Part shown: positions 1-34,234 of the stretch, piece by piece
Position numbering within the stretch: position 1 is the first letter of the stretch
How the letters are laid out: each line of letters opens with the position of its first letter
DNA from: a virus
Lineage: Duplodnaviria > Heunggongvirae > Uroviricota > Caudoviricetes
Reading direction: 5' to 3' (one strand)
DNA length: 34,234 nt
Virus record (IMG/VR): IMGVR_UViG_2609459856_000009
Notes under the pieces: generated by a model
The model's input: only the letters and a program-made list of their open reading frames with translations
Told to the model about the DNA's origin: nothing
Databases searched by the model: none
Position numbers and translations under genes: made by a program

Positions 1-1143
1 CTATGCTGTTTTGATATCTACGATAATCCAGTCTTTACCACGATCATCATTGTATCGGTCGGTCATTTTTCTGGATTTATGACCTAACAACTTTTGCGTA
101 TCCAGACCCTGTTCCCGATATAACCGTTCTGACAGAGATCGCTGCTCATGAAATGTGGGCGCAGTTCCTGGCTCCCATTTTATGCCACATTTTTCCCTGG
201 CCTTTTTAAAAGCCGTTGTAAGAGTATTTGCAGAAACCTGGTCTCCTCTGTTTGCTTGAGAGGTAGTGTGACGGTAATGGACCAGATATTTACTAACAAC
301 AGCATCCCTGCACTGAGATATAACTTCACGAAGGGTAATATTCAGAGCATCGCATTTCAGGCTAAGCGGAATAGCAAGTTTTGAACCGGTTTTTTCCTGA
401 GTAATGTGCAACATGTCGTCCCATATATCAGAGAATTTCAAATTGCAGATATCGCCTAAACGTTGTCCAGTAACAAGAGCAAGTAGCATGCCGCATTTTA
501 AATAGGGCTGCCGTCTGCTTATGCTTTCAAATATTGCCTGCCATTCGGGCAGTGATAATCTTTGGCGGTTTACTCGATTTCGCGGTTGTTTTGTTGCCTG
601 CGCTGGGTTAAATCCTGGCGGAACATGTCCTGCGTGTTGTGCTTCTTTGAAGACGTCGATCAACACCATTCTCACGACTTGCGCCATCCTGTTATGACCT
701 TCAGCCTTTACAGCATCAATTATTTCGACAATATCAAGTGCGGTAATATCCTTGAGGTGTTGCATTCCACAATGCTCACGGAAAAGACGAATGGGTTTAC
801 CTTTTTGCCGATAGGAGTTGGGTTTTAGTTCATTATGTTGCAGCCTGTCCTCCTGGATAGAAATATATTTATCAAGCCATTCTGTCACCGTAATGTCTGA
901 GCGCCTGCCTTTCATTCTTTCTAGACGCTCATTGACGCTTAATATTTGTCGGGTACGTTGTTCAGCAATAATGGTATTTGCTTCAGTAGCAACTTGTTTT
1001 GCTTCATTCTCATCAGTTCCTAAGCTATGAAAACGACCGGATAGTGGATGTTTGTATTGCCAATATACCTTTCCGGTTCGCTTATCTAATTTGCAATATA
1101 AATTGGGTATAGAGATTTTGTGAGATCGGGGTCTAGCAGCCAT
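1..1143 (-). CDS. int: Prophage integrase, lambda Int-family tyrosine recombinase (complete; stop at window position 1-3)
   Basis: 380-aa ORF with lambda Int-like architecture and a C-terminal catalytic region (HEQRSLSERLY...LLGHKSRKMTDRY) typical of tyrosine recombinases. It overlaps the upstream xis by 11 nt as in lambda. The att site must lie left of the window. Confidence 0.9.
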   Translation of the reverse strand: MAARPRSHKISIPNLYCKLDKRTGKVYWQYKHPLSGRFHSLGTDENEAKQVATEANTIIAEQRTRQILSVNERLERMKGRRSDITVTEWLDKYISIQEDRLQHNELKPNSYRQKGKPIRLFREHCGMQHLKDITALDIVEIIDAVKAEGHNRMAQVVRMVLIDVFKEAQHAGHVPPGFNPAQATKQPRNRVNRQRLSLPEWQAIFESISRRQPYLKCGMLLALVTGQRLGDICNLKFSDIWDDMLHITQEKTGSKLAIPLSLKCDALNITLREVISQCRDAVVSKYLVHYRHTTSQANRGDQVSANTLTTAFKKAREKCGIKWEPGTAPTFHEQRSLSERLYREQGLDTQKLLGHKSRKMTDRYNDDRGKDWIIVDIKTA

Positions 1144-1369
1144 CAGCGATTATCCGTTGGAGTTTTGGGTTTGCGTTTATTGGGAGTTGCGGTTCTGCAA
1201 GCGTTCCTACAAAACGGGAATTTCGGTCAATCATCCAGTAGCGACCAACTTTTATAGCGGGTGGGGCCATCATTTTCCCTTGCGCGTATTTTTTCAGAAC
1301 TCGCTCACTTGGTGCTAAGTCCCCAAATTCTTCTTTAGCCCAGTCCTGTAAAGTGATTAGTCGAGACAT
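1133..1369 (-). CDS. xis: Excisionase (Xis-like)
   Basis: 78-aa basic ORF immediately upstream of and overlapping int on the same strand; position and size match lambdoid xis. Confidence 0.7.
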   Translation of the reverse strand: MSRLITLQDWAKEEFGDLAPSERVLKKYAQGKMMAPPAIKVGRYWMIDRNSRFVGTLAEPQLPINANPKLQRIIADGC

Positions 1370-1508
1370 TTGTCCTCCTCTTAGCTGCTGAGGGAGTTTG
1401 TGACCGATATATCTGACATGATATTAAGCTCATGGCAGGTACATCTCTTGACTGGTCATAGAGATAAATTTAATGCTGAGAAATGCAGTATTGAATTTAT
1501 CAATTTTT

Positions 1509-1748
1509 CTATTTCCTGCGTATGGCGCGTAACTTCTTAATGTGTTCTGCTGTATCGATCTCTTCGGCTATCCGCTCTGATTCCACTTTACTAACAGGTT
1601 CAAAGTCATGATTAAAGCGGAACATGCTGGCGATACATGTTCTGCCTTTTCGGATGTAGTGAACTTTGTTGTGGGTAGAACGCAGGATTTTGCAGGGAGT
1701 GCCGTGATGGTCGACGTACCAGGTGTTAGGAAAAATGATTCTGAACAT
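1509..1748 (-). CDS. Hypothetical early-left phage protein
   Basis: 79-aa ORF on the early-left strand between xis and exo; no family recognised. Confidence 0.45.
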   Translation of the reverse strand: MFRIIFPNTWYVDHHGTPCKILRSTHNKVHYIRKGRTCIASMFRFNHDFEPVSKVESERIAEEIDTAEHIKKLRAIRRK

Positions 1749-1795
1749 TTTTACACCTCAGTTGGACGATGTTGAAATTTGCTGCTTTGAGGCCA

Positions 1796-2014
1796 TCACA
1801 GTCCCCATTGTTTGTTCTTAAGTTCGATCTCCTCCTGGCAACTTGCACAAGTCCGACAACCCTGAACAGCCAGGCGTCTTCGCTCATCTATCGGATCGCC
1901 ACACTCACAACAATGAGTTGCGGATACAGTCTGGTAGTTCAGACGACGCATTTTTATTGCTGTATTGCGCTGTAATTCTTCGATTTCTGATGCTGAATCA
2001 ATGATGTCTGCCAT
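1796..2014 (-). CDS. TraR/DksA-family C4 zinc-finger protein
   Basis: 72-aa ORF with a CxxC...CxxC motif (CCECGDPIDERRR...CRTCASC) characteristic of phage TraR-like zinc fingers. Confidence 0.7.
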   Translation of the reverse strand: MADIIDSASEIEELQRNTAIKMRRLNYQTVSATHCCECGDPIDERRRLAVQGCRTCASCQEEIELKNKQWGL

Positions 2015-2112
2015 CTTTCATTAATCCCTGAATTGTTGGTTAATACGCTTGAGGGTAAATGCGAATAATAAAAAAGGAGCCTGTAGCTCCCTGATGATTT
2101 TGCTTTTCATGT

Positions 2113-2394
2113 TCATCGTTCCTTAAAGACGCCGTTCAACATGCCGATCGCCAGGCTTAAATGAGTCGGTGTGAATCCCATCAGCGTTACCGTTTCGCGG
2201 TGCTTCTTTAGTACGCTACGGCAAATGTCATCGACGTTTTTATCCGGAAACTGCTGTCTGGCTTTTTTGATTTCAGAATTAGCCTGACGGGCAATGCTGC
2301 GAAGGGCGTTTTCTTGCTGAGGTGTCACTGAACAAGCCCCATGCCGGCAAGCATAAGCACACAGAATATGAAGCCCGCTGCCAGAAAAATGCAT
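2113..2394 (-). CDS. Hypothetical early-left protein
   Basis: 93-aa ORF co-oriented with the early-left operon; start codon uncertain. Confidence 0.4.
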   Translation of the reverse strand: MHFSGSGLHILCAYACRHGACSVTPQQENALRSIARQANSEIKKARQQFPDKNVDDICRSVLKKHRETVTLMGFTPTHLSLAIGMLNGVFKER

Positions 2395-2404
2395 TCAGTG
2401 GTTG

Positions 2405-2596
2405 TCATACCTGGTCTCTCTCATCTGCTTCTGCTTTCGCCACCATCATTTCCAGCTTTTGTGAAAGGGATGTGGCTAACGTATGAAATTCTTCGTCTGT
2501 TTCTACTGGTATTGGCACAAACCTGACTCCAATTTGAGCAAGGCTATGTGCCATCTCAATACTCGTTCTTAACTCAACAGGAGATGCTTTGTGCAT
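2405..2596 (-). CDS. Lambda orf63-like protein
   Basis: 63-aa product ([23 protein letters not shown]...) matches my recollection of lambda orf63, at the same position upstream of exo. Confidence 0.6.
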   Translation of the reverse strand: MHKASPVELRTSIEMAHSLAQIGVRFVPIPVETDEEFHTLATSLSQKLEMMVAKAEADERDQV

Positions 2597-2757
2597 ACCG
2601 CCTCCCGTTTATTATTTATCTTCTCAGCCAGCCGCTGTGCTTTCAGTGGATTTCTGATAACAGAAAGGCCGGGAAATACCCAGCCTCGCTTTGTAATGGA
2701 GTAGACGAAAGTGATCGCGCCTACCCGGATATTATCGTGAGGATGCGTCATCGCCAT
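2569..2757 (-). CDS. Lambda orf60a-like protein
   Basis: 62-aa product ([20 protein letters not shown]...) matches my recollection of lambda orf60a; overlaps the exo start as in lambda. Confidence 0.55.
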
Positions 2758-3428
2758 TGCTCCCCAAATACAAAACCAATTTCAGCCAGTGCCTCGTCCA
2801 TTTTTTCGATGAACTCCGGCACCATCTCGTCAAAACTCGCCATGTACTTTTCATCCCGCTCAACCACGACATAATGCAGTCCTTCACGCTTCATACGCGG
2901 GTCATAGTTGGCAAAGTACCAGGCATCTTTTCGTGTCACCCACATGCTGTACTGCACCTGGGCCATGTAAGCCGACTTTATGGCCTTGAAACCACCGAGC
3001 CGGAACTTCATGAAATCCCGGGAGGTAAACGGGCATTTCAGCTCAAGGCCATTGCCGTCACTGCATAAACCATCGGGAGAGCAGGCGGTGCGCATACTTT
3101 CGTCGCGATAGATGATCGGGGATTCAGTAACATTCACGCCGGAAGTGAATTCAAACAGGGTTCTGGCGTCGTTCTCGTACTGTTTTCCCCAGGCCAGCGC
3201 CTTAGCATTAACTTCCGGAGCCACACCGGTGCAAACCTCGGCAAGCAGGGTGTGGAAGTAGGACATTTTCATGTCAGGCCAGTTCTTTCCGGAGCGGGGT
3301 TTTGCTATCACGTTGTGAACTTCTGAAGCTGTGATGACGCCGAGCCGTAATTTGTGCCACGCATCATCCCCCTGCTCGACAGCTCTCACGTCGATCCCGG
3401 TACGCTGCAGGATAATGTCTGGTGTCAT
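2748..3428 (-). CDS. exo: Lambda exonuclease (Red alpha)
   Basis: 226-aa product essentially identical to lambda Exo ([43 protein letters not shown]...). Confidence 0.97.
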
Positions 3429-4210
3429 GCTGCCACCTTCTGCTCAGTGGCTTTCTGTTTCAGGAATCCAAGAGCTTTCACTGCTTCGGCCTGTGTCAGT
3501 TCTGACGATGCGCGAATGTCGCGGCGAAATATCTGGGAACAGAGCGGCAATAAGTCGTCATCCCATGTTTTATCCAGGGCGATCAGCAGAGTGTTAATCT
3601 CCTGCATGGTTTCATCGTTAACCGGAGTGATGTCGCGTTCCGGCTGACGTTCTGCAGTGTATGCGGTATTTTCGACAATGCGCTCGGCTTCATCCTTGTC
3701 ATAGATACCCGCAAATCCGAAGGCCAGACGGGCACACTGAATCATGGCTTTATGCCGTAACATCCGTTTGGGATGCGACTGCCACGGTCCGGTGATTTCT
3801 CTGCCTTCGCGGGTTTTGAATGGTTCGCGGCGGCATTCATCCATCCACTCGGTAACGCAGATCGGATGATTACGGTCTTTGCGGTAAATCCGGCATGTAC
3901 AGGATTCATTGTCCTGCTCAAAGTCCATGCCATCAAACTGCTGGTTTTCATTGATGATGCGGGACCAGCCATCAACGCCCACCACCGGAACGATGCCGTT
4001 CTGCTTATCAGGGAAGGCGTAAATTTCTTTCGTCCACGGATTAAGGCCGTATTGGTTGGCGACGATCAGCAATGCGATGAACTGCGCATCGCTGGCATCG
4101 CCTTTAAATGCTGTCTGGCGAAGAGTGGTGATCAGTTCCTGTGGGTCGACAGAATCCATGCCGACACGTTCAGCCAGCTTCCCAGCCAGCGTTGCGAGTG
4201 CTGTACTCAT
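3425..4210 (-). CDS. bet: Recombination protein Bet (Red beta)
   Basis: 261-aa product essentially identical to lambda Bet ([59 protein letters not shown]...). Confidence 0.97.
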
Positions 4211-4215
4211 CCGTT

Positions 4216-4512
4216 TTATACCTCTGAATCAATATCAACCTGGTGGTGAGCAATGGTTTCAACCATGTACCGGATGTGTTCTGCCATGCGCTCCTGAAAC
4301 TCAACATCGTCATCAAACGCACGGGTAATGGCTTTTTTGCTGGCCCCGTGGCGTTGCAAATGATCGATGCATAGCGATTCAAACAGGTGCTGGGGCAGGC
4401 CTTTTTCCATGTCGTCTGCCAGTTCTGCCTCTTTCTCTTCATGGGCGATCTGCTGGTAGTGACGCGCCCAGCTCTGAGCCTCAAGACGATCCTGAATGTA
4501 ATAAGCGTTCAT
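4216..4512 (-). CDS. gam: Gam, RecBCD inhibitor (short GamS form only)
   Basis: 98-aa product essentially identical to lambda GamS ([21 protein letters not shown]...). The lambda-like upstream leader is present but is out of frame and has an in-frame stop. Confidence 0.93.
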
Positions 4513-4587
4513 GGCTGAACTCCTGAAAATGGCTGTGAAAATATCGCCCGCGAAATGCCAGGCTGATTAGGTAAACAGGAAAGGGGA

Positions 4588-4794
4588 TTAGTGATTCAGA
4601 CCGTTGCCGCGCCCGTCGAGAAAAACTTCCACGAGCAAGTCACGGGTATAAGTGCGCTCGATGCCGCGATGCAGATAAAGCCGTCCGCGTAAATTAGCTG
4701 ATGCAGTCCAGGTACCATCTTTGTGTTTGACCAGCATTCCTGGCATGACCGCACCTCGATTAACGGTCTGCGTTCCGTAATGTTGATGAACCAT
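4588..4794 (-). CDS. Hypothetical small delayed-early protein (kil/cIII position)
   Basis: 68-aa ATG-initiated reading frame (MVHQHYGTQTVNRG...) preceded by AGGAG at about 5-nt spacing; lies between PL and gam. It is the C-terminal part of the 136-aa ORF in the track, which begins at a TTG. Confidence 0.4.
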   Translation of the reverse strand: MVHQHYGTQTVNRGAVMPGMLVKHKDGTWTASANLRGRLYLHRGIERTYTRDLLVEVFLDGRGNGLNH

Positions 4795-5071
4795 AAAAAC
4801 TCCTGCCCGTAAGCTGGGCTGCTGAACATATAGAGACTTCTGCGCGTATTCAGGCGGTGGATGGCCGCCGGTTGTCATAACTAAGTCGCCTCGTTGAAGC
4901 GACTGAGGTATGAAGTGTTGAGTTGATTTCAGCTGGTCACACCGACGTTCACGCGTCCGCTTCACCCCTCGCACTCCCCGGAGCCTGCTGAAATTCAAGC
5001 TGCGGATCTAAGCGGTCATCGCAACGGTGAATCAGGTGATTGCCGTATCGTTGTGTTGTTGCGATGAATTC

Positions 5072-5116
5072 ATTTAAAACCATAGTTGTTTTATCGTCAA
5101 CAACAAAAGTTGTTTT
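5072..5116 (-). promoter_or_regulatory. Candidate PL promoter with OL operator half-sites
   Basis: On the minus strand: -35 TTGACG (5100-5095), 17-nt spacer, -10 TTAAAT (5077-5072). Overlapping palindromes AACAAC-N4-GTTGTT (5099-5114) and GTTGTT-N8-AACAAC (5085-5104) share half-sites with the cI-cro intergenic operator. Confidence 0.5.
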
Positions 5117-5240
5117 ATTGGTTGTTTTAGATATAACTGGTTGTATTTAAGATGGATTTATTTTGTGACTTGCATCGCATAGCGATAACTGAAGCGAGGT
5201 CGTGGTGGTTTTTTGAACGGTTTGTGTGATGAGGGGAGGC

Positions 5241-5270
5241 AAAAGAAAACCCGGCACTGGGGCCGGGTTT
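5241..5270 (-). terminator. Intrinsic terminator ending the cI-distal lysogeny operon
   Basis: Perfect 9-bp GC-rich stem (5247-5255 with 5262-5270), 6-nt loop, followed on the minus strand by a U-rich run (UCUUUU); located about 75 bp downstream of the 146-aa gene. Confidence 0.7.
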
Positions 5271-5345
5271 ATATGGATAAGAAAGGGTAATAGGGAATGA
5301 AAAATCGCTTTGCGTAATGCAAGGTGGCGAGCAGTTTCTTAAGCA

Positions 5346-5786
5346 CTAAAGAAAAAAGTACATTGATAGCTTATAAAGACCTGTTCCTGCAGCGATGATT
5401 GCTGGAACACCAAGCAATACCGCAAGCTTTGCGTCTGAAATCTTTCTATCGACAGCATCGATGGAGGGTTTTTTGGCTAGTGAATCTTTTATTGAATCGA
5501 GTCGCTCCAGAACAGCGATCATGTTTCTGTCGATAGATTTGACATCTGTCTTAAGCTCATCAACGTCACGTCGGATATAGGACACATCAGACTCAAGCTT
5601 TGCAACTTTCGATTCAAGCACATTATTACTCCCAGAGCCACCGCTACCACTTGATTGTAGCATAGGTACATTACCGCCAGACATACCAGCTGATTGAGAA
5701 AATGCTGCAGTGTGCAAAGATGATGATCTTGCCGCTTGTTCAAGCTTTTCAGTTAGGTTTGGAGCTTCGTAATAACCGTGTTTCAT
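5346..5786 (-). CDS. Hypothetical coiled-coil protein with a single C-terminal transmembrane helix (rexB-slot gene)
   Basis: 146-aa ORF: soluble N-terminus, Gly/Ser-rich linker (SSGSGGSGSNN), heptad-like segment (LESKVAKLESDVSYIRRDVDELKTDVKSIDRNMIAVLERLDSIKDSL), hydrophobic tail (LAVLLGVPAIIAAGTGLYKLSMYFFL). AT-richer than the flanks; no family recognised. Confidence 0.6.
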   Translation of the reverse strand: MKHGYYEAPNLTEKLEQAARSSSLHTAAFSQSAGMSGGNVPMLQSSGSGGSGSNNVLESKVAKLESDVSYIRRDVDELKTDVKSIDRNMIAVLERLDSIKDSLAKKPSIDAVDRKISDAKLAVLLGVPAIIAAGTGLYKLSMYFFL

Positions 5787-5794
5787 TGTTAATA

Positions 5795-6064
5795 TTATGA
5801 CTTATTGGTTTTAGCTCTATCATGCTGATCGCGAATAAAGTCAGCGAGTTTAAGCATTAAATCTTCCGTCATGCGAATTGTTGCAATGTTGTACTTTACG
5901 TTTTCAGTGTCATTACTACCATCAGCGCCCCATTCTGTAACATGCTGAAAGAAAGATATGGAGCCTAAGCGATCGTCATCTTCCCCAAAAGATGAATATC
6001 CAAATGCATCAGCATATGCATCTACACAGTTATTTGATTTTTTTATAAGTTTTTTATCACTCAT
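5795..6064 (-). CDS. Hypothetical small acidic protein (rexA-slot gene)
   Basis: 89-aa ORF directly downstream of the cI-like gene on the same strand, 8 nt upstream of the 146-aa gene (operon-like); no family recognised. Confidence 0.55.
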   Translation of the reverse strand: MSDKKLIKKSNNCVDAYADAFGYSSFGEDDDRLGSISFFQHVTEWGADGSNDTENVKYNIATIRMTEDLMLKLADFIRDQHDRAKTNKS

Positions 6065-6143
6065 TTTTGCCTTTCCCGTAATGTTATTTTTATAAAGAAT
6101 TCTTTCAGCGCATTACCCAAAAGCCTCATCAGCACGCAGCTGA

Positions 6144-6833
6144 TTATCCGTGTTTCCTATACGTCTGCGGCATACTGCCAATAACCTTCCCGAAAATGAA
6201 CACCCGGTTCATCTCGTCTTTCTCGATCGGGTCCCACGGTGAGTAGCTCTTGTTATCAGAGATAACCAGTAGCTTATCTTTCATCATTTGCAGGCGCTTT
6301 ACATGGGCTGTGTCGTCGTACAGAAACGCATAGATACCATCACCGTCGAAAGATTTAACCGTGATATCAACGAACAGCAGATCACCTGGTTCGATCGTTC
6401 CTGACATGCTGTCACCACGCACGTTAATGATGCGGATATTTTCCGCCTTCCTGCCATCGAACATGTGACGAGCATCGTCAAACGAGTACTCAACCGAGCG
6501 TAGAACTTCTACAAATTCACGGTTGATGACTCCCGGCCCGGCACTCACTTCTATATCAAGAACGTCAATCTTAAAGTATTTGGAATGGCTGACAGTTGAT
6601 TGTATTGGTTGCACTGTACTGTCTGACATATTTCCAACGCCAGAAGATAACCATTCTGCGCGCACACCCAAAGCGTTCGCGATCTCCACGATTTTAGTTG
6701 TTTGGTTAGCTTTCCCTGTTTCGATTTTCTGAATAGCAGCTTGGCTAACCCCGACCAAATCCCCAAGCGCCTTTTGTGTAAGGCCTCGCGCTAATCTGGC
6801 TTCTTTAAGTCTTTCTGAGAGTGTTGTTTTCAT
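6144..6833 (-). CDS. cI: CI-type prophage repressor (HTH-XRE plus S24 LexA-like autopeptidase domain)
   Basis: N-terminal HTH (LTQKALGDLVGVSQAAIQKIETGK), Ala-Gly cleavage site (VSAGPG), catalytic Ser (GDSM) and Lys (VKRL). Start taken at MKTTLSERL (6833), 67 bp downstream of the TTG at the head of the longer ORF (6899). Confidence 0.85.
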   Translation of the reverse strand: MKTTLSERLKEARLARGLTQKALGDLVGVSQAAIQKIETGKANQTTKIVEIANALGVRAEWLSSGVGNMSDSTVQPIQSTVSHSKYFKIDVLDIEVSAGPGVINREFVEVLRSVEYSFDDARHMFDGRKAENIRIINVRGDSMSGTIEPGDLLFVDITVKSFDGDGIYAFLYDDTAHVKRLQMMKDKLLVISDNKSYSPWDPIEKDEMNRVFIFGKVIGSMPQTYRKHG

Positions 6834-6839
6834 AGTCCA

Positions 6840-6937
6840 AATGTACAACCAAGGTTTTATTCCATCAAACGAAAATGGTTGTTGACTAAAAACAACCATA
6901 GTTTTAATCTTGATTCAAATTAACCACGGAGGTTGTT
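6840..6937. promoter_or_regulatory. Candidate OR/PR region between the divergent cI-like and cro-like genes
   Basis: Perfect 9-bp inverted repeat ATGGTTGTT-N7-AACAACCAT (6875-6899) overlapping a -35 TTGACT (6882-6887); candidate -10 TAATCT (6905-6910); GGAGG ribosome-binding site before the cro-like ATG at 6938. Confidence 0.6.
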
Positions 6938-7168
6938 ATGAATCCAGCTATCAAAACAGCGATCAATATCGTTGGTTCACAAAAGAAACTGGGCGCTGCC
7001 TGCGAAGTTTCACAGCAGGCCGTCTATAAGTGGCTTCACAACAAAGCAAAGGTATCCCCTGAACATGTCGGCAGCATTGTTACGGCTACTGGTGGAGTAG
7101 TGAAGGCATACCAGATTCGCCCGGATCTTCCGAAGTTGTTTCCACACACCGAAAAGAACGCAGCTTAA
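6938..7168 (+). CDS. cro: Cro-like transcriptional regulator
   Basis: 76-aa ORF transcribed divergently from the repressor; HTH-like segment (QKKLGAACEVSQQAVYKWL). Confidence 0.7.
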   Translation: MNPAIKTAINIVGSQKKLGAACEVSQQAVYKWLHNKAKVSPEHVGSIVTATGGVVKAYQIRPDLPKLFPHTEKNAA

Positions 7169-7237
7169 ATTTCCATTTCACGCTCTTTAACAATAAGCAA
7201 TCAACTTAACAGTCAATTCAAACTAAAGGAGTCAATT

Positions 7238-7777
7238 ATGCAACCACTTACATACCAACAGACTAGCGGATTTAGCCCGACTGCGGTGATAAATCGTTCT
7301 CAAACAAAACAGGTGCCAGGCCACGAAAAAATCCGTGATGCCGTCCGCGCCTGGTCGGCTGAAGATAATCAGGATGTCGTTGCCACACTCATTGTGAATG
7401 AGTATCGGGAGCAGGGCGGCGGCACTATCGATTTCCCTGATGATGTCAGCCGTGCACGCCAGAAGCTGTTCCGCTTCCTCGATAACAAATTCGATTCTGA
7501 AAAATACCGAAATAACGTGCGTGAACTGACCCCGGCAATTCTGGCGGTACTACCGCTGGAATATCGCGGCCACCTGGTTGAGCAGGATAGCTTCATGGCT
7601 CGGCTGGCTGAAATGGAAAAGGAACTCTGTGAGGCAAAGCAGGCGGTCATTCTCAACGCACCACGCCACCAGAAACTGAAGGAGATGAGTGAAGGCATTG
7701 TGTCGATGTTTCGAGTGGACCCGGATCTGGCTGGTCCATTGATGGCGATGGTAACCACCATGCTGGGGGCAATATGA
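7238..7777 (+). CDS. YdaT-family protein in the cII position
   Basis: 179-aa product with motifs (EYREQGGG, LTPAILAVLPLEYRGHL) resembling Rac prophage YdaT as I recall it; located between cro and O. Confidence 0.55.
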   Translation: MQPLTYQQTSGFSPTAVINRSQTKQVPGHEKIRDAVRAWSAEDNQDVVATLIVNEYREQGGGTIDFPDDVSRARQKLFRFLDNKFDSEKYRNNVRELTPAILAVLPLEYRGHLVEQDSFMARLAEMEKELCEAKQAVILNAPRHQKLKEMSEGIVSMFRVDPDLAGPLMAMVTTMLGAI

Positions 7778-7863
7778 CAGGTTCAAAAATGGCGAAAGTC
7801 GGTCTGCGGGAACAGAACCGACTTTCAGGTGCAAATCGTAACACACTCATTGCGGGAGGAATT

Positions 7864-8793
7864 ATGGCAAACACTGCTGAGATATTCAATTTTCCTGTGC
7901 CGGATGCGGCACAAAAGGAGCCGCGCGTGGCAGATCTCGATGATGGTTATACGCGCATTGCAAATGAGTTGCTGGAAGCTGTGATGCTGGCCGGATTAAC
8001 ACAGCACCAGCTTCTGGTTTTCCTGGCTGTCATGCGCAAAACATATGGCTTTAATAAAAAACTGGATTGGGTGAGCAACGAGCAACTGTCCGAATTGACC
8101 GGGATATTGCCGCACAAGTGTTCTGCTGCAAAAAGTGTTCTGGTAAAGCGTGGGATTTTGATTCAGAGCGGGCGGAATATCGGTATTAATAATGTGGTCA
8201 GTGAATGGTCAACATTACCCGAATCAGGTAAGAAAAATAAAGTTTACCTGAAAGAGGTAAATTTACCTGAATCAGGTAAGAAAAGTTTACCCAAATCAGG
8301 TAAAGGCGTTTACCCGAATCAGGTAAACACAAAAGACAAACTAACAAAAGACAATATAAAACCTTTTTCGTCCGAGAATTCTGGAGAATCCTCTGACCAA
8401 CCAGAAAAGGATCTTCCTGTGGTGAAACCAGATGCTGCAATTCAGAGCGGCAGAAAGTGGGGGACAGCAGAAGACCTGACCGCCGCAGAGTGGATGTTTG
8501 ACATGGTGAAGACCATCGCGCCATCAGCCAGAAAACCGAATTTTGCAGGGTGGGCTAACGATATCCGCCTGATGCGTGAACGTGACGGACGTAACCACCG
8601 CGACATGTGCGTGCTGTTCCGCTGGGCATGCCAGGACAACTTCTGGTCCGGTAACGTGCTAAGTCCGGCCAAACTCCGCGACAAGTGGACCCAACTCGAA
8701 ATCAACCGTAACAAGCAACAGGCTGGCGTGACAGCCGGCAAACCAAAATTCGACCTGACGAACACTGACTGGATTTACGGGGTGGAGCTATGA
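7864..8793 (+). CDS. O: Replication initiator O (non-lambda N-terminal iteron-binding domain, lambda-like C-terminal domain)
   Basis: C-terminal half essentially identical to lambda O (SSENSGESSDQPEKDLPVVKPDAAIQSG...WIYGVEL); N-terminus diverged; GGAGG ribosome-binding site before ATG 7864. The longer ORF from 7774 is probably an upstream extension. Confidence 0.9.
   Translation: MANTAEIFNFPVPDAAQKEPRVADLDDGYTRIANELLEAVMLAGLTQHQLLVFLAVMRKTYGFNKKLDWVSNEQLSELTGILPHKCSAAKSVLVKRGILIQSGRNIGINNVVSEWSTLPESGKKNKVYLKEVNLPESGKKSLPKSGKGVYPNQVNTKDKLTKDNIKPFSSENSGESSDQPEKDLPVVKPDAAIQSGRKWGTAEDLTAAEWMFDMVKTIAPSARKPNFAGWANDIRLMRERDGRNHRDMCVLFRWACQDNFWSGNVLSPAKLRDKWTQLEINRNKQQAGVTAGKPKFDLTNTDWIYGVEL
8215..8365. 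repeat. Phage origin of replication inside O: iterons plus AT-rich tract
   Basis: Four to five direct copies of an 18-19 bp iteron TTACC(C/T)(G/A)AATCAGGTAA(G/A) at 8215, 8262, 8286 and 8309, with a degenerate copy near 8243, followed by an A-rich tract (acaaaagacaaactaacaaaagacaatataaaacc). Confidence 0.8.
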
Positions 8794-9491
8794 AAAACAT
8801 CGCCGCACAGATGGTTAACTTTGACCGTGAGCAGATGCGCCGGATCGCCAACAACATGCCGGAACAGTACGACGAAAAGCCGCAGGTACAGCAGGTAGCG
8901 CAGATCATCAACGGTGTGTTCAGCCAGTTACTGGCAACTTTCCCGGCGAGTCTGGCTAACCGTGACCAGAACGAACTGAACGAAATCCGCCGCCAGTGGG
9001 TTCTGGCTTTCCGGGAAAACGGGATCACCACAATGGAACAGGTTAACGCAGGAATGCGCGTAGCCCGTCGGCAGAATCGACCATTTCTGCCATCACCCGG
9101 GCAGTTTGTTGCATGGTGCCGGGAAGAAGCATCCGTTATCGCCGGACTGCCAAACGTCAGCGAGCTGGTTGATATGGTTTACGAGTATTGCCGGAAGCGA
9201 GGCCTGTATCCGGATGCGGAGTCTTATCCGTGGAAATCAAACGCGCACTACTGGCTGGTTACCAACCTGTATCAGAACATGCGGGCCAATGCGCTTACTG
9301 ATGCGGAATTACGCCGTAAGGCCGCAGATGAGCTTGTCCATATGACTGCGAGAATTAACCGTGGTGAGGCGATCCCTGAACCAGTAAAACAACTTCCTGT
9401 CATGGGCGGTAGACCTCTAAATCGTGCACAGGCTCTGGCGAAGATCGCAGAAATCAAAGCTAAGTTCGGACTGAAAGGAGCAAGCGTATGA
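8790..9491 (+). CDS. P: Replication protein P (DnaB helicase loader)
   Basis: 233-aa product essentially identical to lambda P (MKNIAAQMVNFDREQMRRIANNMPEQYDEKPQVQQVAQIINGVF...). Confidence 0.95.
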   Translation: MKNIAAQMVNFDREQMRRIANNMPEQYDEKPQVQQVAQIINGVFSQLLATFPASLANRDQNELNEIRRQWVLAFRENGITTMEQVNAGMRVARRQNRPFLPSPGQFVAWCREEASVIAGLPNVSELVDMVYEYCRKRGLYPDAESYPWKSNAHYWLVTNLYQNMRANALTDAELRRKAADELVHMTARINRGEAIPEPVKQLPVMGGRPLNRAQALAKIAEIKAKFGLKGASV

Positions 9492-9790
9492 CGGGCAAAG
9501 AGGCAATTATTCATTACCTGGGGACGCATAAGAGCTTCTGTGCACAGGACGTTGCCGCGGTAACAGGCGCAACCGTAACCAGCATAAATCAGGCTGCGGC
9601 TAAAATGGCGCGGGCAGGAATCCTGGTCGTTGATGGTAAGGTCTGGCGAACGGTGTATTACCGGTTCGCTACCAGAGAAGAACGGGAAGGAAAGGTGAGC
9701 ACGAATCTGATTTTTAAGGAGTGTCGCCAGAGTGCCGCGATGAAACGGGTATTGAGGGTATATAAAAGAACATCAATGGGTACACAATGA
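9488..9790 (+). CDS. ren: Ren protein
   Basis: 100-aa product matching lambda Ren (MTGKEAIIHYLGTHKSFCAQDVAAVTGATVTSINQAAAKMARAG...); overlaps the P stop. Confidence 0.88.
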   Translation: MTGKEAIIHYLGTHKSFCAQDVAAVTGATVTSINQAAAKMARAGILVVDGKVWRTVYYRFATREEREGKVSTNLIFKECRQSAAMKRVLRVYKRTSMGTQ

Positions 9791-9857
9791 TGAAACAGGT
9801 GAGTTGAGTTCAAACTGTAGTACAATTCTCTCCAGTTTGAACAGGAAAGAATATGCT

Positions 9858-10190
9858 ATGAACCCTTATATTTATCTTGGTGGTGCAATACTTGCAGAGG
9901 TCATTGGTACAACCTTAATGAAGTTTTCAGAAGGTTTTACACGGTTATGGCCATCTGTTGGTACAATTATTTGTTATTGTGCATCATTCTGGTTATTAGC
10001 TCAGACGCTGGCTTATATTCCTACAGGGATTGCTTATGCTATCTGGTCAGGAGTCGGTATTGTCCTGATTAGCTTACTGTCATGGGGATTTTTCGGCCAA
10101 CGGCTGGACCTGCCAGCCATTATAGGCATGATGTTGATTTGTGCCGGTGTGTTGGTTATTAATTTATTGTCACGAAGTACACCACATTAA
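9858..10190 (+). CDS. emrE: SMR-family multidrug efflux transporter EmrE
   Basis: 110-aa product from MNPYIYLGGAILAEVIGTTLMKFSEGFTRLWPSVG... matches E. coli EmrE; AGGAAAG ribosome-binding site before ATG 9858. The track ORF from 9804 carries an N-terminal extension. Confidence 0.93.
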   Translation: MNPYIYLGGAILAEVIGTTLMKFSEGFTRLWPSVGTIICYCASFWLLAQTLAYIPTGIAYAIWSGVGIVLISLLSWGFFGQRLDLPAIIGMMLICAGVLVINLLSRSTPH

Positions 10191-10220
10191 AATAATTTGT
10201 TTCTAAACGACTAAAATATG

Positions 10221-10260
10221 GAGGCTCTTATATTTATATGAGCCTCGTTTTATGCTTTTT
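10221..10260 (+). terminator. Candidate terminator after emrE
   Basis: GAGGCTC...GAGCCTC 7-bp stem (10221-10227 with 10240-10246) followed by a T-rich stretch (gttttatgcttttt). Confidence 0.45.
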
Positions 10261-10444
10261 GTTAATGTCTTTATTTTTTATGTATTCTTTTGTGCCTTCA
10301 AGATTATGGCGTAAGAAAATTGCAATACGATTATTGTTGTATATTCAAGATAATGTGACCTTAATTGTCTTTTTAAATAAAAATTAAACAAAAATTATAT
10401 CCCACCACTAAGGTTTATAAAAGCATACGTTAGCAGGTGTCACC

Positions 10445-11971
10445 ATGAAAAAAGCCATAGCATATATGCGATTTTCATCACCAGGTCAGATGTCTGGCGA
10501 CTCATTAAACCGACAGAGAAGACTTATTGCTGAATGGTTAAAGGTAAATAGTGATTATTATCTTGATACCATAACATATGAAGATTTAGGATTAAGTGCA
10601 TTCAAAGGAAAGCATGCACAATCAGGAGCTTTTTCGGAATTTTTAGATGCTATAGAGCATGGTTATATATTGCCAGGAACTACATTGTTAGTTGAAAGTC
10701 TGGACAGACTTTCAAGAGAAAAAGTCGGTGAAGCGATTGAACGTCTGAAATTGATTTTGAATCACGGTATTGATGTTATAACTCTTTGCGACAATACAGT
10801 CTATAATATTGACTCTTTGAATGAGCCATATTCATTAATAAAAGCCATACTTATAGCACAAAGGGCAAATGAAGAAAGCGAGATAAAGTCAAGTCGGGTT
10901 AAATTATCATGGAAGAAAAAACGGCAGGATGCACTGGAATCAGGTACGATTATGACGGCGTCTTGTCCGAGATGGCTCTCCTTAGATGACAAAAGAACGG
11001 CTTTTGTTCCAGACCCCGACAGGGTGAAAACTATTGAGCTAATTTTTAAACTCAGGATGGAAAGGCGCTCATTGAATGCAATAGCCAAGTATTTAAATGA
11101 TCATGCTGTAAAGAATTTCTCAGGAAAAGAAAGTGCATGGGGACCTTCTGTAATTGAAAAATTATTAGCGAATAAAGCTCTGATAGGTATATGCGTACCT
11201 TCATATCGTGCAAGAGGGAAAGGGATAAGTGAAATCGCTGGCTATTATCCCAGAGTCATATCAGATGATTTGTTTTACGCTGTACAGGAAATTCGGTTGG
11301 CACCTTTTGGTATTAGCAATAGTAGCAAGAATCCTATGCTAATAAATCTACTTCGAACAGTTATGAAGTGTGAGGCTTGTGGTAATACCATGATTGTTCA
11401 TGCGGTATCTGGAAGTTTGCATGGCTATTATGTTTGTCCGATGAGAAGATTACATCGATGTGACAGGCCATCAATAAAAAGAGATTTGGTTGATTATAAT
11501 ATCATTAATGAATTGCTTTTTAATTGTAGCAAAATTCAACCAGTTGAAAACAAGAAAGATGCTAATGAAACTTTAGAGTTAAAAATTATTGAGCTTCAGA
11601 TGAAAATTAATAATTTAATCGTTGCATTGTCTGTCGCGCCTGAAGTTACCGCTATAGCAGAGAAAATAAGACTATTAGATAAGGAATTACGAAGGGCTTC
11701 GGTATCATTGAAAACTTTGAAGAGTAAAGGTGTAAATTCATTCAGTGATTTTTATGCTATTGACTTAACCAGTAAAAATGGACGAGAGTTATGCCGTACA
11801 CTTGCCTATAAAACATTCGAAAAAATCATAATTAATACGGATAATAAAACCTGTGATATCTATTTTATGAATGGCATTGTTTTTAAACACTATCCTTTAA
11901 TGAAAGTAATATCCGCCCAGCAGGCGATAAGTGCTCTCAAATATATGGTTGATGGTGAGATTTATTTCTAA
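10445..11971 (+). CDS. ybcK: Large serine recombinase (DLP12 YbcK-like)
   Basis: 508-aa product with an N-terminal resolvase/invertase-type catalytic domain (AIAYMRFSSPGQ...) followed by recombinase and zinc-ribbon regions; matches my recollection of K-12 YbcK. Low-GC gene. Confidence 0.85.
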   Translation: MKKAIAYMRFSSPGQMSGDSLNRQRRLIAEWLKVNSDYYLDTITYEDLGLSAFKGKHAQSGAFSEFLDAIEHGYILPGTTLLVESLDRLSREKVGEAIERLKLILNHGIDVITLCDNTVYNIDSLNEPYSLIKAILIAQRANEESEIKSSRVKLSWKKKRQDALESGTIMTASCPRWLSLDDKRTAFVPDPDRVKTIELIFKLRMERRSLNAIAKYLNDHAVKNFSGKESAWGPSVIEKLLANKALIGICVPSYRARGKGISEIAGYYPRVISDDLFYAVQEIRLAPFGISNSSKNPMLINLLRTVMKCEACGNTMIVHAVSGSLHGYYVCPMRRLHRCDRPSIKRDLVDYNIINELLFNCSKIQPVENKKDANETLELKIIELQMKINNLIVALSVAPEVTAIAEKIRLLDKELRRASVSLKTLKSKGVNSFSDFYAIDLTSKNGRELCRTLAYKTFEKIIINTDNKTCDIYFMNGIVFKHYPLMKVISAQQAISALKYMVDGEIYF

Positions 11972-12435
11972 ATAATGATCTCGGATTTTAAGTTATGCTA
12001 TGATGATAAAGTGCAAGACAGAATTAATTATCTTTAACGAAACTTAATGGGTAATTACTTTGTTTGCTCCCACAAGCGAGTTTTGTACGGCTGTATTGGG
12101 GTAGTAAATGAGCTATACAATCTTAATCATTTGTTAGGTGAGAACTCTTGGTCGCAGATTCAAATACTGAAAATACGTGACAAATTATTATGAGCAAAAT
12201 GGTGTATGTCACGTATTTTGAATGGTAGGTTAAAAAATAACACCAACTTTCGTAGGTATTACTAATAATAAAGCAGAGTTTTTAGATAGTATCAATGTGC
12301 TTTGTGTATATTGTGGCAAATAATTGGGTTGGGGGTACAATTGTGATTGCTTTTGCATGAACATTGCGCCTTTATGCATAATGAGATAAAGGAATATCAA
12401 ATAAAATAACGATAGGTCATAACAAAGAGGTTTTT

Positions 12436-12987
12436 ATGAAAACACTTATCGTTTCAACTGTATTGGCATTCATAACATTTTCTGCGCAGGCTGCAGCATT
12501 TCAGGTCACTAGTAATGAAATAAAAACAGGAGAGCAACTTACAACGTCTCATGTCTTTTCTGGATTTGGGTGTGAAGGTGGTAATACATCGCCCTCATTA
12601 ACCTGGTCTGGTGTTCCTGAAGGTACCAAAAGCTTTGCCGTAACTGTATATGATCCAGATGCACCTACAGGCAGTGGTTGGTGGCATTGGACTGTTGTTA
12701 ATATTCCAGCAACAGTAACATATTTGCCCGTTGATGCAGGGAGACGTGATGGAACAAAACTGCCGACTGGTGCTGTTCAAGGCCGAAATGATTTTGGCTA
12801 TGCTGGGTTTGGTGGCGCATGTCCTCCTAAAGGAGATAAACCACATCATTACCAGTTTAAAGTATGGGCTCTAAAAACTGAAAAGATTCCTGTAGATTCT
12901 AACTCCAGCGGAGCGTTAGTTGGTTATATGCTTAATGCTAATAAAATCGCAACCGCTGAGATAACACCAGTTTATGAGATAAAGTAG
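12436..12987 (+). CDS. ybcL: Periplasmic PEBP/UPF0098-family protein (YbcL-like)
   Basis: 183-aa product with a signal peptide (MKTLIVSTVLAFITFSAQA) and PEBP-like motifs (DPDAP, GWWHW); matches my recollection of K-12 YbcL. Confidence 0.85.
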   Translation: MKTLIVSTVLAFITFSAQAAAFQVTSNEIKTGEQLTTSHVFSGFGCEGGNTSPSLTWSGVPEGTKSFAVTVYDPDAPTGSGWWHWTVVNIPATVTYLPVDAGRRDGTKLPTGAVQGRNDFGYAGFGGACPPKGDKPHHYQFKVWALKTEKIPVDSNSSGALVGYMLNANKIATAEITPVYEIK

Positions 12988-12996
12988 GGTGAGAGT

Positions 12997-13794
12997 ATGC
13001 TGGCAAGAGGTAAGACTAACTTAAAGATCGAAGAAATACGAATGCATAAACATCATGAGATTCATAGGGTTAAGCCTCTTATGCCAGCTTTGTGTCGTAT
13101 CCGTCAGGGAAAGAAAGTTATCAATTGGGAGACGCATACTTTAACTGTTGATAATAATCAAATAATATTATTTCCTTGTGGTTATGAATTTTATATTGAG
13201 AATTATCCTGAAGCAGGGCTTTATCTTGCAGAAATGCTTTACTTACCCATTGATTTAATTGAGAGTTTCCAAAAACTTTATACGGTAACTGATCAAATAC
13301 GTAACAAAACAAGTTTCTTTTTACCTCAGAATCCTGAGTTAATATATTGTTGGGAGCAACTAAAAACATCTGTTTCCCGAGGCTTCTCAACTAAAATTCA
13401 GGAACACTTAGCAATGGGCGTTCTACTTTCGTTAGGAGTGAATCATGTTAATCATTTACTTTTATCATATAGTAAACAATCATTGATAAGTCGTTGTTAT
13501 AGCCTGCTGCTATCCGAACCCGGCACAAAATGGACAGCAAACAAGGTTGCACGATATCTCTACATTTCTGTTTCTACATTACATCGCCGTCTAGCAAGCG
13601 AGGGGGTAAGTTTCCAAAGTATACTGGACGATGTGAGGTTAAATAATGCGTTGTCTGCTATACAAACGACGGTAAAACCTATAAGCGAGATTGCCAGAGA
13701 AAATGGTTATAAGTGTCCTTCTCGTTTTACTGAAAGATTTCATAATCGTTTTAATATAACACCAAGAGAGATAAGAAAAGCTTCCAGAGAGTAA
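12997..13794 (+). CDS. ybcM: AraC-family transcriptional regulator (YbcM-like)
   Basis: 265-aa product with a C-terminal AraC-type HTH ([43 protein letters not shown]...). Confidence 0.8.
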
Positions 13795-13858
13795 AAGTGT
13801 TTTAAGAAGGAGCAATTCTATCGATTTTGATTTTGGGAAATCAACACGGCATAATTAT

Positions 13859-13887
13859 GTCACCGGAGCCTGAACAACTCCGGTGAC
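13859..13887 (+). terminator. Hairpin or terminator downstream of ybcM
   Basis: Perfect 10-bp stem GTCACCGGAG...CTCCGGTGAC (13859-13868 with 13878-13887) with a 9-nt loop; the downstream U-run is weak. Confidence 0.5.
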
Positions 13888-13910
13888 TTCTGCGCTAAAC
13901 GGGGACGTTT

Positions 13911-14012
13911 ATGCGCACATACAATCCAAACTCTCTTCTCCCTTCACAGATGCAGAAATGCACCTGCAATTCTTTGCATCTAGCGTTTGAGCTCTGCGGA
14001 GGTGAAGCGTGA
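13911..14012 (+). CDS. ylcH: Small protein (YlcH-like), 33 aa
   Basis: Short ATG ORF ([33 protein letters not shown]) whose stop overlaps the GTG start of the ninB-like gene; position matches K-12 ylcH as I recall it. Confidence 0.4.
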
Positions 14013-14464
14013 ACCTCTCACAAGACGGCATCAAATTACATCGCGGCAACTTCACCGCTATCGGCCAGCAGATCCAGCCTTATCTGGAGGAAGGCAAATG
14101 CTTTCGCATGGTGCTTAAACCGTGGCGAGAGAAACGCAGTCTTTCCCAGAATGCACTCAGCCATATGTGGTACAGCGAAATCAGTGAATACCTCATCAGC
14201 AGGGGGAAATCGTTCGCTACCGCAGCATGGGTAAAAGATGCTCTCAAACACACATACCTCGGTTATGAAACCAAGGACCTGGTTGATGTCGTAACCGGCG
14301 AAATCACTACTATCCAGTCGTTACGCCATACCTCCGATCTTGATACCGGAGAGATGTATGTCTTCCTGTGTAAGGTTGAAGCCTGGGCGATGAATATTGG
14401 CTGCAACCTGACTATTCCGCAGAGCTGCGAGTTCCAGCTGCTGCGCGACAAGCAGGAGGCGTAA
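14009..14464 (+). CDS. ybcN: NinB/Orf-family recombination protein (YbcN-like)
   Basis: 151-aa product, GTG start at 14009; nin-region position, matches my recollection of DLP12 YbcN/NinB. Confidence 0.82.
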
Positions 14465-14634
14465 TGGCTACACCGCTTATTCGTGTCATGAACGGACACA
14501 TCTACAGAGTACCAAATCGTCGTAAGCGTAAGCCTGAGCTGAAGCCATCCGAAATACCAACACTGCTCGGATATACCGCCAGCCTGGTTGATAAAAAATG
14601 GTTGCGACTGGCAGCAAGGAGGAGTCATGGCTGA
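14464..14634 (+). CDS. ninE: NinE-like protein (56 aa)
   Basis: Below the ORF-track size cutoff. ATG overlaps the ninB stop (TAATG); product [56 protein letters not shown]. Confidence 0.7.
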   Translation: MATPLIRVMNGHIYRVPNRRKRKPELKPSEIPTLLGYTASLVDKKWLRLAARRSHG

Positions 14635-14917
14635 TTTGAGAAAAGCAGCGCGTGGTCGGGAATGCCAGGTAAGAATCCCTGGCGTATGTAATGGCAATTC
14701 TGAAACGTCTGTACTGGCACATATCCGGCTGGCTGGATTGTGCGGCACCGGTATTAAACCGCCAGACCTTATTGCCACCATTGCATGTTCTGCCTGTCAC
14801 GACGAGATCGACCGTCGCACGCATTTTGTTGACGCTGGATATGCAAAAGAATGCGCGCTGGAAGGTATGGCGAGAACACAGGTTATCTGGCTGAAAGAGG
14901 GGGTTATTAAGGCGTGA
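14627..14917 (+). CDS. ybcO: DUF1364-family putative nuclease (YbcO-like)
   Basis: 96-aa product from [23 protein letters not shown]... with Cys/His cluster; AAGGAGG ribosome-binding site before ATG 14627. Confidence 0.8.
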
Positions 14918-15276
14918 ATACCTACAGCATCACATTACCCTGGCCTCCGAGCAATAATCGCTATTACCGCCATAATCGCGGGCGCACGCACATCAGCGCA
15001 GAGGGGCAAGCATACCGCGATAACGTCGCCCGAATCATCAAAGGCTCCATGCTGGATATCGGCCTGGCTATGCCAGTGAAAATCCGCATTGAGTGCCACA
15101 TGCCGGATCGCCGTCGCCGTGACCTGGATAATCTGCAAAAAGCCGCTTTTGACGCACTTACTAAAGCAGGTTTCTGGCTGGATGATGCGCAGGTTGTTGA
15201 TTACCGCGTTGTGAAGATGCCGATCGTTAAAGGCGGGAAGCTGGAGCTGACCATTACAGAACTGGAGGGCGAATGA
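14914..15276 (+). CDS. rusA: Holliday junction resolvase RusA
   Basis: 120-aa product matching RusA ([36 protein letters not shown]...[13 protein letters not shown]). Confidence 0.92.
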
Positions 15277-15413
15277 CGTTTGAATCTTATATCACAGAAC
15301 ACCTCCGCCTTCGCTGGATGCGCCTGCGGTTGTACCGGTTTTCCGGTTCTGTCGTGACTGATTACCGAATACTGAAAAATTACGCCAAAACACTGAAAGG
15401 AGCGGCCGCATGA
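15273..15413 (+). CDS. ylcG: Small protein (YlcG-like), 46 aa
   Basis: Below the ORF-track cutoff. ATG overlaps the rusA stop and its own stop overlaps the Q start (ATGA), so it is translationally coupled. Confidence 0.55.
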
Positions 15414-16099
15414 ATACCCAATATTTACAGTTTGTTCGCGAGCAGCTCATGGTGGCCACCGCCGATCTGAGTGGTGCGACGAAAGGGCAGTTGGTGGCCT
15501 GGCAGGAGCATGCGCAATTTGATACCGGTACATACAAACGAAAGAAACCGCGCATTCTGGATGAAGTGACCGGCAGGTTAATAACGCTGGATAATCCGCC
15601 GATACCCGGTAAGCAGTCACGGGCGAAAGGCTCATCCATTGCCCTGGTCAGTCCGATCGAGTTCTCAACATCATCATGGCGCCGCGCGGTTCTGTCTCTC
15701 GAAGAACATCAGAAAGCGTGGTTGCTGTGGAGTTACAGCGAAAGTGTTCGCTGGGAACATCAGGTCACCATAACGCAGTGGGCATGGAGCGAGTTTAAGA
15801 CTCTGTTGGGTACCAGGAAAATTGCAGGTAAGACACTGGAACGTTTGAAGAAGTTGATCTGGCTGGCGGCACAGGATGTGAAGAACGAGCTGGCAGGGCG
15901 TAAGACCTATGAATACCAGGAGTTGGCATCACTGGTGGGAGTGACATCAAAAAACTGGTCTGAGACATTTACTGAACGCTGGGTTGCAATGAAGCACATT
16001 TTTCTACAGCTTGATAGCCAAGCTTTATTGCTTTTAACGAAAACACGTTCAAAACAAAAGACCACATTTTCACAGCAAGATATTGCAAAACTGGATTAA
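15410..16099 (+). CDS. Q: Late-gene antiterminator Q (full length)
   Basis: 229-aa product in the Q position upstream of the lysis cassette; N-terminal part matches my recollection of DLP12 QuuD. Confidence 0.8.
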   Translation: MNTQYLQFVREQLMVATADLSGATKGQLVAWQEHAQFDTGTYKRKKPRILDEVTGRLITLDNPPIPGKQSRAKGSSIALVSPIEFSTSSWRRAVLSLEEHQKAWLLWSYSESVRWEHQVTITQWAWSEFKTLLGTRKIAGKTLERLKKLIWLAAQDVKNELAGRKTYEYQELASLVGVTSKNWSETFTERWVAMKHIFLQLDSQALLLLTKTRSKQKTTFSQQDIAKLD

Positions 16100-16280
16100 A
16101 AATCATATATTTTATGTAAATCTGATATTTTGCCAATGTTGTACGCACTGGCAGTAATCCAAATTCAAGCCCGAGGTTTAAAGCCTTGGGCTTTTCTGTT
16201 TCTGGGCGGTGAGTATCCTTCCAACGTACCCCAGCCAGGGTGTCTTCAGCTGTTGAGTTGATATTGCTTAACCCTCTGTT
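16100..16280 (+). promoter_or_regulatory. Late promoter / qut / short late leader region
   Basis: About 300-bp non-coding gap between Q and the holin, containing an imperfect 10-bp hairpin (16167-16193) followed by a U-rich run. Positional inference only; promoter hexamers not confidently assigned. Confidence 0.4.
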
Positions 16281-16306
16281 GCCAGCTACATGCTGGCTTT
16301 TTTATT
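16281..16306 (+). terminator. Intrinsic terminator (tR'-like)
   Basis: GCCAGC-tacat-GCTGGC stem-loop followed by TTTTTTTAT. Confidence 0.7.
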
Positions 16307-16420
16307 CCAGGCTTGCGGGGAGCATCAACTCCGTGCTTTGTCGTTAAATTACCCCGTGAGCCTGATTTCTGACATTTAACGTCCCGGCCTTTTGTCGGCG
16401 GCGAAACATTGGCTATTCAT

Positions 16421-16726
16421 ATGCACGAAAAAGAGAGCCTTGCCGGAGCGTTCTGGCTCGTTTTGCTGATCATCGCAGGTTGGGGCGGTCTGGTCCGCTA
16501 CCTGATAGATGTGAAGCAGAGTAAAGCAACGTGGAGCTGGATAAATGCTTTGGCTCAGATAGTGGTGTCGGGATTCACCGGTGTTATTGGTGGCCTGATC
16601 AGTATCGAAAGTGGATTCAGTATTTACATGATTCTCGCGACAGCGGGGATTAGTGGTGCGATGGGTTCGGTTGCACTGACATACTTCTGGGAACGACTGA
16701 CAGGGGTGAAAAATGCTAAATCTTAA
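16421..16726 (+). CDS. Holin (three predicted transmembrane segments)
   Basis: About 101-aa product with three hydrophobic segments and a charged C-terminus, immediately upstream of and overlapping the endolysin gene. First ATG at 16421; the track ORF begins at a TTG at 16409. Confidence 0.7.
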   Translation: MHEKESLAGAFWLVLLIIAGWGGLVRYLIDVKQSKATWSWINALAQIVVSGFTGVIGGLISIESGFSIYMILATAGISGAMGSVALTYFWERLTGVKNAKS

Positions 16727-17189
16727 TCCTCAGCGTAAAGCTTTCCTCGATATGTTGGCGTGGTCAGAAGGAACGGATAACGGGCGACAGCCAACCCGCA
16801 ATCACGGCTACGACGTTATTGTAGGTGGTGAGCTATTCACTGATTACTCCGATCATCCTCGCAAACTTGTCACGCTAAACCCAAAACTTAAATCAACGGC
16901 TGCTGGACGCTACCAGATTCTTTCCCGGTGGTGGGATGCTTACTGTAAACAGCTTGGTTTGAAAGACTTTTCCCCCAATAGCCAGGACGCAGTGGCATTG
17001 CAGCAGATTAAAGAGCGTGGCGCTTTACCGATGATTGATCGCGGTGATATTCGTCAGGCAATCGACCGTTGCAGCAATATCTGGGCTTCACTGCCGGGTG
17101 CTGGTTATGGTCAGTTCGAGCATAAGGTTGACAGTTTGATTGCAAAATTCAAAGAAGCAGGCGGAACGGTCAGAGAGATTGAGGTATGA
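16713..17189 (+). CDS. R: Endolysin R (lytic transglycosylase)
   Basis: 158-aa product near-identical to lambda R ([64 protein letters not shown]...). Confidence 0.95.
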
Positions 17190-17647
17190 GCAGATTAACC
17201 GCGATTATCTCCGCTCTGCTCATCTGCATCATCGTCTGCCTGTCATGGGCTGTTAATCATTACCGTGATAACGCCATTACCTACAAAGCCCAGCGCGACA
17301 AAAATGCCAGAGAACTGAAGCTGGCGAACGTGGCAATTACTGACATGCAGATGCGTCAGCGTGATGTTGCTGCGCTCGATGCAAAATACACGAAGGAGTT
17401 AGCTGATGCGAAAGCTGAAAATGATGCTCTGCGTGATGATGTTGCCGCTGGTCGTCGTCGGTTGCACATCAAAGCAGTCTGTCAGTCAGTGCGTGAAGCC
17501 ACCACCGCCTCCGGCGTGGATAATGCAGCCTCCCCCCGACTGGCAGACACCGCTGAACGGGATTATTTCACCCTCAGAGAGAGGCTGATCACTATGCAAA
17601 AACAACTGGAAGGAACCCAGAAGTATATTAATGAGCAGTGCAGATAG
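17186..17647 (+). CDS. Rz: Spanin inner-membrane subunit Rz
   Basis: 153-aa product matching lambda Rz ([38 protein letters not shown]...). Confidence 0.93.
17406..17588 (+). CDS. Rz1: Spanin outer-membrane lipoprotein Rz1 (embedded in Rz, +1 frame)
   Basis: 60-aa ORF with a lipobox (VVGCTS) and proline-rich region, entirely inside Rz in another frame as in lambda. Confidence 0.85.
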
Positions 17648-17678
17648 AGCTGCCCATATCGATGGGCAACTCATGCAA

Positions 17679-17972
17679 TTATTGTGAGCAATACACACGC
17701 GCTTCCAGCGGAGTATAAATGCCTAAAGTAATAAAACCGAGCAATCCATTTACGAATGTTTGCTGGGTTTCTGTTTTAACAACATTTTCTGCGCCGCCAC
17801 AAATTTTAGCTGCATCGACAGTTTTCTTCTGCCCAATTCCAGAGACGAAGAAATGGTGGGTGATGGTTTCCTTTGGTGTTACTGCTGCCGGTTTGTTTTG
17901 AACAGTAAACGTCTGTTGGGCACATCCTGTAATAAGCAGGGCCAGCGCAGTAGCGAGTAGCATTTTTTTCAT
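17679..17972 (-). CDS. bor: Bor lipoprotein
   Basis: 97-aa product matching lambda Bor (MKKMLLATALALLITGCAQQTFTVQNKPAAV...), on the strand opposite the lysis genes as in lambda. Confidence 0.92.
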   Translation of the reverse strand: MKKMLLATALALLITGCAQQTFTVQNKPAAVTPKETITHHFFVSGIGQKKTVDAAKICGGAENVVKTETQQTFVNGLLGFITLGIYTPLEARVYCSQ

Positions 17973-18263
17973 GGTGTTATTCCCGATGCTTTTTGAAGTT
18001 CGCAGAATCGTATGTGTAGAAAATTAAACAAACCCTAAACAATGAGTTGAAATCTCATATTGTTAATATTTATTAATGTATGTCAGATGCGAAGGATCAT
18101 CACTGTATTCCCGGATTAACTATGTCCGCAGCCCTGACAGGGAAACTCCTCTGCGGGAGTGTCCGGGAATAATTAATAACGATGCACACAGGGTTTAGCG
18201 CATACACGTATTGCATTATGCCAACGCCCCGGTGCTGACACGGAAGAAACCGGACGTTATGAT

Positions 18264-18674
18264 TTAGCGTGGAAAGATTTGTGTAGTGTTCTGAATGCTC
18301 TCAGTAAATAGTAATGAATTATCAAAGGCATAGTAATATCTTTTATGTTCGTGGATATTTGTAACCCATCGGAAAACTCCTGCTTTAGCAAGATTTTCCC
18401 TGTATTGCTGAAATGTGATTTCTCTTGATTTCAACCTATCATAGGACGTTTCTATAAGATGCGTATTTCTTGACAATTTAACATTTACAACCTTTTTAAG
18501 TCCTTTTATTAACGCAGTGTTATCGTTTTCTAACACAATGTGAATATTATCTGTGGCTAGATAGTAAATATAATGTGAGACATTGTGACGTTTTAGTTCA
18601 GAATAAAACAATTCACAGTTTAAATCTTTTCGCACTTGATCGAATATTTCTTTAAAAATGGCAACCTGAGCCAT
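18264..18674 (-). CDS. ybcV: DUF1398-family protein (YbcV-like)
   Basis: Matches my recollection of K-12 YbcV. Start placed at MAQVAIF (GGAAGG about 8 nt upstream); the ORF is open further upstream to 18797 with alternative starts. Confidence 0.65.
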
Positions 18675-18959
18675 TGGTAAAACCTTCCATGTGATACGAG
18701 GGCGCGTAGTTTGCATTATCGTTTTTATCGTTTCAATCTGGTCTGACCTCTTTGTGTTTTGTTGATGATTTATGTCAAATATTAGGAATATTTTCAATTA
18801 ATAGTATTGGTTGCGTAACAAAGTGCGGTCCTGCTGGCATTCTGGAGGGAAATACAACCGACAGATGTATGTAAGGCCAACGTGCTCAAATCTTCATACA
18901 GAAAGATTTGAAGTAATATTTTAACCGCTAGATGAAGAGCAAGCGCATGGAGCGACAAA

Positions 18960-19166
18960 ATGAATAAAGAACAATCTGCTGATGATCCTTCCGTGGATCT
19001 GATTCGTGTAAAAAATATGCTTAATAGCACCATTTCTATGAGTTACCCTGATGTTGTAATTGCATGTATAGAACATAAGGTGTCTCTGGAAGCATTCAGG
19101 GCAATTGAGGCAGCGTTGGTGAAGCACGATAATAATATGAAGGATTATTCCCTGGTGGTTGACTGA
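18960..19166 (+). CDS. ybcW: YbcW-like small protein
   Basis: 68-aa ORF matching my recollection of DLP12 YbcW ([33 protein letters not shown]...). Confidence 0.7.
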
Positions 19167-19330
19167 TCACCATAACTGCTAATCATTCAAACTACTTAAC
19201 CTGTGACAGAGCCAACACGCAGTCTGTCACTGTCAGGAAAGTGGTAAAACTGCAACTCAATTACTGCAATGCCCTCGTAATTAAGTGAATTTACAATATC
19301 GTCCTGTTCGGAGGGAAGAACGCGGGATGT

Positions 19331-19525
19331 TCATTCTTCATCACTTTTAATTGATGTATATGCTCTCTTTTCTGACGTTAGCCTCCGACGGCAGGCTTCA
19401 ATGACCCAGGCTGAGAAATTCCCGGACCCTTTTTGATCAAGAGCGATGTTAATTTGTTCAATCATTTGGTTAGGAAAGCGGATGTTGCGGGTTGTTGTTC
19501 TGCGGGTTCTGTTCTTCGTTGACAT
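19331..19525 (-). CDS. ylcI: YlcI-like small protein
   Basis: 64-aa ORF matching my recollection of DLP12 YlcI (MSTKNRTRRTTTRNIRFPNQMIEQINIALDQKGSGNFSAWV...). Confidence 0.7.
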   Translation of the reverse strand: MSTKNRTRRTTTRNIRFPNQMIEQINIALDQKGSGNFSAWVIEACRRRLTSEKRAYTSIKSDEE

Positions 19526-19724
19526 GAGGTTGCCCCGTATTCAGTGTCGCTGATTTGTATTGTCTGAAGTTGTTTTTACGTTAAGTTGATGCGGATCAAT
19601 TAATACGATACCTGCGTCATAATTGATTATTTGACGTGGTTTGATGGCGTAGATGCACGTTGTGACATGTAGATGATAATTATTATCATTTTGCGGGTCC
19701 TTTCCGGCGATCCGACAGGTTACG

Positions 19725-19736
19725 GGGCGGCGACCT
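19725..19736. other. cosN cohesive-end site (lambda-type 12-nt GGGCGGCGACCT)
   Basis: Exact match to the lambda left-end 12-mer GGGCGGCGACCT, with lambda right-end-like sequence upstream and lambda cosB-like leader downstream up to Nu1. Confidence 0.85.
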
Positions 19737-19913
19737 CGCGGTTTTTCACTATTTATGAAAATTTTCCGGTTTAAGGCGTTTCCGTTCTTCTTCGCCGTAA
19801 CCTAATGTTTTTATTTAAAACACCCCCTGAAAAGAAAGGAAACGACAGGTGCTGAAAACGGGCTTTTTGGCCTCTGTCGTTTCCTTTCTCTGTTTTTGTC
19901 CGTGGAATGAACA

Positions 19914-20433
19914 ATGGAAGTCAACAAAAAGCAGCTGGCTGACATTTTCGGCGCGAGTATCCGTACCATTCAGAACTGGCAGGAGCAGGGAATGCCCGTT
20001 CTGCGGGGTGGTGGCAAGGGTAATGAGGTGCTTTATGACTCTGCCGCCGCCATAAAATGGTATGCCGAAAGGGATGCTGAAATTGAGAACGAAAAGCTGC
20101 GCCGGGAAGTTGAAGAACTGCGGCAGGCCAGCGAGACAGATCTCCAGCCAGGGACTATTGAGTACGAACGCCATCGACTTACGCGTGCGCAGGCCGACGC
20201 ACAGGAGCTGAAAAATGCCAGAGACTCCGCTGAAGTGGTGGAAACTGCATTCTGTACTTTCGTGCTGTCGCGGATCGCAGGTGAAATTGCCAGTATTCTC
20301 GACGGGATCCCCCTGTCGGTGCAGCGGCGTTTTCCGGAACTGGAAAACCGACATGTTGATTTCCTGAAACGGGATATCATCAAAGCCATGAACAAAGCAG
20401 CCGCGCTGGATGAACTGATACCGGGGTTGCTGA

Positions 20434-20459
<26 letters not shown>
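19914..20459 (+). CDS. Nu1: Terminase small subunit Nu1
   Basis: 181-aa product near-identical to lambda Nu1 (MEVNKKQLADIFGASIRTIQNWQEQGMPV...). Confidence 0.95.
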
Positions 20460-24140
<3,681 letters not shown>

Positions 24141-24160
<20 letters not shown>

Positions 24161-25460
24161 TCTCCCGCATATTGCCAGTATGGCCTTTAATGAGCCGCTG
24201 ATGCTTGAACCCGCCTATGCGCGGGTTTTCTTTTGTGCGCTTGCAGGCCAGCTTGGGATCAGCCGCCTGACGGATGCGGTATCCGGCGACAGCCTGACTG
24301 CCGGAGAGGCACCCGCGGCGCTGGCGTTATCCGTTGATGATGACGGACCACGACAGGCCCGCAGTTATCAGGTCATGAACGGCATCGCCGTGCTGCCGGT
24401 GTCCGGCACGCTGGTCAGCCGGACGCGAGCGCTGCAGCCGTATTCGGGGATGACCGGTTACAACGGCATTATCGCCCGTCTGCAACAGGCTGCCAGCGAC
24501 CCGATGGTGGACGGCATTCTGCTCGATATGGATACGCCAGGCGGGATGGTGGCAGGGGCATTTGACTGCGCTGACATCATCGCCCGTGTGCGTGACATAA
24601 AACCGGTATGGGCGCTGGCCAACGACATGAACTGCAGTGCAGGTCAGCTGCTTGCCAGTGCCGCCTCCCGGCGTCTGGTCACGCAGACCGCCCGGACAGG
24701 CTCCATCGGCGTCATGATGGCTCACAGTAATTACGGTGCTGCGCTGGAGAAACAGGGGGTGGAAATCACGCTGATTTACAGCGGCAGCCATAAGGTGGAT
24801 GGCAACCCCTACAGCCATCTTCCGGATGACGTCCGGGAGACACTGCAGTCCCGGATGGATGCAACCCGCCGGATGTTTGCGCAGAAGGTGTCGGCATATA
24901 CCGGCCTGTCCGTGCAGGCTGTTCTGGATACCGAGGCTGCAGTGTACAGCGGTCAGGAGGCCATTGATGCCGGACTGGCTGATGAACTTGTTAACAGCAC
25001 CGATGCGATCACCGTCATGCGTGATGCACTGGATGCACGTAAATCCCGTCTCTCAGGAGGGCGAATGACCAAAGAGACCCAATCAACAACTGTTTCAGCC
25101 ACTGCTTCGCAGGCTGACGTTACTGACGTGATGCCAGCGACGGAGGGCGAAAACGCCAGCGCGGTGCAGCCGGACGTGAACGCGCAGATCACCGCTGCGG
25201 TTGCGGCAGAAAACAGCCGCATTATGGGGATCCTCAACTGTGAGGAGGCTCACGGACGCGAAGAACAGGCCCGCGTGCTGGCTGAACCCCCCGGTATGAC
25301 CGTGGAAACGGCCCGCCGCATTCTGGCCGCAGCACCACAGAGTGCACAGGCGCGCAGTGATACTGCGCTGGATCGTCTGATGCAGGGGGCACCGGCACCG
25401 CTGGCTGCAGGTAACCCGGCATCTGATGCCGTTAACGATTTGCTGAACACACCAGTGTAA
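24141..25460 (+). CDS. C: Head protease / minor capsid protein C
   Basis: GTG start at 24141 overlapping the B end by 20 nt; 1320 nt, the lambda C length; product from MTAELRNLPHIASMAFNEPLMLEPAYARVFF... The 477-aa track ORF is this gene read through from inside B. Confidence 0.9.
24855..25460 (+). CDS. Nu3: Scaffolding protein Nu3 (in-frame internal start within C)
   Basis: ATG at 24855, in frame with C and 714 nt from its start, the same offset as lambda Nu3. Confidence 0.75.
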   Translation: MDATRRMFAQKVSAYTGLSVQAVLDTEAAVYSGQEAIDAGLADELVNSTDAITVMRDALDARKSRLSGGRMTKETQSTTVSATASQADVTDVMPATEGENASAVQPDVNAQITAAVAAENSRIMGILNCEEAHGREEQARVLAEPPGMTVETARRILAAAPQSAQARSDTALDRLMQGAPAPLAAGNPASDAVNDLLNTPV

Positions 25461-25469
25461 GGGATGTTT

Positions 25470-25802
25470 ATGACGAGCAAAGAAACCTTTACCCATTACC
25501 AGCCGCTGGGCAACAGTGACCCGGCTCATACCGCAACCGCGCCCGGCGGATTGAGTGCGAAAGCGCCTGCAATGACCCCGCTGATGCTGGACACCTCCAC
25601 CCGTAAGCTGGTTGCGTGGGATGGCACCACCGACGGTGCTGCCGTTGGCATTCTTGCAGTTGCTGCTGACCAGACCAGCACCACACTGACGTTCTACAAG
25701 TCCGGCACGTTCCGTTATGAGGATGTGCTCTGGCCGGAGGCTGCCAGCGACGAGACGAAAAAACGGACCGCGTTTGCCGGAACGGCAATCAGCATCGTTT
25801 AA
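25470..25802 (+). CDS. D: Head decoration protein D
   Basis: 110-aa product from [27 protein letters not shown]... near-identical to lambda gpD. Confidence 0.93.
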
Positions 25803-25858
25803 CTTTACCCTTCATCACTAAAGGCCGCCTGTGCGGCTTTTTTTACGGGATTTTTTTT

Positions 25859-26134
25859 ATGTCGATGTACACAACCGCCCAGCTGCTGGCGGCAAATGAG
25901 CAGAAATTTAAGTTTGATCCGCTGTTTCTGCGTCTCTTTTTCCGTGAGAGCTATCCCTTCACCACGGAGAAAGTCTATCTCTCACAAATTCCGGGACTGG
26001 TAAACATGGCGCTGTACGTTTCGCCGATTGTTTCCGGTGAGGTTATCCGTTCCCGTGGCGGATCCACCTCTGAATTTACGCCGGGATATGTCAAACCCAA
26101 GCACTTAGCATGGCTTTCTGAGGCTTTCGTGTAG
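25859..26134 (+). pseudogene. E: Major capsid protein E, truncated: only codons 1-82 are lambda-like, then 9 junction-derived codons and a stop
   Basis: Product matches lambda gpE through ...SEFTPGYVKPKH (ending at nt 26104), then diverges (LAWLSEAFV, stop). Lambda E is about 341 aa; the remainder is replaced by the integrase-bearing element. Confidence 0.9.
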
Positions 26135-26266
26135 TTGCTGGTTTTTACACTTAATCTTTTGATAATAAAGAATAAGTTTATCTGGCGCTTTCACTGAATT
26201 TTCCTCGTTATCTGTGTGTTGCAATCATCTCTGTATTGCAGCTTGTATTGCTTTTTGGGGCTAAAA

Positions 26267-27502
26267 ATGGCTGGCGAGAACAAACTGAGCGACAAAGCGC
26301 TTAAAGGATATCTGGGGAAACCCAGAGAAAAGCAGATCACCATTGCTGATGGAAAGGGGCTTTCTATTCGTGTGAGTACTAAAGGGGCTGTGAGCTTTGT
26401 TTTCTTCTACAGGTTAGCAGGTGGCCGGGATGCTCCGGTCTGGCTAACGTTGGGTAAATATCCTGATATGTCACTCAAACAGGCAAGGGAAAAGCGCGAC
26501 GAGTGCCGTGGTTGGTTGGCTGACAAACGTGATCCGCGTATCCAGATTAAGATTCAGGCTGAAGAACGCTTAAAGCCGGTCACAGTGGAGGATGCACTAA
26601 ATTACTGGTATGAAAATTACTGTAAGGTGCGTCGTAAAACTCATGCTGTAACGCTTGGCAGATTTCGAAAGCATATCTTTCCCTATATCGGTCATTTGCC
26701 CGTAAATGACACTCACCTATATGAATGGCTGGACTGTTTTGACCGAATTAAACGTAATGCACCAGTTATGGCGGCGTATGTTTTTTCTGACACTAAATTA
26801 GCTCTTCGTTTTTGTCGGGTACGCCAGTACGCGACGTGTGATGCTTTAAAGGATTTGCGCATGAGTGATGTGGGGCAGATTGCAGGTAAGCGGGATCGGG
26901 TTCTGGATGAAGCCGAACTGGGCCAGCTCTGGAAGGCAATTTTTGTCGAGCCTGATTTAAAACTAATGTCTGAATACACGCGAAAAATGTTTGTGCTTTG
27001 TACAGTATTTGGATGTCGAATGAGTGAAGCCCGATTATCTGAATGGAGCGAATGGGATCTCGAAAGTTGGGTTTGGACTGTACCAAAAGATCACTCAAAA
27101 ACTGGTGTTGAAATCGTCAGACCAGTACCTGAAATTCTACGACAGTGGGTAACGGATGTTCACGAAGAGACAAAACATACTGGTTATGTGCTGGGAAGTC
27201 TGCGAATTAGAGAAAGCGTAAGCAAGATTGGGGGGAAAATCGGTAAACGTTTGGGCCATGAAAAACAATGGTCACTACACGACCTTAGAAGAACGCTATC
27301 TACTCATCTAAGTGATCTCGGTGTTGAATTTTATGTAGTAGAACAACTGTTAGGCCATGCGCTACCTGGCGTGGCAGGTGTTTACAACCGGAGTAAGTTT
27401 ATGGCTAAAAAACTGGATGCTCTGGAACTCTGGACTACATATCTCAATAGCATCGCAGGTGCTGATTCAAAAGTGACAATCCTCAAACAAAAGGCTGGTT
27501 AA
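26267..27502 (+). CDS. int: P4-family tyrosine integrase of the inserted element
   Basis: About 411-aa product from MAGENKLSDKALKGYLGKP... with an N-terminal arm-binding-like region and C-terminal catalytic motifs (HDLRRTLSTHL, LLGHALPGVAGVYNRS). Begins about 160 bp after the E breakpoint. Confidence 0.85.
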   Translation: MAGENKLSDKALKGYLGKPREKQITIADGKGLSIRVSTKGAVSFVFFYRLAGGRDAPVWLTLGKYPDMSLKQAREKRDECRGWLADKRDPRIQIKIQAEERLKPVTVEDALNYWYENYCKVRRKTHAVTLGRFRKHIFPYIGHLPVNDTHLYEWLDCFDRIKRNAPVMAAYVFSDTKLALRFCRVRQYATCDALKDLRMSDVGQIAGKRDRVLDEAELGQLWKAIFVEPDLKLMSEYTRKMFVLCTVFGCRMSEARLSEWSEWDLESWVWTVPKDHSKTGVEIVRPVPEILRQWVTDVHEETKHTGYVLGSLRIRESVSKIGGKIGKRLGHEKQWSLHDLRRTLSTHLSDLGVEFYVVEQLLGHALPGVAGVYNRSKFMAKKLDALELWTTYLNSIAGADSKVTILKQKAG

Positions 27503-27503
27503 C

Positions 27504-27731
27504 ATGAAAAAAATGGCAATTGTTGATAAAAAGGGTCTGGAGTACATTCCTAACATCGATCGTATGATCCGTGAGAAAGAATGTCGGGAGCTAACCACTC
27601 TTGCAAACAGCACACGCTGGAAGCTGGAGAAGGAAGGAAAATTTCCTAAGCGGATCAAGATTGGTTCCACTGCTGTTGCATATCGTCTTTCAGAAGTGCA
27701 GGCATGGATTCGAGGTGAGTGGGTAGTTTAA
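27504..27731 (+). CDS. alpA: AlpA-family transcriptional regulator / excisionase-like protein
   Basis: 75-aa product with an AlpA-type HTH (ELTTLANSTRWKLEKEGKFPKRIKIGSTAVAYRLSEVQAWI), immediately downstream of the integrase. Confidence 0.8.
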   Translation: MKKMAIVDKKGLEYIPNIDRMIREKECRELTTLANSTRWKLEKEGKFPKRIKIGSTAVAYRLSEVQAWIRGEWVV

Positions 27732-27756
27732 ATTATCTCAGAATAAAATATTATGA

Positions 27757-27792
27757 ATTACTGATTTGAGAATTTGTACTCAAATCAGTAAT
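27757..27792. terminator. Bidirectional hairpin between convergent alpA and the membrane-protein gene
   Basis: Perfect 14-bp inverted repeat ATTACTGATTTGAG / CTCAAATCAGTAAT with an 8-nt loop, flanked by T-rich sequence on both strands. Confidence 0.6.
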
Positions 27793-27800
27793 AACATTCT

Positions 27801-28337
27801 TTATAAGAGATTAAATCCAAATAAAGAGTAATCATATACCGGGGTGCATTGCATCCCACTGAATATGCTGATGTTTTTTTCTGTTTCTATCCTTTTTTCA
27901 ATAAGTTGTTGTATATTTTTACAGTACAATTTGTGTGTGATGTTATTATCGTAAGCCTGATATAGCAACGTCAATGTTGACGCTAGGAAACATACAGATA
28001 AAATTAAAATAATATATGCAGTTTTTTTATTTTTTGTCCATGATCTATTTGTTTGTGAAATATAAAGAATTCTGAGGTGGATAATGGTGAGAGACAATAG
28101 CAGGCCACTCAATAAAATAAGTATTGGGTTTGCGTATTTTATTAATGGTTGAGAGCAAAAAACTATTATAGCTCCTGTGACTGCGTATGAGAAAAAGGAG
28201 TGATTAAACTTCTTACTCCTTCTCTCAAGTATTTTAATTTCATCTTGCGTGGGGGTTTTAGATGCCTCTAATATAAGTTTATTGAATTTTTCTGTTATCT
28301 TGTTTTTTGTGTTTGTGGCTATTTTTTTTAGATTCAT
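27801..28337 (-). CDS. Hypothetical AT-rich integral membrane protein (three predicted transmembrane helices), element cargo
   Basis: 178-aa ORF with K/N/I-rich composition, three hydrophobic segments (FFSYAVTGAIIVFCSQPLI; ILILLSGLLLSLTIIHLRILYI; AYIILILSVCFLASTLTLLY) and soluble termini. Strongly AT-rich compared with neighbouring element genes. Confidence 0.6.
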   Translation of the reverse strand: MNLKKIATNTKNKITEKFNKLILEASKTPTQDEIKILERRSKKFNHSFFSYAVTGAIIVFCSQPLIKYANPILILLSGLLLSLTIIHLRILYISQTNRSWTKNKKTAYIILILSVCFLASTLTLLYQAYDNNITHKLYCKNIQQLIEKRIETEKNISIFSGMQCTPVYDYSLFGFNLL

Positions 28338-28687
28338 AGCATTCTAACTCCCTTAACTTATTTATTACTTTCTCTTTATGATAAGAGAGGGGAATGACTT
28401 GGTAAAGTGATTTGTCATTAATAATGATAATCCTTGCGATAAATATTTCTGCAAGTTATTTATCTGTTTGTTGCTATCTTGTTAAGCGTTGGGTGTGGTT
28501 TATGTTTGGAGTGACTTTATTTAATCGTGATTTTATGGATTTATATTTATATCCTGTAAGATAAGCGCATGTTAGTTCAGGAGTAGTGTCAGATAAAATT
28601 ATTCGGAGTAGAACTACCTTTTCTGTTTATTGCCAGTATTTACATAGCAATGCGCCGTAGTTACTCACATCACGGCGCTGATACTAA

Positions 28688-28990
28688 TTATTCAGATTCT
28701 TTGGCTTTACGCCGCTGGAGTTCTTCACGAGCGACGGCTACGAGTTGCCCGATTTCCTCCGCTACCTTGATGCCGATTTGTTCGACCTTAGCTAAGGCAT
28801 CCAGTGAAGACACGAGGGGATTTTCTCCGCTTCCTTCTGCCTGGCGGCGGGCGATCTCACCGCGCATGGCGGTTACTATGAATCCGGCGTTGCTTTCGCC
28901 GTCCAGTTTTACGGATTCCATGCCCTCCATAACATCGTGGGGAACCCTGATCGTTGTCATTTGCGATTTTGCATTTTTGTATACAGACAT
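28688..28990 (-). CDS. Putative ribbon-helix-helix (Arc/CopG-like) DNA-binding regulator
   Basis: 100-aa ORF; the N-terminus (MTTIRVPHDVMEGMESVKLDGESNAGFIVTAMRGEI) has a beta-strand-then-helix pattern typical of RHH repressors; divergent from the operator-repeat array. Confidence 0.5.
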   Translation of the reverse strand: MSVYKNAKSQMTTIRVPHDVMEGMESVKLDGESNAGFIVTAMRGEIARRQAEGSGENPLVSSLDALAKVEQIGIKVAEEIGQLVAVAREELQRRKAKESE

Positions 28991-29010
28991 AGTTAATCAC
29001 CAATTTGTTA

Positions 29011-29111
29011 TGTGTATATCACTATACACAAAAGTGAGATATAAAAACACTTGCAATGTATATCACCACAATATAATGTATATCTCACATTATGGTCGCT
29101 ATGTATCTCAC
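29011..29111. promoter_or_regulatory. Operator-like repeat array in the divergent intergenic region of the element
   Basis: Perfect palindrome TGTGTATA-TCAC-TATACACA (29011-29030) plus further copies of TGTAT(AT)C(T)CAC at 29057-29066, 29077-29088 and 29102-29111, and an inverted copy TGAGATAT (29035-29042). Confidence 0.55.
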
Positions 29112-29198
29112 AATGATCGATTCATAAAAACGACGAAACCCGGCAGTGCGCGAACACTAACCGGGCTTCTAACCAAACCGTTAAACGAGGTAACGACT

Positions 29199-29489
29199 AT
29201 GGCTGGAACACAGCATACCCAAACTCACCCTAAATTTATATACATCTTTCTGGCGCTACATCGCGATCGCATAGCAGATGGAGCAACTACGGTACATGTA
29301 GCCGCTGACACGCTGTTTATTCAGAAATGTGAAAACAATTTCATCTGGCGTTTTATCGCCCTGAGTACGGCACAACCGCGCGTGATTACCATCGAGGCCA
29401 CCAGCGAACAGGAAGCCCGCCAGCAATCCCCAACTGGCTGCGTGATGATATTCGCCGCCCGTATTCGTCAGGAGGTGTGCCATGAATGA
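29199..29489 (+). CDS. Icd-like small protein (P4-type satellite family)
   Basis: 96-aa product from MAGTQHTQTHPKF... with segments (NFIWRFIALS, VITIEA, EARQQSPTGCVMIFAARI) resembling Icd-like proteins of P4-type elements as I recall them; ATG 29199 is in frame inside the 279-aa track ORF. Confidence 0.45.
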   Translation: MAGTQHTQTHPKFIYIFLALHRDRIADGATTVHVAADTLFIQKCENNFIWRFIALSTAQPRVITIEATSEQEARQQSPTGCVMIFAARIRQEVCHE

Positions 29490-29706
29490 TCTTTATTTTA
29501 AAGTGCTGACACATGCTGAAAACGCGCTCGTTTGTGGCAAAAATATGCGAGAAATCTTATCAACCTGGCTTGATGGGACAACAAATGCGGAACACGATGA
29601 ACGGGATGCTAATTTAGCTGGAGCGTTAATTACGTTACTTGATCCTGTCATCAAAGAGCTGGATGAAGCTATAAAAATACACGACCAGAGCTATACCGGA
29701 GAATAA
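29482..29706 (+). CDS. Hypothetical protein
   Basis: 74-aa ORF overlapping the upstream gene end by 8 nt; operon-like packing. Confidence 0.45.
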   Translation: MNDLYFKVLTHAENALVCGKNMREILSTWLDGTTNAEHDERDANLAGALITLLDPVIKELDEAIKIHDQSYTGE

Positions 29707-29708
29707 AA

Positions 29709-29996
29709 ATGAAAAATAAATTTTCTGGCTTTATTGCCAGCGGTCAAACTCATTCAAAAATCAGCCTTGGGGATATTTTCAAAGATAGCTATGGCTATCG
29801 AGTAAAGATTATTTCGGTTGATGATCGCCGTGTCTCTTATTTGCGTGATGGTTATGATTTTGAATGTGTTATGCCGCGTCAGCAGTTCGAAAGAGATTTC
29901 ATTCTGGTAAAAAATTGCAAGACAGATAATCAGAGGCGTTCCGCAGGCTATATCCGCAAAATTCGGGCAATGTTAGTTGCCGGAGGTAACAAATGA
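29709..29996 (+). CDS. Hypothetical protein
   Basis: 95-aa ORF starting 3 nt after the previous stop; its own stop overlaps the primase start. Confidence 0.45.
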   Translation: MKNKFSGFIASGQTHSKISLGDIFKDSYGYRVKIISVDDRRVSYLRDGYDFECVMPRQQFERDFILVKNCKTDNQRRSAGYIRKIRAMLVAGGNK

Positions 29997-31813
29997 AACG
30001 TGCTCCGAACTTAAAATACCAACCGCGCGACAAAATGACAGAAGTCATCATTTTTGCTGGCAGTGATGCCTGGAGCCATGCAAAAGAATGGAATGAATGG
30101 GCGGGTAAGCATATTGCAGCAGATGATACACCACCAGTCATTCTGGGTACGGAACAACTGGAAAACCTGGATGATATGCAAATTATCGATGAAGGCCGTC
30201 ATTATGTGCGTGTTTATCGTGCCGGAAAGATCGCAGAGAAAAATCTGACGAAGGTTGCGACATTACTTGCTATTGCAGGCGTAAAGGAAGCACGTTGTTA
30301 CCGTAGCTTTGTTGATCGAGAGCCTGAAGACTGGACTCCGCGCCTTGTCGGCCTAAAAGCTGAAGCGGAGCATGGGGAAAGTCTGGTGATTGAACTGCCA
30401 GTGAAGAAGGCAGAGCGCAAAAATGACGAGCGTGCTTCATCTTTGGCGTTGAATCAGATGGGGGCCAGCCAGCGCGGTGAAGTTCTCCTGGCACATTACG
30501 GCGGCGAACTGGCAATCAATGCCGACTCTGACACCGTTCATCATTACAACGGCGTTGTATGGGAGCCGGTTCAGGATAAAGAGTTACAGCGTGCTATGGC
30601 GCAGATTTTCATTGATGCGGAGATCAGCTATTCGCAGAACGCCATTAAATCGGCGGTAGATACCATGAAGTTAAGTTTGCCTGTAATGGGGAATACAGCC
30701 CGTAACCTGATTGGATTCAGTAACGGGGTATTTGATACCAGAACTGGTAATTTTCGGGAGCATAACAAAAACGACTGGTTGTTAATTGCCAGTGAATTAC
30801 CTTTCAGCCCACCAGCAGAGGGGGAAACGCTGGCAACACATGCGCCGAATTTCTGGAAGTGGTTGCGCCGTTCGGTGGCTGAGAATGACCGCAAGGCAGA
30901 TCGCGTACTGGCGGCATTATTCATGGTGCTGGCGAACCGGTACGACTGGCAGTTATTCATTGAGGTAACAGGGCCGGGGGGAAGTGGTAAAAGTGTGATG
31001 GCGGAGATTTGCACCATGCTGGCGGGTAAGGCTAATACAGTATCAGCAAGCATGAAGGCGCTGGAAGATGCAAGGGAACGTGCGTTAGTGGTTGGCTTTT
31101 CGCTGATTATCATGCCGGATATGACCCGCTACGCTGGTGATGGGGCAGGGATTAAGGCCATTACAGGCGGTGACAAGGTGGCAATTGACCCGAAACACAA
31201 AGCCCCCTATTCAACGCGTATTCCGGCAGTAGTGCTGGCGATTAACAATAACGCCATGTCATTCAGTGACCGCAGCGGGGGGATCTCACGTCGTCGGGTG
31301 ATATTCAATTTTTCGGAAGTTGTACCGGAGAACGAACGCGATTCGATGCTGGCGGAAAAAATAGAAGGTGAGCTGGCGGTAGTGATTCGCCATCTGCTTA
31401 CACGGTTTGCTGATCAGGACGAAGCCAGACGCCTGTTATATGAGCAGCAGAAATCTGAAGAAGCACTGGCGATAAAGCGAGAGGGGGATTCGCTGGTGGA
31501 CTTCTGCGGCTATCTCATGGCGTCGGTAATGTGTGATGGCCTGTTAGTGGGTAATGCTGAAATTGTGCCATTCAGCCCACGCAGGTATCTCTATCATGCC
31601 TATCTGGCTTATATGAGGGCACATGGGTTTGGTAAACCTGTAACACTGACGCGCTTCGGTAAAGATATGCCGGGGGCAATGGCGGAATATGGCAGGGAGT
31701 ATATGAAACGGAAAACGAAGCACGGTTTGCGTTCAAACGTGACACTGACGGAGGAATCAGAAGACTGGATGCCATCATGTGTATCGGTCACTAATGACGA
31801 TAGCAAAAATTAA
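29993..31813 (+). CDS. Replication primase-helicase (P4-alpha / D5-like C-terminal P-loop NTPase)
   Basis: 606-aa product with Walker A (EVTGPGGSGKS) and downstream helicase-like motifs; followed directly by an iteron array. Confidence 0.82.
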   Translation: MKRAPNLKYQPRDKMTEVIIFAGSDAWSHAKEWNEWAGKHIAADDTPPVILGTEQLENLDDMQIIDEGRHYVRVYRAGKIAEKNLTKVATLLAIAGVKEARCYRSFVDREPEDWTPRLVGLKAEAEHGESLVIELPVKKAERKNDERASSLALNQMGASQRGEVLLAHYGGELAINADSDTVHHYNGVVWEPVQDKELQRAMAQIFIDAEISYSQNAIKSAVDTMKLSLPVMGNTARNLIGFSNGVFDTRTGNFREHNKNDWLLIASELPFSPPAEGETLATHAPNFWKWLRRSVAENDRKADRVLAALFMVLANRYDWQLFIEVTGPGGSGKSVMAEICTMLAGKANTVSASMKALEDARERALVVGFSLIIMPDMTRYAGDGAGIKAITGGDKVAIDPKHKAPYSTRIPAVVLAINNNAMSFSDRSGGISRRRVIFNFSEVVPENERDSMLAEKIEGELAVVIRHLLTRFADQDEARRLLYEQQKSEEALAIKREGDSLVDFCGYLMASVMCDGLLVGNAEIVPFSPRRYLYHAYLAYMRAHGFGKPVTLTRFGKDMPGAMAEYGREYMKRKTKHGLRSNVTLTEESEDWMPSCVSVTNDDSKN

Positions 31814-31826
31814 ACTTATGGAATAA

Positions 31827-32056
31827 CTGTTCACCACTGTTCACCCTGTCATAAATATCTTTTATATCAGTATATTATAGGGTGAACAGTTATTTATGAA
31901 CTGTTCACCAAACTATTCACTGTTCACCTTTTTGATTGTTTATTGAGCTTCAAGGGTGAACAGTGGTGAACAGTTGGTGAATAGTTTTTGTGAAACTGTT
32001 CACCCATTAACATTATGAATTAAAAGAGAAAATATCAAAAGGTGAACAGGTGAAGG
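31827..32056. repeat. Iteron array, candidate origin of replication of the element
   Basis: About ten copies of the 9-mer CTGTTCACC or its complement GGTGAACAG in both orientations, several as tandem pairs, interspersed with AT-rich sequence, immediately downstream of the primase-helicase. Confidence 0.75.
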
Positions 32057-32100
32057 GTTAAAACGCAAAAATTTTAATTTACTGCTGTGAGATAAAGCCT

Positions 32101-32346
32101 ATGACAGCGAAGCACACAAAAAAATCACAATCGCACGCCCTTGATTTGACGGAACACTGGTTAAGGGTGTCGATAAAAATCATCGACCGCAACGCCGGGG
32201 AAGGATACGCGAAAGCACATCCCGAACTGATTAGCGCATTCATGACAACGGCGGCTGCAAACTTTGCCACTCTGACCGAACGGGAGATTGCTGAAGCGGA
32301 GGAAGTGACAACAATCAATATTAAGTCCGGAGAGCAGGCAGCATGA
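32101..32346 (+). CDS. Hypothetical protein
   Basis: 81-aa ORF whose stop overlaps the SSB-like gene start. Confidence 0.45.
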   Translation: MTAKHTKKSQSHALDLTEHWLRVSIKIIDRNAGEGYAKAHPELISAFMTTAAANFATLTEREIAEAEEVTTINIKSGEQAA

Positions 32347-32792
32347 CGGCGCAAATATCAGTTTACGGGCGGTTGGTGGACGACCCGCAGACAAAACAGA
32401 CCAGCAAGGGCACCCCCATGACGCTGGCGCGTATGGCGTTATCACTGCCCTGCAGTCAGTCGGATGACGGTCAGGCGACGATGTGGTTATCTGTCCTGGC
32501 GTTTGGCAGACAAGCCGACGCGCTGGCAAAGCATCACAAAGGCGAACTCCTGAGCGTGGCGGGTAATATGCAGGTGAGCCAGTGGACTGGACAGAACGGT
32601 GAAACGCGGCAGGGCTGGCAGGTTATCGCAGACAGCGTAATCAGTGCGCGAACGGTGCGACCGGGCGGCAAAAAAGGTCAACAGGGTCAGGCTACTGACG
32701 CACTGAACAGAGCAAAACAACAGGCAGATCAGCAAGGAAGCCATCCACCAGTGGGAGATAATGAACAATGGGGAGATGATATTCCGTTTTAA
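32343..32792 (+). CDS. ssb: Single-stranded DNA-binding protein (SSB-like, OB fold with acidic C-terminal tip)
   Basis: 149-aa product with SSB-like OB-fold segments, a Gly/Gln-rich tail and the hallmark C-terminus ...WGDDIPF. Confidence 0.8.
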   Translation: MTAQISVYGRLVDDPQTKQTSKGTPMTLARMALSLPCSQSDDGQATMWLSVLAFGRQADALAKHHKGELLSVAGNMQVSQWTGQNGETRQGWQVIADSVISARTVRPGGKKGQQGQATDALNRAKQQADQQGSHPPVGDNEQWGDDIPF

Positions 32793-32810
32793 ATATTGCC
32801 AATAAAAAAG

Positions 32811-32835
32811 GCCGGAAAAAAATAAATTTTCCGGC
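32811..32835. terminator. Hairpin or terminator after ssb
   Basis: GCCGGAAAA-aaataaa-TTTTCCGGC perfect 9-bp stem flanked by A/T runs. Confidence 0.5.
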
Positions 32836-33009
32836 ATGCTACATAAATCCCGACCAAAGGGAGTGAAGATATTAACACTAATTATCCGCGCTGAAGTTGT
32901 TATCCCAAAACTTTATACAACATTGCACTCGGTTGCATGTATTCGCATGACAAATATCGGTGATAGCATATATCCACAATTATTTTTAATGAATGCAAAG
33001 AGGATGCGT

Positions 33010-34234
<1,225 letters not shown>

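What the first reader, a model, noticed from the sequence alone, without database searches (positions are those of the whole stretch)
5241..6143. Uncharacterised two-gene operon in the rexA/rexB slot, expressed with the repressor
Downstream of the cI-like repressor and on the same strand sit two tightly packed genes (89 aa, then 146 aa, 8 nt apart). A strong intrinsic terminator (5247-5270) follows them, and the candidate OL/PL lies just beyond. In lambda this position between cI and the terminator before PL holds rexA-rexB, which are transcribed from the repressor maintenance promoter in lysogens. Neither product resembles RexA/RexB or any family I recognise. The 89-aa protein is acidic, with a short C-terminal strand-helix segment (IATIRMTEDLMLKLADFIRD). 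The 146-aa protein has a soluble head, a Gly/Ser linker, a heptad coiled coil and one C-terminal transmembrane helix, an architecture that recalls XhlA-like membrane-disrupting proteins. The block is visibly AT-richer than the lambda-like flanks, as expected for a horizontally acquired insert. This is my top candidate for a new lysogen-expressed exclusion or abortive-infection module.
Basis: partly seen in the sequence, partly recalled or inferred. Interest (0 to 1): 0.85.

Follow-up and report, generated by a model that had tools for sequence, protein, structure and literature searches.

The report
Uncharacterised two-gene cargo behind prophage repressor
Two small genes of unknown function sit behind the repressor of a lambda-like E. 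coli prophage, in the place where phage lambda keeps its rexAB exclusion genes, and they belong to a widespread shuffled cassette that probably excludes other phages, though nobody has tested this.

Summary
An 89-aa gene (5795-6064, -) and a 146-aa gene (5346-5786, -) lie 8 nt apart between the cI stop (6144) and a strong terminator (5247-5270), with OL/PL just beyond. Phages with the same cI and OL have this slot empty or filled with a lipoprotein gene, so the pair is swappable cargo inside the repressor operon. Neither protein matches Pfam, NCBIfam, PADLOC, PDB or RexA/RexB; both fall only in PHROGs of unknown function.

New here:
- The 146-aa protein (short head, Gly/Ser linker, about 7 heptads, one C-terminal TM helix) is always the second gene of a two-gene cassette found across Enterobacterales.
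- 73 of 95 loci lie directly downstream of a lysogeny repressor of three kinds. One replaces rexAB behind a repressor matching lambda cI. One sits at the sieA position of a P22-like phage.
- The upstream partner belongs to at least five mutually undetectable families.
- The head co-varies with the partner (AMI 0.82). The membrane end does not (0.05).
- A conserved internal Shine-Dalgarno plus start suggests a headless isoform.

Best reading: a lysogen-expressed adaptor plus membrane effector that excludes phages. This is an inference only. The cassette looks like a new system of a known kind.

The parts
6144..6899 (-). cI-type repressor (HTH_3 + Peptidase_S24). The longest ORF is 251 aa; RefSeq starts it at 6833 (229 aa).
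   Evidence: Pfam S24 1.5e-18 and HTH_3 6.5e-13. phrog_4 5e-73. RefSeq WP_000858975.1.
6065..6143 (-). 79-nt spacer between the cI stop and the 89-aa gene. No terminator-like or promoter-like site. An SD-like GGGAAAGG precedes the ATG.
   Evidence: Scan. Fold and sequence.
5795..6064 (-). 89-aa acidic partner protein (pI 4.98). Fold is three long beta strands plus a C-terminal helix. No hydrophobic segment.
   Evidence: ORF. phrog_4231 2.2e-49. AF2 pLDDT 78. pI. dN/dS 0.06-0.10. Only 8 representatives at 50% identity among 1.84 billion proteins.
5346..5786 (-). 146-aa tail-anchored coiled-coil membrane protein: head 1-54 (helix 11-23, then Gly/Ser linker), heptad helix 55-105, TM 119-137. The annotated ATG has no SD and lies 8 nt after the partner's stop codon.
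   Evidence: ORF. phrog_3556 4.3e-54. AF2. Hydropathy and heptads. Upstream sequence.
5619..5633 (-). Candidate internal ribosome-binding site and in-frame start (GGGAG, 7 nt, GTG at 5621-5619). It would give a headless product of about 91 aa.
   Evidence: Sequence. In the family, 28 of 33 unique sequences have a 5-mer SD 3-11 nt before the conserved in-frame ATG, against 5.5 +/- 2.0 in synonymous-codon resampling.
5247..5270 (-). Intrinsic terminator that closes the cI operon. It is shared with relatives that have an empty slot or other cargo.
5072..5118 (-). Candidate OL operators (5078-5094, 5102-5118) and PL (-35 TTGACG 5100-5095, -10 TTAAAT 5077-5072).
   Evidence: Repeats. Sequence. Nearly identical in the three phages with this cI.
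6875..6907 (.). Candidate OR operator: a 25-bp perfect palindrome at 6875-6899, plus the inverted copy of the OL repeat at 6889-6907.

Best explanation
The two genes are a cargo cassette carried inside the repressor operon of a lambdoid prophage, so a lysogen should make them continuously together with cI.

The 146-aa protein is a tail-anchored inner-membrane protein. Its N-terminal 118 residues face the cytoplasm, a coiled coil of about 7 heptads drives oligomerisation, and a single C-terminal helix sits in the membrane.

The 89-aa acidic cytoplasmic protein binds the short N-terminal head of the membrane protein. It acts as the specificity or adaptor subunit. On infection by another phage, the complex changes state and the membrane subunit compromises the inner membrane. 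It could do this through a lesion or depolarisation, as proposed for RexA/RexB, or by helping the invader's holin fire early. The infection then aborts.

A second, headless isoform made from an internal start probably co-assembles through the coiled coil and tunes the threshold.

Shown here: gene structure, slot, cargo behaviour, family-wide modularity, head-partner co-variation and the conserved internal SD plus start.

Inferred: co-transcription with cI, partner-head binding, membrane topology, isoform production and every step of the anti-phage action.
For: (1) Slot. The cargo lies exactly between the cI stop and a terminator shared with empty-slot relatives, and there are no signals in the spacer.

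(2) Recurrent association with lysogeny repressors. 73 of 95 loci (33 of 52 non-redundant) lie directly downstream and on the same strand as a repressor: 35 S24 cI, 29 short HTH cI, 9 Mnt.

(3) Classical exclusion slots. A sister cassette follows a repressor matching my recalled lambda cI (235/237), where lambda has rexAB. Other phages matching this immunity region annotate gp48 (HK97) or HicB/HicC (mEp234, HK106) among the genes there, apparently between cI and N. In the P22-like phage UPF_BP1 the cassette lies between mnt and gene 16. That is where P22 has sieA and orf59a (gene order from my own knowledge; PMC10883804 names the three genes together).

(4) Moron behaviour. The cassette also sits on the opposite strand between tail genes K and I, next to lipoprotein genes.

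(5) Modularity typical of sensor-effector systems. There are at least five partner families with no detectable similarity to each other. Head cluster against partner family gives AMI 0.82; membrane-end type against partner family gives 0.05.

(6) Effector architecture. Coiled coil plus a C-terminal TM helix. Sister variants approach Pfam XhlA at 25.2 bits, E 1.9e-5. XhlA is a membrane protein that acts with the holin XhlB in lysis (PMC5589764).

(7) Translation signals. Partner and membrane genes are 1-12 nt apart or overlap. The window's annotated ATG has no SD, while the internal start has one.

(8) Both genes are under purifying selection. The block is present in 201 of 5426 complete E. coli genomes, once each and always chromosomal.
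Against: - There is no phenotype, transcript or protein evidence of any kind.
- There are no hits to any PADLOC model or to any known defence, toxin or holin family.
- The 146-aa AlphaFold2 model is low confidence (pLDDT 60).
- A single TM helix with an 8-9 residue periplasmic tail is a weak basis for predicting a pore.
- Slot-based guilt by association is fallible. The same slots also carry hicAB-type genes and lipoproteins.
- A subset of relatives (the Cys-rich partner family) lies on the same strand as tail genes, inside tail modules. That does not fit lysogen-only expression.
- The SD enrichment could partly reflect shared ancestry.
Confidence: 0.45

Rival explanations
1. Superinfection exclusion at the entry step. 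The tail-anchored protein, with its partner, sits at the cytoplasmic face of the inner membrane and blocks DNA translocation by incoming phages, as P22 SieA does. The cell is not killed.
For: The cassette occupies the sieA position in a P22-like phage. [quoted passage not shown] Neighbouring cargo in the same hot spots is often a lipoprotein, which is typical of entry blockers. Constitutive expression with the repressor suits a standing block.
Against: Almost the whole protein is predicted to be cytoplasmic, with only 8-9 residues outside. The diverse cytoplasmic partner families look more like sensors of intracellular cues. There is no similarity to SieA, Imm, Sp or Cor families in any library.
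Confidence: 0.2
2. Toxin-antitoxin or addiction module. The membrane protein is a toxin held in check by the upstream acidic protein. Its main role is prophage maintenance or stress response rather than phage defence.
For: The layout is two small, tightly coupled genes, with the soluble acidic protein first and the membrane protein second. Head-partner co-variation implies a cognate complex. Genes annotated HicB/HicC appear in the immunity region of related phages, apparently in the equivalent slot.
Against: There is no match to any TA family. Being embedded in the repressor operon and lacking a detectable promoter of its own is atypical for autoregulated TA pairs. A prophage in this slot gains little from addiction. 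TA and abortive infection are not mutually exclusive.
Confidence: 0.12
3. Host-fitness lysogenic conversion factor unrelated to phages. An example would be a tail-anchored membrane scaffold affecting stress tolerance, the envelope or virulence.
For: Morons in these slots include non-defence cargo. The tail-anchored, coiled-coil, cytoplasm-facing architecture recalls E. coli ElaB/YqjD-type proteins (from memory, not tested). The block is found in 3.7% of complete E. coli genomes from many sources.
Against: Rapid shuffling of partner families on a constant effector is a signature of arms-race systems. Occupancy of two classical exclusion slots points the same way.
Confidence: 0.1
4. Lysis accessory used by the prophage itself after induction. 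This would be an XhlA-like helper of its own holin.
For: Sub-threshold XhlA similarity in the family. Weak PHROG 'hemolysin' and holin-like hits. XhlA acts with a holin in PBSX (PMC5589764).
Against: The genes are not in or near a lysis cassette. They lie on the repressor strand, upstream of a terminator, and would be shut off when cI transcription stops. Elsewhere the cassette is on the strand opposite the late genes. Close relatives of the same phage lack the genes altogether.
Confidence: 0.05

Closest known systems
Phage lambda RexA/RexB (abortive-infection pair transcribed with cI)
   Same: Same genomic slot between cI and the terminator before OL/PL. A sister cassette sits behind a lambda-type cI where lambda has rexAB. 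Same order: a soluble protein first, then an inner-membrane protein. Expression with the maintenance repressor is expected. Lambda also makes extra RexB on its own from an internal promoter (own knowledge), a loose parallel to the headless isoform proposed here.
   Different: No sequence similarity in Pfam or PADLOC. RexB is a polytopic protein with about 4 TM helices and RexA has about 279 aa (own knowledge). Here there is one C-terminal TM helix and an 89-aa partner. The partner family is interchangeable.
XhlA of Bacillus subtilis PBSX (Pfam PF10779)
   Same: A small protein with an N-terminal coiled coil and one C-terminal TM helix. Sister variants of this family align over positions 9-66 of the 67-position profile at E 1.9e-5. 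Some database entries for relatives are named 'hemolysin XhlA'.
   Different: The window protein scores 11.5 bits and the best sister variant 25.2 bits, against a cut-off of 34.7. XhlA lies in a lysis cassette with holin XhlB and endolysin XlyA and is needed for lysis (PMC5589764). This gene lies behind the repressor, has a partner-specific head and has no holin or endolysin nearby.
P22 SieA (superinfection exclusion, inner membrane)
   Same: In P22-like phage UPF_BP1 the cassette lies between mnt and gene 16. P22 keeps sieA there, and it is expressed from the prophage (gene order from own knowledge; function from PMC10883804).
   Different: No homology was detected. SieA works as a single protein (PMC10883804); this is a two-gene cassette with a single-TM protein.
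Dual-start membrane proteins such as lambda holin S105/S107
   Same: Two in-frame starts in one membrane-protein gene would give a long and a short form that could co-oligomerise (for the conserved internal SD plus ATG).
   Different: The holin forms differ by 2 residues (own knowledge). Here the forms would differ by about 55 residues carrying the partner-binding head. Production of two isoforms has not been shown.
Other cargo of the same hot spots: HK97 gp48, hicAB of mEp234/HK106, BamE-like lipoprotein of PhiR26_1
   Same: They appear to occupy the same cI-to-PL slot of related phages.
   Different: They are unrelated proteins. This shows the slot is a general cargo site, which weakens function-by-position arguments.

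Membership tests
RexA/RexB | Sequence match to the RexA or RexB families | tested here: not met
   No RexA or RexB hit at E <= 1 in Pfam, NCBIfam or PADLOC for either protein.
RexA/RexB | Located between cI and the terminator before OL/PL, on the cI strand | tested here: met
   A sister cassette lies behind a lambda-type cI.
RexA/RexB | Polytopic membrane component (RexB, about 4 TM helices) | tested here: not met
   There is only one hydrophobic segment, residues 119-137.
RexA/RexB | Co-transcription with cI from the maintenance promoter, and an abortive-infection phenotype | not testable with these tools
   Only indirect evidence: no terminator-like or promoter-like site in the 79-nt spacer.
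XhlA (PF10779) | Score at or above the Pfam gathering threshold (34.7 bits) | tested here: not met
   11.5 bits, E 0.34, for the window protein. 25.2 bits for a sister C-terminal variant.
XhlA (PF10779) | Coiled coil followed by a single C-terminal TM helix in a protein of about 90-150 aa | tested here: met
XhlA (PF10779) | Encoded in a lysis cassette next to a holin and an endolysin | tested here: not met
   The neighbours are cI, the terminator, OL/PL and kil.
P22 SieA | Sequence similarity to SieA | tested here: inconclusive
   No library hit named SieA, but no direct comparison with a SieA sequence was run.
P22 SieA | Position between mnt and gene 16 in P22-like phages | tested here: met
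   True for the homologous cassette in UPF_BP1, not for the window itself.
Type II toxin-antitoxin | Match to a known toxin or antitoxin family | tested here: not met
   No significant hit. The only TA-named match is a chance-level YdaT_toxin hit (E 0.024, 15.5 bits, below its cut-off of 21) on the coiled coil.
Type II toxin-antitoxin | Toxicity of one product neutralised by the other | not testable with these tools
   -
Defence systems catalogued in PADLOC-DB 2.0 | Match to any component model | tested here: not met
   The 89-aa protein has 0 hits. The 146-aa protein has only coiled-coil noise, E >= 0.006.

The most novel reading that the evidence does not exclude
The cassette defines a new, widespread family of prophage immune modules in Enterobacterales. 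A constant tail-anchored coiled-coil membrane effector comes in long and headless isoforms from a conserved internal start. It is armed by interchangeable cytoplasmic sensor proteins that dock on a co-evolving N-terminal head. The modules are traded between the rexAB slot of lambdoid phages, the sieA slot of P22-like phages and a tail-gene gap. It would be a functional analogue of RexAB, built from unrelated parts and with plug-in specificity.
Probability: 0.35. Interest if true: 0.75.

Novelty: new variant of a known kind. Interest (0 to 1): 0.62.

Why it matters
Prophage cargo expressed with the repressor is a proven source of anti-phage systems such as RexAB, SieA and BstA, yet most such cargo is unannotated.

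This cassette is in 3.7% of complete E. coli genomes and in Salmonella, Klebsiella, Citrobacter, Enterobacter, Pantoea, Erwinia and Serratia prophages. It has no entry in Pfam, NCBIfam or PADLOC, and I found no paper on it.

Its architecture is a constant membrane end, a swappable partner with a matching head, and a likely second isoform. That gives a compact, easily testable model of how a sensor is coupled to a membrane effector, and of how specificity modules are exchanged between phages.

It would also matter in practice for predicting the phage susceptibility of clinical Enterobacterales.

Tried and rejected
- Family libraries for both proteins (Pfam, NCBIfam, PADLOC, PHROGs) gave only PHROGs of unknown function and coiled-coil noise.
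- PDB sequence search gave nothing for the 89-aa protein. The 146-aa protein matched only coiled coils (P22 tail needle gp26, E 0.003).
- BFVD search found no match at E <= 0.001. The AlphaFold database library was unavailable.
- Exhaustive HMM search with the 89-aa profile found only 8 true representatives. Two weak hits were WD40 repeat proteins and are spurious.
- Profile-profile tests: the 89-aa family against the 93-106-aa and the roughly 140-aa partner families showed no homology. The two roughly 140-aa families are homologous to each other.
- The GTDB genome scan returned mostly distant coiled-coil hits in MAGs. I did not count these as family members.
- Plasmids: no match. Rfam: nothing in 4800-7300.
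- The promoter scan of the tail-located cassette was inconclusive.
- Seven literature searches found no paper on these proteins. They covered accession numbers, locus tags, PHROG ids, XhlA with prophage or defence, and rexAB-slot hot spots.
- HepS (PMC13043305) was checked and is unrelated.

Full report
OBSERVATION

The window is a lambdoid prophage, 100% identical over the finding to a prophage next to icd in E. coli 7CC. On the minus strand the order is as follows:
- a cro-like gene, transcribed divergently;
- a cI-type repressor (HTH_3 + Peptidase_S24) at 6144-6899;
- a 79-nt spacer;
- an 89-aa ORF at 5795-6064;
- 8 nt;
- a 146-aa ORF at 5346-5786;
- an intrinsic terminator at 5270-5247;
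- operator-like repeats and a TTGACG-17-TTAAAT promoter candidate at 5118-5072;
- kil, gam, bet and exo.

RefSeq calls both ORFs hypothetical proteins. Both are under purifying selection. Against relatives at 30-80% protein identity, dN/dS is 0.06-0.10 for the 89-aa gene and 0.15-0.42 for the 146-aa gene. GC content is 0.363 and 0.426, against 0.454 for cI and 0.51-0.53 for the flanks.

THE PAIR IS CARGO IN A DEFINED SLOT

Phages PhiR34_1 and Turner share this cI, the terminator and OL/PL at 95-97% identity. They have only about 110 nt between the cI stop and the terminator. PhiR26_1 has a BamE-like lipoprotein gene there instead. The breakpoints are the cI stop codon and the foot of the terminator hairpin.

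The terminator is therefore part of the repressor operon backbone, not of the insert. Anything placed in the slot should be read through from the repressor promoter. No terminator-like or sigma-70-like site lies in the 79-nt spacer. Co-transcription is thus well motivated but not demonstrated.

THE PROTEINS

Neither protein matches any model in Pfam, NCBIfam or PADLOC. Neither matches any PDB sequence. There are no RexA/RexB hits. Both fall into PHROGs of unknown function: phrog_4231 and phrog_3556.

The 89-aa protein:
- It is acidic (pI 4.98) and has no hydrophobic segment.
- It is modelled at pLDDT 78 as three long antiparallel strands followed by a 22-residue helix.
- Its family is tiny, with 8 representatives at 50% identity among 1.84 billion proteins.

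The 146-aa protein:
- It is not a globular head on a stalk.
- It has one short helix (residues 11-23) and a disordered Gly/Ser linker.
- A helix spans residues 55-105 with a clean heptad register.
- A second helix contains the only hydrophobic segment (residues 119-137), followed by 9 residues.
- This is a tail-anchored layout with nearly the whole chain in the cytoplasm.

Similarity to XhlA is sub-threshold. The window protein scores 11.5 bits. A sister variant with a different membrane end scores 25.2 bits over positions 9-66 of the 67-position profile. The Pfam cut-off is 34.7.

THE FAMILY AND ITS CONTEXTS

I searched protein databases and IMG/VR, then looked at the neighbours of 95 loci. 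The coiled-coil/TM protein is essentially always the second gene of a two-gene cassette.

73 of the 95 loci (33 of 52 non-redundant cassettes) lie directly downstream of, and on the same strand as, a lysogeny repressor. The repressors are of three unrelated kinds:
- S24-type cI: 35 loci;
- short HTH cI of 127-155 aa: 29 loci;
- the ribbon-helix-helix repressor Mnt: 9 loci.

Two cases are especially telling.

Locus L117 has a repressor identical at 235 of 237 positions to lambda cI as I recall it, next to a lambda-like Cro. A cassette follows it, in the place where lambda has rexA-rexB. A megablast of this region hits HK97, mEp234/HK106 and PhiR5_2 across cI, N and cII. Those records annotate other genes there: gp48 in HK97, HicB/HicC in mEp234 and HK106, and hypothetical proteins in PhiR5_2. 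I did not open those records. Their placement between cI and N is read from the feature lists and from what I know of these phages.

The only named phage with a homologue of both window proteins is Salmonella phage UPF_BP1, a P22-like Lederbergvirus. Its cassette lies between mnt and gene 16. That is where P22 carries sieA and orf59a. The P22 gene order is from my own knowledge. PMC10883804 describes sieA, orf59a and mnt together and shows that SieA is an inner-membrane exclusion protein.

A third recurrent site is the gap between tail genes K and I, on the opposite strand, next to lipoprotein genes.

A minority of cassettes, those with a Cys-rich partner, lie inside tail modules on the same strand as the tail genes. 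This does not fit lysogen-only expression, and I leave it unexplained.

The window's version occurs in 201 of 5426 complete E. coli genomes. It is present once per genome and always on the chromosome. It was not found on plasmids.

MODULARITY

The upstream partner is not one family. The partner families are:
- the 87-94-aa family of the window;
- a 93-106-aa family;
- an 88-aa singleton;
- a Cys-rich 119-132-aa family;
- beta-rich families of about 140 aa, two of which are homologous to each other (hhalign probability 95%).

The 89-aa family shows no detectable relation to the others.

The membrane protein has three exchangeable parts. The head (the first 30-80 residues) tracks the partner. 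Every head cluster maps to a single partner family, and the adjusted mutual information is 0.82. The membrane end comes in at least three types:
- the window type;
- an XhlA-like type;
- the UPF_BP1 type.

The membrane end is independent of the partner (AMI 0.05). For example, the 89-aa partner family is always paired with the MKH-YYEAPNL head, yet it is found with all three membrane ends.

The simplest reading is that the partner binds the head, and that the coiled coil and TM helix form a common output module. This is an inference from co-variation, not a demonstrated contact.

A CONSERVED INTERNAL START

In nearly every member the Gly-rich linker is encoded so that GGAGG, AGGAG or GGGAG lies 3-11 nt upstream of an in-frame ATG that opens the coiled coil. 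This is true of 28 of 33 unique sequences and 26 of 31 distinct linker peptides. Resampling synonymous codons with E. coli usage gives 5.5 +/- 2.0, with a maximum of 14 in 2000 trials. GGA makes up 37% of linker glycine codons.

In the window the motif is GGGAG, 7 nt, then GTG at 5621-5619. The annotated ATG at 5786 has no SD and sits 8 nt after the partner's stop codon. Across the family the partner-head spacing is 1-12 nt, or the genes overlap. Many database gene calls for relatives start at the internal Met, giving 90-93 aa.

I therefore propose two products. The full-length protein would be translated by coupling to the partner. The headless form of about 91 aa would be initiated independently. 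Relatedness among the sequences inflates the statistic, and no protein data exist.

MECHANISM

The best-supported reading is a lysogen-expressed two-component exclusion module.
- A cytoplasmic adaptor or sensor (the 89-aa protein) docks on the head of a tail-anchored, oligomeric membrane protein.
- Infection by another phage changes the state of the complex.
- The membrane subunit then compromises the inner membrane. It may do so directly, or by cooperating with the invader's holin. XhlA works with holin XhlB in PBSX (PMC5589764).
- The headless isoform could set the threshold by co-assembling through the coiled coil.

I give this reading about 0.45.

The rivals are:
- a SieA-like block of DNA entry (0.2);
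- a toxin-antitoxin or addiction role (0.12);
- a non-phage host-fitness role (0.1);
- a lysis accessory for the prophage itself (0.05). The position, the strand and the absence of the genes from sibling phages argue against this one.

COMPARISON WITH KNOWN SYSTEMS, AND NOVELTY

Functionally and positionally the closest system is RexAB. Membership fails on sequence and on membrane topology. Architecturally the closest protein is XhlA. Membership fails on the Pfam threshold and on genomic context.

The kind of thing is well known: defence or exclusion cargo expressed with a prophage repressor. This family, its plug-in partner and head design, and its internal start are not described in any library or paper I could search. 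I cannot exclude a description in journals not held in the library, or in defence catalogues newer than PADLOC 2.0.

I class it as a new variant of a known kind. It is interesting and cheap to test, but entirely without experimental support at present.

Noticed in passing
window 4830-5100: Between the candidate PL (5100-5072) and kil there is no N-like antiterminator gene. There is only a 44-aa ORF (4949-5083), and RefSeq annotates nothing there. The phage may use another antitermination mechanism.
   Followed up: no
window 6833-6899: The longest cI ORF starts at an ATG inside a 25-bp perfect palindrome (6875-6899) that looks like an OR operator. RefSeq starts cI at 6833 (229 aa), while phage records annotate 251 aa. 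The shorter form is more likely.
   Followed up: partly
L003 2676-3056; L005-L008 6474-6854: A BamE-like lipoprotein (126 aa, Pfam BamE E 9e-4) is the sole cargo of the same slot in PhiR26_1. In Citrobacter prophages it is a third gene stacked after the cassette. It is possibly an entry-blocking lipoprotein.
   Followed up: partly
L004 4868-5374; L009 5001-5417; L072: The gap between tail genes K and I holds a lipoprotein gene on the tail strand and the two-gene cassette on the opposite strand. This may be a second cargo hot spot.
   Followed up: partly
L108, L111, L120 (about 4560-5300); L116: Cassettes with a Cys-rich (CxxC...CxxC) partner of 119-132 aa lie inside tail modules on the same strand as the tail genes. 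This does not fit lysogen-only expression.
   Followed up: no
L073 1022-1761: Here the upstream 'partner' is itself a 99-aa XhlA-like coiled-coil/TM protein. The neighbour is an AraC-type regulator rather than a phage repressor.
   Followed up: no
L117 3459-5276, and hits H50-H59: Phages matching a lambda-type immunity region annotate different genes alongside cI and N: HK97 gp48, mEp234/HK106 HicB/HicC, and hypothetical proteins in PhiR5_2. L117 has a partner (145 aa) plus an XhlA-type membrane protein (123 aa) where lambda has rexAB.
   Followed up: partly
L001 10618-12731 (beyond ren in the 7CC prophage): RefSeq annotates emrE, ylcJ and ybcK directly after the replication genes and ren. This is a DLP12-like stretch inside this prophage.
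   Followed up: no

What the first reader, a model, noticed from the sequence alone, without database searches (positions are those of the whole stretch)
27757..28650. AT-rich three-helix membrane protein as cargo between alpA and the regulatory switch of the element
The 178-aa gene at 27801-28337 (minus strand) is far more AT-rich than the surrounding element genes. It is convergent with int-alpA across a perfect 14-bp bidirectional hairpin and is followed by about 350 bp of AT-rich non-coding DNA containing a GCGCCGT...ACGGCGC hairpin (about 28654-28680). The product has a Lys/Asn-rich cytoplasmic N-terminus, three transmembrane helices and a soluble C-terminus, with no family I recognise. 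In P4-like satellites and chromosomal islands, variable single-gene inserts next to int are frequent sites of anti-phage or superinfection-exclusion cargo.
Basis: partly seen in the sequence, partly recalled or inferred. Interest (0 to 1): 0.65.

Follow-up and report, generated by a model that had tools for sequence, protein, structure and literature searches.

The report
Orphan membrane protein in satellite hotspot
A small, AT-rich inner-membrane protein from an uncharacterised family sits in the exchangeable defence-gene slot of a known phage satellite embedded in a lambda-like E. coli prophage, which makes it a reasonable but untested candidate for a new phage-exclusion gene.

Summary
The gene at 27801-28337 (-) is a real 178-aa gene with 30.5% GC, against 40-56% for the neighbouring element genes. 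It is bounded by a perfect 14-bp hairpin and a 350-bp AT-rich spacer. The product has three predicted TM helices, N-terminus in and C-terminus out.

The element is a close relative of the published helper-embedded PICI Eco567.11capE of E. coli NRG857c, inserted in the prophage capsid gene E.

The slot after alpA is a swap site. About 175 E. coli genomes carry the same int-alpA, and 67-68 of them carry this gene. In sampled others the slot holds PD-T7-1, a TIR protein (PDC-S35), putAbiC, DUF2971+SWIM or another unknown.

The protein matches no Pfam, PADLOC, PHROG, NCBIfam or PDB family and no known fold. It belongs to a rare family of about 20 clusters in Gammaproteobacteria. Conservation is highest on the predicted periplasmic face and includes two invariant cysteines. 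Relatives lie in a diverged satellite, in a prophage moron slot, and beside a retron and SoFic.

My best guess, untested, is a SieA-like block of phage genome entry. It is analogous to P22 SieA, not homologous. Abortive infection is the main rival.

Interest is moderate: a good candidate in an already-described element and kind of slot.

The parts
27504..27731 (+). alpA (75 aa), the last conserved gene of the integration zone and left border of the slot
   Evidence: Pfam Phage_AlpA E 2.8e-15. Homology to sister elements ends at 27722-27728.
27729..28645 (.). Exchangeable ORF178 cargo module: hairpin, gene and AT-rich upstream spacer
   Evidence: Boundaries come from blastn against sister HE-PICIs and from the onset of ylcI homology at query position 1744-1747. 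The module is found in 68 of 5426 E. coli genomes, and in 68 the match extends across the same int-alpA.
27757..27792 (.). Perfect 14-bp inverted repeat with an 8-nt loop, a likely bidirectional terminator between convergent alpA and ORF178
   Evidence: z -4.1 / -6.6; I2. Only 1 variable column in 69 across 7 alleles.
27801..28337 (-). ORF178: 178-aa predicted inner-membrane protein. Three TM helices (46-66, 72-92, 107-127), N-in/C-out, periplasmic C-terminal domain with invariant C139 and C164
   Evidence: Codons 1-78 give dN/dS 0.13-0.29 between alleles; codons 126-178 show at most one change of each kind, too few for a ratio. Distant homologues keep P71, G78, C139, Q143, F159 and C164.
27965..28104 (-). 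Mosaic, highly diverged patch inside ORF178 (aa 79-125: end of TM2, cytoplasmic loop, TM3). Includes a compensating +1/-1 indel pair at 28000/28029
   Evidence: Variable columns cluster here. dS 0.39 and dN 0.33 in this patch, against dS 0.09 and dN 0.01 in codons 1-78.
28338..28650 (-). AT-rich 5' region of ORF178. Contains an SD-like AAGGGAG read by eye about 10 nt before the ATG, and a sigma-70-like site TTTACC-17-TATCAT at 28406-28378
   Evidence: consensus match only. 33% GC. Only 5 of 313 columns vary among 7 alleles.
28652..28680 (-). GCGCCGT(N13)ACGGCGC hairpin just after the ylcI stop. It marks the right border of the cargo module and is probably a weak terminator or 3'-end structure for ylcI
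   Evidence: -17.2 kcal/mol, z -2.3. No U-tract. ylcI homology in unrelated PICIs starts here.
28688..28990 (-). Leftward YlcI/YnfO-family gene (100 aa). ORF178 lies downstream of it on the same strand
   Evidence: NCBIfam YlcI_YnfO_N E 7e-20. PHROG 6522 E 9e-61.
28991..29198 (.). Divergent control region ('switch') carrying ATGTATATC(T)CAC-type direct and inverted repeats
   Evidence: D2, D7, I7, I13. Sequence read.

Best explanation
SHOWN. ORF178 is a genuine protein-coding gene acquired horizontally (AT-rich). It is carried as exchangeable cargo in the accessory slot just after int-alpA of a helper-embedded PICI of the 11capE type. That slot holds known or candidate anti-phage genes in sister elements.

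PREDICTED FROM SEQUENCE. The product is an inner-membrane protein with three TM helices. It has a basic cytoplasmic N-terminus and a roughly 50-aa periplasmic C-terminal helical hairpin, probably stapled by a C139-C164 disulfide. Family conservation is highest on the predicted periplasmic face: the QPLxKYANP loop and the C-domain.

INFERRED. The gene is transcribed leftward in the quiescent satellite, from its own promoter and/or by read-through from the leftward ylcI-type regulator. This would resemble cI-rexAB in lambda and mnt...sieA in P22. The protein then protects the cell carrying the satellite and its helper against superinfecting phages by interfering, at the periplasmic face of the inner membrane, with phage genome entry. 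The target could be the incoming tape-measure or ejection-protein conduit, or a host inner-membrane entry factor. This is a SieA/HK97-gp15-like superinfection-exclusion mechanism reached by a non-homologous protein.
For: Real gene:
- Eleven proteins at E<=1e-3 among 1.84 billion cluster representatives, ten of them distant (24-37% identity, 113-175 aa).
- Invariant P71, G78, C139, Q143, F159 and C164.
- dN/dS of 0.13-0.29 in codons 1-78.

Hotspot:
- The module boundaries are sharp.
- ORF178 occupies the slot in 67-68 of 175 elements.
- Alternative cargos are PD-T7-1, TIR/PDC-S35, putAbiC, DUF2971+SWIM and a 467-aa unknown.
- The literature states that PICIs carry immune systems at their 5' or 3' ends (PMC11364771).

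Mobile-element and defence association of the family:
- P0009 (37% identity) lies in the same slot and orientation in a diverged capsid-E satellite. It starts 66 bp after an uncalled 59-aa leftward regulator-like ORF.
- P0016 and P0021 are opposite-strand morons between the Mu-F-like and the next head genes of prophages; cluster members of P0021 are from Enterobacter.
- P0015 lies 49 bp after a retron type XI RT-protease and near SoFic in Pseudomonas mandelii.
- Family genes are AT-rich relative to their flanks in all eight contexts checked, by 7 to 24 percentage points of GC.

Periplasmic action:
- Charge distribution is consistent across the family. Loop 2 has +1 to +5 and no acidic residue in 11 of 12 members (none of either in one). 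The C-domain is roughly charge-balanced.
- Conservation is highest in periplasmic loop 1 (0.74) and the C-domain (0.55), and lowest in TM3 (0.32) and cytoplasmic loop 2 (0.42).
- Two invariant cysteines lie on the periplasmic side.

Functional analogue: P22 SieA is a 162-164-aa inner-membrane protein with three predicted TM domains that alone blocks DNA injection (PMC10883804). Its gene is also AT-rich (33.7% against 43.6%), convergent with a rightward gene, and downstream of the leftward mnt regulator.
Against: - There is no phenotype, expression or localisation data.
- There is no homology to SieA (hhalign probability 0.2%) or to any Sie or defence model.
- Topology is predicted only from hydropathy and charge.
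- The promoter is a 9/12 consensus match in AT-rich DNA, where such matches are common (10 found against 6.6 expected).
- Two of seven sampled alleles are frameshifted, so the gene is dispensable and sometimes decaying.
- Position in a hotspot is guilt by association. Not all hotspot cargo is defensive.
- Several sister cargos (putAbiC, TIR) are abortive-infection-type, which favours the main rival about as much.
- Some family members sit in plain chromosomal contexts, for example Ewingella.
Confidence: 0.4

Rival explanations
1. Abortive-infection membrane effector. ORF178 is a latent pore-former or membrane-depolarising toxin, like the 2TM/SLATT-type effectors, RexB or AbiZ-type proteins. 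A phage cue triggers it, and the infected cell is killed or arrested before phage release.
For: Sister cargos in the same slot are Abi-type: putAbiC (itself a membrane protein family), TIR/PDC-S35 and PD-T7-1. One family member lies directly after a retron XI RT-protease. ORF178 gives sub-threshold Pfam hits to two 2-TM families, Saf_2TM (E 0.037) and DUF4231 (E 0.036).
Against: The weak Pfam hits score 14-15 bits against cut-offs of 25-30, and each is seen in only 1 of 12 members. They are typical compositional matches between TM segments. ORF178 has no recognisable sensor domain. The most conserved surfaces are predicted to be periplasmic, not cytoplasmic where phage cues arise. The retron link is not recurrent: none of 15 other loci encoding relatives of that RT has a family member within 3 kb.
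Confidence: 0.2
2. A function unrelated to phage defence. This could be a lysogenic-conversion or host-adaptive membrane factor (envelope stress, colonisation of AIEC/ExPEC-type hosts). It could also be a satellite life-cycle accessory, for example modulating lysis timing or helper entry.
For: Mobile-element accessory slots also carry virulence and host-adaptive genes; for example EcCIMP1 carries a PerC-like regulator (PMC11773190). Some family members lie in chromosomal, non-mobile contexts (Ewingella; Pseudomonas). No defence model matches.
Against: Every identifiable alternative cargo in this exact slot is defence-related. The gene points away from the satellite's rightward replication and late operon. 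Its predicted topology (N-in/C-out, 178 aa) does not fit class I holins, which from my own knowledge are N-out/C-in like lambda S105. It is not in a lysis cassette either.
Confidence: 0.15
3. Orphan immunity protein against a membrane-targeting bacteriocin or contact-dependent toxin, such as a pore-forming colicin or pyocin, or a CDI or T6SS ionophore.
For: From my own knowledge, immunity proteins to pore-forming colicins are small AT-rich inner-membrane proteins with 3-4 TM helices, often encoded on the opposite strand. P0019 lies 3.4 kb from a pyocin-S locus. P0010 lies about 1 kb from an Imm42 gene, beside an integrase fragment.
Against: There is no Pfam colicin-immunity hit even at E 0.1. 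None of about 12 contexts has a toxin gene adjacent. The nearby pyocin has a nuclease-type cytotoxic domain with its own small downstream gene. tblastn against 72,556 plasmids gave one weak hit in an unannotated stretch of a Pantoea plasmid with no bacteriocin gene nearby.
Confidence: 0.07
4. A decaying hitch-hiker: an AT-rich foreign gene with no current selected function in E. coli, probably silenced, that travels with the ylcI immunity module.
For: Two of seven sampled alleles carry frameshifts. Truncated forms exist in the databases (P0006-P0008). The family is extremely rare.
Against: Codons 1-78 are under purifying selection (dN/dS 0.13-0.29) and codons 126-178 are almost unchanged between alleles. 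The compensating +1/-1 indel pair restores the frame. Motifs and the cysteine pair are conserved at 24-37% identity across genera. The gene holds the same position in a satellite whose int-alpA region is only 78% identical at the DNA level.
Confidence: 0.05

Closest known systems
P22 SieA superinfection-exclusion protein (Leavitt et al. 2024, PMC10883804)
   Same: A single small inner-membrane protein (162-164 aa against 178 aa) with three predicted TM helices. The gene is AT-rich relative to its genome (33.7% against 43.6%; here 30.5% against about 45-50%). It is encoded leftward, convergent with a rightward gene, and downstream of a leftward regulator (mnt there, ylcI here). SieA types differ by more than 70% in sequence yet keep their function, so low identity within such families is normal.
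   Different: No detectable homology (hhalign probability 0.2%). The SieA motif FxRYPxEAxxFNK, which is predicted to be cytoplasmic, is absent. ORF178's conserved surface is predicted to be periplasmic and carries a cysteine pair. The carrier is a satellite of lambdoid siphophages, not a P22-like podophage. The function of ORF178 is untested.
Accessory (immune) regions of Gram-negative PICIs (statement in PMC11364771 citing Fillol-Salom et al. 2022) and hotspots of P4-like satellites (Rousset et al. 2022, PMC9122126)
   Same: A fixed position in the element where unrelated genes are swapped between otherwise near-identical satellites, many of them anti-phage. Here the alternatives are PD-T7-1, TIR/PDC-S35 and putAbiC.
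   Different: This is the helper-embedded PICI lineage, whose published description (PMC10111431) calls this zone the 'Bro zone' and does not discuss defence cargo ('defense' occurs once and 'cargo' never in its text). The swapped block can include the leftward regulator and its operators as well as the cargo.
HE-PICI Eco567.11capE of E. coli NRG857c (Tommasini, Mageeney & Williams 2023, PMC10111431)
   Same: The finding lies in a copy of this element. The 27700-28700 and 26900-29500 segments are 100% identical to NC_017634.1. The gene order is the same and the integration site is inside the lambda-like capsid gene E.
   Different: The window as a whole is 98.5% identical over 14 kb and carries an IS3-family insertion in the satellite capsid gene, so it comes from a sister strain. 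The paper does not single out this gene.
Phage morons (Cumby et al. 2012, 'The moron comes of age', PMC3594210; HK97 gp15 by my own recollection)
   Same: An AT-rich, apparently independent transcription unit with a promoter-like site and flanking hairpins, inserted between conserved genes. Family members P0016 and P0021 are opposite-strand inserts within prophage head-gene clusters.
   Different: The carrier here is a satellite. There is no sequence relation to gp15 or to any PHROG with a known function.

Membership tests
P22 SieA family (types A-C) | Sequence homology to SieA, including the conserved FxRYPxEAxxFNK motif near the C-terminus | tested here: not met
   hhalign of the family profile against P22 SieA gives probability 0.2% and E 0.39. 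The motif is absent from the ORF178 sequence. No PHROG hit to an annotated exclusion family.
P22 SieA family (types A-C) | Inner-membrane protein of about 160-200 aa with 3-4 TM helices | tested here: met
   178 aa and three hydrophobic segments. AlphaFold2 model with helices spanning them. This is prediction only.
P22 SieA family (types A-C) | Sufficient on its own to block phage DNA injection | not testable with these tools
   Needs plating, K+ efflux and DNA-entry assays.
PICI / HE-PICI 5' accessory (defence) hotspot cargo | Located between the int-alpA integration zone and the regulatory/replication zone | tested here: met
   Gene order is int, alpA, ORF178, ylcI, icd-like, DUF4222, primase.
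PICI / HE-PICI 5' accessory (defence) hotspot cargo | Content varies among elements whose flanking core genes are near-identical | tested here: met
   int-alpA is 94-99.8% identical while the slot content is unrelated. Six different cargos appear in 13 sampled elements. ORF178 is in 67-68 of 175.
PICI / HE-PICI 5' accessory (defence) hotspot cargo | Known anti-phage genes occupy the same slot in sister elements | tested here: met
   PD-T7-1 E 1.2e-124, PDC-S35 (TIR) E 6.9e-67, putAbiC E 2.8e-16.
PICI / HE-PICI 5' accessory (defence) hotspot cargo | The cargo itself confers phage resistance | not testable with these tools
   Experimental.
Pore-forming colicin immunity proteins (Pfam Colicin_im / Colicin_immun) | Profile match to an immunity family | tested here: not met
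   No such hit for ORF178 or for any of 12 family members at E<=0.1.
Pore-forming colicin immunity proteins (Pfam Colicin_im / Colicin_immun) | Encoded next to the cognate toxin gene or in an immunity array | tested here: not met
   No adjacent toxin in any context examined.
2TM/SLATT-type membrane effectors (Saf_2TM, DUF4231) | Profile match above the curated threshold | tested here: not met
   14.3 and 14.9 bits against cut-offs of 29.5 and 24.7, each in 1 of 12 members only.
Retron type XI accessory protein | Recurrent adjacency to RT-protease genes | tested here: not met
   Adjacent once, in P. mandelii. Absent within 3 kb of 15 other loci encoding relatives of that RT; an hmmsearch of all ORFs of 60 aa or more found only the P. 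mandelii copy. PADLOC lists type XI as a single-gene system.
Moron (independent AT-rich transcription unit inserted in a mobile element) | Own promoter and terminator, and a composition unlike the flanks | tested here: inconclusive
   The compositional contrast and the flanking hairpins are clear. The promoter is only a 9/12 consensus match. No transcript data.
Class I holins | Three TM helices with N-out/C-in topology, encoded in a lysis cassette | tested here: not met
   The charge distribution predicts N-in/C-out. The neighbours are alpA and ylcI, not lysis genes. The defining holin topology is from my own knowledge.

The most novel reading that the evidence does not exclude
ORF178 is the founding member of a previously unrecognised family of single-protein phage-exclusion determinants. 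The family is shared by phage satellites, prophage moron slots and defence islands across Enterobacterales and Pseudomonas. It acts from the inner membrane through a small disulfide-stapled periplasmic domain to stop genome entry of lambdoid (tape-measure-dependent) phages. On this reading the diverged TM2-loop-TM3 patch, with its frame-restoring indel pair, reflects allele exchange under phage pressure.
Probability: 0.3. Interest if true: 0.55.

Novelty: new variant of a known kind. Interest (0 to 1): 0.38.

Why it matters
If ORF178 blocks phage entry, it would add a new, non-homologous family to the short list of single-protein inner-membrane exclusion factors (SieA, Imm, HK97 gp15). Its conserved periplasmic domain would be easy to mutate, which would give a handle on how siphophage DNA crosses the inner membrane.

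It would also show that helper-embedded PICIs protect the composite prophage they live in. The paper that describes these elements does not examine that aspect. The alpA-proximal slot of this lineage would then be a place to mine further unknown genes, such as the 467-aa and 203-aa unknowns seen here.

If the gene has no phage phenotype, it remains one more orphan membrane protein on a mobile element.

Tried and rejected
- Profile libraries. Pfam, PADLOC, PHROGs and NCBIfam gave nothing for ORF178. There were only sub-threshold TM-composition hits (EcsB, DUF443, DUF2721, DUF4131, Saf_2TM, DUF4231).
- PDB sequence profile search. One chance hit at E 0.51.
- Direct test of SieA homology. Negative.
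- tblastn against 50,697 deposited phages with ORF178 and with P0021. No match.
- tblastn against plasmids. One weak hit in an unannotated stretch of a Pantoea plasmid, uninformative.
- Retron XI partner hypothesis. Tested on 15 related RT loci and rejected.
- The search for related loci with the family alignment. Failed because no sufficiently conserved 7-10-column stretch exists.
- Rfam over the element. Nothing in the ORF178 module.
- Literature search by protein accession. No paper found. Fillol-Salom et al. 2022 (Cell) is not held, so it is cited only through PMC11364771.
- TA-module reading (small leftward gene as antitoxin, ORF178 as toxin). Rejected because the small leftward gene is present whatever the cargo and its orientation, including the rightward TIR and DUF2971 cargos.
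Full report
1. THE OBSERVATION

The ORF at 27801-28337 on the minus strand exists as described: ATG start, 178 codons. RefSeq annotates the identical gene as a hypothetical protein in E. coli NRG857c.

Its GC content is 30.5% and flat across codon positions. The surrounding element genes have 40-56% (int 45.0, alpA 43.9, ylcI 51.8, primase 50.1, ssb 56.2).

Between the convergent stops of alpA (27731) and ORF178 (27801) lies a perfect 14-bp inverted repeat, 27757-27770 / 27779-27792, with an 8-nt loop. It folds far better than shuffled sequence on both strands (z -4.1 and -6.6, 0 of 200 shuffles as stable). The terminator scan flags it.

Upstream of the gene are 350 non-coding bases at 33% GC. 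They end in the GCGCCGT(N13)ACGGCGC hairpin at 28652-28680, which lies directly after the stop of the leftward ylcI/ynfO-family gene. That hairpin is modest (z -2.3) and has no U-tract.

The protein has three hydrophobic segments at about 46-66, 72-92 and 107-127. The N-terminus is basic (12 K/R against 5 D/E in 45 residues). The second loop is basic (4 K/R, 0 D/E). The 51-residue C-terminus is charge-balanced. The one refinement is that the C-terminus is predicted to face the periplasm.

2. WHAT THE ELEMENT IS

The 27700-28700 and 26900-29500 segments are 100% identical to NC_017634.1, E. coli O83:H1 NRG857c.

The annotated context there is: lambda-like terminase, portal, S49 peptidase and decoration genes, then a capsid-E gene fragment. 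The element follows: int, alpA, ORF178, ylcI, icd-like, hyp, DUF4222, D5-type primase, hyp, SSB, its own capsid-E and decoration genes, HTH, hyp, and HEPN+DUF262. After it come the rest of the prophage capsid gene and the tail genes.

This is the founding helper-embedded PICI, Eco567.11capE, described by Tommasini, Mageeney and Williams (PMC10111431).

The window itself comes from a sister strain. It is 98.5% identical over 14 kb and carries an IS3-family insertion at about 33849 that truncates the satellite's capsid gene. The element and its integration site are therefore already known. That paper does not single out ORF178 and calls this part of the element the dynamic 'Bro zone'.

3. THE SLOT IS A SWAP SITE THAT HOLDS DEFENCE GENES

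The int-alpA segment occurs at 95% identity or more in 175 of 5426 complete E. coli genomes. The ORF178 segment occurs in 67-68 of them.

blastn against sister elements shows that homology stops at 27722-27728, just inside the end of alpA. It resumes at 29146-29169, just before the icd-like gene.

The ylcI gene of this element has 82-88% identical relatives in other PICIs, for example the tRNA-Pro PICI of Nissle 1917. That homology starts at 28643-28646, the GCGCCGT hairpin. The ORF178 module is therefore 27729-28645. It comprises the hairpin, the gene and its AT-rich upstream region.

In sampled sister elements, all also inserted in capsid gene E, the slot holds:
- a 227-aa putAbiC protein (Pfam E 2.8e-16);
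- a 291-aa TIR protein matching the PADLOC candidate PDC-S35 (E 6.9e-67);
- a 360-aa PD-T7-1 protein (E 1.2e-124);
- DUF2971 plus a SWIM protein;
- a 467-aa unknown
.

ORF178 also occurs with different downstream replication modules, so it recombines independently of the rest of the element.

The Penades group states that PICIs encode immune systems at their 5' or 3' ends (PMC11364771). This slot behaves as such a 5' region.

A small leftward regulator-like gene (ylcI/HicB-like, 59-100 aa) is annotated next to the slot in nearly all sampled elements, whatever the cargo. Leftward cargos (ORF178, putAbiC, PD-T7-1) lie downstream of it on the same strand. This is the layout that lambda uses for cI-rexAB and P22 for mnt...sieA (the lambda comparison is from my own knowledge).

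4. THE PROTEIN FAMILY

Against 5.8 billion clustered proteins, only E. coli sequences at 82% identity or more were found. An exhaustive phmmer scan of 1.84 billion cluster representatives added ten distant relatives (24-37% identity, 113-175 aa). A profile search added three more. All are called hypothetical where they carry a meaningful name; one metagenome source label (a histidine transporter name) looks like a misannotation.

Named sources are E. coli, a few Klebsiella, Phytobacter/Citrobacter, Enterobacter, Escherichia marmotae, Ewingella and Pseudomonas.

The alignment has invariant P71, G78, C139, Q143, F159 and C164. It also shows the motifs QPLxKYANP and HDxYCxxLQ...EKNSxIFxxMxCR.

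The charge pattern that predicts N-in/C-out holds across the family. Conservation peaks in the short TM1-TM2 loop (0.74) and the C-terminal domain (0.55). It is lowest in TM3 (0.32) and the cytoplasmic loop (0.42).

The AlphaFold2 model (12-sequence alignment, pLDDT 82.8) shows TM3 continuing as a long helix to residue 147. A short helix at 152-161 follows, which places C139 and C164 on adjacent elements. The model's coordinates could not be inspected, so the disulfide is an inference.

No library or fold search places the family.

5. CONTEXTS OF RELATIVES

- P0009 (37% identity, Phytobacter/Citrobacter) lies in a diverged satellite that is also inserted in a capsid-E gene. It is in the same slot with the same convergent orientation. 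It starts 66 bp after an uncalled 59-aa regulator-like ORF, with no long spacer. A 203-aa TM protein is a second cargo there.
- P0016 and P0021 are opposite-strand inserts between the Mu-F-like gene and the next head gene in two prophages, a classical moron position; cluster members of P0021 are from Enterobacter.
- P0015 (P. mandelii) lies 49 bp after a retron type XI RT-protease (E 1.4e-174), in an island that also holds SoFic. I tested whether this is a recurrent partnership. None of 15 other loci encoding relatives of that RT has a family member. It is co-location in a defence island, not a system component.
- P0010 lies next to an integrase fragment.
- P0012 (Ewingella), P0017 (metagenome contigs) and P0019 (Pseudomonas sp. 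R3-56) lie in ordinary or uninformative neighbourhoods.
- Family genes are AT-rich relative to their flanks in all eight contexts checked, from 7 points (50% against 57%) to 24 points (29% against 53%).

6. ALLELIC VARIATION

Among seven E. coli alleles, the flanking non-coding DNA is almost invariant (1.4-1.6% variable columns), while the ORF has 9.8%. The variation is concentrated at 27965-28104, which is aa 79-125. It includes a +1/-1 indel pair at 28000/28029 that recodes about ten codons and restores the frame.

In this patch dS is 0.39 and dN is 0.33. In codons 1-78 dS is 0.09 and dN is 0.01, and in codons 126-178 there are no changes between the window allele and allele L020.

High dS as well as high dN points to import of a diverged segment by recombination rather than to simple positive selection. 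Codons 1-78 are under purifying selection, and the C-terminal part is nearly unchanged. Two of the seven alleles are frameshifted, so loss occurs.

7. MECHANISM

Shown: a real, foreign, exchangeable gene in a slot used for anti-phage genes.

Predicted: an inner-membrane protein whose conserved surface faces the periplasm.

Inferred (confidence 0.4): expression in the quiescent satellite, and exclusion of superinfecting phages by interference with genome entry at the inner membrane.

The closest functional analogue is P22 SieA. It is 162-164 aa with three predicted TM domains, localises to the inner membrane, and is sufficient on its own to block injection (PMC10883804). Its gene is likewise AT-rich, convergent with a rightward gene, and downstream of a leftward regulator. 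Homology to SieA was tested and is absent.

The main rival (0.2) is an abortive-infection membrane effector. The Abi-type neighbours in the slot favour it. The absence of a sensor domain and the periplasmic bias of conservation weaken it.

The other rivals are a non-defence accessory role (0.15), an orphan bacteriocin immunity protein (0.07) and a decaying passenger (0.05).

8. NOVELTY AND VERDICT

The element is published, and the general idea that PICIs carry immune genes near int/alpA is published. What is new is modest:
- this particular, very rare protein family;
- its recurrence in satellite, moron and defence-island positions;
- the documentation that the alpA-proximal zone of helper-embedded PICIs is a defence-gene swap site.

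No function is demonstrated. I rate it as a new (non-homologous) variant of a known kind, with interest 0.38.

Noticed in passing
window 26105-26134 (junction) to beyond 34234: The whole satellite sits inside the lambda-like major capsid gene E of the prophage and brings its own capsid-E homologue (32836-33864) and, in NRG857c, a decoration gene. This is the published HE-PICI 11capE configuration (PMC10111431).
   Followed up: yes
window 33849-34234: An IS3-family transposase ORF (33857-34216, minus strand) interrupts the satellite's capsid gene at about 33849. NRG857c has the gene intact, so the window comes from a sister strain (98.5% identity over 14 kb). The satellite here may be defective in capsid production.
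   Followed up: partly
window 29132-29204 (-): Sub-threshold Rfam hit to the SymR antisense antitoxin RNA (33.6 bits against a gathering score of 61, E 0.002), antisense to the 5' end of the icd-like cell-division-inhibitor gene. There may be an antisense RNA controlling icd-like expression at the switch.
   Followed up: no
window 28996-29091: Direct and inverted repeats of ATGTATATC(T)CAC-type motifs lie between the divergent ylcI and icd-like genes. They look like operators of the satellite's regulatory switch.
   Followed up: partly
window 27965-28104 (within ORF178): Two allele classes differ sharply only in aa 79-125. The difference includes a compensating +1/-1 indel pair (28000/28029), while the flanking non-coding DNA is nearly invariant. 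This is a recombined mosaic patch in TM2-loop-TM3.
   Followed up: yes
L012 7752-7931 (+) and 8543-9154 (-): In a diverged capsid-E satellite (Phytobacter/Citrobacter), an uncalled 59-aa regulator-like ORF directly precedes the ORF178 homologue P0009. A 203-aa protein with an N-terminal TM segment, matching no family, shares the slot.
   Followed up: partly
L041 2962-8559: A Pseudomonas mandelii defence island holds SoFic, a retron type XI RT-protease, a family member (P0015) 49 bp downstream, and a DUF4238 protein. The adjacency of the RT and the TM protein is not recurrent in 15 related RT loci.
   Followed up: yes
L001 19601-21317 (NRG857c, beyond the window's end): The 3' end of the intact satellite carries a HEPN protein and a DUF262 protein on the opposite strand. 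This is probably a second (3') defence slot of the same element.
   Followed up: no
L004 3343-4746 (+): A 467-aa protein with no Pfam, PADLOC or NCBIfam match occupies the same alpA-proximal slot in strain 13E0767. It is another unknown candidate from this hotspot.
   Followed up: partly
window 28412-28564 (+): A 50-aa hydrophobic TTG-start ORF lies on the opposite strand within the AT-rich spacer upstream of ORF178. It is probably spurious and was not examined.
   Followed up: no

Follow-up and report, generated by a model that had tools for sequence, protein, structure and literature searches.

A predicted ribbon-helix-helix regulator with co-varying candidate operators and a predicted SymR-like antisense RNA, a putative two-layer quiescence module in a helper-embedded Gram-negative PICI

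The question raised by this locus is how a Gram-negative PICI keeps its replication genes silent until induction. The window analyzed here (34,234 nt, virus record IMGVR_UViG_2609459856_000009) contains a minus-strand regulator gene facing a plus-strand operon that runs into a primase-helicase gene, and the region between them carries an array of short repeats. The element carrying this array is the published helper-embedded PICI Eco567.11capE, inserted in a prophage capsid gene; the queried part, region 28400–29800, was 100% identical to NRG857c, in which the element was named and its excision shown (PMC10111431). As expected of a Gram-negative PICI, int, alpA, and the primase gene occur in this order in an element of approximately 11 kb inside a prophage late gene, and two iteron sets lie around an A+T-rich core 3′ of the primase gene. 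In nearly all loci examined, the neighborhood consisted of int/alpA and the regulator gene, facing the Icd-like gene, the DUF4222 gene, and a primase or helicase gene. Parts of the 1.4-kb region matched 867 of 5,426 complete E. coli genomes, and the same module is carried by EcCICFT073, the model E. coli satellite, and by an island of E. coli Nissle 1917. The three small genes of the module in these islands bear out-of-series RefSeq locus tags (C_RS30120, C_RS30125, and C_RS30800), which suggests that they were probably later additions to the original annotation; this late annotation may be the reason why they escaped notice. No description of a repressor/antisense module was found in the literature searched. 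In Gram-negative PICIs, the trigger that has been demonstrated is the activator AlpA, whose expression the helper induces (PMC6092414). Directly 3′ of alpA in the window lies a strong hairpin with a T-poor tail (27757–27792), so it is doubtful whether transcription driven by AlpA reads through from there into the operon here.

The sequence-only reading had proposed that the intergenic region is a repressor-controlled switch with an array of operator repeats. The repeats themselves were borne out: five TGTATATC(T)CAC-type copies are present in 29012–29111, with a spacing of approximately 22 bp. All the direct copies that it had pointed out were located, namely S5 (29012–29022; TGTATATCAC at 29013–29022, GTGATATACAC on the minus strand), S3 (29057–29066; TGTATATCAC), S2 (29077–29088; TGTATATCTCAC, which alone in the window matches the motif exactly), and S1 (29100–29111; TATGTATCTCAC), as was the inverted copy S4 (GTGAGATATA on the plus strand, 29034–29043). 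A repeat search returned one direct family (D1) and three inverted pairs (I4, I7, and I11). When the whole window was scanned for TGTATATCNCAC with up to two mismatches, 17 matches were observed against 7.6 expected; seven of them fell in 29011–29113, and no match with zero or one mismatch occurred elsewhere in the window. In a de novo test of the 135-nt stretch 28991–29125 against 300 dinucleotide shuffles, five copies of a 9-mer (≤1 mismatch) and six copies of a 10-mer (≤2 mismatches) were equaled in none of the shuffles; five copies of an 8-mer were equaled in 11, so the A+T-rich composition accounts for part of the repeat signal. The palindrome TGTGTATA-TCAC-TATACACA reported at 29011–29030 is present, with perfect 8-nt arms and a 4-nt spacer. 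It is composite, however: of the two arms, the left one alone is specific to the class as a site, and the right arm TATACACA (TGTGTATA on the minus strand) is part of the regulator −10 region TGTGTATAnT, which is kept in most of the specificity classes described below. A possible sixth operator, ATGTATAT at 29238–29245, was rejected, as the nearly identical GTATATAAATTTAGGGTGAG is found in elements of other classes (L014 and L018).

The sites coincide with predicted promoter elements on both strands. A rightward promoter reading into the Icd-like-to-primase operon is predicted from a −35 element TTGCAA (29051–29056, plus strand) and a −10 element TAATGT (29074–29079) with a 17-nt spacer, the latter read by hand from homologous loci; an alternative −10, TATAAT, lies at 29072–29077 with a 15-nt spacer. 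At the equivalent −35 place, nearly all loci examined had TTGACA, TTGACG, TTGCAA, or TTGAAA (L004, with TTAACG, is an exception), and in most homologous loci a TAnnnT hexamer (TAACAT, TAAAGT, TAATAT, or TATTGT) was found 17 nt past it. For the leftward regulator promoter, a −10 element TATAGT preceded by TGTG is predicted from the consensus (29021–29026, minus strand); TGTGTATA(A/C/G/T)T is kept there in most classes, whatever the operator sequence. No −35 element was recognizable for this promoter, and a generic promoter scan called neither the rightward nor the leftward promoter. Relative to the regulator ATG, S5 is at −32 (counterparts are at −28 to −32 in all classes) and covers the regulator −10 and predicted +1; S4 is at −51; S3, at −76, adjoins the −35 within the promoter spacer; S2, at −98, covers the rightward −10 and predicted +1; and S1, at −121, falls in the early transcribed leader. 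The candidate operators thus overlap the predicted core promoter of the operon as well as that of the regulator itself.

The minus-strand ORF at 28688–28990 (100 aa) was found as originally described. Its product belongs to the YlcI/YnfO family: residues 8–49 matched profile positions 1–42 of NCBIfam NF041551, a 42-residue N-terminal domain with a curated cutoff of 30 bits, at 70.7 bits (E-value 7.4e−20), and the identical protein WP_014640129.1 is named “YlcI/YnfO family protein” in RefSeq. The suggestion of a ribbon-helix-helix (RHH)-like N-terminus was supported in silico by an AF2 model, in which the N-terminal approximately 50 residues form a beta-strand and then two helices and can be superposed on solved RHH domains; an AF2 model from the single sequence was poor (pLDDT 63). 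The predicted RHH domain spans residues ~8–53 and is followed by a conserved C-terminal helical domain (58–99). At the sequence level, the protein had no significant similarity to curated RHH families or to RHH proteins of solved structure. There was no match to Pfam RHH families up to an E-value of 10 for the whole protein or for its N- or C-terminal half, no RHH protein was among the matches of PDB sequence and profile searches, in which residues 45–86 weakly matched the Hef helix-hairpin-helix domain (E-value 0.0087), and a Foldseek search of the PDB found nothing. With hhalign, the probabilities were 3% for Arc and 0.4% for Mnt, neither significant. No match was found by tblastn against 50,697 phage genomes, and judging from these searches the regulator looks satellite- or island-specific, not phage-borne. 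A role as the antitoxin of a type II toxin-antitoxin pair was rejected, with no conserved downstream partner gene in the operon: the gene 3′ of the regulator encodes a 178-aa membrane protein 350 bp away in the window and a 57–84-aa ORF in L016, L018, L021, and CFT073, and there is none in L022.

The link between the repeats and the regulator is drawn from 26 related loci of at least 10 genera, including Escherichia, Enterobacter, Klebsiella, Yersinia, Edwardsiella, Serratia, Erwinia, Xenorhabdus, Photorhabdus, Phytobacter, and others. In these 26 loci, the sites stood at fixed distances from the regulator ATG (approximately −30, −53, −75, −98, and sometimes −121), bracketing the rightward −35/−10 pair and the regulator's own −10. 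Meanwhile, the sequence of the sites changed together with the N-terminal arm and beta-strand (residues 11–14) of the regulator, defining eight classes: one protein class was accompanied by one motif across genera, even while the spacers between the sites diverged, and different classes had different motifs at the same positions. When the motif was predicted blind from the N-terminus of the regulator, all three predictions were correct (Yersinia L033, Edwardsiella L034, and Serratia L035). Two observations fit this link less well. Between classes A and G, the latter including the window, the N-terminal arm and a single residue predicted to face the DNA (Leu/Met 11) account for most of the protein difference, yet the motifs differ considerably; the site orientation in class G is (+,+,+,−,+), whereas it is (+,−,+,−) in the other classes. 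S1 occurs in each of the three class-G elements (from E. coli, Enterobacter, and Yersinia), and S4 is kept in those of Enterobacter (L028) and Yersinia (L033). The window and L014 share the same capsid-gene insertion site and are 97–99% identical (93% over the antisense-RNA region 29163–29318), and the alignment is missing only in ~28943–29163, which comprises regulator codons 1–16 and the operators. In other words, a cassette of approximately 220 bp, containing the first 16 regulator codons and the sites, has been swapped between near-identical sisters. These two elements have the same D5_N primase but belong to classes G (window) and F (L014), and the class B motif occurs with AAA_25 in L016 but with D5_N in L017. 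As far as these sequences tell, the motif tracks the regulator, not the primase or helicase, and the regulator arm/beta-strand and the candidate operator set evolve and are swapped as one cassette, with at least eight distinct specificity classes. The assignment of the repeats to the regulator therefore stood up in silico on their conserved positions, their co-variation with the predicted DNA-reading residues, and the joint cassette swap, and the repeats are very likely operators of the regulator.

The plus-strand gene chain downstream of the sites (29199–31813) also agreed with the first description. The first cistron (29199–29489) is an Icd-like gene (NCBIfam NF033153, E-value 2.8e−22), of a family whose members are annotated as cell-division inhibitors (NCBIfam NF033153 annotation). 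It is followed at 29482–31813 by a 74-aa ORF, a DUF4222 protein gene, and a D5/P4-type primase-helicase gene, with stop and start codons that overlap or stand 3 nt apart. The replication origin is at 31820–32055, where CTGTTCACC iterons surround an A+T-rich core, in agreement with the layout described for Gram-negative PICIs (PMC6092414). The intergenic repeats were accordingly rejected as origin iterons, the origin lying elsewhere and the motif being independent of the primase type.

The Shine-Dalgarno (SD) sequence GAGG (29187–29190) and ATG of the Icd-like gene lie under a predicted cis-antisense RNA of approximately 80 nt (29125–29204, minus strand); its counterpart in CFT073 (NC_004431) falls at about 1380772–1380852, also on the minus strand. 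Its 5′ hairpin domain (29204–29171) displays an anti-SD CCUC loop at 29190–29187, and a G+C-rich terminator hairpin (29169–29135) is followed by a U-rich tail (29134–29125). The RNA is complementary to both the SD sequence and the start codon and has the geometry of a cis-antisense RNA: it is predicted to begin just within its target ORF and to fold into two hairpin domains supported by covariation. The Rfam model of SymR (RF01809) matched it over the full length at 33.6 bits (E-value 3.8e−4, 1.5-kb search), below the gathering score of 61, and no match was obtained at gathering thresholds. The predicted fold had a minimum free energy of −31 kcal/mol (z −4.36). In an alignment of 21 sequences, 95% of the cells were paired and 15 of the 22 pairs showed compensatory changes, which was equaled in none of 500 shuffles. 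Conversely, the covariance model R1, built without SymR, found the annotated K-12 symR at 27.4 bits (E-value 4e−6), a match obtained only with filters off on a 4-kb locus; with default filters, R1 missed SymR in 164 kb. A promoter for this RNA is predicted at 29212–29240 on the minus strand (−10 TATGCT, 29217–29212; −35 TATAAA, 29240–29235; 17-nt spacer), lying within the first 14 Icd-like codons and beyond the region previously considered. The −10 hexamer (TATGCT, TAGACT, TATGAT, TAGTAT, TACTAT, or TACGAT) lies approximately 7 nt before the modeled 5′ end in most of 22 loci, and in loci with a MAGTQ-type Icd-like start, the promoter DNA is near-unchanged from E. coli to Xenorhabdus as the rest of the gene diverges. 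A C4/CI-type immunity RNA next to the Icd-like gene was rejected: C4, isrK, and c4-a1b1 (RF01695, RF01394, and RF03163) had no match in the window at gathering thresholds, and no C4-type RNA was found in 28300–29800 at E-values up to 5; phage P4, the positive control, scored 74.9 bits for C4 and 60.8 bits for isrK.

Taken together, the locus probably controls quiescence in two layers, as an immunity-type module of the Gram-negative PICI present here, the helper-embedded 11capE. From the sequence anatomy, conservation and co-variation, fold prediction, and RNA covariation described above, we infer that the regulator binds DNA and represses, that the RNA is transcribed, and that this RNA affects translation and replication. 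In the first layer, the 100-aa YlcI/YnfO-family protein would act as an RHH repressor whose dimers occupy the five 10–12-bp sites; as their spacing of approximately 22 bp corresponds to about two helical turns, all would lie on the same face of the DNA. On S3, S2, and S1, it would cover the spacer, the −10/+1 region, and the early leader of the promoter that drives the coupled Icd-like gene, small ORFs, DUF4222 gene, and primase-helicase gene, and on S4 and S5, which bracket the −10 of its leftward promoter, it would regulate itself. In the second layer, the short RNA would be transcribed from the promoter within the first Icd-like codons, end at its own terminator, and, being fully complementary to the SD and start codon with the anti-SD displayed in a hairpin loop, block translation of the first cistron, and coupling and polarity would lower expression of the downstream replication genes. 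The sequence-only reading is thus supported in part, in silico, for an RHH repressor with candidate operators on promoters, and its derepression by a helper-phage signal found no support; it had missed the second, antisense layer and the replication origin proper, with its different iterons.

Other explanations were weighed against this module. The repressor-operator layer alone may be real, with the hairpins at 29135–29204 acting in the sense mRNA leader, where they might govern mRNA stability or Icd-like translation or terminate transcription so as to insulate the regulator gene, without a discrete antisense RNA. The stems are symmetric, so covariation by itself does not assign the RNA strand, and the antisense −35 is weak and the promoter was not called by the generic scan. 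However, pairing was 95.0% on the minus strand versus 81.9% on the plus strand (66 G–U cells), a U-rich tail follows the G+C-rich hairpin on the minus strand only, a TAnnnT −10 precedes the modeled 5′ end in most of the 22 loci, the promoter DNA is kept within an otherwise diverging coding sequence, and SymR was detected reciprocally with the same 5′-end geometry; we consider this explanation rather unlikely.

Still harder to credit is an addiction or abortive module resembling type I toxin-antitoxin systems, made up of the Icd-like gene and the antisense RNA, with the RHH protein merely a local autoregulator and AlpA alone governing the switch. The cell-division inhibitor annotation of the Icd family would fit such a module, as would the SymR/SymE system, initially described as a module of this type, which joins an antisense RNA and the repressor LexA against a harmful protein (PMC1891008). 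EcCICFT073 has been published as induced by AlpA over-expression alone; this also counts against the two-layer module, in that the proposed repressor would be either not dominant or bypassed. Nevertheless, the Icd-like gene heads an operon running through overlapping stop and start codons into the primase gene, so that control of its promoter or translation start can hardly spare the replication genes, and the sites cover the sole recognizable promoter upstream of the operon. Finally, some RHH proteins, ParG and omega among them, recognize arrays of short repeats in direct and inverted orientation, and satellites replicate as episomes once induced, so the repeats could be conceived as iterons or a partition (centromere-like) site for the primase-helicase or a ParG/omega-type RHH protein, serving segregation rather than transcription. 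This is highly improbable, given that a typical PICI origin with unrelated iterons stands separately past the primase gene, the motif co-varies with the regulator and not with the type of replication protein, the sites coincide with −35/−10 elements, and none of the listed loci has a ParA/ParF-type ATPase gene.

The predicted two-layer module resembles the copy-number control of plasmids pMV158 (the RHH protein CopG and antisense RNA II) and R1 (CopB and CopA). In these plasmids, the replication-operon promoter is the target of a small repressor, and a short cis-antisense RNA, made constitutively and ending at a terminator of its own, prevents translation from starting at a leader cistron to which the replication genes downstream are translationally coupled; each of these features may have its counterpart here. 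In contrast, the regulator here is divergent and proposed to be autoregulated from a separate promoter, whereas that of the plasmids is encoded by the first gene of the operon, and an integrated phage satellite with replication fully off until induction differs from a steady-state plasmid. We know of no detectable sequence homology between these systems and the element. The P22 immI proteins Arc and Mnt share with the regulator the RHH fold (predicted here), an R-x-P motif ending the beta-strand (hhalign paired KSQMTTIRVPHDV with KMPQFNLRWPREV in a non-significant alignment), and operators (candidates here) overlapping divergent promoters, and the extra C-terminal helical domain recalls the tetramerization domain of Mnt. 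However, the sequence similarity is not statistically significant, five sites approximately 22 bp apart contrast with two half-sites one helical turn apart, and the target is a replication operon rather than an antirepressor gene.

The RNA has the same two-domain structure as K-12 SymR (RF01809), with an exposed anti-SD, a promoter (predicted here) within the first codons of the target, a 5′ end placed 3 nt into the target ORF (for SymR, the start is at 2336 of L031 and the symE ATG at 2339–2341; the RNA here starts at 29204 and the ATG is at 29199–29201), and a target additionally placed, here by proposal, under a transcriptional repressor. It differs from SymR in scoring under the family threshold (33.6 versus 61 bits), in targeting an Icd-like protein at the head of a replication operon and not the AbrB-fold, SOS-induced SymE, and in that the repressor is an element-encoded RHH protein and not LexA. 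As in P1 immI (c4-icd-ant) and the P4 CI RNA, an RNA is predicted at the ribosome-binding region of an Icd-like first cistron, where it would block downstream genes, and the Icd-like N-terminus resembles residues 75–97 of the P4 “cI” ORF. The RNAs of P1 and P4, however, are of the C4 type, processed from the same transcript and acting on seqA/a'b' targets; P4 gave the strong C4 and isrK matches that are absent from the window, a search of P4 with model R1 found nothing, and the P4 annotation contains no YlcI/YnfO homolog. With the master repressors Stl/Rpr of Gram-positive PICIs (SaPIs), the regulator shares a gene divergent from the excision/replication module by the int side of the island and a candidate role as the point at which quiescence is maintained. 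The folds are unrelated, Stl being a large HTH protein, and derepression by helper proteins has been demonstrated for Stl, whereas in Gram-negative PICIs the demonstrated trigger is AlpA.

Gram-negative PICIs are widespread, as are their relatives of the capsid-forming and helper-embedded kinds, and the module would bear on their silence and on the route by which AlpA reaches the replication genes. It offers a testable candidate, consisting of a repressor, mapped candidate operators, and a predicted antisense RNA, for which natural specificity-swap variants are ready-made controls. It would also extend the SymR-type cis-antisense RNA, here a predicted one, to the replication control of mobile elements and points to the Icd-like translation start as a recurrent regulatory target with two RNA solutions, C4-type in P1 and P4 and SymR-like, by prediction, here. 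We tentatively raise the possibility, which is far from assured, that the YlcI/YnfO RHH protein and the SymR-like RNA jointly supply the quiescence/immunity system that has been missing from the picture of Gram-negative PICIs, EcCICFT073 among them. If so, the eight or more cassette-swapped classes would be satellite immunity or incompatibility groups that allow several PICIs to coexist in one cell, and the double lock would be overridden by AlpA or by a helper factor that acts through the conserved C-terminal domain.

By direct reading, the region between the divergent regulator gene (28688–28990, minus strand) and Icd-like gene (29199–29489, plus strand) contains TGTGTATA-TCAC-TATACACA at 29011–29030, TGTATATCAC at 29013–29022 (within site S5, 29012–29022) and 29057–29066 (S3), TGTATATCTCAC at 29077–29088 (S2), TATGTATCTCAC at 29100–29111 (S1), and an inverted copy, GTGAGATATA, at 29034–29043 (S4). 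A repeat search of the window found the same families again, and the spacing across the five sites was 21–23 bp, center to center. When the whole window was scanned allowing two mismatches, the motif matched 17 times against 7.6 expected, with 7 of the 17 lying within 29011–29113 and no match with zero or one mismatch found outside this interval. A de novo repeat test compared the stretch 28991–29125 with 300 dinucleotide shuffles; the 9-mer in five copies and the 10-mer in six copies were each reached in none of the 300, and the 8-mer was reached in 11, so base composition contributes to the repeat signal. The palindrome and the direct and inverted copies are present as described in the sequence-only reading.

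Related loci were collected from one-genome-per-species contigs and exact-protein look-ups (26 loci), to which the model Escherichia coli phage-inducible chromosomal island (PICI) EcCICFT073 and a Nissle 1917 island were added. In nearly all of them, int/alpA and the regulator faced the Icd-like gene, DUF4222, and a primase or helicase. Every related locus had four to five short repeats upstream of the regulator at near-constant distances from its ATG (about −30, −53, −75, −98, and sometimes −121), and the repeat sequence varied among loci in step with the regulator N-terminus. The N-termini and motifs of the specificity classes were NKNAKSQLTTVRVP with GTGTGTTTC in class A (Xenorhabdus, Photorhabdus, E. 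coli, and Serratia); KSQSLTARIP with GTGTAAG../..CTTACAC in class B (Enterobacter, E. coli, and Klebsiella); KSQ(L/V/I)KN(I/V)RIP with GTGTGTATTTA in class C (L007, L011, and L024); RSQMKNIRFP with GTGTGC(A/T)ACAG, CTGACACAC, and GTGTACACAC in class D (L018 and L019); KSQQ(I/L)NARFP with GG(G/T)ATTCA in class E (L012, L020, and L021); KSKQISIRIP with GTGATT(T/C) and GAATCAC in class F (L014); YKNAKSQMTT(I/V)R(V/I)P with GTGAGATA(TA)CA in class G, that of the window (E. coli and Enterobacter ludwigii); and KSQALAARVP with TGTAAACA and TGTTTACA in class H (L025). Among members of one class, conservation was concentrated in the sites and promoter hexamers, and the intervening spacers diverged across genera. 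For three loci (Yersinia L033, class G; Edwardsiella L034, class B; Serratia L035, class C-like), the motif was predicted with only the regulator N-terminus as input, and each locus carried the expected motif at the expected positions.

The sister element L014, which occupies the same capsid-gene insertion site, shared 97–99% identity with the window over about 6 kb and 93% across the antisense-RNA region (29163–29318); the alignment was missing only in approximately 28943–29163, comprising the first 16 codons of the regulator and the operator region, a difference that amounts to an immunity-region-style cassette swap. The operator motif is not tied to the type of replication protein: the same D5_N primase accompanied class G in the window and class F in L014, and class B was paired with AAA_25 (L016) or D5_N (L017). 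Fixed positions, covariation with the regulator N-terminus, the three predictions, and the swap argue for the repeats as candidate operators, as had been proposed. In CFT073 and in loci of classes A and B (L002–L010, L005, L016, and L026), the predicted sense leader carries at its 5′ end a conserved CCTTG-N6-8-CAAGG palindrome, which is flanked by the antisense terminator and the distal operator and could be a leader hairpin or the site of another protein; class G lacked it and had the fifth operator site, S1, in its place.

Cross-locus conservation also predicted two promoters, neither of which was called by a generic promoter scan. A −35 box toward the Icd-like gene (TTGACA, TTGACG, TTGCAA, or TTGAAA) was placed identically in nearly every locus examined; in the window it is TTGCAA (29051–29056), followed after 17 nt by the TAnnnT hexamer TAATGT (29074–29079), and a perfect TATAAT lies at 29072–29077 (15-nt spacer). 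Within this predicted rightward promoter, S3 fills the spacer beside the −35, S2 lies over the −10 and +1, and S1 falls in the early leader. S4 and S5 bracket the predicted −10 of the regulator, TATAGT (29026–29021, minus strand). Because a conserved TGTGTATA(n)T supplies this −10, the “perfect palindrome” is composite: the conserved −10 region set beside the class-specific site S5.

The 100-aa regulator matched NCBIfam NF041551 (YlcI/YnfO N-terminal domain) with 70.7 bits against a cut-off of 30. In an alignment of 33 homologues, R15 and P17 were invariant, the counterpart of the R-x-P ending the strand of Arc and Mnt, and hypervariability was confined to residues 11–14 and the N-terminal arm. 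A ribbon-helix-helix (RHH) fold is moderately supported, although neither Pfam models nor PDB sequence searches returned an RHH match for the N-terminus that had been called RHH-like. The C-terminal domain (residues 58–99; 28691–28816) was conserved in all specificity classes, with L59, S62, L63, L66, I72, and G73 invariant, and is missing from the EcCICFT073 regulator. It had a weak profile match to the Hef helix-hairpin-helix domain (E = 0.0087; pattern L..VE.IG.K.AEEI), was modeled by AF2 as a single long helix, the invariant glycine notwithstanding, and could serve in tetramerization, backbone binding, or inducer sensing. Directly past the regulator stop, a hairpin (GCGCCGT...ACGGCGC, 28654–28680) with no U-tract after it on either strand is kept in L014, L016, L018, L020, L021, and CFT073. 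Several related islands, EcCICFT073 among them, have a 57–84-aa ORF that begins 58 nt past the regulator gene and shares the motif FALE(D/Q)F (L016, L018, L021 from 3364 onward; CFT073, NC_004431 1380242–1380415); it is absent from the window, where a low-G+C gene for a 178-aa membrane protein (27801–28337, minus strand) lies 350 bp downstream of the regulator instead.

No Rfam model scored above its gathering threshold in the window. A permissive search of 28300–29800 gave one notable match, SymR (RF01809), at 29132–29204 on the minus strand, full length with 33.6 bits (E = 3.8e−4), below the gathering score of 61. The predicted 5′ end, 29204, lies 3 nt past the Icd-like ATG (29199–29201), the same start geometry as that of SymR relative to symE in K-12. 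The first hairpin loop, CCUC, is complementary to the Icd-like SD, GAGG (29187–29190), and the G+C-rich second hairpin is followed by a U-rich tail on the minus strand only. The folding energy of the 83-nt RNA was −31 kcal/mol (z = −4.36). When SymR was aligned with 20 loci, 95% of the cells were paired, compensatory changes occurred in 15 of the 22 pairs, and all five measures were above 500 of 500 shuffles; the paired fraction fell to 33–47% in slid controls. Pairing was 95.0% on the minus strand versus 81.9% on the other, owing to 66 G-U cells. A TAnnnT −10 lay about 7 nt upstream of the modeled 5′ end in most loci, and in loci whose Icd-like start is of the MAGTQ type the predicted antisense promoter DNA hardly varied between E. 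coli and Xenorhabdus, in contrast to the remainder of the Icd-like gene, which diverged.

A covariance model of the RNA built without SymR (R1) detected it in all related loci tested (63–87 bits). With filters off, the best R1 match at the K-12 locus was the annotated symR (27.4 bits; E = 4e−6 in 4 kb), full length and with the same 5′ end. We call the RNA SymR-like because detection is reciprocal, yet the Rfam score is under threshold; it is probably a distant relative, outside the family by the Rfam criterion. P4 gave no R1 match and had strong C4 and isrK matches; the window had neither. The PHROGs label of the Icd-like protein family, “transcriptional repressor,” appears to derive from the annotation of the P4 “cI” ORF (NC_001609 8168–8584), residues 75–97 of which match the Icd-like N-terminus. 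Rfam found a C4-type RNA inside this ORF, and the immunity carrier of P4 is the CI/C4 RNA (PMC10111431). Because P4 immunity is carried by RNA within that ORF, the label is probably a mis-annotation.

Positions 28400–29800 were 100% identical, and 19668–33848 were 98.5% identical, to E. coli O83:H1 NRG857c, in which the counterpart is an ~11-kb island within the major capsid gene of a lambdoid prophage. It is the founding helper-embedded PICI, described under the name Eco567.11capE, and was shown to excise after mitomycin C (PMC10111431); the words YlcI, operator, antisense, and SymR do not occur in that paper. In the window, int (26267–27502), alpA (27504–27731), the membrane-protein gene, and the regulator gene are followed on the plus strand by the Icd-like gene, a 74-aa ORF, the DUF4222 gene, a D5/P4-type primase-helicase gene (ending at 31813), the origin, a small ORF, SSB, and the island's own capsid gene. 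The lambda-gpE-type capsid gene of the host prophage is cut after 91 codons by the satellite insertion (25859–26134, 26216–27502; attL side), and the satellite's own, divergent capsid gene runs from 32836 onward; Eco567.11capE was described with this HE-PICI arrangement (PMC10111431). NRG857c identity stops at 33848, and an IS3-family transposase ORF (33857–34216, minus strand) splits the satellite's capsid gene, of which NRG857c has an intact copy; the window therefore derives from a related strain with a disrupted satellite capsid gene. The origin (31820–32055), 3′ of the primase gene, has at least 12 CTGTTCACC/GGTGAACAG iterons, unrelated to the operator motif, in two sets flanking an A+T-rich core, as laid out in GN-PICI origins. 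In this element, a hairpin with a 14-bp stem (27757–27792) separates the convergent alpA and membrane-protein genes and would curb alpA read-through toward the regulator and operon. At the distal end of the satellite in NRG857c (L001 15901–17617), beyond the intact part in the window, a HEPN-domain gene adjoins a DUF262 gene, probably as anti-phage defense cargo.

The reading with the most support puts the replication operon under a double lock, in which an autoregulated RHH repressor would occupy the core promoter and a cis-antisense RNA would occlude the translation start of the Icd-like first cistron, with polarity and coupling extending the block over the overlapping downstream genes as far as the primase. 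By analogy, the module would work similarly to plasmid copy control by CopG and RNA II in pMV158 and by CopB and CopA in plasmid R1, would resemble the SymR/LexA control of symE, and may be likened in its target to the P1/P4 C4-RNA control of icd. A helper-phage signal might derepress the element, as the sequence-only reading proposed; in EcCICFT073, the demonstrated trigger is the helper-induced activator AlpA (PMC6092414). EcCICFT073 also carries the module: a 59-aa YlcI/YnfO protein made up of the RHH part only, GTGTGGCCCAC repeats, the same −35/−10 boxes as elsewhere, and the antisense RNA (R1 match, 64.6 bits). The proposed mechanism belongs to well-known kinds, namely, an RHH repressor-operator switch and a cis-antisense translational block; the island itself is already known, the protein family has a name but is uncharacterized, and a 2026 survey only lists “YlcI/YnfO, prophage-associated protein” as a cf-PICI accessory gene. 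No description of the regulator, its operators, the specificity classes, or a PICI antisense RNA was found in the literature searched. The module would fill a gap already acknowledged in the biology of Gram-negative PICIs, and its natural specificity variants are ready-made.

Follow-up and report, generated by a model that had tools for sequence, protein, structure and literature searches.

What is the function of a dense array of short repeats that stands directly after a putative primase-helicase gene, and to what kind of element does it belong? The question is raised by positions 31814–32100 of a viral DNA of 34,234 nucleotides, the whole of which is referred to here as the window. The original prediction, which was made from the letters alone, took the repeats for the replication origin of a satellite or island. 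To assess this reading, we compared the array, the gap that contains it and the gene that precedes it with characterised replicons and with related loci from other genomes.

A non-coding gap filled with iterons

The gap extends from the stop codon of a 606-aa open reading frame (ORF), which ends at 31813, to an ATG at 32101, and it holds the entire putative origin. It had been described as a non-coding gap of 240 bp in AT-rich DNA. The AT-rich setting is borne out by a GC content of 33% overall and of 17–27% in three spacers, and the gap is indeed non-coding, but its length is 287 bp, with the array itself spanning 229 bp. The original prediction had also raised the possibility that the repeats fall inside an unrecognised coding sequence. 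This was checked, and the ORFs that overlap the gap are at most 29 aa long. No Rfam family reached its gathering score anywhere in the window, gap included, and a hidden coding sequence or RNA in the gap was rejected on these two grounds. The RefSeq records of near-identical genomes carry no annotation in the gap.

A search for sites of host replication factors found no DnaA box, IHF consensus or GATC in 31791–32110, and no 13-mer or Fis site in the gap. The absence of the first three fits a DnaA-independent initiator. It also separates the array from DnaA-dependent plasmid-type iteron origins of the RepA class, as does the nature of the presumed initiator, which is an SF3 helicase and not a Rep_3-type protein.

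The 9-mer CTGTTCACC/GGTGAACAG occurs in nine exact copies within 31827–32049, five on the plus strand and four on the minus strand, and in one further copy with a single mismatch at 31976–31984 on the minus strand, which agrees with the predicted ten or so copies in both orientations. Tandem pairs separated by one nucleotide had likewise been predicted, and are found at 31827/31837 and 31955/31965 (10 bp from start to start); the copies at 31965/31976 are 11 bp apart. Such spacing of 10–11 bp between tandem sites corresponds to one helical turn. There is no exact copy outside the array, in the remaining ~33.9 kb of the 34.2-kb window. When one mismatch is allowed, the window contains 19 matches compared to 6.4 ± 2.3 in shuffled sequences, and none of 100 shuffles reached 19.

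Because the base to its 5′ side varies among relatives, the 8-mer TGTTCACC was taken as the conserved core of the iteron. Counted at up to two mismatches, this core gives a total of 12 sites in the gap, of which nine are exact, one has one mismatch and two have two mismatches; the chance expectation for an exact TGTTCACC in 287 bp of the same composition is ~0.005. From left to right, the array begins with a tandem pair on the plus strand (sites 1–2, 31828–31835 and 31838–31845, 10 bp apart), followed by an AT-rich spacer of 35 bp and 20% GC (31846–31880), an inverted site on the minus strand (site 3, 31881–31888), and a plus-strand triplet (sites 4–6) that is exact at 31902–31909 and 31921–31928 and has two mismatches at 31914–31921 (TATTCACT). 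After a central spacer of 26 bp and 27% GC (31929–31954) comes a minus-strand triplet (sites 7–9), exact at 31955–31962 and 31965–31972 and with one mismatch at 31976–31983 (TATTCACC). An inverted single site on the plus strand (site 10, 31997–32004) is then followed by a right-hand AT-rich spacer of 36 bp and 17% GC (32005–32040) and by an abutting minus-strand pair (sites 11–12), exact at 32041–32048 and with two mismatches at 32049–32056 (CCTTCACC).

The left and right AT-rich spacers are local minima of duplex stability, at −29 to −31 kcal/mol per 30-mer. Within the gap, the duplex is weakest in the left spacer, where it reaches −29.2 kcal/mol per 30-mer (window mean −40.2 ± 3.9); this spacer is a candidate unwinding element. 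The central spacer holds a dyad axis at ~31942.5, about which the 12 sites are symmetric to within 1.5 bp, with six sites in each half, a feature absent from the original prediction. Ungapped identity between the two arms is just 47%, so the symmetry resides in the sites and not in the whole sequence. With its sites in mirror symmetry, either single strand could fold as one long imperfect hairpin; the hairpin predicted for 31814–32070 has a folding energy of −50.7 kcal/mol (z = −8.6).

The upstream gene encodes a P4 alpha-like helicase

The 606-aa protein is encoded on the plus strand at 29993–31813 and matches the Pfam families D5_N, DUF5906 and Pox_D5. Its domain order is an N-terminal Toprim-like module of ~125 aa, D5_N, an SF3 helicase and, at the C terminus, a winged-helix origin-binding domain. 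The Walker A motif GPGGSGKS occupies residues 327–334, and DUF5906 corresponds to the SF3 helicase P-loop. Over the helicase and DNA-binding domains, residues 149–596 are 50% identical to residues 323–771 of the P4 alpha protein, and the helicase motifs are invariant in this alignment. The winged-helix domain (codons 498–594, 31484–31774, plus strand) is a homologue of the P4 alpha domain in PDB entry 1KA8; in a phmmer search of the PDB, residues 498–594 matched residues 2–99 of 1ka8_A with E = 1.9e-24. The helicase core also matches the SaPI5 primase-helicase (PDB 7OLA, E = 2.6e-10).

The first ~148 residues have no match to P4 alpha. Whereas P4 alpha carries Zn_Ribbon_Prim (residues 30–66) and Toprim_3 (residues 210–299) domains, Pfam finds neither in the 606-aa protein, and residues 1–160 gave no NCBIfam match. 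The N-terminal domain of ~125 aa (29993–30370) has weak similarity to the Toprim-like fold and no zinc ribbon, which makes it a divergent Toprim-like module at best. The term primase-helicase, as used in the original prediction, is thus apt for the helicase, which is accompanied by a DNA-binding domain, but not for the primase, as the zinc ribbon and Toprim of P4 are absent. Primase activity of the protein is putative, and so is its database name, ‘DNA primase’.

Both halves of the array resemble the P4 origin

A blastn search of the gap against phage records returned a match to the P4 feature ‘origin of DNA replication / ori type 1 repeat’. In the P4 record (NC_001609/X51522), six copies of TGTTCACC are annotated in ori (9310–9413) and five per 120-bp unit of crr. 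The latter, recorded as the ‘cis required region for replication’, immediately follows the alpha gene. Viewed in the same orientation as the initiator gene, P4 ori consists of a triplet, an inverted single site, an AT spacer of ~36 bp and a pair. The right half of the array agrees with P4 ori base for base at the sites: sites 7–9 are collinear with 9310–9338, site 10 with the repeat at 9353–9360, and sites 11–12 with 9396–9413, while the right-hand spacer is the counterpart of the P4 ori/crr AT spacer (gaattaaaagagaaaa...). In the left half, sites 1–2 align with the iteron pair of ori and crr, and sites 4–6 with the ori triplet. When the left half, the reverse-complemented right half, P4 ori and the two crr units are aligned five ways, all are collinear, which indicates that the array consists of two P4-ori-like units joined head to head. 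By this alignment, the putative origin is made up of two inverted units of ~115 bp, each with six TGTTCACC sites in the order pair, AT spacer, inverted single, triplet, and each is homologous to the P4 ori core.

Several further features are shared with P4. The site word is identical, it is used in both orientations, and tandem sites have the same spacing of 10–11 bp. The site cluster lies directly 3′ of the initiator gene, as crr does, and the 606-aa protein resembles P4 alpha in combining an SF3 helicase with a C-terminal winged-helix domain of the 1KA8 type. Unlike P4, however, the island has two units in one dyad-symmetric origin, whereas P4 has one ori and, ~4.5 kb away, a crr comprising two direct 120-bp repeats. 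Neither the window nor the complete island at the near-identical locus L085 has a second, crr-like cluster of TGTTCACC, and the P4 type II repeat (TTAAAGYMAY) has no match at up to one mismatch in the gap or its surroundings. Elsewhere, too, the element departs from P4 in being PICI-like, with no sid, psu or delta genes and with a lambdoid helper.

P4 alpha reportedly binds iterons of type I and forms a loop between ori and crr, in work attributed to Ziegelin et al. (1993) and to Yeo et al. (2002); the GenBank annotation of P4 and PMC2777425 are further sources for this account. Since P4 needs both a separate ori and crr, and the island has a single cluster, the P4 mechanism is not transferable unchanged. 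Judged by its sequence features (no primase domain in the initiator, no separate crr and no type II repeats), the array falls short of full membership in the P4 replicon type.

Related loci keep the layout and change the word

For a comparative analysis, we used 80 loci with relatives of the 606-aa protein, obtained from a scan of one genome per species. At nearly all of these, an over-represented 8-mer forming an iteron array is found within 450 bp 3′ of the stop codon, and this 8-mer is mostly TGTTCACC. Four loci from Pantoea and Ewingella have no array within 450 bp of the stop. In several lineages the word is a different one, yet the number, order, orientation and spacing of the sites are kept: we see TGTCTACC at L008, L013, L016 and L021, TCTCCACC at L018, TGTCCGCC at L020, TATACACC at L075, GGTATACA at L076 and TGTTCATA at L079. 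A word that is switched at all twelve positions on a fixed scaffold is what would be expected of sites that are read by one sequence-specific protein. These loci, together with L087, are candidate orthogonal initiator/origin pairs. Within 360 bp after the stop, and with L087 included, the 12-site scaffold is seen with at least seven words across Enterobacterales and a few other Gammaproteobacteria.

Selective retention of the sites is also seen where the word does not change. In 12 TGTTCACC-type origins from Escherichia, Klebsiella, Raoultella, Pluralibacter, Kluyvera, Citrobacter and Pectobacterium, site columns were 0.84 identical, compared to 0.60 for spacer columns (Mann-Whitney p=4e-9).

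The match between word and DNA-binding domain is imperfect, as L074 and L075 have similar wings and different words. The word TGTCTACC is used both with a 5-residue wing insertion, in the four loci listed for it above, and without one, in the PICI EcCICFT073. The DNA-binding domains of L076 and L079 (last 105 residues) differ at five residues, and these proteins are paired with GGTATACA and TGTTCATA, respectively; this represents either a very economical specificity switch or the involvement of another determinant. Two of the five differences are at the wing tip (KNRGM in one, KTRGV in the other). A simple residue-to-base code leading from the wing or recognition helix to the word was rejected in view of the L076/L079 pair and the wing differences within the TGTCTACC group.

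The array lies in an island within a helper prophage

Positions 25800–33848 of the window are 99.5% identical to E. coli NRG857c (NC_017634.1). The helper-embedded PICI 11capE was described in this strain by Mageeney et al. 2023 (PMC10111431). Upstream of the island, the window comprises the late region of a lambdoid prophage (19914–26134), with the terminase at 20434–22359 and the portal gene at 22559–24160. The helper's major capsid gene E is split by the island after ~80 codons. An N-terminal Phage_cap_E fragment at 25859–26134 adjoins the lambdoid terminase, portal, protease and decoration genes upstream, and the remainder of the gene resumes beyond the island in near-identical genomes. 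This split identifies the island as a helper-embedded PICI (HE-PICI) of the capE site group; it is co-oriented with the capsid gene that it interrupts.

The attL junction, at the end of the capsid E fragment (26134), and the integrase are 5.6 kb upstream of the array. The integrase (26216–27502) and an AlpA regulator (27504–27731), identified with Pfam, precede the initiator gene. On the other side of the gap, a small conserved gene of 81 aa (phrog_1231, 32101–32346, plus strand), which has the same position in EcCICFT073, is followed by an island-encoded SSB (32343–32792, plus strand; Pfam SSB 1e-15, TIGR00621 score above the cut-off) and by the island's own capsid gene, which is of the lambda-E type (Phage_cap_E; ORF 32836–33864, with the RefSeq start at about 33010). 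The replication module of the island (initiator, origin and SSB) is apparently complete and intact, which matters for how such satellites amplify and spread. A 451-bp origin segment (window 31700–32150) is present in 594 of 5,426 complete E. coli genomes. Rfam did not detect here any of the P4-like immunity RNAs (C4/IsrK) that some PICIs are reported to have.

An insertion sequence at ~33849 removes the last ~67 codons of the island capsid gene. An rve-family transposase ORF occupies 33857–34216 on the minus strand, and intact relatives run on past window position 33848. In one of these, L085, positions 15022–15281 hold 260 bp that duplicate the prophage cos region (window 19693–19952) at 92% identity. 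The prophage original lies just upstream of the small terminase gene, and the copy would fall ~600 bp past the end of the window, ~3 kb downstream of the array. This copy agrees with a published suggestion that the island is packaged by its helper's cos machinery.

Comparison with PICI and SaPI replication modules

A characterised counterpart of the array is found in EcCICFT073, the model Gram-negative PICI, which in the CFT073 genome corresponds to L087 22931–33655. Its Pri-Rep protein is 44% identical to the 606-aa protein over 598 aligned residues (E=1e-171), full length and including the N-terminal module. The 288-bp gap of EcCICFT073 has the same 12-site layout, namely pair, AT spacer, single and triplet in one half and triplet, single, spacer and pair in the other. 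The gene order is also alike (int, alpA, ..., DUF4222, pri-rep, gap, small ORF, ssb, capsid). In contrast, the site word is TGTCTACC in EcCICFT073 and TGTTCACC here, which means that the two islands differ in their specificity allele. Other differences are that the right-hand spacer is GC-rich in EcCICFT073 and AT-rich here, and that EcCICFT073 is chromosomal, whereas the present island is inside a prophage. Fillol-Salom et al. 2018 (PMC6092414) report that the rep-ori segment of EcCICFT073 maintains a temperature-sensitive plasmid and that maintenance is impaired by deletion of rep or ori; initiator-dependent replication of a rep-ori segment is demonstrated for EcCICFT073 only.

The same study places the origin of Gram-negative PICIs immediately 3′ of pri-rep, with two iteron sets around AT-rich DNA (PMC6092414), and we find this arrangement here. 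The gene context is likewise that of a PICI, with int, alpA, unidirectional genes, pri-rep, ori and late genes. SaPIs and Gram-positive PICIs also have an island helicase initiator, an origin immediately 3′ of its gene and iteron sets around AT-rich DNA, as outlined in PMC6092414. However, homology to these is distant and limited to the helicase core, and their site words and transcriptional organisation are different. On the basis of protein homology and site layout, the array belongs to the Gram-negative PICI Pri-Rep/ori class and would work like the P4 origin.

The island resembles 11capE both in the 99.5% identity and in the same insertion in a lambdoid major capsid gene E, and differs from it in that its own capsid gene is here interrupted by the insertion sequence. 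The iteron anatomy of 11capE is not described in the available text of Mageeney et al. 2023 (PMC10111431). The same paper gives an attP:attB ratio that stayed at ~1 in two of three inductions (PMC10111431), which suggests weak or no post-excision replication in those inductions.

Both the element and the presence and location of its origin have already been published, and the present finding is correct and of a known kind. In the available parts of the published descriptions, we did not find it stated that the word is exactly that of P4, that each half is homologous to the P4 ori core, or that there are at least seven specificity alleles. These points are refinements, and do not constitute a new kind of system. 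They do make the replication link between PICIs and P4 tighter than the ‘distant homology’ of the published account, in that the word is the same and the unit homologous.

Function of the array and alternative readings

Based on these comparisons, we consider it very likely that the array is the replication origin of an HE-PICI, essentially 11capE, that interrupts the major capsid gene of a lambda-like prophage. This is in keeping with the original prediction of a satellite or island origin, and three independent lines of evidence support it. The array is homologous to two characterised origins, P4 ori/crr and that of EcCICFT073; the product of the neighbouring gene has a domain closely homologous to the P4 alpha origin-binding domain of known structure; and relatives retain the layout, change the word at every site at once, and conserve sites better than spacers. 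By analogy with EcCICFT073, the island would replicate autonomously after excision, with uncertain strength.

As the array has the position of P4 crr, directly after an alpha-like gene, and as its right half resembles the crr units, it might instead be an auxiliary cis element of the crr kind. Bound by the same protein, it would then act as an enhancer, a looping site or a copy-control ‘handcuffing’ site, with initiation occurring elsewhere or being driven by helper O/P while the island is embedded. The passive replication of 11capE within the excised composite, with little replication after its own excision, could be read in this way (PMC10111431). However, the complete island has no second cluster of TGTTCACC to act as the true origin, and both halves align better with the six-site P4 ori core than with crr. 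In EcCICFT073, a single equivalent gap together with the rep gene is enough for plasmid maintenance (PMC6092414). We therefore regard an auxiliary role as improbable.

Less probable again is that the repeats are transcriptional operators and not a site of DNA synthesis, serving autoregulation of the initiator or control of the orf81-ssb-capsid genes. Winged-helix domains are commonly found in transcription regulators, and the array does lie between two co-oriented gene blocks; regulation could also be a second function of the same array. Against operators as the main role, we see no sigma-70-like promoter or intrinsic terminator in 31600–32400, which is weak negative evidence as it comes from a consensus scan only, and the 12-site dyad, AT-rich spacers and SF3 helicase match the origins of P4 and EcCICFT073. 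It is also the case that satellites carry cis packaging sites and that repeated words occur in att arms, and the P4 record annotates attP arm repeats. A packaging (cos/pac) or recombination (att) function for the array in the island is nevertheless scarcely credible, as the 260-bp cos copy of the island is found ~3 kb downstream of the array in L085, the integrase and attL junction are well upstream, and nothing else in the window resembles the gap at E≤0.1.

A possible mechanism and its implications

If the array is indeed the origin of the island, the P4-alpha-like SF3 helicase encoded by the upstream gene would bind the sites through its C-terminal winged-helix domain. The six sites of each half may seat one hexamer, and a head-to-head pair of hexamers could then melt the AT-rich spacers and unwind in both directions, with the exposed single strands being coated by the island SSB, which is encoded two genes downstream. 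As the zinc-ribbon and Toprim primase of P4 alpha is absent, priming may be provided by host DnaG or by the divergent N-terminal domain. By comparison with relatives, the origin would probably fire after AlpA-driven expression or after read-through from the helper late operon.

A more speculative reading, which we hold to be unlikely but worth stating, is that PICI and P4 satellites share one origin specificity, or else that the 6+6 geometry is a literal template for loading an SF3 double hexamer that has lost its own primase. The two kinds of satellite have different helpers, P2 for P4 and lambdoid phages for PICIs. Shared specificity is made possible by the identity of the word with the P4 type I iteron and by a DNA-binding domain that is 50% identical to that of P4 alpha. 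If it were true, P4 alpha or the alpha proteins of P4-like prophages could fire, titrate or block the array origin, and the 606-aa protein could do likewise at P4 origins. The conserved scaffold, with its seven or more words, also offers a ready-made set of orthogonal initiators and origins and a natural system in which to study changes of winged-helix specificity.

Further observations on the island proteins

The N-terminal module of the 606-aa protein (residues 1–125) contains an invariant TE..FAGSDAW motif and is common to E. coli proteins with at least three different helicase bodies. The occurrence of one module on several helicase bodies is an apparent case of domain shuffling. Elsewhere in the island, the computed ORF of 279 aa at window 28650–29489 is probably not one gene. 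Of this ORF, the RefSeq annotation takes in only the final ~96 codons, for an Icd-like cell-division inhibitor, and it has a YlcI/YnfO gene on the opposite strand at the equivalent of window 28688–28990.
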